From assembly GCA_965112155.1 (NCBI GenBank), contig OZ218104.1: a DNA stretch of 64,000 bases. The stretch is one strand, 5' to 3'. Under the pieces are notes generated by a model. That model was given only the letters and a program-made list of their open reading frames with translations. It did no database searches and was not told the DNA's origin. This document shows positions 1-64,000 of the stretch, piece after piece. The translations under genes and the position numbers were made by a program. The stretch comes from Podarcis liolepis. Its lineage: Eukaryota. Numbering within the stretch: position 1 is the stretch's first letter; each line of letters begins with the position of its first letter.

Positions 1-64
1 AACTTGACCTGGAAGGATGTGTGCCAGCCTGTGTCCAATGACAATTTGCGTTTTCATGTTCTAG

Positions 65-762
65 GGTGTGTACTGAATGCCCAGGAGGTCCGCCTCATCA
101 TCCACTATGAAAACGGCTTCATTATTTCCAAGGAAGAGGCAGGCTCTGCCAGTGTCCTTTTCCGATACCCTTTTGAGAGGCTAAGAATGTCTGCGGATGA
201 TGGCATCAGGAACCTCTACTTGGATTTTGGGGGACCGGAAGGGGAACTGGTGAGTAGAGGGCCTGGGCCACAGCTGGTGTAAGGGCAGAGGATTTAAATG
301 AGCTGGATCTATGTACTTCAAGGTTCCTTTAAAAAAATAAAATTAATTTTTATTAAGTACAAAATAGGAAAAAAACCTATTAAAACCTGTTTTATATGCT
401 CTTGTATACGCAGCAATTTTAAGTAATTTTTTAATCATATAATAAATTGCTGGGGGTGGCTTCATGGGAAATGATTAATGGATGAAAGAGTAATATTTCA
501 TTAATATTAATTAGTAATTAATACTAATTACTGTTTTCTATTAAGTTTTCTATTAATATTAATACTAATTAATATTAATAGAAAAAATAAAAATTTGCAA
601 TTAAAAAAATGTGTTCACCTTATCTCATGTGCAAAGTAGTGACCTCATTGTGTGCTTCTTCTCCCCCAGACTCTGGAGCTGCACTCCTGCCCCAAACCCA
701 TTGTGTTTGTGTTGCACACGTTCTTGTCAGCCAAAGTGACTCGCCTGGGGCTGCTTGTGTAG
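65..762 (+). CDS. SNTB2: Beta-2-syntrophin, last two coding exons (65-249, 670-762); gene starts upstream of window
   Basis: Spliced translation ...[18 protein letters not shown]...[28 protein letters not shown]|[30 protein letters not shown] is the syntrophin PH/SU C-terminus; ag/gt boundaries; TAG 760-762; lies upstream of VPS4A as in human. Confidence 0.95.
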
Positions 763-2251
763 GAGGAGCCAAGGGGCCTTGGTGACATGGCAGTGTCAGT
801 GAACCACAGCAGTAGCAGCACCAAGTCCTGCCTCTGCGATGTTCTCCAGCATCAGTGCCTTGACCAAGACTTGTGATTGGCAGCTGCATTATAGACACAA
901 GGCGATTGGATGAGCTTTGGCTGGATGCTGCGGCTCTTGCATGAACTGCCTTCCTAGGAGAGAAGCAGCTGAAGGATGGAAAGGCGGCCAAAGGAGTGAG
1001 ATGGGGAGGGGGGGAATAAGGCAGCCAGGGAGGCTGCATGTCAATCCCCCTTGCCTGCCTCAAGTTCGGCATTGCTTCGAAAACCCCACCGTCGTCTTGG
1101 CATCTTGCCATTCAGGATCATGCCCCATACGAAAGGCAGGTGAGAGGAGAGGTGGTCCTGCCAGGCCAATAGAGCAGCTCCTGACCTGGGGCATTACAAA
1201 GCCATTTCTCCCACATCCCTTATACCACTTGTGCCTTTTGTTGGAGGAAGGAAAGAGGAGAGCAGTCATGGCAGCAGTGGCAAGCTGAGTCGTTTGCCTG
1301 GTTGGGCTGGAAATGCTGTCTTGTTGGGCAACCCCGCCTTGTAGTTTGGGGGGAGCTTGTATCTTCTGCAGGGGTCTCAAGAGACGGGCTGGAAATGGGA
1401 GCTCCCCTGGTCCTTTCGTTCTGGCAGTTGGGATGCTGCGGGGCTCAGCTCAGATTGAAGAACTGAAGCATATGCACTTCAGAGCCACAAGACTCTGAAG
1501 GCCTGGACCAGTCAAGGAGGCTGGCTTTACTTAGTTCTAGGTTCCCTGCTCAGGCCAAACAGCGACATTTTTGAGCTGGGCTGAGAGCACTGTGTTCCTC
1601 TGGGCTGGTGGGGTTTGAGTGCTGTGAAATCTGGAATCCCCTCGCCCCCGCCCCCCCGGGCTGTGGTGCAGATCAGTGGGAAAGAGCTAACCTCAACAGG
1701 AGAAGGAGCAGCAGCAGTTTATAAGCCAAAGCTGAGCAAAGAAGTCTGTGGTGAGGGTGATGCTCCCCCCTTTCCCCCTTACGAAACGAGTGTCCCTTTC
1801 TCCTCATTCCTCTCCACCTTACTACTCCTTCTCGGGGAAGAAGGAATTCATGACAGTGTGAAACAGAACGTAATAGCCTTATGAAAGGAAGCACTATTCG
1901 GCCCCATTTGTGGTTTTTGCAAAACTCTACCATGTGATGGTCACACACGCCCTGATCTTTGCTGCCATAAAGGCCAGGGACTTTATTTTTCAATCGATGG
2001 AACTGCGGAACATGCAGCTATTCCCAGCAAACCCAGCTGGGCGCCCCTCATACCACAAGCCCATTGCAGGGGTGGGGAGAAGCATTGGGGTCAAGGATAG
2101 AGGTTGGTGGGGAAGAGGGCACAGTAGAGCCGCATGCATCCTTAACAGAGTGGGGCTTAGCCTCAAGCATTGCAGTGATTGCCTAGGAGATCAGAATGGG
2201 TTCCATTTGCCCTGTTTGATAACATAGAAGCCTTTTACCAAAGCCCTAGAC

Positions 2252-2377
2252 CAGCGGTTCCCAATTCTCATAACGAAAGCTGCCATAGAGATATCAAAAT
2301 TTCCAAAAGTATGGGGTCCATGGTTTGGTTTTTGAAAAACAAGGAGTCTGCAGTACTTAGCTATTTGGGAACCACTC
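2252..2377. mobile_element. hAT/Charlie-type MITE, internally deleted copy
   Basis: TIR CAGCGGTTCCCAA...TTGGGAACCACT, degenerate 8-bp TSD ccctagac/ccctaggt; homologous to copy at 3073-3233. Confidence 0.75.
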
Positions 2378-2483
2378 CCCTAGGTGGTGGAGCGGGACAG
2401 GGAAGAGAGAGGGGAAAACCTCTCAGGCCCCTGAGAATTCTTGAGCCTGAGGCTTTAGGACACAAGTAAAAGAGAGATAGGGA

Positions 2484-2506
2484 GTGTGTGTGTGTGTGTG
2501 TGTGTG
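2484..2506. repeat. (GT)n microsatellite
   Basis: Direct observation. Confidence 0.95.
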
Positions 2507-3072
2507 TTCTTATGCTCCAAAAAAGCTCATTTAGCCATAGGGCAATGCCTAAAAGACGCAAGTCATACTTGGCTTAGCAGCTGGCCACGGACCAAATTTT
2601 GCAAGAAGGGGGACCAGGTGCTTCTGTGAGTTGCAGTTCCTCTGAGGAAGTAGCATCCTCAGGTTTGGGAGGGACTGACTGGGAGGAGTATCTGATAAAA
2701 GGTTGTGTGTGTGGTGGCTCTTGTATAAAGAGTGCTTATTCCCAGCAAGGTGGCTTCTGCCTGCAAAAATCCCAACCAAATATGTAGAGTTGCAGACTTG
2801 GTGTTTTGGCGGAATTCTGAAGGATGTGCTGTGGAAGAAAGGAAAGGGAAGTGTGGTCTAGCGTCGCAAGAGGTGGGCCTTGGAGACATTGGAAGGGGCT
2901 ACAGATGAGGACTTCAGTCCCTCCCTAAATCCACTTAGGCCTGTGCACTTTTATTCTGATGATGTCTCAAGGCTAGTCACAGCTTAACGGAGCTTTATAA
3001 TTAAGCAGACATCTGTTCTATTGTCCACTAATGGTCCCACAGAACAGTAGAAAAGAGCGTATTTGTTTAGAG

Positions 3073-3233
3073 CCGTGGTTCCCAATTGGTGGTAACCCAC
3101 CCAGGGAGTCCGTGGCACCATTCACATAACGTAAGCTGCCGTAGAGCTAACAAAAAGTTCACAATTAGAGGGGCCATGGCTTGGCTTTTGAAAAACAGGG
3201 AGTCCACAGTACTTAGCTAACTGGGAACCAGTG
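3073..3233. mobile_element. hAT/Charlie-type MITE
   Basis: TIR CCGTGGTTCCCA...TGGGAACCAGTG, perfect 8-bp TSD gtttagag at 3065-3072 and 3234-3241. Confidence 0.8.
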
Positions 3234-3255
3234 GTTTAGAGTGTGCATATGTGCT

Positions 3256-3619
3256 GGACACAGTGGCACTGTGGGTTAAACCACAGAGCCTAGGACTTGC
3301 CGATCAGAAGGTTGGTGGTTCGAATCCCCGCGACGGGGTGAACTCCCGTTGCTCGGTCCCTGCTCCTGCCAACCTAGCAGCTCAAAAGCACGTCAAAGTG
3401 CAAGTAGATAAATAGGTACTGCTCCGGCGGGAAGGTAAACAGTGTTTCCGTGCGCTGCTCTGGTTTGCCAGGAGCAGCTTAGTCATGCTGGCCACATGAC
3501 CCGGAAGCTGTCTGCAGACAAACACCGGCTCCCTCGGCCTATAGAGCGAGATGAGCGCGCAACCCCAGAGTCGGTCACAACTGGACCTAATGGTCAGGGG
3601 TCCCTTTACCTTTACCTTT
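3256..3619 (+). mobile_element. Sauria SINE, full length
   Basis: tRNA-like head with B box GGTTCGAATCC, body AAGTAGATAAATAGG, (ACCTTT)n tail, TSD tatgtgctgga (3248-3258/3620-3630). Confidence 0.9.
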
Positions 3620-6349
3620 TATGTGCTGGAATTTAGTTGCAAGCAGGGTTTGGGTCACTTTCAAGGTTCCTCTCTTGTGTCATTATGGCCAGCAAATCAG
3701 TCGGAGCGCAGTTATTGCCTGTGCTTTTGAAAAATTAAAAGTATGTATCCCGATATTAGCAAGGGCTGTCTGACAATTGTTACAGTTGGCTGGAGTGGGG
3801 AAGCAGATTTCACGGAGCTCACCTTTGGTGCCAGCCTATGGGCAATGCAACAATGTGGGGAGATGACAACCGTAGTTCTTGCATAGGTGTGAGAATAGCA
3901 GTTGGGTTGTGGTAGAACAGATACCAAAGCATTCATTTCTGTATGTTTGAAATTCACTCAAACAAGCATATTAGGCCTCTCTCCTTATTTAATAGTTTAG
4001 CTGCTCAATTTTAAGAGAAATTGTTTCCAGCTTACATAGAAACCATTGAATGCAATGAAAACCAGCTTTTTATTTGTCCCAGACAAGTTACCTCCATTGG
4101 AGAGTGTGTCTCACCACCTCACAAATACTGACTTCACTTCCATTCATGGCATTATCACAAGACAATTTCCTGCACATTCACATATGCATTAGGCAAACCA
4201 AAGCTGTACTTGGGGTTAGTGGCACGCTCTGAGCAGAAATGGCTTCTTAATCTCTTGTACTCTGACCTTTGGAATGCACTTGGGTATCCCAGTTTTCATT
4301 CAGTGTGATTCTGGTGGTTGCCAACACTTGTGTTTTGCACCAAAAGCTGCACCATGACTGTTGTGGGATGCAGGACAGCACCAGATGCTGCTATGTGTGT
4401 CGGGTTTCCAAACACACACAGTCATAAACAGAAGATACTCTGGCTGGCCTTAACAGAACTTTTAAAAATGGTGCTTTGGTATCACAGTGAAAGGTGACCT
4501 TACATAAAAAACACCAAGATGGGCTTTTAAAAACAAAATTATTAACAGCCCAGGTAGTCCTGCAGTTCCCACTCTGAACACTTCCTTTTTAATAGCACTT
4601 TCCCTCAAAGTTGTATAGCACTCTGTTTTTTTTCATACCAGGCATAGTTCCCATAGCTGGGGTGGGGGCCATGCTAACCACTTCTGTGATCTGGACACTG
4701 AGCAGTGGCGATAAAACGACAGGTGTTTGGTCTATACAACCTTTGCATTCATTGCCTGGACCTCATTTGCTCCTGACCCTTCAGCATTGGGGCATGGAGC
4801 ACACGATCAAATTCTCTGTGGAGTTGCACTTTGCCACCCCAGTGACTAGATTGTGTTTGTGTAAAAAGATGGTGGTTCCTGATTCTTGCAAAAGTATTAT
4901 TTTTTTTATTGCAATTTTATTCCCCCATCAGCAACCCCCCCCCCATTGTCTGGTTTCCTTTGTTCTGCAGCTGGGGTTTTCCTGTTTTGGGGTTTCCCCT
5001 TCTGCTATAGACATCAGTCAGGAGTTTACGGTTTGGGCAAATGCAACTTTAAGGCCCCAAGTGCCAAAGATGAGACTTCTTGAAAGATCTCTTCAAGAAA
5101 TCTGCACAGAAACCACTACAAATAAATGTTTGTGTTTATCCTGCGTAAGGTCTGTTTGTGCTTGTGTTTGTGTGCACACTGTTTGAAAGAATCTAACCTT
5201 GGGTATTGAGGCACAGCCAGTAACACTGCCACAATCAATCCAAAATGTACAACTGACGTTATTTTTGTATTCTTTGTAAATGGTATTTATACAAGAACAA
5301 ATTCTTTTTTTCTGAGTTTTTAATTTCAAATTTTGGGAGTCTCCAGGTTACCAAATTCAGATAAAAAGTAGTGGTGTGGGCAGTTTATGGTCTTCACAAG
5401 CAAAGGAATGTGCTCTCTCTAGAGAATACATGGACACCCTCCAGCCCTTGAGTTACATGCTAACTGTATAGTATTGTACATTACAATGGAAATGTGACTT
5501 AAGGGCGACTGTAACCTTTATGTTGTATATAATAAAGGTGTTTACGCTTTTAGTTTTAATTCATTGGCTTGTGTCTTTGTGGGAAAACACAGACTTCAAA
5601 AATATATGTTAGCCAGTTGGATTCCAGAGTAACTTAAAAGGAAATGACCTAATGGTTAAGGTCACAGACACAGATAAGGTGGCAAGTTCTGAAAAGGGGG
5701 TGGGCATCCTCCTCCCTTCCCGCCTGCTTTAACTCTACAGAATCTCCTCTTTCAATACTTCCTTCCAGGGCAATGCAAGAACATCAGAAAAGCCCTGCTG
5801 GCTAAGACCAAAAGCCCTATCTAAAACCCAGCATCTGTACTCACAGTGGCCAACCACATGCCTTAGTGGGAAGCCTGCAAGCAAGACCTGAATGCAACAG
5901 TGCTCTCCCTGCTTGGGATAACCAGCATATGGCATGCTGCCTTCCCGACAGTGGAGGTTGAATGCATCATAACATAGCAGCCTTTGATAGCCTTTTCTAT
6001 GAATTTGTTTAATCCCTTTTAAAGCCGTCCAAGTTGGGGGTCACACTATATTGTGAAATCAGATTCCATAGCTGAACTGTGTGGTGTGTGAATAAGTAAT
6101 TTTTGTCAGTCTTGAATCTTATCACATTTGGCTTCATTGAATTGACACCACTGGATTCTACAAGAGAAAACAACACACACTCCACTTGATTTCCGTTTCC
6201 CCCCCTAAACTAAAAAACCCCAATTCATTGCGGCCTTTCCTCTTAGGGGAACTGCTCTAGATATTCTGATAATCCTGGACCAGATACCTCTGACACCAGA
6301 AACTTTGTTGGAGTATTCAGCTGACTGGAACATATTCTTTTATTTTTAA

Positions 6350-7255
6350 ATTTAAATTTGTATAACCATACTTCATCCGTAGATCTCAGGGCGGTTCACA
6401 ACGTAAATGCAAGATAAAAACACAAAATACATAATAAAAACGGGGGGAAAACCACAAACCAATAAACCTCCCTCCCCCATTTTAGAAACTGGTACAAAGG
6501 CCTGGTCAAACAGGAACATTTTCACCCAGTGCCTAAAGGTATATAATGAAGGCACCAGCCAAACCTCCCAGGGGGGAGAGCATTCCACAAACAGGGAGAC
6601 ACTGCAGAAAACGCCTGTTCATGTCTATCTGGACCTCTCGTCGAGAAGGCACACAAAGAAGGGCCTCAGGAGATGTCAGCATCTAGGTAGGTTCATATGG
6701 GAAGAGGCAGTCCTTGAGGTATTATGGTCCTGAGACATTTAAGGCTTTATAGGGCAAAACCAGCACTTTGCATTAGGCCAGGAAGCTAATTGGCAACCAG
6801 TGCAGTCAAACTAGGGTCAGTGTAATATGCTCAAACCACTTGCCCTAGTGAGCAACCTCACTGCCAAGTTCTACAGCAGTTGAAGTTTCTGAACCATCTT
6901 CAGAGGCAGCCCTACATATAACACATTGCAGTAATCTAACCTAAAGGTTATTAGAGCATAGACAACAGTAGTTAAGCTATCCCTGTCCAGATAGGGAAAC
7001 AGCTGGGCCACCAGCTGAAACTGATGGAAAACACTCCATGCCACTGAGGCCACCTGAGCTTCACCTGTAAGTACCCTCAAGCTACATACCTGCTCCTTCA
7101 GAGGAAGTGTAACCCCATCAAGAGCAGGCAACCTCCCAGCCATCCAATCTAGGGGACTACCCACTAACAGTGCCTCAGTCTTATGTGGAATTGAGCATCA
7201 GTTTGTTGGTTCTCATCCAGTCCATTACTGAGGCAAGGCAACGGTCCAGTGCATT
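6350..7255 (-). mobile_element. L2/CR1-clade LINE 3' fragment
   Basis: Minus ORF 6871-7164 has RT C-terminal motif ...ALITFRLDYCNVLYVGLPLK; degenerate, ends in A-rich tail near 6350. Confidence 0.8.
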
Positions 7256-7683
7256 CACTGCTATCTTATAATAAGGTGCTGACTTGTGTCATATTAGGCT
7301 CCTTGTTTTCAAACATCAACTAAATCTGTGCACTTGTAATTCAGAAGCAAGTGTTTCCGAGTTTTACGGTGTTTCCACCTGGTAGCTCAAGCCCTGAATG
7401 CAACCAGACCACAAAGCCACAGTTTCCCTCAGTTTGGGACTAAAGGAAATAAAGGTCTGTTAATTCTTCCGCTTTTTCGAAGTACAGTAAACCCAATGAA
7501 GCAACCACCCCCAAAATAAACTATTTGTGCCCCAATCACAAAGTATCAGCATAACCATGTTCACATATCTCAAGAGTTAAAAATAAACTGGCAAGTTTAA
7601 AATGTTGAGACAAAACACAGGAACTTGGTTTGGAAGGGGATTTATAGTAACTTGAAAGTGGTTGTGAAATGGCAACTTGCGCT

Positions 7684-8071
7684 ACTGATGTTGTTCAAGT
7701 ATCTCAGCAGGAGAAAAGTGGCTCTCAAATGAACATCCATCTACTGCTAGGCATTTGCCTGTAGGGAAAAGCAAAAGAAAGATTTGCAAAGCTCAATGAC
7801 CAACCAGATGCCTTTAGGGGAAGCCCACAAACAGCACATGGGCACATAAGCACTTTCTGAATTGCACAAATTTGTAAACTGATGTTGTTCAAGTATCTCA
7901 GCAGGAGAAAAGTGGCTCTCAAATGAACATCCATCTACTGCTAGGCATTTGCCTGTAGGGAAAAGCAAAAGAAAGATTTGCAAAGCTCAATGACCAACCA
8001 GATGCCTTTAGGGGAAGCCCACAAACAGCACATGGGCACATAAGCACTTTCTGAATTGCACAAATTTGTAA
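7684..8071. repeat. Tandem duplication, 2 x 194 bp
   Basis: 7684-7877 repeated at 7878-8071 with no visible mismatch; ACT microhomology at junctions. Confidence 0.95.
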
Positions 8072-8578
8072 ACTTCGATCACATTTTACTGGTCTTTTCT
8101 CTAAGCTATCCCCCCCCCCCATTTGTGTTATTGTTTCCTGCTACTCTAAGCAAAAGGTCAGAAAAGGAGACTCCCCGCAAATTTGATAATGCAGCCAAAC
8201 TCAGCCATCATTCAGCCCCTGAGGAGGGGGCAGCAAAGTCAACCGCGAAGCCGAAGAGAAGAAGGGAGAGCCCGGCCGGCCTTCTGAGAAAGGGGCTCGT
8301 GGGAGCCGAACAAGGGCGGACCACCTCCGGGATCTTCCTCACTCCCGCCCCTGAATGGCGTCGCGGTTCCTCGGGCCTCCCTTTCCCCTCCTCTCCGCCT
8401 CGCCTGCTGCTGTTCCCGGTGCGGCCTGCAGGCGGCAGCCCAGAAACCGGCCCGACTCTCCTCAGCGGGGCTCCCGGTGGCCGCCTCGTACGAGCCCGGA
8501 GGAGGCAACCAAAGCACAGCAGCCTCGGCAGCCGCAGCAGCAACAGCCGCCGCCCCAGCCCCAGCGGGAGGAGATGCG

Positions 8579-15978
<7,400 letters not shown>

Positions 15979-18583
15979 TGCTGTGCCTATGAGGAGCAGC
16001 GGTGATGGGGGGCATTTTACCATGGACATGTGTGTAGACAAGGCCCTTTGTGCTGACAGTGGACTGTGCCAGGCAGAGGTTAGCATCCAGCTTACTACTG
16101 AATCTGTCTCTGCTTGGGGCACTTGGCTGGGGAAGGAAGAGGATGAGGTGACACAGCCTCCATTGCTACTCTGGGAAATGGACACAAAGGGGAGAAGGCT
16201 GAGCCCAGCCCGCTCTGGTTTTTTCCCATCCAGACACCCCTGCCTTCATGGTTGCTCTTTCATTTCCCCCCCTAACGCTGCTTGGCTTGTTTATATACAA
16301 ATAAAAACAATCCAAAACTTCCACTATACCGCAACCCTTTTTCCCCGAGACCCCTTCCAGCTCCTGTGGAAGCAACACCTGGTGCCACCCCAAAGAGAAA
16401 ACCGAACTGGCTTCACCTAAGGCCATTGCTTACTCCTTGAAATCTGAAATGCTGCACTTCCAAGCTTGATCTGAACTTTGAAGAGTGTGGCCTTCTTCTG
16501 GCTCAGCCAAAGTGGCAGGAAGCTCCCCCAGTGAGAAATACACTCCAAGGCTTAACTAATGCTCAGCTCTCTCCTGGAGTTGAGGTACTCATGTTGGAAG
16601 TGCTGTCCAAGAAGCTTACCCTGCCAAGGCCTGGCATGGCTTGAGGTAAGGTATCTGAAAATGTGGTCTGCCCCACAGGATGCTGTGTTGCTGCAGAATT
16701 TGTTGCCCTTCAGCTCTGTAGCGTTTTGCATGTGTGGCACAGAAAAAGCAGAAGGGGAGCAGAATAGGGATGAGGAGGGCTGCAGCTCCAAGCCCCTCAG
16801 CCTTATCCTGGCACTGTGGCTCAACCCAGCAAGCCTGCTCCTTCTCAGAAAGGGATGACGTCTTTGCTCTTCCAGCTGTGGCACAAGAGGTGACGGTACT
16901 AAGGAATGCAAACTGGGCACCTGTCAGCACACAGGTGCTGGCAAAGTCCTGCAAATGAGATGGAGCTTTCCCGCCTTTGCAGCTGCAGCATGTGGGAGAT
17001 CTGCCCCCCATCCCCCCCCATGGCTCCTTTGCTCATGGTTGGACCTCTGCTGGTGTGTCTCTGCTGCAATCTGGGGCTCTAGAGTGTCTTTTTTAAAAAT
17101 CCATGCCATGGGGAGGCAAAGGACTCATTTATTCCACCCCATTGGCTCTAGGCAATGGCTCTTGTGCCACAAGTGGAGGAGGCTGGCAATGCTTAAGCAT
17201 AGGCTTCTACTTACAGCAGGGTTTTTGCTTCCCTGAAGGTAACTGCTGATTCCTCATTCAACAAATCCACCTTTCTCTGCCACTAAAGCTACTTTCCTGT
17301 GCTTTAGTCTTCTTGTCTTAGTACTACTGAGGAAGGCATGTAGGGGAGGGTGGGAGCTCCTGGTGAAATTCAAGTGAATAGCTGTGAGAACCTCTTAACT
17401 GTCAAGGGGTTTAGCGGCCTGTACACCCCTTGCCCCCTTTCTTGTCATGTGTACATAATTTTGAGTTGATTCCAGTGTGGGGAGGGACAGTTTATGGAAG
17501 AATAAAGTGTTGAACTATTTGTCTCTTATATATTCAGCTGATTTTTTACAAGCAACATACAATGGTACAATTTGTTTCACAGTTTCTCCACAGGAGATGA
17601 AGGAAGAGGCAGTCTCCTTTATTCTGCTTAGTCTTATCTCCTTCCCACACCACAGATGCAAGAGCGTTGAGGCCAGCAGCTCTGTGCACAATTTAGCTAG
17701 CTAGGAGGGGGTTGTGGGTGCATTTAAACTGTAAATCTCTTTAAGAGGTTTTATTAAAATCAAGAGGTTTATTTTATGAGTTGATTGTTTAATTTCTATA
17801 CTGCTTAATCTATTAAAAATATCTGTAAGCGGTGTACAGAAGACTGAAGCAAAAACAGACAACTTAAAACATTACTAAAATACAGTTACGTATTATGTTG
17901 TGAAGTAAAACATGGCGAGGTATTACAGGTGAAGAGGTGGTCAATGCCTTTTTATTGTGAATTGCTATGCAGTTTTAGTTGGTGTCTGTTGCTTTTAACA
18001 AGTGTTTGCTCACCTTCCCGCATGTTAGCCTACTTCACTAGTCAAGTTAGAAGGTGGAGAAGGCCATCTCACTGCTTTTTCGTCTTGAATTTTGCCCCCC
18101 CCACCTCAATGAGCAGCTGGAGATAGGCTCCATTAGTAGATGATCAAGTTTTTTAGGGTTGCTTTGGAGGGGTTCTGTTTGGAGCGTCCACTGGCTGAAA
18201 TTCGACAAAGCCATTTTCCTTTAAGGTACTGTACAGTGCACTGGCCAAGAGAATGCCGTGCAGCAGTTGAAAGAAACTGAATTGCTATCCTTTAACAGCT
18301 TCTGCTTTCTTAGTCCCCCCCCCCAAAAAAACCTCCTGCAGCACCATGTGGGGTGGGGAAAGGGCATGCTTATGCCCAGCTTACCTGCCCAGCTTCCTCT
18401 CCTCATGCCACAAATAGGGAAAGTAAAGATGTCAAGCAGTAAAAACCATCATTGAACCCCTTCACATTGGAAGTGTCCACCTTCTCTTTCTATTGCCCCT
18501 TTCACTGGTTTGGACATACTTAGGAACAGCAGGCAGAGAAAAAGTGGCCTCTCTCTCCCCGCCCCCCTGGGCCCAGTCCTGCT

Positions 18584-19975
18584 TCATTCATTTAGCTGTT
18601 CCCACTGCAGATTCACAAAAGTCCTGCTGTCCATCTTGTCAATATACAACACACCCTGCAGATGGTCCATCTCATGCTGGATGATGCGGGCTGCCCAGCC
18701 ACTTGCCGGCCAGCTAAACTGCTCCCCAACTTCATTCAGACCTGGCGAAGGGAAAAAGAGGAACTCCAGTGAGAAATGCAGCTCTGGGGTCCTGTCATGC
18801 CTTAATGAATCACTCCCCTTGTAGGAACATGTATATCTGACTGAACTTTCCCCAAGCTGTAGGCCCAGTGCAGGCTCCCTGTGCCCAGAGAATATCTACC
18901 TGCCCTGCTTTTTGCTGGTACTTATTGAAACCAGCTGTGCCCCTCAGCCCTGTCAAAAATTAGAAAAGTGAGACTTCTGAAAGATTCCACAGCAGGACAG
19001 CGTAAGCAGGAGAAACTGATGCCCCTGATGTTCTACCCACCCACTCTCCCCATTCCATTTTTCATACATAAATTGTCCCTTGCTACACACCTCCTGTCCA
19101 CAGTCACACCAAATAACAGAAAAGCAACATGTGAGTGTGCTACTGATGAAAGGCTTTGGGATAAAAAACATGCACATTTTGACAGGCAGTGTGGGGAAAA
19201 GTTGTTTGGTGCCATGAGTTTGTACTTAGCTACGTTCCCACAATTGGAATGCATAATGTAGATTCCCATTTGCATTAATAACACCTCATAAGATCAACAT
19301 AGAGCCAAGTTTGAACACCTGAGGCTTGCCACACACCTATACCAGCTCCAAAACTCACACCTCATCCAAGTGTGTTAAAGCTACAAGGAATAACATTGCC
19401 AGCTCACCGGAAACTGCCACGGCTTGGTATCTGGCGACGCAAGCAGAGAATCCACTGATGCTTTTACAGCCCTCGGGGAAAGAGACCAGTTGGGAGTCCA
19501 GCACCCTCATGGATGGGTTCACTACCACATGCAGGGGGAAGGGGGCCATCTGGCAAGCCTGGCGCATGCTGGGGGTGTGCTCATGGAAGAGCCTCTCGGG
19601 GAACTCAGCCACAAAGATCTGGAGTGGCACGCCCACTTGGGGAGCACTGAGACCCACACATTGTTCTTTCCTCATCACGCGAACCAGAGTACGGATGAGG
19701 GTCTGCACCTCACCACTGGCAATCTGTGAAGGCTCCACGGGGGCAGCCAAGGAGCGCAGAATGGGGTCCCCCACCTGGCAGACGTGGCTGTAGGGTGGGG
19801 TGGGAGGTTTCAAGACTTTGCGCCGCAGATATTGCCAATAGGTGCGCTGCTTCTCTGCTGGAGAGGAACAAGTGTGGCTGCAACTTCTGCATGGTAAAGG
19901 TGCCAGGAAAGCTCTGTTCCAAAGGAGGCTGTCCAGCATCCAGGCCAAGCCAGGCCTGAGCCTACAAACTGCCAT
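18584..19975 (-). CDS. PDF: Mitochondrial peptide deformylase; coding exons 19975-19408 and 18741-18584 (726 nt, 241 aa)
   Basis: Motifs [20 protein letters not shown]; basic N-terminal transit-like peptide; GT-AG intron; located between VPS4A and COG8. Confidence 0.95.
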
Positions 19976-20806
19976 AATTGTGCTTCAGCCACAAAGCCAT
20001 CTGCCCAAAGAACAAATAAATATAAGATGAGAAAATAAAAATAATGCAAAGACAACAGGTGCAAGCATTCCCAAGGGTTACTGCTGGAAAGTTTCTAGAG
20101 TCAAAGGGTGGCCTAGCTAAGATCACTGGGAGGGGAAGGGCTGGAGGCTGGCGTTCGGGCAGAGCATCCGCTTGGCTTTTGCATGGTCCCAGGTTCAATA
20201 CCCAGCAGTGTCTCCAAGTAAGGGCTGGAAGAAACACACAGAGACCCAATAGGAAACCCTGGAGAGCTACTGCCCATCAGCATAGCCAGTACTGAGCTAG
20301 ATGGACCAAGGATCTGTCTACTCTGTATGGCATTTTCCCGTGACTCTGCAGAGATGGAAAAAGCAGGCCTCTCTGCAAAAGCAATACAGAAAGATTCTAA
20401 GATTTGCAGCAGCAAATCTAACATTTGCAGCAGCAAAATTAGGAGGCGGAATGTTCTGTACCCCTTCCAATTAAATTTTGGATACCTCTCTTGTATATAT
20501 TATCATCATCTATTTATTTCCCTCCAAACAGCTCACATGGTTCCTTCCCACCGATATTTTAATTCTCTCAATAACCCGGTGAGGTAGGGATATGCTGCGG
20601 AGAATGAAGGGTCCAAGGTCATCCGGTGAGCATCATGGGAATGAGCGGAGGACTTGAACTCAGCTCTCCCAATGCACTCTTGACCAGCAAAACGCCAGAA
20701 CTCTGCTGCTGGGCTTCTACTTGCAGGGAGGCTCGTTCTAATTTGTTTTAACATCGAGGAGGGTTTCAAAATGTAGCCCCCCCCGCAACCAGGACCTCAG
20801 CCCTAC

Positions 20807-20990
20807 CTGACTCCAAGTCTCAAGTTTCAATGGAGCCGCCCAACTTCCTGTCTTGACAAGCCACGCGAAGCTAGGAAACCGGAAGTGCCCGTGGATGCTG
20901 GGAAATGTAGTTCTCAAAACAAAGAACGGCACCACTTCGTGGCAGGCGGCGTACTTGCAGACGCTTTAGGTCAGCTTCTTCCATAAGAGG
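20807..20990 (-). promoter_or_regulatory. PDF: Probable PDF promoter and non-coding exon 1
   Basis: ZNF143-type ACTACATTTCCCAGCATC (20911-20894), ETS CCGGAAGT (20879-20886), local CpGs, donor CAG|GTAGGG at 20807/20806, acceptor just upstream of 20000. Confidence 0.65.
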
Positions 20991-21509
20991 AAGCGGTTGT
21001 GTAGCAAAGGGGAGAATAAGATCCCTCTTGAAGTGACAGGTTTTCCCCATCATATCATTGGTAGCGATGCAGCTGCCTCAGGCTCATCTGCTTTACCTCA
21101 GCCCTGCTGCTAAACTCAACACCAGCAAGTTTTGGCCCTGAATACTTGCTGCATTTCCACACATGCACCCCTCAACTACCGGCTAGGGGGAAAAAAATCC
21201 TTCCAATCTCTCTAGACAAAAATTGTTCTATCCTTTTCTATGCAGAGACTTACTCCAATTAAGACTCCCTCACACTTACCTGCTACCTTTTTAGGACTCC
21301 TAGACACAGTCCACAGTCCACCGTTCTCTCCCTGCCTCCTGTCCACTTTGCTTAATATTCCCCCCCCAAAAAGGGAGGATTTTGAAGCATTCAAAATCTC
21401 ACTCACTTGCTGCCCTGGGCCATTTTAACTTGCCCTGGTGATGGAGCTGTTGTTTTAAATTTATTTCTCACCTACTAAAGCTCAGACAAACCAGGATCTA
21501 AACTCTTCT

Positions 21510-21698
21510 CCTCCCTGTGGAATGCCCTCCCTTCAAATGCCAAGGAGATAAAAGAACTACAGAACTTTTAGAAGACATCTGAAAGCAGCCCTGTATTGGG
21601 AAGTTGTTAATGTTTGATGTTTTACTATGTTTTATATATGCTATAAGCTGCCAAGAGTGGCTGGGGAAACCCAGCCAGATAGGCAGTGTATAAATAAA

Positions 21699-21750
<52 letters not shown>
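21510..21750 (+). mobile_element. LINE 3'-end fragment (L2-like) with (TTA)n tail
   Basis: TGGAATGCCCTCCC...GAAACCCAGCCAGAT...TATAAATAAA then (TTA)n; shorter copy at ~46030-46145. Confidence 0.65.
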
Positions 21751-21753
<3 letters not shown>

Positions 21754-22399
21754 TCATTTCTTGGGCTTCAACTGCAGATGATCTTGGTCTTGGCTAGCAG
21801 GTTTCCTCTTCCTGTAGCACCAACTAAAGTAATTACCCTCTTCTGAAGGGCCAGCTACAACCCAAAGCAGTTGGTAAGAACAGTGGGATTCCCACACTCA
21901 GCAAGTTGGACTTACCAAAGAAGAAATTCATACTTAGTCTGAGATATCAAGGGAAAACTGGCAGACACATTTTATTCTGCAGCTTTAGGCACCAGGCAAT
22001 TCCAGAGGAGAGGAAGATAAGGATGACACACGAGCATTTTTGGTGAATGGGGAGGCCCAGAAAAAACTGGTACTGACTGATACCTAAAGCAACTAGCCTC
22101 GGGAGAGAAGATTCAGGGGCCCACTCTCTTTACAGTACAGCATACTGAGGTACAACACAGAGAACCAAACAAGCAATCAAGTTTATTCAAACCCTGATCC
22201 ACCTTCACCAAAATTCCTTCCTCCCAGTGTCCACACCCAACTTCCTTCCCACCAGAGCAATGAAAGCTCAGTCTGTCCTTGAAGTGCTGAAGTAGAACCC
22301 AAAACCAAGAGCTGTGCCTGCCCATCGCAGGAATGAGTCTCTCCTCAGTCAGGTTCAAGTATCATGGAACCCCGGAAAACAGGCAAAATCCAGTGAAAA

Positions 22400-25300
22400 C
22401 TATTCTAGAGGAGCACTCAGCAGCAAGGCATCACCAGAAGCTGCACTGCTCTCTTCTGCTTCCAGAACAGGGGCTGGGGCACTGGGATCTGCTTCCTGCC
22501 TGGCATCAGGGAGTTCCAAGTCCAATGGAGGAGGTGCTAGGCTTTCTTCAGTCAGCCTTTTCTCCTCAGACAAGGGATAGACAGTCTCTTTCTCCGGCAG
22601 GACTGAGGCCAGGAGCTCCTGAATCAGCTGCTCATCCACACAGCCAAGACTGCCATATTTGTGCAGCTGTGTTGGGGGAACACCTAGCAGTAAAAAAAGA
22701 AAATATATTAAAATGAGAAGTTAAAATCTTACATCAACCCTAAGCTAGAGAACATTCCTTGTACTACTGCCAATTCTCTCTCTCTCCCTTCCCCTGGCAG
22801 TAGCCTGAGCTGTTGAGCACTGATTTCAATGACTTGCAAGCCTACAAGGACCACCACCAAGCAACCCCACCCCACCAATGTGCTGTTCACAAAGTCACAC
22901 GCAGGAGCCACTCATCCACCACAGACCAGGGCTCAGCTGCAAGCTCCTTTCCCACCAAAAGAGTTCAAGCAGCCATACCCAAAGTCTGTGCAATTTGTGC
23001 TGGGGGGAAGAGGAGCTGCAGACAACGGTTGAGGTAGGGTACCAAGTCTTCCAGAAATGCCATGCAGAAGTGAATGAACAGCTCTTGTTCTCGGCTGCTG
23101 AAGGCCACAGCCTCTGCCCGGTGGAAAACCAGAATGACCTTTGTCACCTGCAAAGAGAAAAAGAGAAGCTAGAATTTCTAGGTTTGGTGTCCAAGGGGAA
23201 GGAAGGAAGGGACTGCAGTACTACTCAGCATGCTAGCCTCATCAAATGGTCAAAATAAAAGCCCAGCTAATCGGTCAGGGACACACCCAGAAGCTGAGTG
23301 ACAAGATGTCACATACTACCTTATAGAACAGGGACTAAGAAACTTTGATCTCTCAAGTGCCACAGTCTCCTGGCAGGAAATCCAGCAGGGGCCATTTGCT
23401 GACTATGGGTGAGGTTAGAGCTAGTGGTGAGCAGGTTCAGTAGCCAAAACAGGCGAGGTCAACCACTTTCTCTCTCTCTCCTCTCTCTCTCTTCCAGCCC
23501 ACCCAAAGCAAGCACTGATTGCTGTTGTCAGATGCCTGAACTGGTTGCTTGCAAAGGGCTTCTTGAAATAAGCCAGAGGCCCATCCCTGAAAAGACAGAC
23601 AGCAGCAACATCAGAGGGAACAAGCATAAACTCACAAACATGACCTGCCAAGTTGCTGAAAAGGGCTAGGAAACTCCAAGGAGTATAACTAAAGATAAGG
23701 CTGCAAGCAGCTAAGACTCTGCTGCTAGCAAATTTCTGTCCTGTCACCTAGACATCTGGAGCATTTTTAATCCAGCCTCTTGGTGCACATGAGCAACAGA
23801 GAACCCCACCTGGCCAAGTGCATCCTCCAGGGTAGCTGCCACGTCTGGGGCAAGAGCCACAGGGCAGCAGAGGCGCAGGTCGTTGAAGGCTACCAGGATA
23901 TTGTTGAGGAAGCAGGCGAGTGGTGGGAAATGTAGCAGCACCATGGGGGGCTGGAGGGTGCCTGGCTGGGCAGAAGGAGCCACTGCTACAGGGATGGTGC
24001 TGCTGCTGCTGCCCAAGGCAGTCGGCACAGAGATTAGCGTGTAGGAGTTCATCTCCTCCTGGAATTTGTTCACAGCTTCCTGCATGGCTCTCTTGAAGGT
24101 GACCAGTGCCACCCGCTGAAATATGGGGATGAGCAGGCCCCGGAAGTCCGCTCCAACACGGCTGAACGAGAGGCCAAAGTACATGCACTGGCCCAGCAGG
24201 GAGTCCAGGCGGCTGCCCACACCGCGCTGCAAGTCACGCTCAAGCACCAGCAGGAACTGGGAGACCTTCTGCAGGACCCACCCATGGAAGATGGCACTTT
24301 CATTGAGGGTGTCCTGCCCAGGTGGAGGCACCAGCGGCTCCTCGTCAGCAAAAATGGCACGGTACTGCGTGACAATGTCAAAGAGGTGCACGCGGCAGGC
24401 CTCAATGGTCTTGGTAATATGCACATAGGGGTCGTCACCAGGAACAGCAGCAAGGATAGAACGTAGCCAGATGTCCCGTGCCTGCAGGAAAGTAATTCGT
24501 AGCTCAGCCTCAGTGAAGACATCCATGCAGCGAAGGTAGCCAATGATGCGCAAGCAGGCTGGCAGCTGAATGTTGGTGCGAAGCTGCTGGATCAGCTGCG
24601 TAAGCATGAGCTGTGTGGACTGGCGCACCTCTGCCACTATGCCCTGGGAAGAAGAAGAGAGACAAAATAAACTTCTGTTACCCATGGTACCCAAACCAAG
24701 CTGATCTCAATACTGCACAAACTATTTTATTTTCACTACAGTCCTTATGGTCCATCCATGTGATCACTTATGAGAGTGTCTACAGGTCAGTGGTAGATAT
24801 ACCTGCTTGATATACTAGATATACTCTGGCTGCCAGAGTAGACAATACTGGGCTTAGTGCACAGTCAAACCTGGTATGAGGTAACTACATTTTATAATGA
24901 TGTGTACTTTTGGGAACTTTTAAAGAGGTATCACTTGCTGTTGTCCTGAGTTCCTTTGGGAGGAAGAGTCGGATATAAATGTGGTAAATAAATAAAGTGT
25001 TGTGACCTTAAGAATGCATTCTTCTTTGCAGATGGAAGAAGGGCTTTAACTGGATCAGAACAGGGCCTGCCTCATCTCAGCTTTCTGTACAAGAATCCCT
25101 GCAACTAGCAAATTAGACATTAGCCAAGAGTCATTAGTCAGTGATGGGGTGTGGTCTACCTTCTATCTATCCCTGCTTTACAGACAGCACTTAAGAGATC
25201 AGTGGCTTATATCCTGCTCTTGTTGAAAGTCAAAGAAATAGATCGCTACAGCACATGCACAAACCCTGGCTGCAATAAGCAACATAAGCACTTAGTCAAG

Positions 25301-26390
25301 AAAAAAGCAACAAGAGAAGAAGCCTCAAATCCAGAAATATTCTGGCTTCTACAAACAGAACATGACAGCTCATGATGGTCCAGGATTGTGGGTCTCGGGT
25401 ATCCTTAGGCAGTCAAACAACCTGGATCAAACTTAGGAAACCAGAACAGAAGCCACCCCACCTCTGCCTCTGTGAGCCATGGCAGAGAAAACAAATGCAA
25501 AGGGTTGGAGATGCCTTTCTTCACTAAGCTTTTGCTCAGGACCTGAAACTCTAGTAGCAAATGGCTGGGACCTACTATCACCGTATGGCTTAAGGCAGCT
25601 CTGGCACCTGTCAGGCTCAGAACATGTCTGCACCTGGATGACAGGGATGGTGGCGTGCTTCTTCTCCAGGCGGCGGACATAGGACACCAGCTCCAGGGCC
25701 TCCTCGTAGTAACTGTTGCGAACGCAGGTGTCCATCAGCTGGGGGATCTCCAGCACTTCCAGGATCTCTGTGTGGAGGTTCAGGGTCAAGCTGTTCATAC
25801 GGCGGTTCTGAGTGATCTGTTCAGCCTCCTGCATGAAGTTCCTAGAGACAGGAGCAAAAGAAGAAGAAGAAAGCAAGTTAAGCCAGGAAAAGCAAAAGGG
25901 GAAGCCAGCCAGCCCCCTCTAACCCACCCATTCCAATGGCAGTGAGTTCCATAAGTTAACGGTGGGGCGCCCCAGGATTATTCCTGCCCCCAAAAGGAGT
26001 GTGGCGGCAGCCTTGGCCTCCAACTCCTCCTGCTCACCGGCAGGCCTCGGCGAAGGGTGGGAGGCGGCCCAAGAGGCGGTCGAGGCCCTGCTCGATGCCA
26101 CCGAAGCCGCGACGCGTCTCAGCGGTGCATTCGGCGGAGCGGATGAAGGTCTTGTAGTGGGCAAAGGCCAAGGCCCGCGTCTGCGCCCCGAGCTGCGCTC
26201 GTTCCTCCGCCAACCGGCCGGGTTCCCTCCGCAAGGCCTCCAGGCCCAGCCCAGCCAGCGCCGACAGGTAGGTCGCCAGCTCCGCGTCCCCCGCCGCCAG
26301 GGGCGGAGGCAGCGGCGAGGTCGCCCCGCGGAACAGCCATGCCAGGAGGCTCGCTTCCTCTAGGTCCGCCGAAGGCTCCGGGGCCGCCAT
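22400..26390 (-). CDS. COG8: Conserved oligomeric Golgi complex subunit 8; exons 26390-26038, 25841-25634, 24643-23810, 23147-22979, 22683-22400 (1848 nt, 615 aa)
   Basis: Dor1-family sequence (LAFAHYKTFIRSAEC, EILEVLEIPQLMDTCVRNSYYEEALEL, GQCMYFGLSFSRVGADFR); GT-AG boundaries in frame; minus-strand AATAAA at 22187-22182 and 21977-21972. Confidence 0.97.
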
Positions 26391-26733
26391 TGGGCTTCCC
26401 TCGACGTGGACCAGGAAGTGATCGCTATGGCAACCGGGAGGCCGCGCTAGCCAGAGGCGGAGGCTAGTCCTCCGTGGCAGATCCGGGTGCCGCTCTGCCC
26501 GAAGCCTCTGTGTTCGTATGACGCGACCGGGACGTCACGCAACGATGCTCCGACACTTGCACTCTATTGTGACCATAGACATATTTCTGGGTGTCAGGCT
26601 AGAGAGGGAAGAGCCTATGCGTGTAGGACACCCGAACTTAGTTTGATGTTGCAACTTCCGCTTCACGTCTTTGATCCGAGGCTTCCTTGAATTGGAACCA
26701 CGCGGGTGTCCGGCGTCTGTCTCGGAAGGTGCG
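26391..26733. promoter_or_regulatory. Bidirectional CpG promoter COG8/NIP7
   Basis: Divergent ATGs 343 bp apart; ETS cores (GGAAGT, ACTTCCG); RFX-like ATCGCTATGGCAAC 26421-26434. Confidence 0.85.
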
Positions 26734-29618
26734 ATGCGGCCCCTCACGGAGGAAGAAACGCGTGCGCTCTTCGAGAAGCTCTCCAAATAGTAAGCGGGGT
26801 GGAGGTGGCGGCACTTGTGTTCTCTGGGTTCATTAAGGCTTTGCGATTAACCCATGGAACTCACTGACACAAGATACCTGGATCCCCACCCAATGGACTT
26901 CCAGAGGGAATTAGAGAAATCAGTGAAGGAGGGGAAGTTTGTCTCTTGCTGTTGGCCCAGAAAGTAAAGTGGAAGCGTCATTGAACCATAGCGGTGGAAG
27001 ATACCGTAAAGGTCCTCTAGCCCACCCCAATGGATGTAGAGAATCACAACATTATAGGCAAGCAGCAACCCATGCTCTGCTGCGAGGAAGGGGGCACCCA
27101 CCTTCCCAGACAGACTGTACCAGTGTGGAATAGCTCTTCTTAATCTTCCACGGAATACCACTAGCTGGGAGACAACAGCAGGAGAACTAGATGGGTCGTG
27201 TTTAATGCAGAAAAATAATTACAGGGGTTATGGGGAAGTCAGAACAATAGTTTAAAATTGAAGTCTTCATATACAGAGGCAGTATGTCTTAGATATGGCT
27301 ACTGTTCTCCACCCCTGCTTGCTGGCTCCCTGCAGGCATTTGACTTGCTTTTGCCAGGAGCAGGAGGCTGAACTAATTGGGCATTTGGTCAAATCTAGCG
27401 TAAGAGGGCTGTTCTCATGTTTTGTGGGGACTGGCTGACAGTGTGTCTCTTTGTTTCAACCTTTTTAAGTATTGGTGAGAACATCCAGCTCCTGGTTGAC
27501 CGGCCAGATGGTGCCTACTGCTTCCGCCTGCACAAGGACCGTGTCTACTATCTCAGGTGAGGAGGGCCTACATTCACCCTGGGGCATGTTATTAATGTTT
27601 ATACCCTCATCCATAACACACATTAAGTAAAAATAATAGGATGGATCTTTGAACATGTGTAAGGCTCTCTTCCTCTTCCAGAATGTACCCACATCTTTGT
27701 GGGTGGGGAGAAGAGTAGAGGCTTCTGTGAGGGAAAGGAAAGGGCCTGTTTTCTTTTGTAAGATGCTGCTTGTTTTCACTACAGAGCTGCAAGGTGCTGG
27801 GAAAGAGATCTTGCTTCCCTTGTGTTTTTAGCAGTAGAAGAGTAAAAGATGTAAAAGGAGCAGAACTGAACTAAGGGAAGCTGTACTCATGGACAGTCTT
27901 TCATATGCAAATGAAGGACAGAGAGGAGGGACTTGGTCTGAGCTCCCGTTTTGTCTGATCCAGTTTTTGGCACATTTTATCACTTCCAGTGCAAGTGCAC
28001 CACATTGTATTTGGGGACCAGGAGTGGCTATAAGGTCTTTCTTGTTTTAGGGTTGCTTGGATTAAATCCCCAAACCTGCCTTTCCATCATCTCAGTATCC
28101 CCAATTTGGTTTAGGTACCTTAAAGCTTCTCCTCTCCCCTATGGAAGCATATGACTAAAAAGCCACAATATTGGCTGCAGGTACTTGAAGTGTGCCTCAG
28201 GCCACAGCATGGTTCAGTGATGCTCTGATGGTGACTTCGGAGCTTCTGAATCTGGAGAGACCAAGTCCCAATGATAAGTCTTTGCTTTCTGTTTCTTAGT
28301 GAGAGGATTCTGAAGCTTGCTACAAACATCCCCCGGGAGAATCTGGTATCTCTCGGCACCTGCTTTGGAAAGTTCACCAAGAGCCAGAAGTTCCGACTCC
28401 ACATCACTGCCCTCGATTACCTTGCTCCCTACGCCAAGGTAAAGATGGCACAGAGGAACACTGATTTGAGGGGCACTACCGTACCAAAATAGGGGACACG
28501 GGTGGCGCTGTGGGTAAAACCTCAGCGCCTAGGACTTGCTGATCGCATGGTCGGCGGTTCGAATCCCCGCGGCGGGGTGCGCTCCCGTCGTTCGGTCCCA
28601 GCGCCTGCCAACCTAGCAGTTCGAAAGCACCCCAGGGTGCAAGTAGATAAATAGGGATCGCTTACCAGCGGGAAGGTAAACGGCGTTCCGTGTGCTGCGC
28701 TGGCTTGCCAGATGCAGCTTGTCACGCTGGCCACGTGACCCGGAAGTGTCTGCGGACAGTGCTGGCTCCCGGCCTATAGAGTGAGATGAGCGCACAACCC
28801 TAGAGTCTGGCAAGACTGGCCCGTATGGGCAGGGGTACCTTTACCTATCGTACCAAAATAGGTTCCGCTCTGGCAGGAAGGTAAACGGTGTTTCTGTGCG
28901 CTGCTCTGGTTTCGTCAGAAGCGGCTTAGTCATGTTGACCACATGACCCGGAAGCTGTACGCTGGCTCCCTCCACCAATAAAGCGAGATGAGCGCCGCAA
29001 CCCCAGAGTAGTCCACGACTGGACCTAACGGTCAGGGGTCCCTTTACCTTTACCTAGCCTACCAAAAATGTCAAAAAACCTGTAGTGCTGTGTGGGGTGG
29101 GGACCTGCTAGCTGTTTCTTGGGAAGGAGGGTATTGTTTTTGATTGTGCTAATCTAAGGAGGACACAGAAAGGGAACGCGTGTAGTGGTACATTTAATCT
29201 AACTCAAAGAGGATATCTCTCATTTTTTTCTCATGCAGTACAAAGTGTGGGTGAAGCCTGGGGCAGAGCAGTCCTTCCTTTACGGGAACCACATACTGAA
29301 GTCTGGCTTGGGGCGCATCACAGAGAGCACTGCCCAGTACCAGGGTGTGGTGGTATATTCCATGGCTGACGTCCCCCTGGTGAGTAACACCTAGTGGGTG
29401 GGTGGGATGGTTGGACCTGAGTGAATTTGAAGTTAAGACAATGCCTACCCCCCCCCCCAAGGTCTTAATTCCTTCCTTGTTCCAATTTACCTTCTTAGGG
29501 CTTCGGAGTGGCAGCCAAGTCCACCCAGGAGTGCCGGAAAGTGGACCCCATGGCGATCGTGGTTTTTCACCAAGCGGATATTGGAGAATACATACGGCAT
29601 GAAGAGACGCTGACATAA
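26734..29618 (+). CDS. NIP7: 60S ribosome biogenesis protein NIP7; exons 26734-26789, 27470-27556, 28300-28438, 29239-29379, 29499-29618 (543 nt, 180 aa)
   Basis: [24 protein letters not shown]...[17 protein letters not shown]...PUA domain...[17 protein letters not shown]. Confidence 0.98.
28493..28844 (+). mobile_element. Sauria SINE, full length (NIP7 intron 3)
   Basis: Same family as 3256-3619; TSD ctaccgtaccaaaatag/ctatcgtaccaaaatag. Confidence 0.9.
28858..29053 (+). mobile_element. Sauria SINE, 5'-truncated
   Basis: Begins at internal ATAGG motif, ends in CCTTTACCTTTAC tail. Confidence 0.85.
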
Positions 29619-30420
29619 ATGGCAGGGCAGAAAGCCCCAAAGACTGACTTTCCCACCCTCCTCAGATAGAAGCTGCAGGCTTTCAACCAGCCTGTGCCCC
29701 TTTTCATGCAGACTGTGGAAGGTGCAACTGTGTATGAGTCACAAAACTTTGGGATGTAGCTGCAGGCCTGGCAGTTCTAGGGACACAGCTACAATTCTGA
29801 CACAGTAAAGCTATTTCATTTTTCTCCTTTCATTGTCTTGATTCATCTGGTGTTCAGGGAACTGATTGCATTACAGCCTCTTTTATTTTGCCCTGGGCTT
29901 TGGGGCTGGGGAACCAGAGCTGTTTCACAAAGCCACGGAGAACCAAAAGCTAGAAGTTCTCTTTTCCTCCCACCTTCCCTACTGCAGCTGCCTTTGCTTC
30001 CAAGCTGGCTGCCTCTAAAGGAAGAGGAAGAAATCTTGTGTTTGGTGGTGGTGGTGGAGCTCGTCTGTGTCTGCATGCGCACCCCCATTTACTAACTATG
30101 CCCTTAATGTACCTCTTGCTCAATGTAAAAATCTCACATACGTATGCTGTGGTTTCAGTAGGACTCCTGCATTTTGAGTCATGTTTATTTTAACTTCATT
30201 TCAAGTCAACCCCCCCCCCCCTGTGGCTCCTCTGGAAGAATACTTGGATTTTTCAGCCAACACCCCTCCCCCCACCAAAAAAGAAGCCGCACCAGCAGGT
30301 GGACATGCCCTTGCTCTCCTTTGCGGCTTGCAGGTATTTAGTCAGTTGGGTGTTAAGAGGGTGGCAAGGAGAGAGCAGTTTGGCTTTTCAGCCTGGCATA
30401 AATAGCCTTCTGAAGCAGCC

Positions 30421-35255
<4,835 letters not shown>

Positions 35256-36149
35256 CTACCTGCTGCTTGCCAGACTTCTTGGACTGCAATTCCCATCAGC
35301 CCTAGTCTCAGATGGTTGTGCTGATGTAACCTGTAGTCCAAGAGATCTGGAGGCTAGGGCAGGCAGGGGTAAAGTGTTCCTTCAAGCACAAGCCTCTTGT
35401 AGCAATTGAGCAGAGCACTAGGCCCTGTACGGGTGAGGCAGCCGAGGGGCAGACAGAACATTGATTCCTCACCTTTCCTCCTAAGATCTCCAGGTGGCAT
35501 ACCTGGTTCCTCCAACACCATCTTTTTCATAACCACCACCCTGTGACCAGGCTGACCCAGGGAGTTTTCCTGCTCAATGCTTTGAACCTGGCTGGAACCA
35601 GTCCCTCATAGCCTGACATTCTGGCTAATTCAACCACCACACTGGTACTCTTTGCTGCAGGTTTCCTGTTGGGGCATTTGGCTGGCCGCTTTGAAAACCA
35701 TGTCCTGGACTAGATGGGCCCCTATTTGACCAGATTATTCAGATGCTGCAGGGCTCTTCTGATGTTTTATGCTAAAAGGCAACAGGGAATGGTTAGATCT
35801 ATTCTGTCTTAGACGAAGGCAGGTTACCCAACAGCAAAAAGCACAGAGCGATCAAATCTGCTATACTTTCATTACTGCAACTCACACATACTGCATTTTA
35901 AGTCCCAAGACTGCAGTTTGATTTAAATAGTATCTCTTTCCTACTAAAGCCCTTTGTTGGGAAGAACTGCCCTAACTAGTTTGCCCTTTTCTTTGCCCAG
36001 AGTATGGCTGCATTCCATTCCACCCACTTCAGCGCAAATCCTTCTTGTCTCCTTGTTACTCAAAAGTTCTCCCAAAGCACAAATTCTGCTTGCTTGTAGC
36101 AGCTGGTGCTTGAAGGACAAACTGTGTATCGCAGGAGGAAGTTTTCCCA

Positions 36150-39100
36150 GCAGCTGAGATAAGAGAGGGGGGCACCTCTGGGATAAAATCTGCTCATGGA
36201 AAAAAAGCTAACCACTTTCAAGATCTGTGTAGTTTTGGTAGTGAGGCAGAGGGAGAGCACAGCCACAACCCATTTTGCATGTGGTGTCTGGCTCCATCCA
36301 CGCTACACAATCAACCGCTTCTTGGACTCACATAAGCCAGCATGTCCTCCAACACATTTGAAGTTCAAGCAGTACCACCAGCTAAAAAAAGGAACAGGAA
36401 AAACAGTGGTGACGGGAACAGTCTGCCCCAATGGGAGAACAACTAGCAACACCTTTGTCCTGCCTCAGAACACATGGAATGCTAGTGCCAAACTAAATAG
36501 CATGGTGGAGATTCCTTTTACGTAACTATCATGGGAAGCAGCGCCTGTTAAAGGAACATGAAACACAGAAGTTGGGGGGGGAATGCACTTTGAAACAGGT
36601 TCTAATGAAATCCTTAGAATATTGGAACACAAAAGATCAGAATTAGAAGTGTTATATATGGAGAGAATAGGCAAATCCATGCTTGTTGTGAGTCAAAAGT
36701 TATATGAACATGGTAATAAACATTCCAAATACTAGCCAGGGCTCTCAAAAGTAAGCAATGTATTTAAATAATTACTTTAAATATGGAACTCACTCATGAC
36801 TAAAATCAGATTAGCAATATGTTTATAGAGTTTTATAAAGCTCTATATAACCCAAATAACCCTTTACCTGAAAAAAATTAAGTGAGAAGATGTGTTATCA
36901 AACCTTTCATAAAGAAAGCACAACAAAAGATAACATTCTGCAGAAGAAATTGATCAAGCTATTAAAAAAACTGAAATACTGTATATGAGCCCTTGACCCA
37001 ATGGGCTTGGAAACACATTTTTTTAAAAATACAGAGACCTACTCACACTTTATATTTGTCAACTTTATCCATCTGGCAAGAGCAATCAGGCGCTGATACA
37101 TAGGCATTGATCCAGAATAACTGTCCTTCTAAAGCCAGGCAGAGATAAAGCACAGGTGTGCTCATACAGGCGAATTACCTTATTGAATCAGGACCAGATT
37201 ATCTTCTTCTCAATTTTAGTTGCACATTTAAATCTAATAATTAGGAATTTAATCCATACAGACGAAACATACCTCTTGGGCATATCTTGGATCCCATAAG
37301 ACTGTTCTTTTTGGATTTATGTTCCTTAGAAATTTACAAAGCCTTTGGTGGTCTGGAATGGTGTTCTCTCTTAACATTTTGCGGACATGCCTACTAGGCT
37401 ATCACCTTATTACAGCAATAGCTAAACTCTATTCAAATAATTCAGCTACTCTAAGAATTAATAACATGGACTCCTCAGCAATTGCTATCTGGAGGGGGAC
37501 AAAAAAGGTTGTCCCTTGTGGCTACTGCTCCTCGTCTTCTCTTTTGAACCATTCGCTAATATCTTACGTCTTAATCCAAATGTAAAAGGATATTCAAGAG
37601 AGGGCGAAGAGCATCTATTGACAATGTATGCAGATGATATTGTTGTGATGATGAAAGGCCCTAAGGGGTCAGCCTGTGCATTAAAGGAAGAATGAAAATC
37701 TTTTTCAAAAGTGTCAGGTAAACATTGGAAAATCAATGATGTTTTTCAGTCTTCCACCACTGATTGAAATACACACTTGTCATATTCTTAATACACCTAT
37801 GTGCTGCTCTGCATCTGAGACTTGGGTGTGCCAATTCTAAAAAACATGAACCATGAATCTAAACTGAATTATCCCATTATTTTAAAAATGAACATGGACA
37901 TTAAAAAATGGAACAAATTTAACCTTTCCATTTTAGGCTCTATTGCAGCAGTACATATGTTAATTCCCCATTTTCTGTCTCTCTTTCAGGTCCTCCTTAC
38001 TTTTCTCCAACGTCCAAATGGCAAACTAAAATTGTTTCATATTTCAAGATAAGTCTTCAAGGTTGCCCATGAAATATTATTTTCTTTTCTTTTTTAAATC
38101 AAAGTTGTTGGGGTTTACCAAACCTCTCGGTATACCATGATGCGTTCCAATTGAGACAGCAGGCTTTCATGATTATGAAGGATGGTAAGAAATGGATCAA
38201 TTTGGAAGAAAAACAAATAGCCCTAGGTCTGCTATGTGCTTCATCTTTCAAAAACCTTAAAATTATCACCCAAATGAATAACCCATATTTACAAACTAAA
38301 TTGAGGATATGGAAAAAATGGAAGTTGACTCTCCCCAGGTTGTTCACCACTCACTTCTTTGCAGACATATGCCAGTCTAAAAGATGATACTTTAAAAGCT
38401 AAAATAAAGAAAAGGGTAAAATTGGGTTATTTCAGACTGTGATTTTTTTTTACAGGAGTAAGACCAGTAGCTTTAAATGTACTAAAAATGGGAATTAACT
38501 TTAAACAAGACTTCAAATTCTACAAATCAAACATTTACTAAAGGATCTGATGGTTAAATTACATGCAACTTCTTTTGAATGATCCAAGGTGCCACTAGGT
38601 AATGGAGGTAAGGAAATAGTATCAAAATTTTATGGTTACTTAATACAGAACTAATTTGGGGACTTGTCTAGCCTAAAATCAAAATGGGAACATGATGTAA
38701 AAGTAACAATGGAATACTCAATTTGGAAAGGCATATGGATGAAGAAACCCTTTAAAGTCAGTGTCTGCAAATATTAAAGAAATTTCACTCAAAATCTTCC
38801 ACAGATGGCATAGGACTCCATCCCAACATCACATCAACTATAAGCCCCTTATGTTGGTGTGGATGTGACACTAAGGGGACAAATATACATTTATGGTGGA
38901 CTTGTTCTTGAATACAAGTTGTTTGGTCCCTGGTTCACATAGAACTAACAGCACTAATAAAGAAAACTGAATTCACTCCATAGCTTTTTATTTTAACAAT
39001 GTTCCAAGGTACAAATAAAAATGTACTATCTAAAGAACTCATCACTTTACCAACTGTAGCAAGGCGGTCTATTGTCCAACACTGGAAATATTTTGTGGTA

Positions 39101-39345
39101 TAAAAACATGTGCAACACTGCAATTTCAGCAAAATTTTCATTTAGTTTTCAATTAATTCAAGTTGAGGCATAACCTATGGATTTTGGTGCAGTGTGGTGG
39201 GATTTTATATAGTATGTTATTAATACTAATTGAAGTAACTTGATTCCACAAGTAAATAAGAATGTTTGCCTATCGTGAGACTATAAGATGATGTCATCCT
39301 GTTTGTGGAGAGAATATATCTTATTCTACTGTCTTTTTACTTTAA
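36150..39345 (+). mobile_element. Old degenerate L1 (ORF1 end plus ORF2 remnants)
   Basis: Frameshifted remnants: GTKKGCPL (~37495), MYADDIVV (~37624), GLPNL (~38110), CWCGC...IHLWWTC (~38850); boundaries approximate. Confidence 0.75.
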
Positions 39346-39721
39346 CCTTATTTATAGCATTTGTACTCCAGATGATTATGGCATAATACCAGTTTATTAA
39401 TATCACAGCAGACCTACAGTGAAAAATAACATTTATAAGAAAATAAAAAATTGAAATGACGTATTTTTTATACTGTAAAACGTGCACTTTCCATAGCAAT
39501 TGTTTACACAAGGTTGAATCTGTATTTTCAGTACTGAAAAATAAAAGGGAAAAAAATGGAGGCAGGGGGAGAGCCTATGTCAGAAAGCAGAGGGAGAAGC
39601 CTCCAGTGATGCTAAGAGATTGTGGCTATCAGCCTGCTGGCCCAATGCAATACACTGCAAAAGTACCTCTGGCCCACCCTGTGTCCACATAGCGTTGGAG
39701 CTCAGGCACTTGCCCCCAGGT

Positions 39722-42700
39722 TCACAAGAGCCCCAGATTCTTCATCGTCCGCCATCGGTCCTTGATCGCCACAGGAGTGCGGTTCTTAAAGGGGAATGCC
39801 TGGGAAATGGCTTTCCACCTCCCTTCCCCAAACTTCTTCACGCCTTCCTTAATCCACTGAGACTCCTCTGAAGTCCAGATCTAGAAAGAAGAGGGCATAG
39901 GCTCTCATGAGCAACCATCAAGTGCTGCAAAACTTGCCCCTTGTCCCCATGACAGAATGACAGATACCCCACCCTCTGGAGCTGGTTCCATGGCTGTTGC
40001 TAACAGAGGATTGCCACTGACATGGGATGTAGCTCAGTAACTCACAGCAGGCAAATATCCATCCCATATTTCAAGACATTAAACCCAACTTGGTGGAACA
40101 CTTAGTCCTCCTTCTGCAATATGTGGGTAATAAAAATAAAATTCAGCCACCTTACAGTGTGGTTGAAGAGGCCATCAAAGATAGCAGATATAATGTGCTG
40201 AGATTGCCCAGGCTTCTTTGAAACACCTGGGTATCCAAGACCCTTGATTATTTAATTAATTAGGAAAGGCCCCTTAGTCCAGTGGTTGAATATGCAGAAG
40301 ATCCCAGCTTCAAACCTGTGACATCTCCAGGTAGAGCCGCGAAAGAGACACCTGGACTGAAACCCTGTAGCACAGACAATACTGAGCTAGACGGACCAGG
40401 ATTCAGCATATGGCAGCTTTCTATGTTCCCATTAATGGGGATTTCATCAGTTCTTTTTTTTGGGAGAGGGGGTCCTCATCAACTGGCCTCCATTTAGAGG
40501 GGTCTTGTCAAGGCAGGCCTATTTCTCCCCACTGGAGTGCTCAGCTCCAGACTGGGTGTAGGCTTGGTTACCTTCTTTTTCGAACCAAAGAGGGAAGTGT
40601 TGATGCTGCTGCTGCCTTCTTCCTTTGATTCTGAAACACAAATTCATTTACAAACTTTATGGGATGGATGGAACCACTCGGTAAGCTGGTTATTGCTACT
40701 GGCTCAGCAGTTGGGAGGTTTTACCACTACTGCACCTCATCAGAAATCCAGGGTAGTGGTCAAATTCCACCCAGCCCTTGGCATGATGTGTAGAGTCAAC
40801 TACAGTACCGATGGAACTATGTTAGGGTTGCCATAAATCCAGGGCATCCCAGACATGTCCTCTTTTGGGGGGCCAACAGGCCCAATCCAGGGGGATTTTG
40901 ACATTTTAAAGGACATGTCCAGGGTTGTAGGGAGGGGTTATTTATTCATTTATTGCTTGGCCAACTCTACACGCCACTGCTGCCGCCAGCCCAAGCTGGG
41001 AAAAGAAGAATGTGGGTGCACTTCCTTCCCTGGCTCAGGCTGTCCTCTTTTTTGCTCTTCAAGATCTGGCAACCCTAAACTATGTGGCAAACAGTCATCC
41101 ATGTTCACTCACAGTTGCCATCTCATTCTAGCACAGTTCACAAAATGGATCACTTTGTTTTGCAAGATGTTTACCAGGTTTTGAGAGTTTTGCCTTTAGC
41201 TAGTCTGGGTATTGCCTAAGCAAGCCTCCTGAAGGACCGCAGTTAACAGTTCTCTTTGCTTGCCATGCTGGCAGTGTTTTTCCCCATATCATTGTGATGT
41301 CACTGGGTAATGCAATGTGAGAAGCCATCAAAACTGCACAGGTGCTTTAATTAGAAGAGTGCGTGGAGCAACAATTGAGCATCATGCAGAACAAGAAGCC
41401 AGTCTGAGGCAAAAGGCAATAATTTTGCCAGTGCTGCTGCTGTGCACTTGCGAGTAGGCAGTCCAAATATTTTACTTTTCTGATCCAAGAGCTGTGCCCC
41501 CAAATCCCTCTGCATACTGTATACAGGATACTAGCTGCTTACCAAAAAGTTCATCCTCATCACTCCAGACCTCCTTTTCTTCATCCTCATTTAAACAAAT
41601 TAGTCTCCTCTTTGCTAATCTGAATGGAACAGAGAAACACAAGTGAGGAAGGCCTACCCCACAAGGAGATGGGACTGGACTGAGCTGCATCAATTAATGT
41701 CACACAGAACCAGGATTATGGAGATGCTGGGTTAAGTATCAGACAAGGAGCGAGGTTAATTTGTCCCAGCAAACACACCACTGCAGAGACCTATGGCAGC
41801 TTAAATATGAGCAAATAGCTGGTGGCAGAAACACAAACCCTTATCCTTGGTACAGACGGAAGGAGGAAGGGGGGGAGAGAAATAACATTTTCTACCTTCT
41901 GTCTGGCAACTGAAGCTAACATTCTAAGCATCTGACAAAGCAGAGTCCGGCGCAGATGTTTCTGCCACAATAAATTTGTTTAGCAACCTTTAATGGGGCC
42001 AGAGACCATATTGTCAATTCTGCTATCTTTGCAATCTGAGTAATAAAAATTAAGACAAGGTATGTGAACCAGATTCTCTCGCAACCTGCTTCTACTAGCT
42101 GGGGGAGAAGATGCACAGCGATGCAACCCTACCACTGCAAACCACTTTTGCCTTCCTTGGAGCTTCTGGGCTGAGGCCTAAGGCCTTCTAATGGATTCCT
42201 TGCAAAGGTGAAAGTTGCACCAAATGCCTCATGCTATGCCAGTTCCCCAGCAGACCCCACAGCAGTCATAACTTCTTACCTGGGATATTGGGAGGTATCA
42301 TGAGGCTGGGTGGGTATTTGGGGCTGTGCAGGCCGGACAACCAAAGTTGCCACGGGTCTCTTGGATGGAACTTGGCAGGAAGTTGGGGGGTTCCAGATCT
42401 CTGACCCCATAACCAGTGTGCTTATGGACACTGAGCATTCACTGGGGTGCGGCCTGGAGGCAGCACGGTTCTTCTCCGTTTGGCACTTGGCTGCGTGGAA
42501 ATCAGAAGCCAAACATGGCTTGGAGAAAGTCCAGTCCAACTTGTCCAGTTTTGAAAACTCTTCATCTGCATCTGGGGAATTGGACAGGATCTTGAAAGCA
42601 TCCCTCAGAGTAGAAAACCCATACGAGCCCATCCTCTTAGGCGAGCATCTGCAAAATAAAGAAACATCAGAAGGTTGCTCCACAAGGTTTGCCAACTTAT

Positions 42701-45700
42701 GTTGCTGACCTCACCCCCAAGACCTTGTTCCCCTGGCAGCAGGTGCAATTTGAGTCTGAGTGCTGAGAGCCAGAAGTTGTATGGCAAAACATCTGCCCAG
42801 CATGGCAAAGGGAGTCAAAACTGTAAGAGGCCATAGGCTGCTAACCTGTCAGAGTCACTGGAAACTGCTGAGAAAGTGGCAACAGCAACCACAGCAGGCT
42901 CTGCAGCTCCACTGGTTTCTTCTTCTGGCTTTGAAGCTGCCTGGCACTCATCAACCACTTTGGCAAGCTCCAAAACAGCTCCCGTTGCCTCCATCAAAGG
43001 CCTTGCAACTGTCTCACGGCCTCCCTCCAGAGACTTTGGCTGTTCTTCCACTGTATTTCTAGGCCCTGCCTCAGGCCGGGGCTCTTCCAAAGTCTCATCA
43101 GATCTTCCTACAGATTCAGGTTTATCTGCTGCCGCCACCTCTGAGGTTTCTTTCACCATTTCCTCCTTGCTGGCCATTTCCAAAGGATTGAGCCTGGTCT
43201 CTATCTGATCATCCGAATCCCTTTTTGCCATCTTAAACAGAGAATGTGAACACAGTTACTAGAGAACACTTCTCAACTTTATTTTCTTTATTCTAGTTAT
43301 ATACAGCAGCCATGCCCAAGCTGGTGCCCTGAAGATGCTTTACCTACAATTCCCCTAAGCCCCAGTCAGCACAGCCTCATGATGCTGGAGCTGTTGGGAA
43401 TTGCTAGTCCAAAACATTGTCAGGTTACAAGCTTGATATATGTCAAATGTGACACTGGAGCCCCGTGCTGTTCTGCTGTGGGGTACTTTGCTCTTCACAA
43501 AAATATTTCCCAAACGCATAACAGTTTGGCCAGGGAGGCTTCTGTCTTAAGCCTCAGGTGCTGAATGTACTTTTTTGATCACAGTGTTTAGACGGCAAGA
43601 GTTCTGCTGTGGCAATGTGGGTGATATTCAAGTGCTCCAGCAACACACAGAAATATATGAGGAAAGCAAGCTGCCTTATGCCAAGCCAGACCAATGGTTC
43701 ATATAGTTTCCTATCACCACACATTGAGTGACAGCGGCTCTCCAGGGTTTCAAGCAGGGGACATTCCCAGTCCTACCTAGAGATGCCAGGGATTGAACTT
43801 GGGACCTTCTGCATGCAAAGTATATGTTCAACTACTAAGCTATGCTCCCACTACAACATCCCACATCTCAATCAAGCAGCACTCCACACCCTTGCTTACC
43901 TCTAAGAGAAAGGGCTCAGAGTCACTCAAGCAGCTTTCTAAATACAGAAGTATTCTCTGCTGGAAAGCTTTATAGGAGAAGTTCCAGATGGCTGGATGAG
44001 CGAAGTTTTTTTCTCGGATAATGCTCTGGAACATCGACCTCATTTTCTAAGCAAGGGGAAATGTTTTTCAGTACTTGCAAGCAAATTGCAGCACAGGGCA
44101 GAGATAAAAGCAATTTTTGCAGTCATTAGAAGTTTAAACAAAACAAGCCAAGCCACCAGAGCAGTCTAGGTAATGTCAAAAATGAATGAAAGTAATGATG
44201 ACTAGAGATGTGGACCACAATCTGTAGCAACATGGGCTGCTTGTGGATGCAATTTTTCTCATTGCGTAAGGGGGACAATAAACTCTTAAGTATTTAAGAC
44301 ACTCACTGAATTGGAGAATGTGGGAAGGACAAACCATGATTCTGCTTTGCAGTGAAATGACCCTATAAGAGGCACATTTCAACAACAGCAACATGAACTC
44401 ATACCTGCTGAAAGCTCACCTGGGAACTTGGGTCCTTTGACATGTGTTTCCTCAAGATCTTGCTGGCTTGTTCATATTCTTTGTTTTTTAGACAGGTTAT
44501 AACAGCCTGGAGAAGAAAGACAAAATAATGGTTTGCAAGGAAGACTTTGGGGGAATGTTCCTAATCTAAGAAGATACTGTTCGAGAGATATCCCTCTGGA
44601 AGTTTTCTAGATCTGCTTCACATTTTCAACCCAGTGTGTTTTCATTGTGTAATATTAGACCACTTATTAAAGAATTTAAAAAAATTCAAGTAAGGCAAGT
44701 TACATTAAAGTCTGTAGGCTAACAACATTGAAATAATGTATGCCTCAGGAGAGTCAAGAAGCCAGCTTTTCCTGGATTGCCCCCGACGGAAACAAGTTTT
44801 CAAAACATGCTGAGTTCCAATAAACTCAGGCACTCTGAGGAGACATTTCTCTTTCATTTCATCCCAGCATATAGGAATCTTGCCTCCTTGCTTCTATTAA
44901 CTTTTGTGAACTTATTTAAAAGTCCAATTTAAGCATGGAGAAAAATAGGCAAGAGTTCATCCTGGCATTGAATTAGCACCTTAATTAAACCCTTTCCTAA
45001 ATATACTGCATTTTGAAACTTAAGACAGCTGTCCTCATACTAACTAGGCTGAGAAACAGTAATCAGTGCCTACAGAAGAGGAAATGCTAACACTTACTGC
45101 TTCCTTTATTTTTTTTCTTATTTCTTCTATTATATCAATGTCTATGTCCAATTCATTCTTCATCTTATCCAAAAGAACAAGGGCATATTCAAGAGGTGTT
45201 AACTTGGTCTTGGTATCAATGGTCCAATCTTCTTCAATCCTAGACAGAAGCTGGATAATCCGTAGCTGAATGCCAATGTGTTTCTCTAGCACTAGGGGCC
45301 TTGCAAGCACAGCTGGAGAAGAACAAGACAGTCAAAACAGCCACTAAGCAAAATCAGATAGTTCAGCAAACCAGGTGTAACGAGGTTTGGGAAAGGGCAC
45401 CAAAGCCCTGTCCCATATCTTGTATCCCTGGCCATATACAGACAGACAGCTTCATCCCAACATGCCCTTTGGCTCAGGATCAGGAGTCACTTTGCATTTG
45501 CTTGTTTTTTTGTGTGTGATCTACAATATCCTTTAGTATCTATATATACACAAACACACACTTTTTTTTTTAGTGTCTTAATCTTTGTGGTGAGTGATCT
45601 TGCTGGAGCTCCCATTTTGTGGGGCAGAAATGCAGTATGTATGGATTTTATTTATAATAATAATAATAATAATAATAATAATTTTTATTTATAACCCGCC

Positions 45701-46442
45701 CTCCCCAGCCAATGCCGGGCTCACGGCAGCTAACAAGCAATGATAAAAACAAGTTGAATGATTACAACTTAAAAACAAAATTAGAATACAACAACATTAA
45801 AATATTTATAGACACACAGAAGTAATTACTTATTTATTATTAAAATTTATTATTATTTCCCTTAATTTCTAAAGGCAAATGACAAACGTTCCAGGGACAC
45901 AGGCTGTATTATATTTTAAGTTGCTTTAGGTTCATTATTTCTTAAATGAAAACACCTAATGACTATTAAATGTAATATATAAATGTAAATATGTAACAGT
46001 GACATAAGTGGAACCAGGGCTATTACGTGACATATTTTAATGTTTGATGTTTTAGTATGTTCTGATATGTGCTGTGAGCCGCCCAGAGTGGCTTGAGGAA
46101 ACCCAGCCAGATGGGCGGGGTATAACTAATAAAATTATTATTAGTTATTTACACTCACGTTCCTTAGCAGGAAATACCTTTACCCAGCGAGAATGTTCCC
46201 CAAATGCCCCTTTCGTAAAACAAACTGGTCTCCCTACCGTATATGACGTCCCGCAGCTGGCGAAAGTCCTGGCTGCGGCCGGCCCGGAAAGCCTGAAGGG
46301 CCCGGTGGGCGTAGAAGAGGATGGCCCACCGATTCACCGCCTCCTCCAAGGCCTTTTCGCGAGCCTCCGCGGCTCCTTCGGGCGACGCAGCAAGAGACGC
46401 TCCACGGCCACCGCCCGCCATCTTCCCTCTCCCGCGCGCCAT
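39722..46442 (-). CDS. TERF2: Telomeric repeat-binding factor 2; exons 46442-46238, 45312-45098, 44506-44420, 44046-43900, 43231-42846, 42648-42280, 41619-41543, 40630-40572, 39880-39722 (1704 nt, 567 aa)
   Basis: TRFH ([20 protein letters not shown]), RAP1-binding-like [10 protein letters not shown]...FSKLD, TIN2-binding-like [17 protein letters not shown], Myb/telobox IKDRWRTMK; phases continuous; minus-strand AATAAA 39398-39393. Confidence 0.95.
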
Positions 46443-47613
46443 CCCGCCGGGAAGTTGGCGTAAGTGACGACGTAGTCGGTGGGCGGGACAGGAGCGGGGA
46501 GCGCGGAGGGCAGCGCTGGCTCAGAGCCTGGGACCCTGTAGTCTCAGCACCGTCCCGGTCCCAACGGGGCGATCTCTGCTCGCTCCTCTGCCTGGAGGCC
46601 CACAAAGTGTAGAGGGTGGAAAGGAAGGCTATGGGCAGCTCGCCCTCCGCCGCGGCGCTGCTTGCCCAGGGAAATCAAGGGGGCAGCCGGGCAGGTTCTA
46701 ACAGACAGTGGCAGAGAAAGCGGATTTGGGGAGGATAGAGGACGGAACACGAGGGCCGAGACCCCTGTCTCTGGCAGGGGGTTTCTAGGGTGATGGTTGC
46801 TGCTGCAGCTGCGCTGCACGTGCGAAGTCACCAGAGGGAGGGATCAAGATGCCCCGACGGCTGGGGGGGTGGGATCATCTGCAGCAGTTGCCAGATGCTC
46901 CCGTGTTGTCTCTTGTGCCTCTTCAGCCAATCAAAGGGCGCTTCTGTTTCTCCCTCTCTCGTTTCATGCTGGCCAACTCCCTTCACGTCTGTCCGGCCTG
47001 CCTCGCCCCTTCCAGGAAGGGGCAGCCTGGGGAACAGGGGTCCCGGAGATCGGTCCTGCTTGGTTGGCTGGAGGAAGGGACTTGGAGATGATGGCGGTGG
47101 GGTAAAGCCCCACCTGCGATTTCTGGGTCGGGAGACGGGTTGTATATGGGGCTGGGGTCCATAAGGACTTTTTCGGGCAGCCCATAATATTTCTTCCGTT
47201 GTTGATATCATTTTCTTTTCATATCACTCTGCGAAGTCTTAGCACCCGACACAACATTGCGAAAAAAAGATGGGCAACTATTCAATCTGGACCAAAGAGA
47301 GCGAAGCTGCATTAAAAGGGTTTTATTTTGCATGGGAAATGCGAGCGGTTTTTAAATACTATAAAACGCAACTTTTCGGTATGCACACGGCTTTCGGCTG
47401 CCCCTGAGCGCTCGATCTGCAGCCCTGCTGGGATCATTTCGGGGGGGGGGGAGGCAAAATCTAATCGAGGCTGCCCCTAAACTCGGGAATTGAGAGACTA
47501 TAAAAGAAGACGGAAGTTTTGCCTCTTGTCTGTTTATAGTGCAGCGCGCTTTGTAGCTCAGTTTCCGGCTCTCTGCCGGAAGTGGAGCCCATGTGCACCC
47601 TCCTTTTGCTGCC
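46443..47613. promoter_or_regulatory. Divergent promoter region TERF2/DHODH
   Basis: CpG-rich ends; ZNF143-like ACTACAGGGTCCCA (46542-46529), GC box, ETS CCGGAAGT near 47576. Confidence 0.75.
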
Positions 47614-50600
47614 ATGGCGGGAGCTGCGGGCGCGTCGCTCTGGGTGAGGAAGGTCGCACAGCGGGCGGGCGCTGGACTCAAGGGTGGGCCGTAGCTTCGT
47701 GCCAGAGCAGGCATTTTGCAGGTCGAGGTACCCTGTGAAGAAAGAGCCTTTGCTCTGCCGGGGAGAGTCTGGAGGGAGGCCCGCCTTTGCCAGACAGCGC
47801 AGGCGATACTCGGTGGGCAACTTATTTGCCTCCCGCAGTGCTCTGCGCGCGCGCACCCACCTAGCCATCCGTGTTGCTGGTTTGAAGCAACTAATGGGGA
47901 AATGCAGAGTGGATTCTTCTGTCTTGATGCGCTGTAGGACGATATGCAGTCTTGCAGCTGTGGTTGCCCAGAAATAGGATACCAGCCTCCAATTCAAGGG
48001 GAAAGTTGCAACTCCTTCACTACCTATGAAAGCGCTTAACTCCTCTTACTGCTAGAAAGGGACTAAGCGAAGTTTGCAGGGCAGGTATCATGCCTTCGAG
48101 AGAGGAAGGAGCCGATGCCAGTCAGAGCAAGCGGCCATGACCTAGGTGGTCCAAAAATCTGTCGGGGGGGTGGGGGGGAAGCAGCTCCTTGCCGTTCCTT
48201 AGTGAACCGTGCAGCTTGAACGTAGTTGCTGGGAGGGCTCCAGTGGCCAGCTGTGAGAGCAAACCGTGTGTTGCTCCTTTGGGGTAGGCTGGAGCAACAG
48301 CCAAGGCAAGCAGAGGTTGAGCCGGTGCAGCTTTTGCTGAGCAGCAATGGTTCTCGTGCCTGCCATGCAGCTGTCAGATCCGGCCAGTCATTGCCAGGAA
48401 CCAGTAGTAATTGGAAGCTATGCCTTCCTTGTCCTTTGGCATCTGAAATCCTCCCCTTTTGCCATCCCAGGTAGTACCAGCAGCTCTTCAACAGGATTCC
48501 TGCTGCGTTTAGCCCTTTCAGAGTGCCCCATACGGACCAGCTGCTTTCTCAGTTTTAGGGTCAGTATTTATCCCAACTGGGGTGATGAGGCAGCGTAGCT
48601 TGGCCAGGTCTAGCCAAAGCCAACTTGGGCTTTAACCCAGATATTCCAGACAGAGTTCTGTGGGTGTGTTAGGGTGGAGCAGGGTGGTAGACCTTCCTCC
48701 TCCCGTTCTCCAGGGGTTGGGTGGGCTGTAGGCTTGGGGGTGTATCTCACTCTCTTTGCTCTCCCAGCGACGCTTTAAGGAGGCAACAGTGATTCTCGGT
48801 GGGGGCAGCCTGATCTTCACCTCATACCTGGTGGTCAAGGGAGATGAGCACTTCTACGCTGCGCAGCTGATGCCACTCCTGCAGAGAGTGGTGGGCCCTG
48901 AGACAGCCCACAGGCTGGCTGTGCGCTTTGTGGCTCTGGGGATCCTGCCCTGCTCAAGCCAAGCTGACTCGGATGCATTGGTGCGTAAACTATGCAGGTG
49001 ACTGGCGGCCAGAGGCTGCTGTGCTCCTGCTTTGGGCCCTGCCTCTCATCCTACTGCTCCCAATCCCTTCCCGTGGGCCTGGCATGCCCTCTCTCTCCTG
49101 ACACAGGATGGGGCCTTGCCTGTCTCTTCTGCTGCCTAAGGCTTTCTGCTGGTTAACAGGTGCTTAATTGGCTTCCCAGGCAGTGGAAGTCTTTGGGCGC
49201 CGGTTTCGGAACCCTCTTGGCCTGGCTGCTGGTTTTGACAAGCATGGAGAGGCTGTAGATGGACTCTACAAGATGGGATTTGGCTTTGTGGAGGTGGGGA
49301 GTGTCACCCCAGAGCCCCAAGAGGGGAACCCCAGGCCCCGCGTCTTCCGGCTGCCAGAGGACCAGGCCATTATTAACAGGTAGGAGGCTGGAACAGAGGT
49401 GGGTGGCGAGGGTGAGCCTTTGACAAGCCTCTCCTGCAGTGGAGGAGGAGGTGATGCATTGGGGAAGAGAGGGGTGGTGGTATTCACCTGAGCTGTGTCC
49501 ACCTGAGCTGTGTCCACCACTTTCTAGGTATGGGTTCAACAGCCACGGGCATGCAGTGGTGGAGCACAGACTTCGAGCCCGACAAGAAACTCAGCGTCAG
49601 CTCAGCTCAGGTGAGGTGGCTTGTGTCCTCCCTGCCCATGAGCCATGGAAAATCCCGGCCCCCTTCTTCCCCCCACCCAATTGCTGCTATGCTAGTACAT
49701 GCTTGTGGCAGTCAGATCTGGAGAGGAGCTTTCAGGGAACGTGAAGAGTGGCAAGGAGCAAATGTTGCAGTTGATTAGTGGAGGATTTCTGGATCCTGCC
49801 CTGAACCCTTCCCAGAGCAACTCTGGTCAGGAGCAGTGCCTGCCTGAGTGCCAGTGGCTGCTTCCTTTTGCCCAGCCCTAACAGGCCCACCGTGGCCCTG
49901 TGCTCTCCCTGGGGAAATCTCTTATGTGTCTGCCCCCTCATCAGGGATTCCTCACGTAGTAGTCATCTTTGCTCTGGCCCTCCCTGTCTGACTGGCTTCT
50001 GTTTGTGCATCCTCTCCCTTCCTAGCGGGGATGCCTCTTGGAATAAATCTTGGCAAGAACAAGGCCTCTGCAGATGCAGCAGCTGACTACGTGGCAGGTG
50101 TGCGTGTGCTGGGCCCGCTGGCTGATTACCTGGTGGTGAATGTTTCCAGCCCCAACACGCCGGGACTGCGGGCCCTTCAAGGCAAAGCGGAGCTGCGCCT
50201 CCTGTTGGCCAAGGTGGGTCTCTTGACCAAGAGCATTACCTGTCCTCTCGGTCCCCTCCAGTAAGCAGCCAGGGCAGCCTCTGACGCACATTTAAGCACC
50301 TGCTTTCTGGGCGGAGGGCAGCAGCTGCTTGGAGCAAAGGAGAAGCAGCCTGCTGCTCCCATTTCACATTTATTGAACAGTGCCTGGCAAAGGAAAGCCA
50401 GGGCTTTGCTGGTACATTGTTCAGAAATCCTACTGCAGGAGTTGAGTGCATGCCTGATTGAGAACCTTGTATAGGTGCGGCAGCCTTGCCTCCAGATGTT
50501 GGTGGTGGACCAACAGGAGGCTGCTTCTATCTCATCCTCCTTCCATACCTGCCCTTTGGATCCTGCTGTTGAGCCTCTCCTGCTCTGCAGAGCTCCTCTT

Positions 50601-51909
50601 CTGTCCCTAGTTCATAGCAGGGGCAGTTCCCCTCTCCTAGGTGTGTTGTGCTGCGCTCCATGGCTTGTAATAATGTGCCCTTCTGGGCAGTGTGAAACTT
50701 ATGCCCTTCTGAGCAGTGTGAACGTGATCTTTGGCTGTGTGCTTCTTGGCAGGTGCTGGCTGAGAGGGACGCCTTGGCATGCAAGCACAAGCCAGCTGTA
50801 CTGGTGAAAATTGCTCCAGATCTCACGGCCCAAGACAAGCAGGACATTGCTAGTGTCGTCTCTGAGGTGATGCAGGGGTGGGCGGGCAGGAGTGGTTCTG
50901 TCTGGCTGCTACCTCAATTATTCCTGGTTGGTTTGGCCTTTTATGCCTTGTTCTAGAGCAGCTCCCTTAAGAGATCACCTTGCCCCAGGTGGGCCTCTTT
51001 GATCACTTCCGTCTGTGGAACTTGCACTTTTACACCTGCCGCTCTGCACTCCTCGCAAGAGCAATCTTGTGAACATAGCAGCACTTGGAACTCCCTGCCT
51101 CTTGATACTGGGCAGGCACCCACACCATATTGCATTTGGCAAGCATACCCAGACATGTAATTTAGTCACCTATATCGGCTTTAAATATTTATTGAATTTA
51201 TTGTTTTTTTTAATTGAGGTGGCTTTACATACCTTTGCTTTTAGTGAACTGTGGATTTCAGCTGTGATTTAGCTTAAGCTATGTTTGTATGCTACTTGGG
51301 AGATATATAGATCTTTGATCAAGTGGTCTTATGAATTTCCTTTAAATAAAAGTGAGAATGGGGTAGGGCTAGACTTTCAGGGCGACTGCTGTGGGAAGGA
51401 GGGCAGCGCATAGGAGGAGGCTGTGGCTCTGAGGCTTGACTGGGCTCCCTTTTTCCCAGTTAGGCGTTGATGGACTGGTGGTCACCAACACCACTGTGAG
51501 CCGCCCCAGCACCTTGCGTGCAGCTCTTCGTGGGGAGGCTGGTGGTCTAAGCGGAGCTCCCCTGCGAGAGCTCTCCACTCAGCTGGTCAGCGAGATGTAC
51601 TCTCTCACCCAAGGTAAGGAGACGGGCTGGAGGGAGGGAGGGGATGTAGGTGGGAGGGACTCCAGAACCCCTCCCACTAGCAGCCTCTTCTTGCCCCCCA
51701 GGACGGGTCCCCATCATTGGTGTAGGTGGAGTCTCCAGCGGGCAAGATGCCTTGGACAAGATCCGCGCAGGGGCCTCCTTGGTGCAGATGTACACTGCCC
51801 TCACCTACCGTGGGCCACCTGTGGTGGGTGTTGTGAAACAGGAGCTGGAGGCTCTGTTAAGGTGAGTGACAGGCGGAGCCCAGCTCCCAGCTTCTTGATG
51901 GCCCAAACT

Positions 51910-51948
<39 letters not shown>

Positions 51949-52990
51949 AGAGAGAGAGAGAGAGAGAGAAGGGGTGCACCTAATGGACCCTCAATCCAGC
52001 TGTGTTTTGCAGATACATTATGATGTTACTTCAGATTCCAGCAAAGTTGTGCTGATTAGAAAGCACAGCAGAATGAGATTGCTGCCAGCATGAGATTAGG
52101 CTGTAGAGGGAGCTGAGCAGACCACAAAACTGTCTGTCTCCCACCTAGGTTGTCATGCTGGGCTCCTTATTGCATGCATGCTCTCCATTTACACTGCAAG
52201 AAGCTGATCCCTGCTACTCTTTACATCAGCTTCAAGTACCTTGTCCTCCTTGCTTGATGTTCTGTGTCTCTCGCTCTGCCTCTTACACCCATTTCTTCTC
52301 TTCCTCCCACATTCTGCTTGCCAGCCGGCCTGCCTTTCCTCCAGATCTGCTTCCTAGCCCCTGGCACATCTCCTCTTGGAAGCCCCTGCTGCCGCCTATT
52401 CTTCCACCTATCCCTTCTTTCCAGTCTCAAACTACCTTCCACTTCCACCAAGACAAATTACCTTATCTCCACTACAGTTCCTTTGTGTCATTTTGTGGTC
52501 TGTGGAGCCTTGGCGGCTTTGCAGCAGTTGATGTCTGGGACAACAGTAGTCCCAAAACAAGTAAAACAGACCTTGCTTTCTATTCTTTATGCCTGTGCAT
52601 CTGTTGTCTTATCCAAACAATCAAATATGTACTACGTAGAGGATAAAGTGGTCTTGATCCTGTGGGTATTTCACATCCTTGGTTTCCTGTGACTCGCCTG
52701 CAGGTCACAAGTCCCCTCCCCGCAATGTACAAGGATCTGCTCTACAGGCATAAGCTTTTCTGGTTACCTTTTGTAGTTGGGGAGGGAAATGGGGACCCAA
52801 GTGGGGAGCTGGTATCTTAAGCAAATAAGGACTTGGCTTGGGTCGAGGTTTTATCTTTCTAGGTGCCAAGAAGACTACAGGGCCAGAGACCGCTAGCTGG
52901 TCTACTCACTCTGTGCTATTTTCTCCTGTGTGCAGGGAGCAAGGATTCCAGAGTGTGCAGGATGCTGTGGGTGCAGATCATGGCCTCTGA
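47614..52990 (+). CDS. DHODH: Dihydroorotate dehydrogenase (quinone), mitochondrial; exons 47614-47643, 48768-48980, 49180-49379, 49528-49610, 50026-50213, 50753-50866, 51460-51613, 51702-51861, 52936-52990 (1197 nt, 398 aa)
   Basis: [65 protein letters not shown]; AATAAA 53634-53639. Confidence 0.98.
51912..51969. repeat. Compound (GT)n(GA)n microsatellite
   Basis: Direct observation. Confidence 0.95.
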
Positions 52991-54139
52991 GGACTCCTGA
53001 CATGCGCTTAGTGTGACAGCAGGCACTCTGTGGGCACAGAGATGCTTGTTTGCCCAGGTCACCGTGGTAGCATCCAGCATGTTTCTGCTTGTAGTCCTGC
53101 TGGCCCCCTCGTCTTCCCCTACATGAGGGCAGGGGGGCTTCCATCAAGATCAGCTGGGTCCATTGTTTTTCCAGCAAGGAACAAAAAAGTGCCTCCCTTA
53201 AGAGCTTCACAGTGTACTTCTTAATGCAAACTTTTGCAGTCCAGCAGGTGCTAAGGGTCCCTGGAACAGGATGAGCAAACATTGACACAAGTCAAGTAGG
53301 CCAGGCTCGGGCTGGCTTCTTTCATCAGAAACTATCAAGTAACACAGAGGATCAGGATCTGTGTGTATCCTCAGCCAGGACAAAGTGAAGGAATTCCCCT
53401 CATCTGCTGAGACCCAACAGTCAGGTCTGCAGTGTAATTCAGTCCCTCTCAGATGGGATTAAGTAAAATGGGAGTATAGCAGAAATATTTTCTGTTTCAT
53501 CCCAGAGCCCCACTCTTGATCTTAGGACGCTGAAGAGGATGGGGGCACGATCAGCATTGCTCTGAGGGGCTGTGGGATTTTGTTCCCTGCCTTGCCTTCG
53601 GCAGGAGGTGGCTCTTTTTCTGGGTGGTCTTTCAATAAAGCTTTTGTTTATTTGTTTAAACTTGTTATTTTTTATTTAATATTTATTTTTTATGTTTTTA
53701 TTTATTTATTACAATGCCATATGACAAGTGCATTTCACTTGTTTTATGATGGAGATCAGCATGCAAAAGGTTAAAAACATTGCCAATGGTGGGTGGGACT
53801 TCTCTTTAATTATTAAAAGTAAATCTAAAGGAGAGCATATTGTTTCACTTCTACGGTCAGGCACAGGCACCTCCCAAGGGTAGAAGTTCTCTCATGGAGA
53901 AGGCCCCTGCAGCTGCCCTCGGACCCGTGGCTTGAGGAAGAGGTGCCAGCTCTGGGGGTAAATCTGCAGAGTCCTGAGAGCTCTGGTGAGGGGAGAGGGG
54001 CATCTTTTGAAGACCCAGTTTGTTTGTCTTTCGGTGGTAAGGGGGTTGTGCCCTGGCACCCAATGCAGGCTTTGCAGCAGTGACTGGGAGGTTATCCTAG
54101 GAATTGCACCCATGCAGAATAAAAGGGAGGCAGCTGGAC

Positions 54140-54500
54140 GTAAAAGGCGTCAGACGAACCCCCCGCCCAAGGAGTGACTCGCAAGGCCTCGAACAGCATA
54201 AGTTACCCCACCAGACTCTCCAGCCGCGGGAAGAGGTGCTGATTTGGCTCTGACGTAAGAAGGGCGGGAGGAGGCGGACCCGGAGAAGCCCCGCCCCCGG
54301 TCCAAGAGGCTTGTCTGTCGCCGGGGCAACGGGTTATGTCACCCCAGACATAAGAAAGGGTAAGAGCGGCCCTTCTGGTGCGCGGGATTTTCGGGCTCCT
54401 GAAAACTCATCCGGCTGCAATCCGAGCCACTTTGGGTAGAGAGCGCAGGACTCGCGTTTGCCCCTCTGTTGGCTGCAAGTCTCCTAGACCCGCAGTCTTC
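54140..54500. promoter_or_regulatory. Orphan CpG-rich promoter-like element
   Basis: CRE TGACGTAA 54251-54258, GC boxes, RFX X-box GTCGCCGGGGCAAC 54317-54330, flanking splice donors on both strands. Confidence 0.55.
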
Positions 54501-54685
54501 AACCTTTTCAGTCTCCGGATCCACCTTTAACCAAACATGCATTTGGGGATCAATCTTCTAATCGTTTACCACATATTTGCATAGCGGTGGCGCTGCTGTT
54601 GTGACCCACCTCGGATCAGGCCGTGACCCACAAGCAGGTCTCGACCCACCACCACTTGGACTAGATGACCCCCGCGGCCCCTTCC

Positions 54686-57196
54686 TTTTTTTAAAAAAAT
54701 GATATTTATTAAGGTTTCAAAGAAAAGAGTTACGTGAATTAAAAAAAGAAAGACAAAAGTAAAAATAAAAGAAAAAATACAAAAGACAAAAAAAGATAAA
54801 AAACACTTTAAAAAATACATCAGTCTTTCCATACCTTACATTCATTTCCTTGTTTCCCTGACCTCCTCACACCTCCCTTTTTTGTATTCCAATTCAGTTA
54901 GTTAATTCAGCAATTTCTCTCCCTCTTTGTTTTTATCTTAGTCCTTTAACATATTATAACTTTGGATTCTCACCTGTTAACAATCCATTTTTACATAAAC
55001 CTTTATAACATTGCTGCTTAAACCACTTAACTTCATTCTGACATCATTCTAACATTCATTAATTTTGCAATATTTCTGTAAATAGTCTTTAAATTTCTTC
55101 CAATCTTCTTCCACCGACTCTTCTCCCTGGTCTCGGATTCTGCCAGTCATTTCTGCCAATTCCATGTAGTCCATCACCTTCATCTGCCATTCTTCCAGAG
55201 TGGGTAGATCTTGTGTTTTCCAATACTTTGCAATAAGTATTCTTGCTGCTGTTGTGGCATACATAAAAAAAGTTCTGTCCTTCTTTGGCACCATTTGGCC
55301 GACCATGCCCAGGAGAAAGGCCTCTGGTTTCTTTAGAAAGGTATATTTAAATACCCTTTTCATTTCATTATAAATCATCTCCCAGAAAGCATTAATCCTT
55401 GGGCACGTCCACCAAAGGTGAAAGAATGTACCTTCAGTTTCTTTACATTTCCAACATTTATTATCGGGCAAATGATAGATTTTTGCAAGCTTGACTGGTG
55501 TCATTTTCATAATATTCTCTCTTAAGGCATTACATGCCGTAAACTTCATACCTGTGGTCCATAACTATTCCCAGTCAGCCATCATTATGTTATGTCCAAC
55601 ATCTTGTGCCCATTTAATCATAGCAGATTTCACTGTTTCATCCTGTGTATTCCATTTCAACAGCAAGTTATATATCTTTGACAAAATCTTAGTTTTGGGT
55701 TCTAGCAGTTCTGTTTCTAATTTTGATTTCCCCCCCTGGAAGCCAATTTTGTTGTCCAAATTGTATGCCTCCATTATCTGATAATAATGAAGCCAGTCTC
55801 GCACTTTGTTTTTTAATTTCTCAAAACTCTGCAGAACTCTCTTCTACAGCAGTTGCTATTTCCTTTGCTTCTTCAGCTGTCTTTCGGGTCGAGGTAGATT
55901 CCTGTAGTAATTTCTCAATAGTTTCTGTGTTAGTATTTACCTTCTGTCCCAAATTATTAATACTTGTGGTATTTTGATCGATTTTAACTGATGCTTCAGC
56001 TACTTGTTTACTTATTCTTTCCAAATATTCATTAATTTTACCTAATGCCTGAGCCAAAATATCTTCAGATGCCATTCCTTTGGGTTTAGATTGTGCCAAT
56101 GCAGCTCCTATTGGTAATCCAGGAGGGCCAGATGTTGATGCTCTTCGCTGCAGCCCAACGTCTGGACGAAATGACCTACCAGACCTCGTCGTTTTTTCCT
56201 GAAGCAAATCTATTTTCTCCTTTCCATCTGCCATAACACTCTAGATAAGGCCAAGGTCAATCCCACGATCAGAACTTGTTTTGAAGTGGAAAATTTCCGT
56301 GGTGCAACTGTTGTTGTAACGATTTCAAACTTCCTCTAGGGGGACACAGTAGCATTCAAAAATTGTTGCCTTAAAATAATTAACTTTTTTTCTTTTAATC
56401 CCCCAATTCACAAAAAAGACGACAGTTTCAATTTCAGTTATTTTCCAGTTACTTTAAAACCAGGAGAAGCCAGCCAGAAATATTGTATCTCACTTGTATC
56501 TCACTTGCAGAGCTAGCTGTCAAAAGAGTACTTTCACCAACAGCGCATTCACAGTACGGCATTCTTACAGTTCACTGGCAACCCGTTCCCAGGTTTTAAG
56601 CAGTGGATTTTAGCTTCCTTTTCTCTCTTTTTGCAGGGAAATACAATTCAGACCTTTCCCCCCTCCTCTCTTGCAATCAAAGGGGAAAATCGCTTGTTTG
56701 ATGTTAGAATTATAGTCCTTTTCAAACGTCTTTCAAGGTTTTCGCTTACAAGTTCATTGCTTTGCTCTATTTACAAAGAACGGAAGGCAGACTTCCTGTT
56801 TATGCCTCTCCGCTTCGGTGTCAAATTGCTTCTTTGTTCCTTTGTTTCCCAAATTAGCCTACTCATGGATAGTTGTTTTGTAGCCAAATTGTCCCAGGAA
56901 AAAGGCAGCGCTCTCCGGTAACGGCTGTGTGGCTTCGCTCCACGGAAGAAGCAGTTGACTCACAGCACCGCGCCGCTTCCCCGCTCTGCTCCAGAACCCG
57001 TAATCGGGCTCCTTTGCAAGTTGGGGGGGGGCGCAAAAGGTGCCTGCCGAGTCCCATGGTCACAGGCTTCACCCGCCTGTGCTTTTTCCAAGGGTCCCCG
57101 CTTCGCTGCAGCGGAACAGACCCGATTCCCGCAGAGCTGGTCCCTCTGGATCAGAGGGAGTCCGCCATTACCGATGGCGCCACCCCGGAAGTCCCC
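54686..57196 (-). mobile_element. Internally deleted L1: 5' UTR + ORF1 N-terminus (56234-55821) fused to ORF2 C-terminus (to 55049) + 3' UTR
   Basis: 19-bp TSD gacccccgcggccccttcc at 54667-54685 and 57197-57215; 5' end GGGGACTTCCGG...ATGGCGG; ORF2 tail homologous to 33161-33640; AATAAA and short A tail. Confidence 0.92.
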
Positions 57197-57439
57197 GACC
57201 CCCGCGGCCCCTTCCGACTCTACTATTCCATGATCTATGGCTGGGGAACTTCCGGCCCAGCAGAGGAGGGATGGACTACAATTCCCATCCTCGTCTTTGG
57301 CCACGCTGGCTGCTGGGAGCTGCGCTCTCTTAACAGCACCTGGAGGACCATGAATGTCCCCGCACAGCTCCCCATCCCTGCATTAGCCCCGTTCCCAACC
57401 ATGATCTCGAACTGCTTTCGCTGCTGTCTGAGGGAGCGG

Positions 57440-58019
57440 CATTCCCCTCCTCTTCTGAGGGGAAACTGCTAGTTCTGCCGCCTTCCGCTCCATATGTGCG
57501 GAAGTCCGGGATCTCCTTGCGCAGTTTCCTGTGGGCGGCTTTTACGTTCCCTCCTCCAGGCGGCTGCAATCCGGAAATCCCGCCTCCGCACAAGGACTCG
57601 GTCGGTCTAGGAGCCGCGCTGCTGCACATTCTATAACGACTCTATGGCGCGGGGAGAGGCCGTCGCAGCTGCCGTCGCGGGGCATTGTGGGGCGGGCAAT
57701 GGCGGCGCCCGGCAAGCGGAGGGTCAGGCCTTGAAGCGGCGGCCGCGCGGCGGCGGAGGGTGAGGCTGAGGCGGGCAGGGCTCTGCCCCCGTCTCTGTCC
57801 CGAAGGCGAAGCGAGGCCGGGCCAGCGGGTTGGGCGGCGCTGCTGCTTCCGCTGCCGCTTTTAGCGCGGTGTGTCGTCCAGTGGCAGCGCGTCTCGCGGT
57901 ACTCTGAACGGCCGAGCAGCCCCTCCAGCAGCCCAATTTCCCCCGCCGCCGTTAGGCGCCACCCCCCTTGCCGCCCGGTCTCCGTCCCGCTCACTCGAGT
58001 GCCTCCTTGCTCCCCGCAG
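57440..58019 (+). promoter_or_regulatory. DHX38: DHX38 CpG island, non-coding exon 1 (ends 57759) and intron 1
   Basis: ETS and ZNF143-like motifs, donor AGG|GTGAGG at 57759/57760, acceptor cccgcag| at 58019. Confidence 0.7.
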
Positions 58020-58030
58020 AGAGCCCTGCA

Positions 58031-62650
<4,620 letters not shown>

Positions 62651-63034
62651 TGAAGTGTTATCCTTGTGAGATGACCTTACCTCATAGGTGTCCACTTGAC
62701 TGCTTTGATGTATGGAATGGGCGCTATTACAGCTGCCACACAATACTCATTCCACACTTGTAAAGAATCAAATCTTTTAGTGTGGCAGCACCTACAATTT
62801 GGAACTCTCTGCCTATTGGCATCCAGCAGGCACCTTTGCTGTACTCTTTCTGGGACCTGCTTAAAACATTTTTGTTTAGGCAAGCCTATCCAGGCACGTA
62901 TATTTTGTCATGTGTTACTCTCTTTTTGCTTTGCTGCTGATGTTAGTCGCCATTTAAATGTTTTATCTGCTTGTTCTTAATTATTTTTATTTCTCGTAAG
63001 CCTCTTGGAGGTTCTGTTGCAACCAAGCAGTATA

Positions 63035-63284
63035 CAGTGGTACCTTGGAAGCTGAATAGAATCCATTCCGGAAGTCTGTTTGACTTCCAAAATGTTTGGA
63101 AACGAAGGCGCGGCTTCCAGTTGGCTGTAGGAAGCTCCTGCAGCCAATCGGAAGCTGCGGAAGTCATGTCAGACATTCGGGTTCCAAAGAACGTTTGCAA
63201 ACTAGAACACTCACTTCCAGGTTTGCAGCTTTTGGGAGCCAAAATGTTTGAATTGCAAGGCATTCGGGATCCAAGGTTCAACTG
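63035..63284. mobile_element. Tigger/pogo-like MITE, second subfamily
   Basis: TIR CAGTGGTACCTTGGA...TCCAAGGTTCAACTG with TA TSD. Confidence 0.75.
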
Positions 63285-63604
63285 TATAAGTTTTGTTAAA
63301 TAAAAATAATAATTTAAAAATTCTGATCCACAGCTATAGTAGAAACACATGGTTTGCAAGGGAGGGGTATTGTAAGCAGTGTGAAAAGGAAGTGAAATAC
63401 AGAAAAGGCAGTTGCAAGTACCTAATTAATTCACATTTATAATCCAATTAATACATAAAATGGGTTAAAAATGCTTCGTCTTGGTTCAGCCCAGGAGTTA
63501 TAGTACTGGATCTTTTTGCCATTTGTGTTGAGACTTGCCGTCCTATGTAGAATTCAGAAGGGCCTCTCTGGCAGGTGATGAACATGGATCACATTTTTAA
63601 AAAT

Positions 63605-64000
63605 TGTTTTTTATTGAAAGATTTTCACGGATAACAAAGGTACATATAGCACCTCTGTTTTCAGTTCATAGAGTTTTTTCTACAGTTGTTACATTTGGTG
63701 AGAGATACTGCTATCGTAGGCATTGTGAGTGTGGGGTAGGGAAGAGGTGAGGGAGAGAAGGAGGTAGTGTTATTTCCTTCTTTTGCAAAGTGTACACGTC
63801 GAGTTTTGTGTCGGCATCACATGGATAGGTTCTTTATCTATTTATTTATTTATTTTCATTGATGGTGCAAGAGATTGAGGAGCCCAGAGCATGGTTGGTT
63901 GCTTTAGGTTGGCTGCAGTGAATTTTGTTCCTGTGTGTGAGGGGCTGGGAGTTGTTGGGTCAAATTAGCCATATCAATTTCTGTGCTGTCGGGGGGCGCA
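63605..64000 (-). mobile_element. Probable L1 3' end (3' UTR and A tail), runs off window
   Basis: T-run plus TTTATT on + strand followed by L1-like 3' UTR composition. Confidence 0.5.

Follow-up and report, generated by a model that had tools for sequence, protein, structure and literature searches.

How did a single exon of a lizard TERF2 gene come to encode a TRFH docking loop without the residues GENL and without the phenylalanine at position 120, and can the loop that is left still hold YxLxP-motif partners? We examined this in a stretch of 64,000 nt from Podarcis liolepis (the window). An earlier note, made from the sequence alone, had proposed that one imprecise intron loss remodeled the loop and rewired partner recruitment at telomeres. 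Taken as a whole, the account that we find reasonably probable is an old shift of a splice donor, followed by a precise loss of the intron in lacertids, with docking of Apollo and PNUTS likely kept through a new tryptophan.

The TERF2 locus and its fused exon

The window carries a TERF2 orthologue of Podarcis type (lacertid) with nine coding exons, as the earlier note had counted (Table 1). They form one frame of 567 amino acids with a single stop at its end, and the eight introns are all GT-AG. RNA reads of a related organism, from two studies, gave joints for six of the seven introns within the mapped stretch, and a loose end runs from 45313 into exon 1.

Table 1. Features of TERF2 in the window
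Feature	Position	Strand	Length (nt)	Evidence or remark
Coding exon 1	46238..46442	-	205	from first ATG; ends in phase 1; RNA loose end from 45313 matches its 3' end
Fused exon 2+3, TRFH helices and docking loop	45098..45312	-	215	RNA joint 44505/45097; DNA contig spans it
Portion corresponding to ancestral exon 2 minus 12 nt	45229..45312	-	84	TERF1 exon 2 of the same genome is 96 nt
Portion corresponding to ancestral exon 3, with Trp at the C118 position and Ile at the F120 position	45098..45228	-	131
Lost-intron site GAAGAAG/ATTGG, putative shifted donor	45228..45229	-		read-through models P0017/P0018/P0121 and P0238/P0280; exon-skip model P0111
TRFH exon	44420..44506	-	87	RNA joints of related organism and gene model
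TRFH-end exon	43900..44046	-	147	RNA joints of related organism and gene model
Hinge exon	42846..43231	-	386	RNA joints of related organism and gene model
Hinge exon with RAP1-binding motif	42280..42648	-	369	RNA joints of related organism and gene model
Exon with iDDR-type acidic motif including Trp	41543..41619	-	77	RNA joints of related organism and gene model
Exon	40572..40630	-	59	RNA joints of related organism and gene model
Last coding exon, Myb domain with KDRWR, stop included	39722..39880	-	159	RNA joints of related organism and gene model

The 215-nt exon is flanked by AG and GTAAGT, reads ...[20 protein letters not shown]..., and divides into 84 and 131 nt at 45229/45228. Among the 15 of 58 RNA joints listed, none falls inside it. 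A DNA contig from another related organism covers 44515-45333 with one 1-base gap; since this contig crosses the exon unbroken, the absence of the intron is not an assembly error, and an assembly artefact is excluded. Against human TRF2 (PDB) the gap is exactly GENL, with Ile opposite F120 and Trp opposite C118. Thus, the single exon, the 12 missing nucleotides, their place at the join, and the Ile at position 120 were all as the earlier note had described them. The corresponding human exons 2 and 3 are presumably 96 and 131 nt, for which two proxies are at hand: TERF1 exon 2 of the same genome is 96 nt and ends in GKSL-G directly before gt, and 10 gene models, four of them from named birds (manakins), break after GENL-G. 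These two observations place the ancestral donor after GENL-G.

The gene is TERF2 by several lines of evidence. A phmmer search returned human TRF2 PDB chains (E 4e-8); a Pfam scan of the 215-nt exon alone missed the TRF domain. With a model of the P. muralis protein, Foldseek returned TRF2 at ranks 1-15 (E 6e-16) and TRF1 only from rank 16 on. The named relatives of the exon are lacertid TERF2 sequences, 92-97% identical over it, and in a tree the window gene is sister to P. lilfordi TERF2 (support 100/98). The hinge carries both the RAP1-binding motif and the acidic iDDR motif with its Trp, and the first hinge exon is far longer than the matching stretch of mammalian proteins. TMED6 exons lie downstream at 30424-32139, and frames at 23.7-26.5 kb are presumably from COG8. 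In the neighborhood (19300-62700) we take the genes to be PDF and COG8, on the minus strand with TMED6, and, on the plus strand, DHODH, head-to-head with TERF2, and DHX38; these names, except TMED6, come from our recognition of the translations. Domain order and the neighbors TMED6 and COG8 are shared with vertebrate TRF2. The C-terminal Myb domain has the K-D-R-W-R motif in the form given in PMC8653790. A paralog mistaken for the orthologue is excluded by gene content, neighbors, and the tree, and a pseudogene by the intact frame, the GT-AG introns, and the RNA joints.

A probable donor shift and a later intron loss

The deletion is much older than Podarcis. In alignment A3, whose 58 rows were picked by hand without duplicate isoforms, partial models, and read-through or odd models, the four residues are absent from all 30 squamate rows (geckos, skinks, a cordylid, a tegu, an amphisbaenian, lacertids, anguimorphs, iguanians, and snakes) and from none of the 28 outgroup rows, which are mostly unnamed and include, where named, mammals, a turtle, birds, a caecilian, and a lungfish. 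The outgroup comparison proposed in the earlier note thus turned out as it had expected, with GENL and Phe both kept. The Phe at position 120 in 28/28 outgroup rows overstates its constancy, for in the wider protein set several fish-like proteins have Tyr there or lack the residue. In a census of 292 proteins, 199 were matched: 57 with the short form (counted as proteins rather than assigned to species one by one), 112 with the ancestral spliced form, 10 with an ancestral read-through or insert, and 20 others. No protein named as tuatara or crocodilian was among the relatives retrieved, and the date of the deletion therefore has only turtle and birds as its older bound and geckos as its younger one.

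Similar gaps were seen outside squamates. In Mobula (P0155, P0270, P0271), 12 residues are missing from TRF2, the F120 region among them. For Amblyraja, the supplement of PMC8653790 treats this gap as a possible annotation error; the Mobula proteins suggest a real loss in rays and skates. A fish-like TRF2 far from squamates, P0182, has the same four-residue gap (INE-DTSF), which is likely an independent use of the upstream donor. Hence this donor would be open to use in more than one lineage.

Several squamate gene models suggest that the intron outlived the deletion. A phase-1 donor G/GTGAR, if read through, translates as G-E, and GENL starts in the same way. Three UniRef models of Varanus komodoensis (P0017/P0018/P0121) read EE-GECGEP-TEQTPLE, while the RefSeq Varanus model reads [16 protein letters not shown], that is EE-DW without GENL. 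Two models of Pseudonaja textilis (P0238/P0280) read EE-GERGRSP and never reach exon 3. Such read-through peptides occur in no frame of the window's junction. Since these models leave EE for a foreign G-E sequence, the intron is likely retained there at a shifted donor. In Phrynosoma (P0111), exon 1 is joined straight to DWTID, which is weaker evidence: an AG precedes DWTID anyway, and a cryptic AG within a fused exon could serve. Read from gene-model peptides rather than from DNA, these cases indicate that the intron likely persists, at a donor shifted 12 nt upstream, in Varanus, Pseudonaja, and perhaps Phrynosoma. As the deletion is squamate-wide while Varanus and Pseudonaja apparently keep the intron, the deletion would be older than the loss, and the loss precise. 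At the protein level, the window exon and the spliced Varanus RefSeq model both read EE-DW, as a precise loss predicts. An imprecise loss does not agree with a spliced Varanus form that lacks GENL while read-through models of the same species show the intron, and Pseudonaja has the same break.

A two-step history, a donor shift and then a precise intron loss, is thus very probable from the sequences at hand. In the first step, before geckos split from the other squamates, the Gly codon of EE-G-E would have supplied a G/GT donor 12 nt upstream, and the former G-E-N-L codons would have become the start of the intron. The phase remained 1 after such a shift, so the reading frame survived. In the second step, the entire intron would have been removed without further bases on the lacertid line after it left Toxicofera. 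The gene could have recombined with a cDNA, or the break could have been repaired at the AG common to both ends; both routes fit. This loss is older than a set of TERF2 paralogs elsewhere in the genome (C21, below), because they share the 215-nt exon.

A decayed processed copy of TERF2 bears on the cDNA route. It lies at C3:45,099,216-45,099,424, has frameshifts and the short junction, and is followed by pieces of the next two exons without introns. Its identity is 69% over 203 columns, with a score of 105 against a shuffle maximum of 38; the free-gap alignment past about base 650 of the mRNA was over-fitted and was discarded. The intronless copy with its short junction indicates a past reverse transcription of TERF2 mRNA in the germ line. 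This attests to the availability of cDNA but not to its role in the intron loss. A cDNA-driven loss is expected to remove neighboring or 3' introns. Here only one intron was lost, it lies toward the 5' end, and the eight others are present, which does not fit that pattern.

The earlier note had instead taken the change for one event, a joint deletion of intron 2 and 12 exonic bases, which would then belong to a squamate ancestor. Both changes do coincide at one point in the Podarcis genome, and the C21 paralogs share both. Such an event would mean that no squamate has the intron, yet five models from two toxicoferan species, with the deletion in their own spliced form or in that of their kin, run into non-exon sequence at this very place. 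We consider the single event highly improbable. Of its two proposed routes, AG microhomology or a cryptic G/GT donor, the cryptic G/GT was the right site; the intron and the 12 nt were apparently not lost together.

Both steps of the two-step history have known counterparts. Splice-site shift is a named form of intronization, described in PMC12124190, in which a nearby GT likewise becomes the donor and the intron takes in an in-frame part of the exon; the squamate case differs in that the affected part is a binding loop of known structure and the change seems to be fixed throughout an order. As in other precise intron losses, the spliced message would be unchanged from that of the nearest intron-bearing relatives. 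Unlike a typical one, the lizard case looks imprecise against mammals, because the donor had moved earlier. Imprecise intron losses have been described in plants, according to PMC4443532.

The docking site and its partners

In TRF2 complexes as described in PMC7672075, the motif Tyr lies in the L101/R102 cleft and bonds to S98 and E94, the motif Leu enters a pocket of helices 2 and 3, the Pro stacks on F120, and R109 and D81 make further bonds. Of the 30 squamate rows in A3, 29 keep D81, 27 keep E94, 29 keep L101, 29 keep R102, and all 30 keep R109. S98, which bonds to the motif Tyr, is kept in none, and neither is F120: position 120 is Ile in 23 rows, Thr in four, Val in two, and Met in one. 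At position 118, two residues ahead of the missing Phe, 29 rows have Trp and the remaining one has Phe. Thus, five of the six contacts of the Tyr cleft and backbone are kept, all but S98, and the aromatic residue at 120 is replaced, by Ile in the window gene. Fold and the residues D81, E94, L101, R102, and R109 are shared with the known docking site (PDB 3bua, 4m7c, 5wqd, 7c5d); the lizard differs from it in a loop shorter by four residues, F120 to Ile, C118 to Trp, and the missing S98. In the TERF1 of the same genome (C8:32,917,168-32,918,644), Leu stands at the place of human F142, while TERF1 of Gekko and Elgaria keep Phe.

Structure prediction had been proposed as a check in the earlier note. 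In an AlphaFold2 model of the P. muralis protein the TRFH fold of TRF2 is retained (TM 0.91 to 3bu8), and the 12-residue loop has a pLDDT of 92-93. A complex prediction with two copies of the P. muralis TRFH (27-219) and two copies of a 40-residue Apollo peptide from the Podarcis genome gave 0.70, 0.17, and 0.01 in its runs; with a median below the 0.34 mark, no controls folded, and no alignment used, it speaks neither for nor against binding.

In the Podarcis genome, the last exon of Apollo encodes YDLSP close to the C-terminus. Another exon, which we located with the PNUTS motif and take to belong to PNUTS, encodes YNLKP. NBN was also located, and MCPH1 gave no match in the genome by Pfam, a result uninformative on its absence. 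According to PMC8653790, the YxLxP motif occurs across amniotes only in Apollo and PNUTS, was gained within mammals in NBS1 (NBN), MCPH1, and SLX4, and is mammal-only in SLX4, TINF2, and NBN. The rewired recruitment of the earlier note finds no support here: the SLX4, NBN, and MCPH1 motifs are reported as mammalian gains, and the Apollo and PNUTS motifs are intact in this genome.

These data suggest that the site is remodeled yet working, which is the likelier reading, with Apollo and PNUTS still bound. The pockets for the motif Tyr and Leu would remain, and the shorter loop would bring the new Trp onto the motif Pro, so that Trp is predicted to take over the role of F120. The site is likely under continued selection, as five contacts are kept, Trp or Phe is fixed, and the Apollo and PNUTS motifs are intact. 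We regard continued docking as probable. On the other side, F120A abolishes binding of SLX4 in human (PMC4334113) and of Apollo in mouse (PMC10497418), both F120 and S98 are lost in 30/30 squamate rows, and YxLxP motifs may persist for other reasons. The lizard protein is like the mouse and human F120A mutants in having no aromatic residue at 120. It differs from them in having Ile rather than Ala, a shorter loop, and a new Trp, and so need not act like the mutant.

Squamate TRF2 could instead be a natural F120 mutant without YxLxP docking, with the same two-step history and with Apollo arriving otherwise or leading ends processed otherwise. The complete loss of F120 and S98 and the effect of F120A in mammals favor this, as do the Leu at the matching place in TERF1 and the existence of other lineages without the F120 region (Mobula P0155). 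However, at each of the five other contacts 27-30 of the 30 rows retain the residue, an aromatic residue has become fixed at a new place, and the Apollo and PNUTS motifs are intact, and we consider it unlikely. It is very unlikely that the loop changed for reasons other than docking, through drift under relaxed constraint or for a role in DNA binding or folding, with Trp as a space filler. Position 120 does vary among squamates, and several fish-like proteins vary in the loop too. Against this, Trp or Phe is fixed in 30/30 rows across the squamate tree, which needs selection, though it does not say for what.

TERF2 copies and significance of the squamate loop

Lacertids carry further copies of TERF2. 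At C21:37,723,947-37,749,401 is a tandem array of an intron-bearing paralog, with two whole and two partial copies in units of 10.6 kb that are 99.2-99.7% identical; this near-identity could partly be an assembly effect. In these paralogs, exons one to six have an open frame; a deletion of 34 codons has removed the RAP1-binding motif, and another sequence stands in place of the iDDR Trp motif. Against the window gene, dN/dS is 0.58 in the TRFH domain, 0.42 in the hinge, and 0.25 in the Myb domain. Counterparts were found in P. muralis, P. lilfordi, and Zootoca, and by our tree the Zootoca and Podarcis paralogs may have one origin or separate ones. C21 is 51.7 Mb long, close to the 50.7 Mb of the P. 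lilfordi Z (PMC10214862); Z linkage of C21 is a guess. Vipera latastei has two TERF2-like proteins on one scaffold (P0031, P0033), both with RAP1-binding and iDDR motifs, a possible second squamate duplication.

The variant of this well-known binding site is real, extends across squamates, and is apparently unreported; ordinary changes in splicing would have produced it. Our literature search, which lay mostly outside subscription journals, found no paper describing the loss of GENL. In PMC8653790 an Anolis TRF2 is among the accessions, and its text mentions neither squamates nor snakes, and lizard only for TRF1. The intron loss by itself is of small interest. Its lesson is that what looks like an imprecise intron loss can turn out, when intermediate species are included, to be two ordinary steps.

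F120 is treated as the essential residue of the TRF2 docking site in vertebrates, and squamates are a natural, order-wide variant without it, in which the Apollo motif is kept despite the loss. It is unlikely that all lizards and snakes, having lost the Apollo-docking Phe by one splice-site shift, can no longer recruit YxLxP partners in the mammalian way. If true, an entire order of vertebrates would tolerate what in mouse cells leads to leading-end telomere fusions, and lacertids would further have added TRF2 copies without RAP1-binding and iDDR motifs. Either way, squamates would offer a second structural solution, with Trp for Phe in a shorter loop, or a clade without TRFH docking at telomere ends.
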